Of a stretch of DNA of 64,000 nucleotides, positions 1-64,000 are shown piece by piece. The notes below the pieces were generated by a model. That model was not told the origin of the DNA and made no database searches. It worked only from the letters and a program-made list of their open reading frames with translations. Both the position numbers and the translations under genes were made by a program. The stretch is from Mobula hypostoma (lineage: Eukaryota). Each line of letters begins with the position of its first letter. Within the stretch, counting starts at the first letter, position 1. The stretch covers positions 79,734,001 to 79,798,000 of the forward strand of contig NC_086108.1 of NCBI RefSeq assembly GCF_963921235.1, given 5' to 3'.

Positions 1-2399
1 ACTTTGATTAATAAAGGCCAATGTACCAAAAGCTCTCTTTACGACCCTATCTACCTGTGACGCCACTTTTAGGGAATTTTGTATCTGTATTCCCAGATCC
101 CTCTGTTCCACTGCACTCCTCAGTGCCTTACCATTAACCCTGTATGTTCTACGTTGGTTTGTCCTTCCAACGTGCAATACCTCACACTTGTCAGTATTAA
201 TCTCCATCTGCCATTTTTTAGCCCATTTTTCCAGCTGGTCCAAGTCCCTCTGCAGGCTCTGAAAACCTTCCTCACTGTCTACTACACCTCCAATCTTTGT
301 ATCATCAGCAAATTTGCTGATCCAATTTACCACATTATCATCCAGATCATTGATATAGATGACAAATAACAATGGACCCAGCACTGATCCCTGTGGCACA
401 CCACTAGTCACAGGCCTCCACACAGAGAAGCAATTCTCTACTACCACTCTTTGGCTTCTTCCATTGAGCCAACGTCTAATCCAATTTACCACCTCTTCAT
501 GTATACCTAGCGACTGAATTTTCCTAACTAACCTCCCATGCGGGACCTTGTCAAAGGCCTTACTGAAGTCCATGTAGACAATATCCACTGCCTTCCCTTC
601 ATCCACTTTCCTGGTAACCTCCTCGAAAAACTCCAACAGACTGATCAAACATGACCTACCACGCACAAAGCCATGTTGACTCTCCCTAATAAGTCCCTGT
701 CTATCCAAATGGTTGTAGATTCTGTCTCTTAGTACTCCCTCCAATAACTTACCTACTATCGACGTTAAATTTACTGGCCTATAATTTCCCGGATTACTTT
801 TCCATCCTTTTTTTAAACAACAGAACAACATGAGCCACTCTCCAATCCTCTGGCACCTCACCCGTAGACAGCGACATTTTAAATATTTCTGCCAGGGCCC
901 CCCGCAATTTCAACACTAGTCTCCTTCAAGGTCCGAGGGAACACCCTGTCAGGTCCCGGGAATTTATCCACTTTAATTTTCCTCAAGACAGCAAGCACCT
1001 CCTCCCTTTCAATCTGTACAGTTTCCATGATCTCACTACTTGATTCCCTCAATTCCATAGACTTCATGCCAGTTTCCTTAGTAAATACAGACGCAAAAAA
1101 CCTATTTAAGATCTCCCCCATTTCCTTTGGTTCCGCACATAGCCGACCACTCTGATCTTCAAGAGGACCAATTTTATCCCTTACAATCCTTTTGCTCTTA
1201 ATATACCTGTAAAAGCTCTTTGGATTATCCTTCACTTTGACTGCCAAGGCAACCTCATGTCTTCTTTTAGCCCTCCTGATTACTTTCTTTAGTATTTTCT
1301 TGCACTTCTTATACTCCTCAAGCACCTGATTTACTCCCTGTTTCCTATACATTTCATACAACTCCCTCTTCTTCTTTATCAGAGTTGCAATATCCCTTGA
1401 GAACCAAGGTTCCTTATTCCTATTCACTTTGCCTTTAATCCTGACAGAAACATACAAACTCTGCACTCTCAAAATTTCTCCTTTGAAGGCTTCCCACCTA
1501 CTGATCGCATCTTTGCCAGAGAACAACCTGTCCCAATCCACGCTTTTTAGATCCTTTCTCATCTCTTCAAATTTGGCCTTTTTCCAGTTCAGGACCTCAA
1601 CCCTAGGACTAGATCTATCCTTGTCCATGATCAAATTGAAACTAATGGTGTTATGATCACTGGAACCAAAGTGCTCCCCTACACAGACTTCCGTCACTTG
1701 TCCTAACTTGTTTCCTAACAGGAGATCCAATATTGCATCCCCTCTAGTTGGTCCCTCTATATATTTATTTAGAAAACTTTCCTGAACACATTTTACAAAC
1801 TCTAAACCATCTAGACCCCTAACAGTATGGGAGTCCCAATCAATGTATGGAAAATTAAAATCCTCTACCACCACAACTTTATGTTTCCTGCAGTTGCCTG
1901 CTATGTCTCTGCAGATTTGCTCTTCGAAGTCTCGTTGATTATTGGGTGGTCTGTAATACAATCCCACTAATGTGGCCATACCTTTCCTGTTTCTCAGCTC
2001 CACCCATAAGGACTCAGTAGACAAGCCCTCTAATCTGTCCTGCCTGAGCACTGCTGTAATATTTTCCCTAACAAGCAATGCTACTCCCCCACTTTTCATT
2101 CCTCTGCCTCGATCACATCTGAAACATCGGAACCCTGGAATATTAAGCTGCCAGTCCTGCCCCTCCTGTAGCCAAGTTTCACTAATTGCTATAAGGTCAT
2201 AATTCCACCTCTCAATCCACGCCCTCAACTCATCCACCTTCCCCGCAATACTCCTAGCATTGAAATATATACACCTCAGAAGATTTTTACCACCACTCAC
2301 AACCCTTCTATTAGCGGATTTGCTTGAACTTTTAACATCATTTATTTTCACCCCAGCCACACTGTCAGCTCTGGCACTCTGGTTCCCATCCTCCTGCAA
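1..2399 (-). pseudogene. CR1 ORF2 (APE endonuclease plus reverse transcriptase), frameshifted
   Basis: The 506-aa ORF ends prematurely at 879. RT reading resumes after removing one base each from the C6 run (898-903) and the T7 run (808-814). Confidence 0.88.
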
Positions 2400-2401
2400 A
2401 T

Positions 2402-3040
2402 CTAGTTTAAAGCCTCCCCAACAGCACTAACAAACCTCCCTGAAAGGATATTGGTCCCCCTGTAATTCAAGTGTAACCCGTCTCTCTTGTACAAGTCCCA
2501 CCTGCCCCAGAAGAGGTTCCAATGATCCTGAAATCTGAAACCCTGCCCCCTACACCAGTTCCTCAGCCATTTGTTCATCCTCCAGAGCATCTTATTCCTA
2601 CCCTCACTGGCACGTAACACAGGTAGCAATCCTGAGATTACCACCCTCGAGGTCCTGCTTTTCAACTTCCTACCAAGCTCTCTATACTCACTCTCCAGGA
2701 CCGCCTCACTCTTCCTTGCTATGTCATTGGTACCGATGTGCACCACGACATCTGGCTGATCACCCTCCCACTCATGCAATCGATCAGAGACATCCTTGAC
2801 CCTGGCACCCGGGAGACAACAAACCATCCTGGATTCTCTGTCACGACCACAGAACCTCCTATCTTTACCTCTAACTATTGAGTCCCCTATCACTACCGCT
2901 CTCCTCTTTTTCCACCCTCCCTTCTGCACTGCATAGCCAGACTCAGTGCCAGAGATCCGGCTACTGCAGATTGTCCTAGGTAAGTCATCCCTCCCAACAG
3001 TATCCAATGCGGTATACTTGTTGTTGAGGGGAATGGCCAC
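2402..3040 (-). CDS. CR1 ORF1, SGNH/GDSL esterase-like domain (5' partial)
   Basis: GDS, GTND and DGLH blocks in the 212-aa ORF, which directly abuts ORF2. Confidence 0.85.
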   Translation of the reverse strand: MAIPLNNKYTALDTVGRDDLPRTICSSRISGTESGYAVQKGGWKKRRAVVIGDSIVRGKDRRFCGRDRESRMVCCLPGARVKDVSDRLHEWEGDQPDVVVHIGTNDIARKSEAVLESEYRELGRKLKSRTSRVVISGLLPVLRASEGRNKMLWRMNKWLRNWCRGQGFRFQDHWNLFWGRWDLYKRDGLHLNYRGTNILSGRFVSAVGEALN

Positions 3041-3169
3041 AGGGGAACCCTGCTCTGCCTGCCCATTCCTCTTCCCTCACCTAACAGTGACCCAATTTCC
3101 TGTCCTCTGCTCTTTTGGCCTAACTACCTCCCTGTAGCTACTATCTATAATCTCCTCATTCTCCTCATG

Positions 3170-3475
3170 ATTTTGTCTCATCTGTTCACAGAACATTGTT
3201 CCAGAAGCATTGTAGAAGATCCAAGGGGTCTTTTACAAACTTGAGACATGGAGAAATTTTTTTTTGGAGAGCAGTGGTTTCCTCCCTGGTGTCCTTCCAT
3301 GAACACCACTCGTGTTCAGTGTTTTTCTCATGATGGATACATGAACAAAGCCTTTAGCAAGTTCTAGAGATTTCTGTAGGTCTTTTGATATTACCCTTGG
3401 GTTCTTCTTCACCTCCTTCAGCATTGCACGCTGTGCTCTTGGTGTGATCTTTGCAGGATGCCCACTCCTAGGGCA
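3170..3475 (-). mobile_element. Tc1/mariner transposase fragment
   Basis: ORF 3233-3424 (EVKKNPRVISKDLQKSL...RKTLNTSGVHGRTPGRKPLLSKK) is typical of the Tc1 DNA-binding region. Confidence 0.8.
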
Positions 3476-6400
3476 AGCATTCTTTCCAGTTTAATAATGT
3501 CATCCCTTAATCAGAACTCTGCACAATACTCAAATGCTGTCTCACCAATATCTTCTATTAAGTTGGTCATAACTTTTCTTTACATCCACCTTCTTATAGA
3601 TCAATGTTAATTAATCAGAGAATAATTTTCTACAGTCCACTGAACCCAAAAGACAGTGATAGGCAGGAAAAAGAAAAAAAGGTCTGGAATTTTTTTTATT
3701 GACTGAGATGGGTAAAGTAAAACTGAAAAACTGCGGAGCATACAGCTTAGATCAATCTGATTGTGTCTACCAAAATTGTCAGCTGGTACAATGCTGATAG
3801 AAATGAGGACGCCCTTTGTTCCAGATAAAAAGCATGTTGCAAGCTGGTTAACTGAAGAATCAAGATTCTGGGAAGTGGACTGGGGAGGGTAATAACTGGA
3901 AGAACACCCAGAGACCACATAGCTGCACTCAAACATCTGCTCCAGAGAAACTGCCATTATTAATATATGCATGGCACTACTCCTCAAGATAGTTAACACC
4001 AGTATGTAGCTCCAATGAGTGTAAAATCAAATTAAACCTTCACTTATTTTTTCTTGATACAAAGGTGGGATTAAGTATTAAGTATTCATATGACTTCTGC
4101 TCTTACTTCATGAAATGATCTGTTTCTTTATTAAGCTAATTGACTGATAACTCTGAATATGGTGAAACTTTTGCAAATAAATATCGAAGAAATCAATCAT
4201 TCATGTTCTGGCCTTTGTATAAGGCACCATGATGTGCAGCTTAGACACAATGTAGAATAAGTAGGAAGCAAAACCATTGAGCAGAGAGATCATGTTAAAA
4301 CTTTATAAGCCTCTGGTAAGGCCACAATTGGAGGATTGAATCTCAATATGATCTCCACATTTGAGAAAGGAAGAATGTCAAAGACATACAGCACAGAACC
4401 AGACCCTTCAGAACAATTTGTCCAGGCTGACCAAGACACCTCTCTAAGCTAACTCAATTTGCCCACATGGCCTGTTTTCATCTAAACTTCTATCCCTGTA
4501 CCTGCTCAAATATCTTTTAAATGTTGTTACTGTAATTGCCTCCACTAGTTCCTCTGGCAGCTTGTTCCATCTATACACCAGCCTAGGTGGGTAGAAGCAA
4601 TCCCTTGGGTCTTTTTAATGTATTCTCTTCACCTTAAAGCTACGCCTTCTGGTTGTTTTGTTAACAACTCTGGTTTAACACAGCACTGTGAAGCATGGTG
4701 ACAACTTGTTGGCAGAAAAAAAAATTACTTTATTAATCACACTTTTTCCTGAAAATTATCAACACAATCAATAGCCTGTAATTTCCCTTTTAGAGTTGAG
4801 TTTCTGAACTGCCTGCACAACCTGGCATTTTTGCGGTGGGTACTGAATTATTGAAGGAGCAGGATGGTTGCGTCGTGGCGTGTGTGAGCTGAACTGAGGT
4901 AGTGGGGCCTGGGCCTGAGAGCAGGGAACAAGTGGAAGTTTAACCGACTTAAGCATTAGGCTGAATTGGATGTCAGGTATGGGCTGATTCAAGGACACAG
5001 GTCCCAGGCCTGAGAATGTATTGAAGTAGTAGGGCCCGGATCCGAGATCGAGGAGCGACCTGCTGTTTGGCAGATTCTAGCACCGGGCCAGATTGAAAAG
5101 GTTATGGTGTCAGGGCTATGTTCATCTTATTGCTTTGTGAGGTTTATGCGCCTCTGCACTGAACTAAGGCTGTGGCCTGCAACTATGGCCTATGACTGGC
5201 TTCATGGTGGACTCACTTTTGCTTGCGCGATTCATTTTTCTCTGCACATTGGGTGTTTAAAAGGTCTTAATTTTTAAAAAATGGTTCTATTGGATTTCTT
5301 TGTGTTGTGGCTGCCTGTAAGGAGATGAATCTCAAGGTTGTATCCAGGATACATACTTTAATAAATGTACTTTGAGTTTGTTGATTACTTTTCCTTGGGT
5401 AGAAAGTCTCTGTGTATTCACCCTCTCTATGACCCTCATGAATTTATACACATCAAGGTCAGCTCTGTCTCCTATATACCAGGAACAAAGGCCTAGTCTG
5501 CCTAATCTCTCTTTTTAACTCATACCCACATGTTCTACCAACAATCTCAACCTTCTTCGCACTCTTTTCAGCTTAGGTAACTAACCATTGAACAAAATAC
5601 TCTTGCTGCAGCTTCACCAATATCCTTCAAACTGCAACATAACGTCCCAACTCCTGTATTCAATGCTGTAAATGATGAATGTCACTGTGCCAAACACTTT
5701 CTTCACCATCCATTGGCTGATGTCATTTTTAGGACATGTCCAAGATGTAGACAATGTAGGAAAAGATTTAGTAGAAAGGTGTTAGAATGAAGAGTTTCAC
5801 TGGAGAAATTAGAACAGTTTCCCTAAAATCAAGGAAGACTTAGAGGAGATTTAACAGTGGTCTGCAAGATCCTGACAGGTTTTGATCAAGTGGATAGTGT
5901 AAAGTTGTTCTTGCTACATGTGCTGCAAGGATCAAAGGACAAAGATTCAAAGTAATGGACAAAATTTAGTGGAAGGCGGTGCAAGGAAAATTCCCTTTAA
6001 TAAAAAACTCACCGCCAGCAAGAATGGTGGAAAAAGAATCAGAAACAGGTTTTTCAAGGGAATTATATACCACAGAGAAAAAAAATAATTTAAAGAGCTA
6101 GGGAATAAGATTAACCAGGTTGATTTACAAGGTGGTAGTGGGGATTCAATGACCTCCTGTAAAAATTCTATTGCATTCAATTATAAAATACAAACTTTTT
6201 TTGCTGCAGAATTATATTCCCAACATTAACATTCTCTCTTCTCCCCTCTTGCATCAGGCAAGAGATTCAAAATCCAAACAGCACACATCATCAGGTTCAA
6301 GGTCAGTTACTACACCACTGTTATAAGACTATTCTTGTACGATAAAATGACTTCTTCCTTCGTAATCTACCTCGTTATGATCTTGCACCTTATTGTCTAC

Positions 6401-6905
6401 CTGCACTTTCTTCGTAAATGTTGCACTTTATTTTGCACTCTTATTGTTTTACTTCGTACTATCTCAATGATTAGATCTGTATGAATAGTATGCAAGACAC
6501 GCTTTTCACTGTACGTTGCATATGACAATAATAAACAAATTCCAATAGTATCAAATAGTAACAGAGTTCTCAACACACAACGCGGACTCTGATTACACAA
6601 CTCCAATAACTCAATCATTATATACATATAAGTAAACACTAGATATGACAAACCATGAATTTAATATCCTTTGTTACTTCTCACAAGTTGAAAACTTGCT
6701 ATTAAAAGACACAGAAGGGACTTCAATTCTAATCAGAGAGCTTCTTTTGAAGTTGCGGACAGGGAACTGAAAAAAAAATCATCACTGTTCAACTAGAATA
6801 AGAACACAATTGCTGAACGATTCGGGATGTTGGCTGAGAGTGATCAGCAACTTCGGATCGCAAGGAGCTGCCGAGTTGATACTGACCGGCGGTTGATTTA
6901 AAACA

Positions 6906-7067
6906 ACAGACATAAAAGTTGTCGGTGAACGCAGCAGGCTAGGCAGCATCCCTAGGAAGAGGTAGAGGACCTCTTCCCAGAGATGCTGCCTGGCCTGCTG
7001 CGTTCACCGACAACTTTTATGTGTGTTGCTTGAAATTCCAGCGTCTGCAGATTTCCTCGTGTTTGGT
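6906..7067. mobile_element. Fold-back Penelope-terminus-derived mini-element with 13-bp TSD
   Basis: Inverted arms 6906-6963 and 6969-7026; TSD TTGATTTAAAACA at 6893-6905 and 7068-7080. Confidence 0.85.
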
Positions 7068-7197
7068 TTGATTTAAAACATGGTTCTCGCCCGGGGCACT
7101 ACTGCAGGCCACCCTGCTCGTTGCCCACTGCAAGGCCACACGTCTGATGACGCCGTTCCTATCCCAAACAACTACTTCGGTATAAAGTTACCCCTAC

Positions 7198-7220
7198 CTG
7201 CAGAGATCCCCGCACTCCAT
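7198..7220 (-). CDS. UROD: Probable first coding exon of divergent gene, uroporphyrinogen decarboxylase (MECGDLC-)
   Basis: ATG GAG TGC GGG GAT CTC TGC AG|GTAGGG on the - strand, 23 nt, phase 2. Human UROD is head-to-head with HECTD3 and has a similarly tiny phase-2 first coding exon. No downstream UROD exon was recognised in 1-7197, so the assignment rests on synteny. Confidence 0.55.
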
Positions 7221-7389
7221 ATCTACGGCTTCTGCGTCCACCGCTAGTCCCCGCTGGGCACTGCCATGTTGACAGGTAACTCCGCACCACGTGACCTATT
7301 CGGCCAATCAGTTCCCAGGGGTCGGTGACGACCCGCACGTGACGAGCATCACCCAGTCCGCGAGCGGCGGCGGTCACGTGCTCGCTCCC

Positions 7390-7450
7390 GGAGCGGAAAG
7401 CGGAGAGAGGGGATGGTCTCCGGCGCCTGAGCGGGCAGGGTGTGAAGGAA
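7390..7450 (+). other. HECTD3: Putative non-coding first (5'UTR) exon of HECTD3
   Basis: GC-rich segment downstream of the E-boxes ending in GAA|GTGAGG (7450/7451). An upstream exon is implied because an acceptor lies 6 nt before the ATG at 8968. The start position is uncertain. Confidence 0.5.
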
Positions 7451-8967
7451 GTGAGGTTAACGCAGCATCGGGCAGGCGGGCAGCGGAGCTGTCAGTGGGA
7501 ATGATAACTGTGGAGGTATTTCATAAAATGGAAAAACAGCTGATCACTCGTTCGTTGTGTAATGGCCAGTTGAGGACTTGGATTATTATGGAATTCCATT
7601 AAATATCAAGTTTTGGAGAATAACACGTATTAAAACTCATTGCACGAAAGAGATTCCTGCTGAGTTCCTCCAGCAGTTAGTGTGCTGTTTAAAATCATTG
7701 TATCCCTGATGTGGAATGTAAATACTGTAAAGGACTGTGCAGTACCATTGGAGCCCTGGCCTTCCTCTACTCGAATTCTGAGCTCTGAGTATACATTGCG
7801 TTGATTGCGTGACTTCGTCCCTCTGACTCATTAAGAAATTCTACAATTTCCTGAGCCTTTATGTCTATCTTGGGTGTTTAAAAGAAACTATTGTCGCTCT
7901 GTGTTGGTCCTGTACTGATAATCAGAATAATTTCTGTTAACTCTTTGAAAATTCTGTTTAGTTTTAATCGTTCCATTTACTGTATCTAGTTTGTGTATTT
8001 GTCAAAAAACTACTTTTGTCATCCATTTCATATTTTTTCCTTGCATGTTTTTGAAACTGCACTGGACTGATCACAGTCTAGATTTTGCGTTTGGCCCTGT
8101 AGAACTTCAGGTTTGTGCTGTACAAAGATTACACTTTTTAAATTTTCTTAACTTTGCGCAACTCTGCTCCATTTCTTTTCCAAGGGTCTTGAATGGAAAA
8201 GTTTACAGAAAGTAGTAGATACAGCCCAGTCCATCATGGGTAAAGCACTCCCCACCACTGAGCACATCTTCATGGAATACTGTTGCAGGAAAGCAGTACC
8301 TGTCATCAAGGGTCTCCATCATTCAGGCTATGCTCTTTTCTTGCTGCTGCCATCAGGAAGGAGGTACTGAAGCTTTAAGTCCCACTCCATCAGGTTCAGG
8401 AACAGTTATTACCCCTCAACCATCGGGCTCTTGAACCAGAGGGGATAATTTCAATCACCCCCAACACTTCTCTAGCCCTGTATCTCTTTCACCAGTCAAC
8501 TTCCCAGCTCTTTGCTTCACCCTCCCTCCTCCCAGTTTCACCTATCACTTTGTGCATCTCTGTCCCTCCCCCCACCTTTTAAATCTACTCATCTTTTTTT
8601 CTCCAGTCCTGCCGAAGGGTCTCAGCCCAAAATGTTGACTGCATTTTCCCCCCATAGATGCTGCCTGGCCTGCTGAGTTTTTCCAGCATTTTGTGTGTGT
8701 TGCTTTGATTTCCAGCGTCTGCAGATTTTCTCATGTTTGTAAAAAAAAATCTAGGGTGCCTTAGACTTTTGCTCAGTACTAAATACAAACAAGAGTAAGT
8801 GAAGGAGGTTATTAGGATCCTCTGAAAGACTGAATAGTTGGGTAAGAAGTAATTGAATTCAAAAGTTGCTCAAAACTCACTGATGGCCCTTCCTATCCTT
8901 TATGTTGAACTCGTATAAATAGTTATCATAAATAACGATAATTTTAACTCTTTCAATTTAGACTGCA

Positions 8968-50738
<41,771 letters not shown>

Positions 50739-52830
50739 TGACGCATGGTATCTGCTGCATTTGAATAGAATATTGTGGTTGGTGAAAGAATTAATGGTTC
50801 ATAGTTGCCTTAAAATGTTGTTGTCCTTATCTTCTCCTCCCCCCGCCCCCACACACATCCATTTCTGAGTTTCCATGGCGATTTGGTGATTCACTTTAAC
50901 CAATTGGAACAAAGAAGCTTTCATGTGCGAGTCACAAAAATGACCAATAATGCTCTCCAGTGCTGCTGTGGTGGTCATTTAGAGCCATGTGGTTACATGG
51001 CTTGTATTCCTGAGGTCACTGCTTCTGATGCAAAAAAAAAATTTTCTTAAGTCTGGGGGTAGGGTAATTCTTTGGAGAAAAAGTAAAATTGAACACTTTG
51101 TTCTTGGCTAAGCCTATAGAAGCAACTTCCAAGTCCAAAGTGCTTTGTAGCCAGTGAATTGTATTTGAAGTGTTGGAGCATTATTCTGAGCATAAATAGG
51201 GTTTATACAGCATCACAGGGTTCCACAACATCACATGAGATGGACAACTAGAAAATCAATATTCTTTGGTGTTAGTCAAAATACTCTTAAGGTTCAGTTG
51301 AATCACTAGAAAGGACTTGCTTCCTCCATGCAGCAAACTACTGTTAATCCATGTTATTCGGCTGATGCTAGATCTTACGCAAATTATTGGCCAAGAAATT
51401 ATGCACTTGGTTACCTGACTTTCCATAATTTAATATAAGTGACTGGAAAATATGTGCTGTGGACTTTGTCATTGCCATGATTCACTGCAAACATTACCCC
51501 ACCAAGCCCTTATTCACTCATACCTAATCAATGAGTCTTGAACCCTCAACCATTTAAATTAGCGATAGGCTTCTATTTGCAACTTGTTCCAGAATGGCAT
51601 TGCTAAAGGAATATTTGCTTGAATTACACACAGGAAGCATGCATGATTAAAATATGTTACTGCAGATCAATGCATTCCAACAAATAAACAACAGCAAATG
51701 CAGTGCTCTACTTGGAGGAGAATGAATATTGTAATCTTATGAATTGGATTGATAAACATGTTTTAAGTGATCACACTGAAACTGATGTTCTATGATATAA
51801 GTGACAATTTGACTTCAGAGTTTACAACAGATGAATTGGTAAGGTAATTCTGTCATTTCTGATTCGTTAAGTGAATAGATAACTTCCATCCGTCTTATAT
51901 CTGACTATCCTTAAACTGTCAGGTAAATGAAGTGAAATAGCAGAAATGCTTGGAAATTCTCCATTAGAGATACGTTAAATATCAGTCACCCCACACGTTG
52001 CTCTACTGTCTACCACTGTGACCCTTCAGTACAGCCCCAATAAAACTCCAGTTAATGAAGTGCCAGATAACTGGATGTTACTGTATAGCCAATTAGATTT
52101 TGAGTATTTGTCTCAGTAGGGTAATGGAACTTAATGCACTTTGCTACAGGGCTCTGGCCTTGTGTGAGAATGTATTGCCATCTTTTTGTTTTAGATAATA
52201 TAATAATTCAAGTTTGAATGCATTGTATCCAGTGTCTGAAATTGTATACAAATACATTCTGTACAGTTTAAGTAATCATTTATTTTCTCTGATAAAACCA
52301 TTTGAAAACTACTTCAAGCTATGTATTGTTACCCAGATTGTAGTTTCTGTACTTGCAGTGGCAACCCACAGGATAAAGGAACTTGGGTTAAAGAATAATC
52401 ACTGTTTTATGCACTCCCTTGATACCTGGGGTGCTCTGAATCTCAGAATTTTTTCATTCAGAGCTTTGCTATCTCCCAGAAAGACCAGTAGATGGGAGCA
52501 CAGCATTAAGAGTCTTTTCCAGCAGATGTGCTCTACATGGTGACAAAAAAAATTGGCTGGATTTCTATAAGTAATGATAATCTTGCTCTCCCTTTCTGCT
52601 AAAATAATTGTTGCTGTTATTAATGATGCCATTGAGACCAAACAGAAGGAAATACAAGTTAATCGGTCTATTTATATGTGAAATTCATGCAACCTAGCTA
52701 ATTAATACCTAGTTGGGTATGATCTTCTAGTTTATACAATTCATCTTCACAGTTACTTGTTCAGTGAAATATGTAATTTAAGATGTTTAATACTATATTA
52801 AAATATTAAAATCAAAGCTGTGAAATGATA
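50739..52830 (+). other. HECTD3: Probable HECTD3 3'UTR
   Basis: AT-rich stretch after the stop codon with no recognisable TE. Candidate polyA signals are AATAAA at about 51683 and 52039, and ATTAAA at about 52797 and 52804. The true end is unknown. Confidence 0.45.
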
Positions 52831-54424
52831 TTTTGTCATACATGCTCAGTGGAATTGCATTTTGAATAGCATGAGAAGTTCAGAATTCTATAGCAGCGAG
52901 AAGTGTTTTTGATAAAATAAGTCAACCAGTCTCATCTCAGTTCCTGTTATCATAACTATTAATGAATACAATCTATTTCTATGGATAATGTTCATTGACA
53001 TGGATCATTGATTTAATTGGTTGCAATGGTTGTGCACGACAGATGTGAGGATAAAAAGCATGGATAGTTGAGTCTGATGTCGGTTTATTCAGTGAATGGT
53101 GATGACAGGATTGACATTCAGAAAAGCATTGAAGGATGTGGGACGGATATTTCTGTGGTGCTGAGGAACTGAGTAGGCATGACTTGTGTGCCTTGACAAT
53201 GTAATTATGAATGTTGGACTGACTGACCAGCTCTACGCAGGACAAAGGAGAAATTGCCCTTCTTGAATGTCATAAACTATCTCCTTGACCAAGTCTGCCG
53301 GTCAAGAGCTGATGTGGTGGGGTGAGGCTGCATTACAGTGTCTAAGACCGTTGACTGTAGGGAGAGACATACATGGATCACCACTGCATATTGAGAATAG
53401 GTCAGGCACATTTTGTGAATAGCCTTTGGCGAGATCCCAGGCCTTGCATCGTGCTGGTTACTAAAGTGAATTGATGCAAGAACTGGAGTTTGAAAGCTAA
53501 CAGACTTGCACAGCAATGATTATATTCATTCAGTAGTGAAAAAAATGGATATTGTATAACTGCAATGAAACAGGATTTGAGGGTACTCATGGATTAGTCA
53601 ATGTCTTTGAAGAAATAGACCATTAATATTCAGGTTAATGACCCCTCAGAATTACAGTTGTGCAGGTTAATGACTGCTTGGAACAATAAACACGCTGAAC
53701 TTCATAAGACCATAAAACATTGGAACAGAATCAGGCCATTTAGTCCATACAGTCTGCTCTGCCATTCTATCTTGGCTGATTTATTATCTCTCTCAATCCC
53801 ATTCTCCTGTCTTCTCCCTGTAACCTTTGATGTCTCAATCTCCTTGTCTTGTTGCAATGAAACGGCAGAGCAAACATGTGACAGTACTGTCAGTAGATTA
53901 GCCTCCATTAGACAAAATAATTTTCAACTGCCTTAACTGTCTGAACACAGTCAAAGTTGTCCCTATAGATTTAAAATTTGGCAGTGCATATTTCTCTTTC
54001 CACTTTTACTTCCTTATGTTTCCAAACTGAGCTAAGGTCCTCTGCCAAGCAATTCCAGCTGAGTTTGGGACTAGGAACTTCCTTACGCAGCTAGTTACTT
54101 AATTATTGAGCCAGGGTGACAAATTGCTTATTATTTTGAGCTGTCAAACCCATGTGTGTTTTCTTCACATCTTGTCTCAGTTTTTTTGTGTGTTTGCTTT
54201 AAAAGCCAATAATTAACTGTAACTCTTCTCTTAATACTTCTGTTGCAAAAGTCCAAAGAAATTCCTGAAATACAGCAGTTAATAGTCACTGCTGGATCAA
54301 TGAAGCTGACTATTTTGGAATGCAGACATAGTGGATGCCTTATTATGAATATATAGTAGCCTCCAGTAAGTGAATATTGTACATTTTTATGGAATGAAGA
54401 TTGCCCCTTTTTGTCTATATACTT

Positions 54425-54830
54425 AGACCATAAGACATAGGAGCAGAATTAGGTCATTCAGCCCTTTGTGTCTCCACCATTTTAGTATCCCTCTCAACTC
54501 CCTTTTCTCCGTAACTTTTGATGCCTTTACTATTAAAGGACCTATCAATCTCCACTTTAAATATACCCAATGACTGGTCCTCCACAGCCGTCTGTGGCAA
54601 TAGATTCCATAGAATCATCACCCCCTGGCTAAAGAAACTCCTCCTCGTTTCTGACCTAATGGCGCATCCCACTATTCTGAGGCTGTGCCCTCTGGTCCTA
54701 GACTTCCCCACTATCAGAAACATCCTCTCCATGCCCATTCTGTCTAGGCAATTGAATATTCAACAGGTTTCAGTGAGAGCCCTCCCGTGCTTCAGAACTC
54801 CGGCGGGTAGAGGTCCAGAGCCATCAAGCA
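54425..54830 (-). mobile_element. CR1 3'-end fragment
   Basis: TAGACCATAAGACATAGGAGCAGAATT tail and KSRTRGHSLRI..FFSQGV.LWNLLP in ORF 54454-54738. Confidence 0.75.
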
Positions 54831-54894
54831 CTATTTGAGATTTAGTAACAATGCAATTCCTTTGAACACCCTAAGTTGATGTTGCTAACTCTTG

Positions 54895-55178
54895 CTTTAT
54901 TTATTTCTTTATTGAGATTCAGTGAGGAGTAGGCCCTTTGGGCTGCACCACCCAGTAACCCCCGATTTAGCCCTAGCTTAATCACAGGACAATTTATAAT
55001 GACCAATTAACCTACTAACTGGTACGTCTTTGGAGTGTGGGAGGAAACCAGAGCACCTGGAGGAAATCCACACATTCGTCAGAAGAATGTACAAACTCCT
55101 TTCAGACAGCCAGTAGAAATGAACCCAGGTCGCTGGTACTGTAGAGCATTGTGCTAACAACTAAGCTACCATGCCACC
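54895..55178 (-). mobile_element. V-SINE (HE1-like)
   Basis: Reverse complement has a tRNA-like head and GGATTTCCTCCAGGTGCTCTGGTTTCCTCCCAC V-domain. Confidence 0.7.
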
Positions 55179-56555
55179 CATATTTGCACAACTATATTCA
55201 GATACTTTCAATGTTACACAAGTTAAGGATAAGGGCATATCAAATTATTGTAAATAAATTTTAGGCAATAATGTAATACTGAAGTTAAGCTCACAAAACA
55301 TTGTGATTTAATATCTTAATACTGTGCTACAGAACACTCCTTTGAATGTTCTGAGTTATTTGGTGTAAGGAAGTCATAGAAAAATAAAGCACAGGGCCTT
55401 TGGCCCATCTAGTCTGTGCCGAACCATCTAGCCCTCACATGAGTATTTTCTTCGGTACAGAATAATATCTGAAAGTCCAGTGCATTGGAGAGGGCAGATG
55501 ATGGATGCTTCCTGGAGGAGATTATCTGAAAGGTGAAAATAAATTGGTTTTATGGAGGCTTTTGAGCGTGATGGTGACCTAGCATAGAAGATTCAGACAA
55601 GGTAAAATGGAAAAAATAGGTACAAATGAGAAAACAAATTAAATAGGCACTGCTGCAGCAATTATCCGCATCAATTCCATCCCAGAGAAAGCCACAAGGC
55701 TGTAGAATATGTAGGAACTTAATTTATCTGTCCTTCGTTACTAAAAGGCCTATCTGTACACACTTCCTGTTTACAATTTTTTTTACACTTAATTTTTTTA
55801 ATCACATCTTGTGTTAAGAACAATGATAGCCCAAGAAAATGACTTTTGCATTCTGTACCTCCCTGGTGACCCCACCCCCACACTGCTATATTTTACTCAA
55901 CTATCTGACTGTTCACTCAAATCATTCTTGAAGCTCTCTAAAATGTTGCATTCCTTCTCTTTAAATAAAATCTCCACTATTCAACAAGGGTATAATTGTA
56001 ATGGGTAGAATATCTTGTATAATAATGTTATTGAATTTCTATTGAAACGGTTATATTAATTACATAATTTTATTTTCACTTGAAAACTTCATGGCCTAAG
56101 CTTTGAGCTGAACTTAAATCTAGGTACCCGCATTGCAGCTAAATTCCTTGAAATCATCAGCATTATTCTAGCAGTTTATGCTTGGTTGTTGGGATTCTCA
56201 GCCGATATTCCTCAGGATTATTGCATGAAACATTGTAGGATAAATTTTAGATCTTTGAGGAAAAAGTTTTATCTAAATACAGAAGGCAGCAAGTAGGCTT
56301 CATTTGAGCTGCGTTTGACATTGCTTCATTTTCCTGTTACACTTGTATTTTCACCTAGAAGGAAATAACATTAAAATATTACTGCAAAACAAAAACCGAA
56401 ATCGAATCAGAAATAAAAATAACAGAATAAACACACACACACATGTTCATATAATCAACATCATATGGCAGCTGCAGTTTTTTTTAGACTTAAGCTCACC
56501 TGTTCAATCTCCGTAATTTCTGTGTGTCATATTACTAGCAACAAGCCATGCAAAA

Positions 56556-57166
56556 TACACTCATTGCTATTTAATTATTTATGGTGCAACTGTAATGAAA
56601 ACCAATTTCCTCAGGATCAATAAAGTATGACTATGACCGGCAGACCTGTGAACTTCGCTAATGCAAGTGAGCCCATCATGTGGCAGCAACTCAGTGCATA
56701 AGAGTATGCAGGCATGGTCAAGAGGTTCAATGTTGTTCAGACCAAACATCAGAATGGGGAACGAATGTGATCAAAGTGACTGTGACCATGGAATGATTGT
56801 TGTTGCCAGATGGGATAGTTTGAGTATCTCAGAAACTGCTCATCTCCTGGGATTTTCATGCACAAATGCACAACATTCTCTAGATTTTACAGAGAATGGT
56901 GCGATAAACAAAAAAACATCCAGTGAGCAGCAGTTCTTGCTGGATGAAAGTGTATTGTTAATGAAAAAGATCAGAAGGGAATGGCCAGACTGGTTCAAGC
57001 TGACAGGAAGGCAACAGTAAATCAAATAATGACTCGTTACAACTGTAGGATGCAAAAGAGCATCTCTGAATGCACAATGCATTGAACCTTGAAATGGATA
57101 GGCTACATCAGCAGAAGACCACACTGGGGTCTACTCCTGTACCTAATAAAGTGGCTGCTGAGTGTC
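56556..57166 (+). mobile_element. Internally deleted Tc1-like DNA transposon
   Basis: MG..CDQSDCDHGMIVVARWDSLSISETAHLLGFS is a Tc1 N-terminal HTH. The right end CCTAATAAAGTGGCTGCTGAGTGT is TIR-like, with a degenerate left counterpart TACACTCATTGCTATTTAATTA. Confidence 0.75.
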
Positions 57167-58030
57167 TATTGAGAAATAATTGAAGAATTTTAGGTTGGGA
57201 AGTACAATACAGAATAGAGAAGTTAATATTAAAGACTGAAGTATAAACAAGTATAGCTCTTAAACTTCAACAACAATTAAAACTTGAGTGGCTGAGATTC
57301 CACATTTTCAGCACCAGAGAAACTGAATGCTGGATGGAAAAAAAATTGTCATTAAAAATATAGTGCTTTGCCTTAAATGACTTCTGTGCTAAATTTGCTT
57401 CATGGGTAAAATACAAATATATTAAGAGAAGATTCTGAAAATCATTAACAGGATTGAAGCTGAGAAACTGGTTTCTGTAGTTGAGATTGTTAAACTTGTA
57501 AGTTTTGTGGAGTTGGCATTTAGATCTGAGATGAGATTTTTTTTAAGGGTTTTAAATCTGCAATTTTCTACTCAGCGGGTTGTGGATTCTCAGTCATTGA
57601 ATATAGCCAAAACATTGATTTTTGAAAGCTAATATATTCAACACATGGATTGGCAGATTTTTGAAAGCTAATGAATTCAAATGGTATGAGATTAATTATG
57701 GCCATGGACTTTAGGGGCAGAATCGGCCAAGCTGTTATTGGTTACTGAGGGGCTACATTCAGTCCCTCTTCCTTGTATTCTTATTTCATTCTGTTAAACA
57801 GATTTGAGTAAGGAAGTGAACAGGATTAGGACTTGTCCGAAACTGAATAAGATCCAGACTGATCTAATCTTGGCCGCCATTCTGCTTTACCACCTGTTCC
57901 TTATAAACCTTCAGTTTTACAATAGTTCAGCAATCTGAATCAGATTTGCACCCAGAGCTCTCTGCATAGAGAATTCCCTGGATTTGCAACCTTCTGTATG
58001 AAGAAATAAGAAACAAATAGTGAGATGCTG

Positions 58031-60400
58031 TAAGACCATAAGACATAGGAGCAGAATTGTCATTTGGCCCATCAAGTCTGCTCCACCATTCGACATGTCA
58101 ATCCATGGCCTCCTGTACTGTCATGTTGAGGCCACACTCGGGTTGGAGGAGCAACACCTTCTATTCTGTCTGGATAGCCTCCAACCTGATGGCGTGAACA
58201 TCACTTTCTCCAACTTCTAGTATTGCCCCTCCTTCACCATTCCTTATCCCCTTTTCCCATCTCTCACTTAACTCCTTGCCTGCCCATCGCCTCCTGGTGC
58301 TCCTCCCTGTGTCCTATGGCCTCCTATCATCTCTTGTTAGATTCCCCCTTCTCCAGCCCAGTATCTCTTTCACCAATGAACTTTTCTACTATTTACTTCA
58401 CCCCCTCCTCCCCATCCCGGTTTCACGTATCACCGTGTGTTACTCCCTTCCATCCCCCCAAGTTCTTAATCCAGTTCTGCTGAAGGGTCACAGCCTGAGA
58501 TGTCGATTATATTCTTTTCCATGGATGCTGCCTGGCCTGCTGAGTTCCTCCAGCATTTTGTATGTGTTGCTTGGATTTCCAACATCTGCAGATTTCTCTT
58601 GTCCAGCATTCAATCATGTCTGATCTTTTTTTCTCTTCCTCGACCTTCTCCCTGTAACCTTTGATGATGTGGCCAATCAAGAACCTTATCAATTTTCTCC
58701 TTAAATACACCCAACAACCTGGCCTCTACAGCTGCCTGTAGTAACAAATTCCACAAACTCACCACCCTCTGGCTAAAGAAATTACTCCACATCTGTTTTA
58801 AATGGACATCCCTCTATCTTGAGGCTGTGCCTTCTTGTCCTGGACTCCCCCACCATGAGAAACATCCTTTCCACATCCTGACGAAGGGTCTCAGCCCAAA
58901 ACGTCGACTGTACCTCTTCCTAGAGATGCTGACTGGCCTGCTGCGTTCCCCCAGCAACTTTTATGTGTGTTGCTTTCCACATCTACTCTGTCTAGGCCTT
59001 TCAACATTCAAAAGGTTTCAATGAGATTCCCCCACCCCCATTCTTCCATCCTTCTAAAGTCTAGCAAGTACAGGCCCAGAGCCATCAAATATTCCTCATA
59101 TGATAACCTTTTCATTCCTGGAGTCGCTACTCCTCTGAACCCTCTCCAATGCCAGGACATCTTTTCTTAGTTAAGGAGCTGAAAGCTGTTCATAATACGG
59201 AAGGTGAGGCCTTCCCAGTGCCTAAAAAGCCTCAGCATCACATCCCTGCTCTTATATTCTAGACCTCTTGAAATGAATGCTAACATTACATTTGCCTTCC
59301 TCACCACCAACTCAACCTGCAAGTTAATCTTTAGGGTGTTCTGCACAAGGACTTCCAAGTCTGTTTGCATCTCAGATTTTTGGATTTTCTCCCCATTTAG
59401 AAAATAGTCTGCACATTTATTTCTGCCAAAATGCATGACACATTGTATTTCATTTGCCACTTTCTTGCCCATTCTCCTAATCTGTCCTTCTGGAGTCTTC
59501 CTGCCCCTCCACCAATCTTCATATCATCTGCAAACTTGGCAACAAAGCCATCTATTCCATCCTCTAAACCATTGATATACAACACTAAAAGAAGTGGTCC
59601 CAACATTGATCCCTGCAGAACACCACTAGTCACTGGCAACCAATCAGAAAAGAATCCTTTTATTCCCACTCGCTGCCTCCTACCAATCAGCCAATGCTCT
59701 AACCATGCTAGCAACTTTTCTGTAATACCATGGGCTCTCAACTTGGTAAGCAGCCTCCTGTGTGGCATCTTGTCCAAGGCCTTCTGAAAATTCATATATA
59801 CAACATTCACTGCAATCTTTTATCTAAACTACTTGTAATTTCCTCAAAAAATTCCAATGGGTTTGTCAGGCAATATTTTCCCTTGAAGAAACTGTGCTGA
59901 CTTTGTCCTATCTTGTCCTGTGTCACCAAATAGTCCGTAGCCTCATCCTTAACAATTGACTTCAACTTTGTCCCAACCATTGAGGTCAGGCTAACTGGTT
60001 CATAGTTTCCTTTCTGCTGCCTTCCTCCTTTCTTAAAGAGAGAAGAGACATTTGCAATTTTCCAGTCCTCCAGAACTATACCAGAGACCAATAATTCTTG
60101 AAAGTGTATTACTAATGCCTCCACAATCTCTATCGCTACATCTTTCAGAACCCTAGGGTGCAGTTCATCTGGTACGGGTGACTTATGTATTTAGGTCTTT
60201 CAACTTTTTGAGCACCTTCTCCCTTGTAATAGTAACTGCACTCACTTCTCTTCCCTCGCACCCTTCAACATCTGGCACACTGCCAGTGTCTTCCACTGTG
60301 AAGACTGATGCAAAATACTGATTTAGTTCATTAGCCATCTCCTTCTCCCCATTACTATTTCTCTGGCCTCATTTTCTAGTGGTCCTATATCCACTCTCAT
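58031..60400 (-). mobile_element. CR1 LINE 3' half, degenerate, with two nested Penelope-derived inserts (58092-58601, 58878-58972)
   Basis: ORFs 59807-60124, 59397-59810 (GVLQGSMLGPLL, KFADD) and 59167-59472; CR1 tail at 58031. Confidence 0.9.
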
Positions 60401-60657
60401 CTCTCTCTCTCTTTAATATGCTGTGTAAGTGCTGTAGGAGATGAGTTGATCCCTAAGTTCTCTTTCAAATGAAAAAGATCAATACAAGTAAATGAAAGCC
60501 CTATGACAATCATGTTTATTCATTATTAATGAATATAAATTTAGCCTTGCAAAACTAATTGTAAATTGGCAATTGTCAGGTAAGATCTTAGTAATAGAGG
60601 CTTCCCAGTCATGACCACCGACTTTTTTTGGATACACAAAAGCCAGCATTTCATAGT

Positions 60658-60928
60658 TTGTTTGTTTACTTATTGAGGTACAGTGCAGAATAGGCCCTTC
60701 CTGCCCTTCAAGCTGCACCACCCAGCAAAATCCCAATAAAATCTTAGCCTAATCATGGGACAATTTACAATGACCAATAAACCTACCAAATGGTATGTTT
60801 TTGGAATGTGAGAAGAAACCCGCATATTCATGGTGAGAAAATAAAAACTCATTAACAGGTCACGGAGGGAATTGAACCTGAGTTGCCGGTACTGTAAAAC
60901 ATTGTGCTAACCCCCTATGCTACCACAT
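60658..60928 (-). mobile_element. V-SINE (HE1-like), degenerate
   Basis: Similar to 54895-55178 across its length. Confidence 0.65.
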
Positions 60929-61149
60929 CCCCCAAACTTGTCTAACCCTAATAAAATTTAACTGGTTTGCCAAGAAATTGCACAATTGCTTCAAGCATTC
61001 TGCACTGGGGAGAGAGAGGAAAAAAACAACTGGGAAAACCACAGCCTGTAGAATCAGAAATTCAACAAAATAAATAAATGCTGAACAAGACCAGATTTTG
61101 TAGCAATTGATTAAAATCTCTGGATGGCATTTGATAATACAACACTGGA

Positions 61150-62290
61150 CAAGCTATTTGCTCCACAGGGTTGTGCCATTTTTGATGTGAATTTGTACTA
61201 CATATCCTCCTGTGTATTTCCCATATCCCTCCATTCCCTTCATATCTAAAATCCTCTTAAACTCCATCAAACTGTCTGCTTCCACTACCATCCCTGACAA
61301 CCTATTCCAAGCACCTACCACTCTCCACATAAAAAACACAAAAAAAAACTACCCTTCATATCACCTTTAAACTCCCCAACTCCCTCACCCACTTAACGTG
61401 TGTTTTCTGGTGTTTAACATTTCTACCCTGGGGAAAAGATTCTGAGTGTCTACCTTGTCTATGCCTCTCATAATTTTTTAAAAAACTATCTTGTCTTCTT
61501 CCAGCCTCTGACACTCTTGGGAGACAACCAAAGTTTTATCTAACCTTTCCCGATAGCTCATACCTTCTAATCCTGGTAAACCTCTGCACTCTCTCCACAG
61601 TCTTCACATCCTTCCTATAATAAGGTATCCAGAACTGCACACGATACAGTCTGACTAAAGTTTTAAGTACCTGCAGCACGACTTCCTTACTCTTGTACTC
61701 AAAATTCCTCGCAATGAAGGTGAGTCGTCTTTACCACCTTATCCAATTGCATAGCCACTTTCTGAGAACTAAAGACCTGGACCCAAAGATACTTCTGTAC
61801 CTCAGTGCCATTAATTGTATATTTTCATCTGACCTTCCAAAATGCAACACTTCACATTTACCCAGATTAAACTCCATCTGCCATTTCTCTGCCCATATGT
61901 GTAACTAATTGGTATTATTTGGTAACCAACTACACTACCTGCAACTTGACCAATCTTGCTAATCCATCAATTCACATTTTCATCCAGATCACTGATATAT
62001 TATAAGCACCAGAGGTCCCACATGAACCCTTGTGCAACATTGCTGGTCACAGACATCCAGCTAGAACTCTGTCTTCTATGTGCAAGCCACTTCTGAATCC
62101 AAAATCACAATTCACCCTGGATGCCATGTATCTTTATCTTCTGAATCAACCAACCATGAGGACCTTACTAGAGTCCATGTAGATAATGTCTACTGCTTTG
62201 CCCAATTCAAGCTCCTTTGTCACCTCAAGAAACTTGATCAAGTTCGTAAGGCATAAACTGTCCTGCACAAAACTATGCTGATTGTCCCCA
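61150..62290 (-). mobile_element. Degenerate CR1 3' portion
   Basis: FFMWRVVGAWNRLSGMVVEADSL and the reverse complement of W.MEFNL.KCEVLHFGRS. Confidence 0.75.
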
Positions 62291-62488
62291 AGCTAATAGA
62301 TTGGAACTCTGTTTGCTTATTTACATATAATAACTTTGCAGGAATATTTTTATATCCTTATTTTGTTTAGTATCTTTAATTTCACTCGTCCAATGTGCCA
62401 TTATATCCTTACTGTTGAAATTAAGACTTTGTGAGGAAGAAACATTTGACTGGATACTCGGATAAGGACCAAATATGTGCTGTAGATG

Positions 62489-63033
62489 TGTAACGACCTG
62501 CTAATTTAATGGTTTCTCTGTAGCACAGTGTTTGGGTTATGTCTAGAAACAACGGGGCTTTGGAATGTGCACTGGCCAATGAGGAGAGATGTTTTTCTTT
62601 CTCGTGTGTCCGAGTGGAGGTTTTGCGGTCTTTTGTTCGGCGGAAGATGGAGAGAGAAGATGCCAGAACAGGGAAGTTGTAGTTTGCAGGATGGAGTGGA
62701 CTTGAATGGGGTTGGGAGTTGACGGCGCCTGGGTGGAAATCGATGGAGAATGAACAGACGGGAAAGCAGCAAGCTCCAATGTTGCGCATTAGACTGTTTC
62801 ATGAGATCGGGCCCTTTTTCTTTTTTGTTTCTTTACTAACCGTATAGTCAAATTAAGAATTATAAAGCTAAATTGTTTAATTGCATATTGTGTACTGTTT
62901 GTTATTTTGTGGCACTGATTTGTAATGGGGGAAAACATCACGCAGCATCCACCCAAACAAGATTTCTCAAGTTCGGCCAGGCCGGAGGCTGTCTTCCCCT
63001 ACATTAAACCTCTAGCCAAGCCTGAGGGTTACA
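62489..63033. mobile_element. Solo LTR (545 bp) of an LTR retrotransposon or ERV
   Basis: Terminal inverted hexamers TGTAAC (62489-62494) and GTTACA (63028-63033), flanked by a 4-bp TSD GATG (62485-62488 and 63034-63037). Confidence 0.8.
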
Positions 63034-64000
63034 GATGCAAAACAGCCTAAGTCTTTGACTAGGCAGTTAGTGGAATTGGTAGCTCAGGTACAGAGAATTC
63101 AATGAGTCCAAGGGATCTGTTTGCAGGGAACCACAAAATGCTGAAGGCAGCATCTATAGAGGGGAATAAACTGTCAACGTTTTGGACCAAGTCCCTTCAT
63201 AGGGACTGGTGGAGGCAAGTTCCCAGGAAGGTCGCGCAGCTGTGATCAGCAAGCATGTGATCAAAGAGTTGGAGGGTAGCAGAGATCATTGGGGTGGGGC
63301 AGGGGAACAATGAGAGTGAGACTCACTGAACTCCCAACAAAGAGAAGATTTGAACTTCTTCAGGGCAGTGGAGCAGCAAATCATAATAAACACAAGGGAT
63401 TCTGCAGATGCTGGAAATCCAGAGCAACACACACAAAATGCTGGAGGACCTTTGCAGGTTAGGCAGCATCTTCGGAGGGGAATAAACAGTAGACGTTTTG
63501 GCTGAGACCCTGGTGAAACATTGACCATTCATTCTCTTCCATAGGTGATGTCTGACCTGCTGCAGCACTCCAGCACTTAAGTGTGTTTGGAGTGAAGTGG
63601 GAAAGTGCATCTAAGGATCTGGCCAATAGAGGGGGTACTTCCACCATTCACATTTAAAATGACATCACTATCCCCTTAAGGCTAGTTAGGGATGGGCAAT
63701 AAATCCTGTTCTTGTCACCCATCCTTGTAATGCAAGGATGGATGCAATAAAAATTAAGATTGTAATAGCTCATTCGAAGAAACAAATTAGATCAGTGAAT
63801 TGTACGTTCTTTACAATTAGTGGGAATTATAGAACATGGTGGGAGTTGTATGCTAGAAAATATCAAATAACTTGTTGAAAAACATTTGTTTCCATATAAT
63901 TAACATTCTGCAATGTAATATTCGCAACTTACTATACATAACATATACACTGTAGAATTCAAACCTCTGGCTTGTGTAGTTCAGTGGCCCAGTAATTAAA

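Follow-up and report, generated by a model that had tools for sequence, protein, structure and literature searches.

Short inserts in a ray genome as probable severely 5′-truncated copies of a Neptune-type Penelope-like element

The short inserts dispersed through the 64,000-nt stretch of ray DNA analysed here (the window, to which all copy counts refer) are best explained, with a probability of about 0.82, as severely 5′-truncated insertions of an endonuclease-bearing, Neptune-type Penelope-like element (PLE) with at least three subfamilies, the hammerhead being a passenger of the terminus whose cleavage is not required. A profile of the PLE terminus gave 16 matches with E<1e−3 out of 25 at E<=10 in the window; ten of the 16 were seeds and six were not, and the top match in the reversed window, used as a control, had an E-value of 0.5. 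One PLE terminus accounts for 18 arms. Its recurrence at 12 loci, reported in an earlier note on this DNA, was reproduced at all 12, and a 33-nt terminus fragment overlooked there (M, 7656–7688, plus strand, E = 7.7e−4) starts at about +33 relative to the hammerhead cut. The same note spoke of tiny non-coding inserts, which is accurate for the eight loci without coding sequence, whereas the other four are ends of longer 5′-truncated copies (8467–8740, 10700–12492, 29414–30424 and 58086–58601). Copies of 33, 59, 95, ~275, ~520, at least 1000 and 1800 bp form a length series sharing one terminus.

The 1.8-kb copy (C, 10688–12504, plus strand) is a 5′-truncated Neptune-type PLE containing a partial reverse transcriptase (RT), a CX2-5CxxC linker, a frameshifted GIY-YIG domain and a terminus without tail. 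It has its own 12-bp target-site duplication (TSD; 10688–10699/12493–12504), of the same size as the TSDs of the short copies. The RT domain matched Pfam RVT_1 at E = 1e−5, under the curated cut-off, and the GIY-YIG domain downstream of it matched Pfam GIY-YIG at E = 3.8e−4, just under the cut-off. RT relatives numbered 239 out of 565 candidates (best 58–92% identity), the closest being ray proteins (82–92%), which supports the earlier assignment of the host to the cartilaginous fish. The linker precedes GIY-YIG in C, as it does in 19 of 19 full-length relatives; according to the definition used for this comparison, it is missing in Penelope/Poseidon. By its linker, and in line with the reported vertebrate range, the element would be an EN+ PLE of the Neptune type. 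The features of Neptune/Nematis EN+ PLEs are found here, namely RT, C-terminal GIY-YIG, linker, minimal hammerhead, tail and an inverted truncated copy; the window holds no full-length PLE copy and no upstream pLTR. Among the other longer copies, B (8467–8740, plus strand, ~275 bp) comprises a pyrimidine-rich 3′ region, a decayed hammerhead and a tail, with no TSD found; E (29414–30424, minus strand, at least 1 kb) comprises the RT thumb, GIY-YIG, 3′ region and hammerhead, with nothing left of the sequence beyond the latter; and I (58082–58611, plus strand, ~520 bp) comprises the GIY-YIG end, 3′ region, decayed hammerhead and tail, with a 9/10 TSD candidate and a single host repeat running on across both flanks. 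A scan of viral contigs found no copies of the terminus. Two scans of metagenome contigs gave 0 and 66 exact 19-mer matches, none of the 66 accompanied by the remaining terminus or a PLE body, and we attribute them to chance. Searching 120 RT relatives with the terminus returned spurious short matches only.

Among the short copies, A (6893–7080, both strands) is bounded by a 13-bp TSD (6893–6905/7068–7080) and consists of a tailless inverted arm (6906–6964), a 4-nt filler and a tailed direct arm (6969–7067); the arms lack the ribozyme core, are 93% identical and have private 9-mers in common. D (15441–15730, both strands) lies in a CR1-like LINE within a 12-bp TSD and is composed of a tailless inverted arm (15453–15545), a 41-nt CR1-like filler (15546–15586) and a tailed direct arm (15587–15718). 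J (58867–58983, plus strand), with an 11-bp TSD, is a 95-nt solo terminus that starts at −28/−30 and has neither a tail nor the 5′ strand of stem I. G (42068–42126, plus strand), a 59-nt solo terminus without tail or TSD, starts at −5 and interrupts the RT region of a different PLE copy, a decayed body (41840–43227, plus strand) extending from RT to the 3′ region, its own terminus gone. F (36540–36730) and H (43758–43880), each on both strands, are old inverted pairs of a diverged subfamily without TSDs. F has a tail on its direct arm; H, the weakest case, has none on either arm, and its inverted arm gave no match in the profile search of the window.

Of three TSDs described earlier as clean, those at 6893/7068 (13/13) and 58867/58973 (11/11) were recovered exactly, but that at 15441/15719 agrees at 11 of 12 positions, with one mismatch. 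An exact repeat of at least 11 nt arose by chance in the same search box at a frequency of 0.002 (2 of 1000 random pairs). A paralogous empty site (45194–45204) corroborates the TSD of J, and G has an empty-site paralogue as well. The claim that the inserts possess their own TSDs applies to A, D and J, but none was found for B, F, G and H, nor for K and L (see below) taken singly. Insertion of the copies by target-primed reverse transcription, with TSDs of 10–13 bp, is supported. Four of five TSDs are not AT-rich, and no microsatellite targets were seen in the window. A resemblance of target sites to the tail of the element was unsupported (combined p = 0.20 over five TSDs).

That the copies stem from a Penelope-like terminus carrying a minimal type I hammerhead is likewise supported. 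In C this hammerhead (12396–12433, plus strand) has stem I at 12396–12400/12429–12433, a core from 12401 and stem II at 12409–12420, with predicted cleavage after 12428. The hammerhead motifs attributed to the family were matched by a minimal-hammerhead descriptor in three of the 18 arms (against one match in 40 shuffled windows), but the complete minimal hammerhead is confined to C, the only copy with the full 5-bp stem I. Eight arms span the core and the remaining arms begin within or behind it. In the alignment of eight copies 86% of cells are paired, with no compensatory change. An Rfam search of the window returned no hammerhead at E<=10 and six chance-level matches of other kinds; folding z-scores were not significant for nine of ten termini, K having −2.8. 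Most minimal hammerheads occur singly and probably represent truncated PLEs (PMC4209133).

The 5′ ends of the short copies lie between about −34 and +33 around the cut. The arms of A start at +6/+7, just behind the cut, as does one arm of H, the direct one. Those of F start at about −20/−17 and both arms of D at about −31; D, J and K together span −28 to −34, and no short arm reaches further upstream than about −34. At most one arm starts within 2 nt of the cut and none clearly at +1 (one automated call gave +2). Tabulated against the cleavage site, as had been proposed, the breakpoints are scattered and not placed at the cut, yet they are not smoothly spread: 7 of 13 insertions end inside the ~45-nt hammerhead region (P = 2e−4 to 0.06 under null fractions of 0.114–0.3, which are our assumption). 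Bases upstream of the cut are kept in 10 of 14 short arms, and those arms were therefore not copied from cleaved RNA.

The 3′ ends fall at two sites, one on either side of a ~37-nt tail. The proximal site was used in the inverted arms of A and D, in C, G, J and K and in the plus arm of L, the tail end in the direct arms of A, B, D, F and I and in the minus arm of L; A, D and F have exactly one tailed arm each. Such two-site 3′ ends around the tail are the published PLE signature: two RT start sites with the tail between them, both strands cut and extended, and hammerhead mutants that still insert (PMC11167929). Inverted arms are on record too, in the form of an inverted pLTR with a tail and an 8–10-bp TSD (PMC3846280; PMC8557442). 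The start sites here are GU-rich on the sense strand. A degenerate repetition of the preceding 35 nt by the tail was unsupported (p = 0.24, 0.49, 0.03 and 0.57). At least five inverted pairs had been counted; A and D are strong, with none of 2000 adjacent random segments scoring as well, but F, H and L are weaker (3, 7 and 5 of 2000, respectively). Read by eye, the head-to-head junctions display 2–4-nt microhomology at ribozyme helices or palindromes, or filler DNA.

In the mechanism that we propose, the RT/GIY-YIG protein would bind the terminal ~100–135 nt of the element RNA, by analogy with PAc biochemistry, and nick both target strands 10–13 nt apart, as the TSDs suggest. Reverse transcription would begin at either site flanking the tail, and the cDNA would mostly halt early, often in the hammerhead region, on RNA uncut there in the case of the 10 of 14 short arms. 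A single primed strand would leave either a stump on its own or a truncated copy of greater length, whereas a second arm, joined through microhomology or filler DNA, would produce a head-to-head pair. For the second arm we favour priming from the second nick, which has a slightly better than even chance, over fold-back self-priming, which appears rather doubtful. De novo PLE insertions have a median length of 128 bp through 5′ truncation (PMC9977147).

The earlier note had instead envisaged a hammerhead-released short RNA mobilised in trans as a SINE- or retrozyme-like family. The eight non-coding loci, the TSDs of the short copies and the starts of A and of the direct arm of H just behind the cut would agree with this, but the upstream bases in most short arms, the shortage of +1 starts and the single complete ribozyme make it very unlikely. 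Nor do the short copies form a distinct non-autonomous subfamily: in the terminus tree, which has low resolution (1 of 13 branches starred), they interleave with long copies, C, J and both arms of A making up one clade (99/99), and the long/short label changes three times against a shuffled mean of 2.9. The inserts consist of PLE terminus throughout, with no tRNA- or 5S-derived Pol III head (no tRNA genes in the window and no match to Rfam tRNA or 5S) and no separate family defined by a consensus of its own and a constant 5′ end; as to retrozymes, copies are solo or head-to-head, not head-to-tail units with complete type I hammerheads, and do not end at the cleavage site. Short transcripts with ends at the cut were sought in public contigs, a weak test in that contigs cannot show RNA ends and run X9 is RNA by guess, and neither a depth step at the cut (X1, X9) nor a short-RNA excess was seen. 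Summed depth in X1 peaks at 14.8M over the ribozyme core (12404–12424), with 10–11M behind the cut and 8–10M at the endonuclease end; in X9 depth at the endonuclease end equals that of the terminus. A 621-bp piece matched 207,025 contigs of one run, contig depth not being a copy number. Finally, the sole PLE tested uses unprocessed RNA, with no reads ending at the cut (PMC11167929).

Two further explanations concern how the stumps became short. Reverse transcription might start internally at tail sites of the upstream pLTR and run off the 5′ end of a master transcript starting near −32, with trimming and microhomology joining scattering the ends downstream. This is possible, if rather unlikely: no short arm lies above about −34 and four start at −28 to −34, PAc shows internal initiation at the pLTR–ORF junction (PMC11167929), and X1 has a 5′ loose end at 12397 (−32; 594 contigs, agreement 0.39), the only one near the terminus among those listed. 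However, the transcript start is putative, the consensus of the loose end resembles the 3′ region of another, diverged subfamily, and RT stalling on the folded ribozyme would give the same crowding, in a small sample. Run-off is compatible with severe truncation and could refine it. Later shortening of longer copies by deletion or recombination could be argued from the missing 3′ end of E, the lost terminus of the PLE copy hosting G and internal deletions in K and G. It is very improbable, given that intact TSDs adjoin A, D and J on either side and that J and G have empty-site paralogues; it was excluded for these four insertions, leaving F, H and M as candidates. Separately, three features sit uneasily with plain truncation, namely the crowded 5′ ends, the likeness of K+L to a short partial tandem, and five old short copies without TSDs.

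K and L (63118–63596, both strands) are probably one composite. On the minus strand a tailed terminus (63511–63390) is followed by a 174-nt spacer and a second terminus (63215–63131), and an inverted arm occupies 63514–63583 on the plus strand. The 11/13 TSD candidate (63118–63130/63584–63596) was equalled in 1% of 3000 random boxes, with about 11 boxes tried. Judged from its sequence, K+L may be a single insertion with a retrozyme-sized, 316-nt hammerhead-to-hammerhead unit, a single case. That it is a partial-tandem insertion of a non-autonomous mini-PLE seems improbable: the same-strand termini, 316 nt apart from cut to cut, share a private 13-mer, the flanking repeat encloses them and units of animal non-LTR retrozymes are of similar size, but the spacer is single-copy in the window, both ribozymes are incomplete, and a full element that later lost internal sequence, or host DNA captured between pLTRs (PMC3846280), fits equally. 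An extension of K into the PLE 3′ region was unsupported (p>=0.08), as was a spacer encoding the ORF N-terminus (outside the top 12 of 2550 tiles; no protein match), one of three frames, at 12 of 300 random frames, being no more than a weak lead. A bolder joint reading, which we consider rather unlikely, makes stumps a built-in part of the PLE cycle (dimeric RT/endonuclease, priming from both nicks, tail sites in the 5′ pLTR of the transcript) instead of random truncations and adds a K+L mini-element; the hammerhead region would cap length (about −32), its helices would supply the microhomology joining two cDNAs head to head, and in the 316-nt K+L one would see a retrozyme just emerging from the end of a PLE in a ray.

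The most likely value of these observations is for annotation, an abundant Neptune-type PLE leaving stumps mistakable for SINEs or MITEs. PLE transposition is poorly resolved, and many copies could test dual priming against fold-back and the role of the hammerhead. K+L, if true as a repeated 316-nt unit, would be an example from a cartilaginous fish of the step from PLE to retrozyme that has been proposed. Metazoan non-LTR retrozymes, reported in one chondrichthyan genome (PMC7229834; bioRxiv 10.64898/2026.07.22.740005), are also non-coding, with type I hammerheads and kinship to PLE termini, but form head-to-tail arrays with a complete ribozyme per unit and circular RNAs, whereas the inserts here are solo or head-to-head with ribozymes cut off, K+L being the sole partial likeness. 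Neptune/Nematis elements (Craig et al. 2021, PMC8557442) share the RT, linker, C-terminal GIY-YIG, hammerhead in the terminus, 5′ truncation, adjacent inverted truncated copy and 30–40-bp tail at one end; here, both arms can be stumps and microsatellite targets were not seen. The Anolis Poseidon element PAc (Frangieh et al. 2024, PMC11167929) belongs to another clade, shows a preference for AT-rich targets and initiates within an AC-rich loop, yet its minimal hammerhead is likewise followed by a tail with an RT start site on either side, and it inserts from uncleaved RNA and extends both strands. Penelope of Adineta vaga (Arkhipova et al. 2013, PMC3846280) differs in its few copies and longer pLTRs (~200 bp), and in that study self-priming from an antisense template is the preferred mechanism; it is similar in its inverted pLTRs, one-arm tail, 8–10-bp TSDs, palindromic junctions, solo pLTRs and foreign DNA captured between pLTRs, the last paralleled by D and perhaps K+L.

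The small inserts made of the 3′ terminus of a Neptune-type Penelope-like element (PLE) are real, and they are mostly ordinary. The dispersed terminus repeat described in the earlier note was borne out by self-comparison of the window and by a profile search, which gave 16 matches with E < 1e−3 among 25 at E ≤ 10, six of the 16 outside the ten seeds (best E in a reversed-window control, 0.5). In total we count 18 copies of the terminus (arms, direct or inverted) at 13 loci, A to M, including two weak ones, namely, the inverted arm of F (36540–36730; profile E = 0.11) and that of H (43758–43880), detected by arm-to-arm alignment only. M (7656–7688) was absent from the earlier list. The three target site duplications (TSDs) claimed at A (6906–7067), D (15453–15718) and J (58878–58972) stand at 13/13, 11/12 and 11/11 identical positions, respectively; an exact repeat of at least 11 occurs in 2 of 1000 random boxes, and the J duplication is present once at a paralogous empty site (45194–45204). 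No TSDs were found for B (8467–8740), F, G, H, or K and L taken singly. G (42068–42126), a 59-nt terminus without a TSD, sits in the reverse transcriptase (RT) region of another PLE copy of the same family.

Four of the 12 loci listed as tiny inserts are not tiny, because they are longer truncated copies: B (~275 bp), I (58086–58601; ~520 bp, 9/10 TSD candidate), E (29414–30424; at least 1 kb) and C (10700–12492), so that insert sizes lie between 33 and 1800 bp. A previously overlooked 12-bp TSD (10688/12493) flanks C, which encodes a partial RT with a GIY-YIG domain downstream (Pfam E = 1e−5 and 3.8e−4, each below the curated cut-off). Among named proteins, the nearest relatives of this RT come from rays (82–92% identity) and sharks (66–77%), which supports the proposed cartilaginous-fish setting. 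C and 19/19 full-length relatives have a CX2-5CxxC linker, given in passages of Craig et al. (PMC8557442) as a mark of Neptune and Nematis versus Penelope/Poseidon. By every feature testable in the sequence, the element classifies as an EN+ PLE of Neptune type.

Adjoining C is a separate truncated retroelement (12648–13857), in which a frame containing RNase H (12731–13408, minus strand) lies between 182-bp direct repeats (12648–12829 and 13678–13857; 90% identity). The window also holds a young CR1/L2-type LINE (160–3076, minus strand; ORF1 SGNH/GDSL esterase 2402–3076, ORF2 APE endonuclease 879–2426) and older CR1-like fragments at 38367, 45053, 58607–60190 and elsewhere. Broken frames at 19696–20616 (minus strand), without a Pfam match in the one frame scanned, resemble a restriction-like-endonuclease non-LTR element. 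An open frame at ~8990–9285 (plus strand) ends at a GT donor-like site and has no Pfam match; it may be a host-gene exon (ZZEF1-like), in which case the window may be largely intronic.

An Rfam search of the window found no hammerhead. A descriptor for minimal type I hammerheads, following passages of Cervera and de la Peña (PMC4209133), matches 3/18 arms versus one match in 40 shuffled windows; full stem I is found in C only, with cleavage predicted after 12428. Eight arms span the core; 86% of their stem cells are paired, with zero compensatory changes. The claimed motif is therefore real in the family, but most short inserts carry a cut-off or decayed version. Just behind the hammerhead, at 12436–12451 and, as in most arms, at the corresponding positions of A, B, D, F, H, J and K, lie a pyrimidine tract, AG and ATG, which look like a candidate splice acceptor plus start codon. 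In D. virilis Penelope, an intron end maps at the hammerhead, according to part of the same source (PMC4209133).

The earlier note proposed a ribozyme-processed short RNA mobilised in trans as a SINE- or retrozyme-like family, and the 5′ breakpoints, a check suggested in that note itself, speak against it. Placed manually from alignment and junctions, the 5′ ends of short arms lie, relative to the predicted cut, at +6 and +7 (A), about −31 and −32 (D), about −20 and −17 (F), −5 (G), −8 and about +3 to +10 (H), −28/−30 (J), about −34 (K), −21 and −9 (L) and +33 (M); automated profile columns gave the same signs, though over-running into flanks. Bases upstream of the cut are kept in 10/14 short arms (9/13 without K), and those arms cannot derive from the 3′ cleavage product. 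Nor does a distinct short subfamily emerge: a tree of the 16 arms long enough to include (all but E and M; 1/13 branches firm) places long copy C with J and both arms of A (99/99), and mapping short versus long onto it takes 3 changes, the shuffled mean being 2.9. These sequences show no separate short family. The 5′ ends do crowd in the ~45-nt ribozyme region (7/13 insertions, or 8/14 with K and L separate; P from 2e−4 to 0.06 for assumed null fractions of 0.114–0.3), and no short arm extends beyond about −34. Stalling of RT, microhomology, or transcription starting near −32 would each account for this crowding. The stretch is present, whole or in part, in twenty public runs. Of 24 listed runs, four were aligned to 11900–12520: two sets of contigs (X1, DNA; X9, RNA by guess only) and two raw-read runs, from which no reads aligned. 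Summed contig depth in X1, from which, as in X9, neither copy number nor RNA ends are readable, was 4–10M at the endonuclease end, 2–7.5M in a diverged pyrimidine region, 14.8M at the ribozyme core and 10–11M behind the cut, showing neither a rise at the cut nor a large surplus of terminus relative to coding end across 11900–12520. X9 depth was similar, the tail appearing as a loose end behind 12495; among the loose ends listed for X1, one lies at −32 (agreement 0.39, low), its consensus resembling the 3′ region of E. Contig depth points, weakly, away from a cleaved short RNA. By the tests applied, the element qualifies neither as a retrozyme nor as a SINE.

The 3′ ends fall at two sites: a proximal one (12493–12495 in C), used by C, G, J, K, the inverted arms of A and D and the plus arm of L, and a distal one about 37 nt further, used by the direct arms of A, B, D, F and I and the minus arm of L. 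The ~37-nt stretch between them is the PLE tail, present on exactly one arm in A, D and F and on neither in H. Target duplications are staggered by 10–13 bp, and the two arms of a pair resemble each other (93% and shared private 9-mers in A; 84% in D). Read by eye, pair junctions fall on self-complementary spots: a GTAC palindrome with a short local duplication (A), overlaps of 4 nt (F) and 3 nt (H), and stem II (L). The D arms are joined via a 41-nt filler (15546–15586) matching at 87% a CR1-type piece 630 bp downstream (16217–16255), possibly templated filler or a template switch. A protein would bind the terminal RNA, both target strands would be nicked, and RT would initiate at a tail site and halt early. 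For the inverted pairs we favour second-nick priming rather than fold-back, given that arms lacking the tail terminate at the same place as solo copies, but the present data do not tell these two routes apart; self-priming is preferred by Arkhipova et al. in part of PMC3846280. For PAc, passages of PMC11167929 place the tail between two RT start sites, with both strands cut and extended, and report that hammerhead mutants insert normally.

K and L (63118–63596), laid out as inverted arm, terminus with tail, 174-nt spacer and terminus, may represent a single composite insertion. On either side of 63131–63583 lies an 11/13 repeat (equalled in 1% of 3000 random boxes, with about 11 boxes having been tried), and K shares a private 13-mer with the L minus arm. 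A distance of 316 nt separates the cut sites of K and L, which falls within the size range of animal retrozyme units in parts of PMC7229834 and bioRxiv 10.64898/2026.07.22.740005. A deleted full element, or host DNA captured between termini, fits as well; the spacer is single-copy within the window and attempts at its identification yielded no match. Starting at the ATG that follows the ribozyme, a frame of about 49 codons crosses the tail and enters the spacer.

In the open literature we found no account of the ray family or of hammerhead-bounded breakpoints; Dfam, Repbase, subscription papers and supplements may contain one, notably the supplementary tables of the retrozyme preprint (bioRxiv 10.64898/2026.07.22.740005), which include a chondrichthyan. 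For Adineta PLEs, passages of PMC3846280 report inverted pLTRs with a tail on one side, 8–10-bp TSDs, palindromic junctions and capture of foreign DNA, and such features figure as general PLE traits in part of PMC8557442. De novo PLE insertions in Chlamydomonas, as given in part of PMC9977147, have a median of 128 bp and arise by 5′ truncation.
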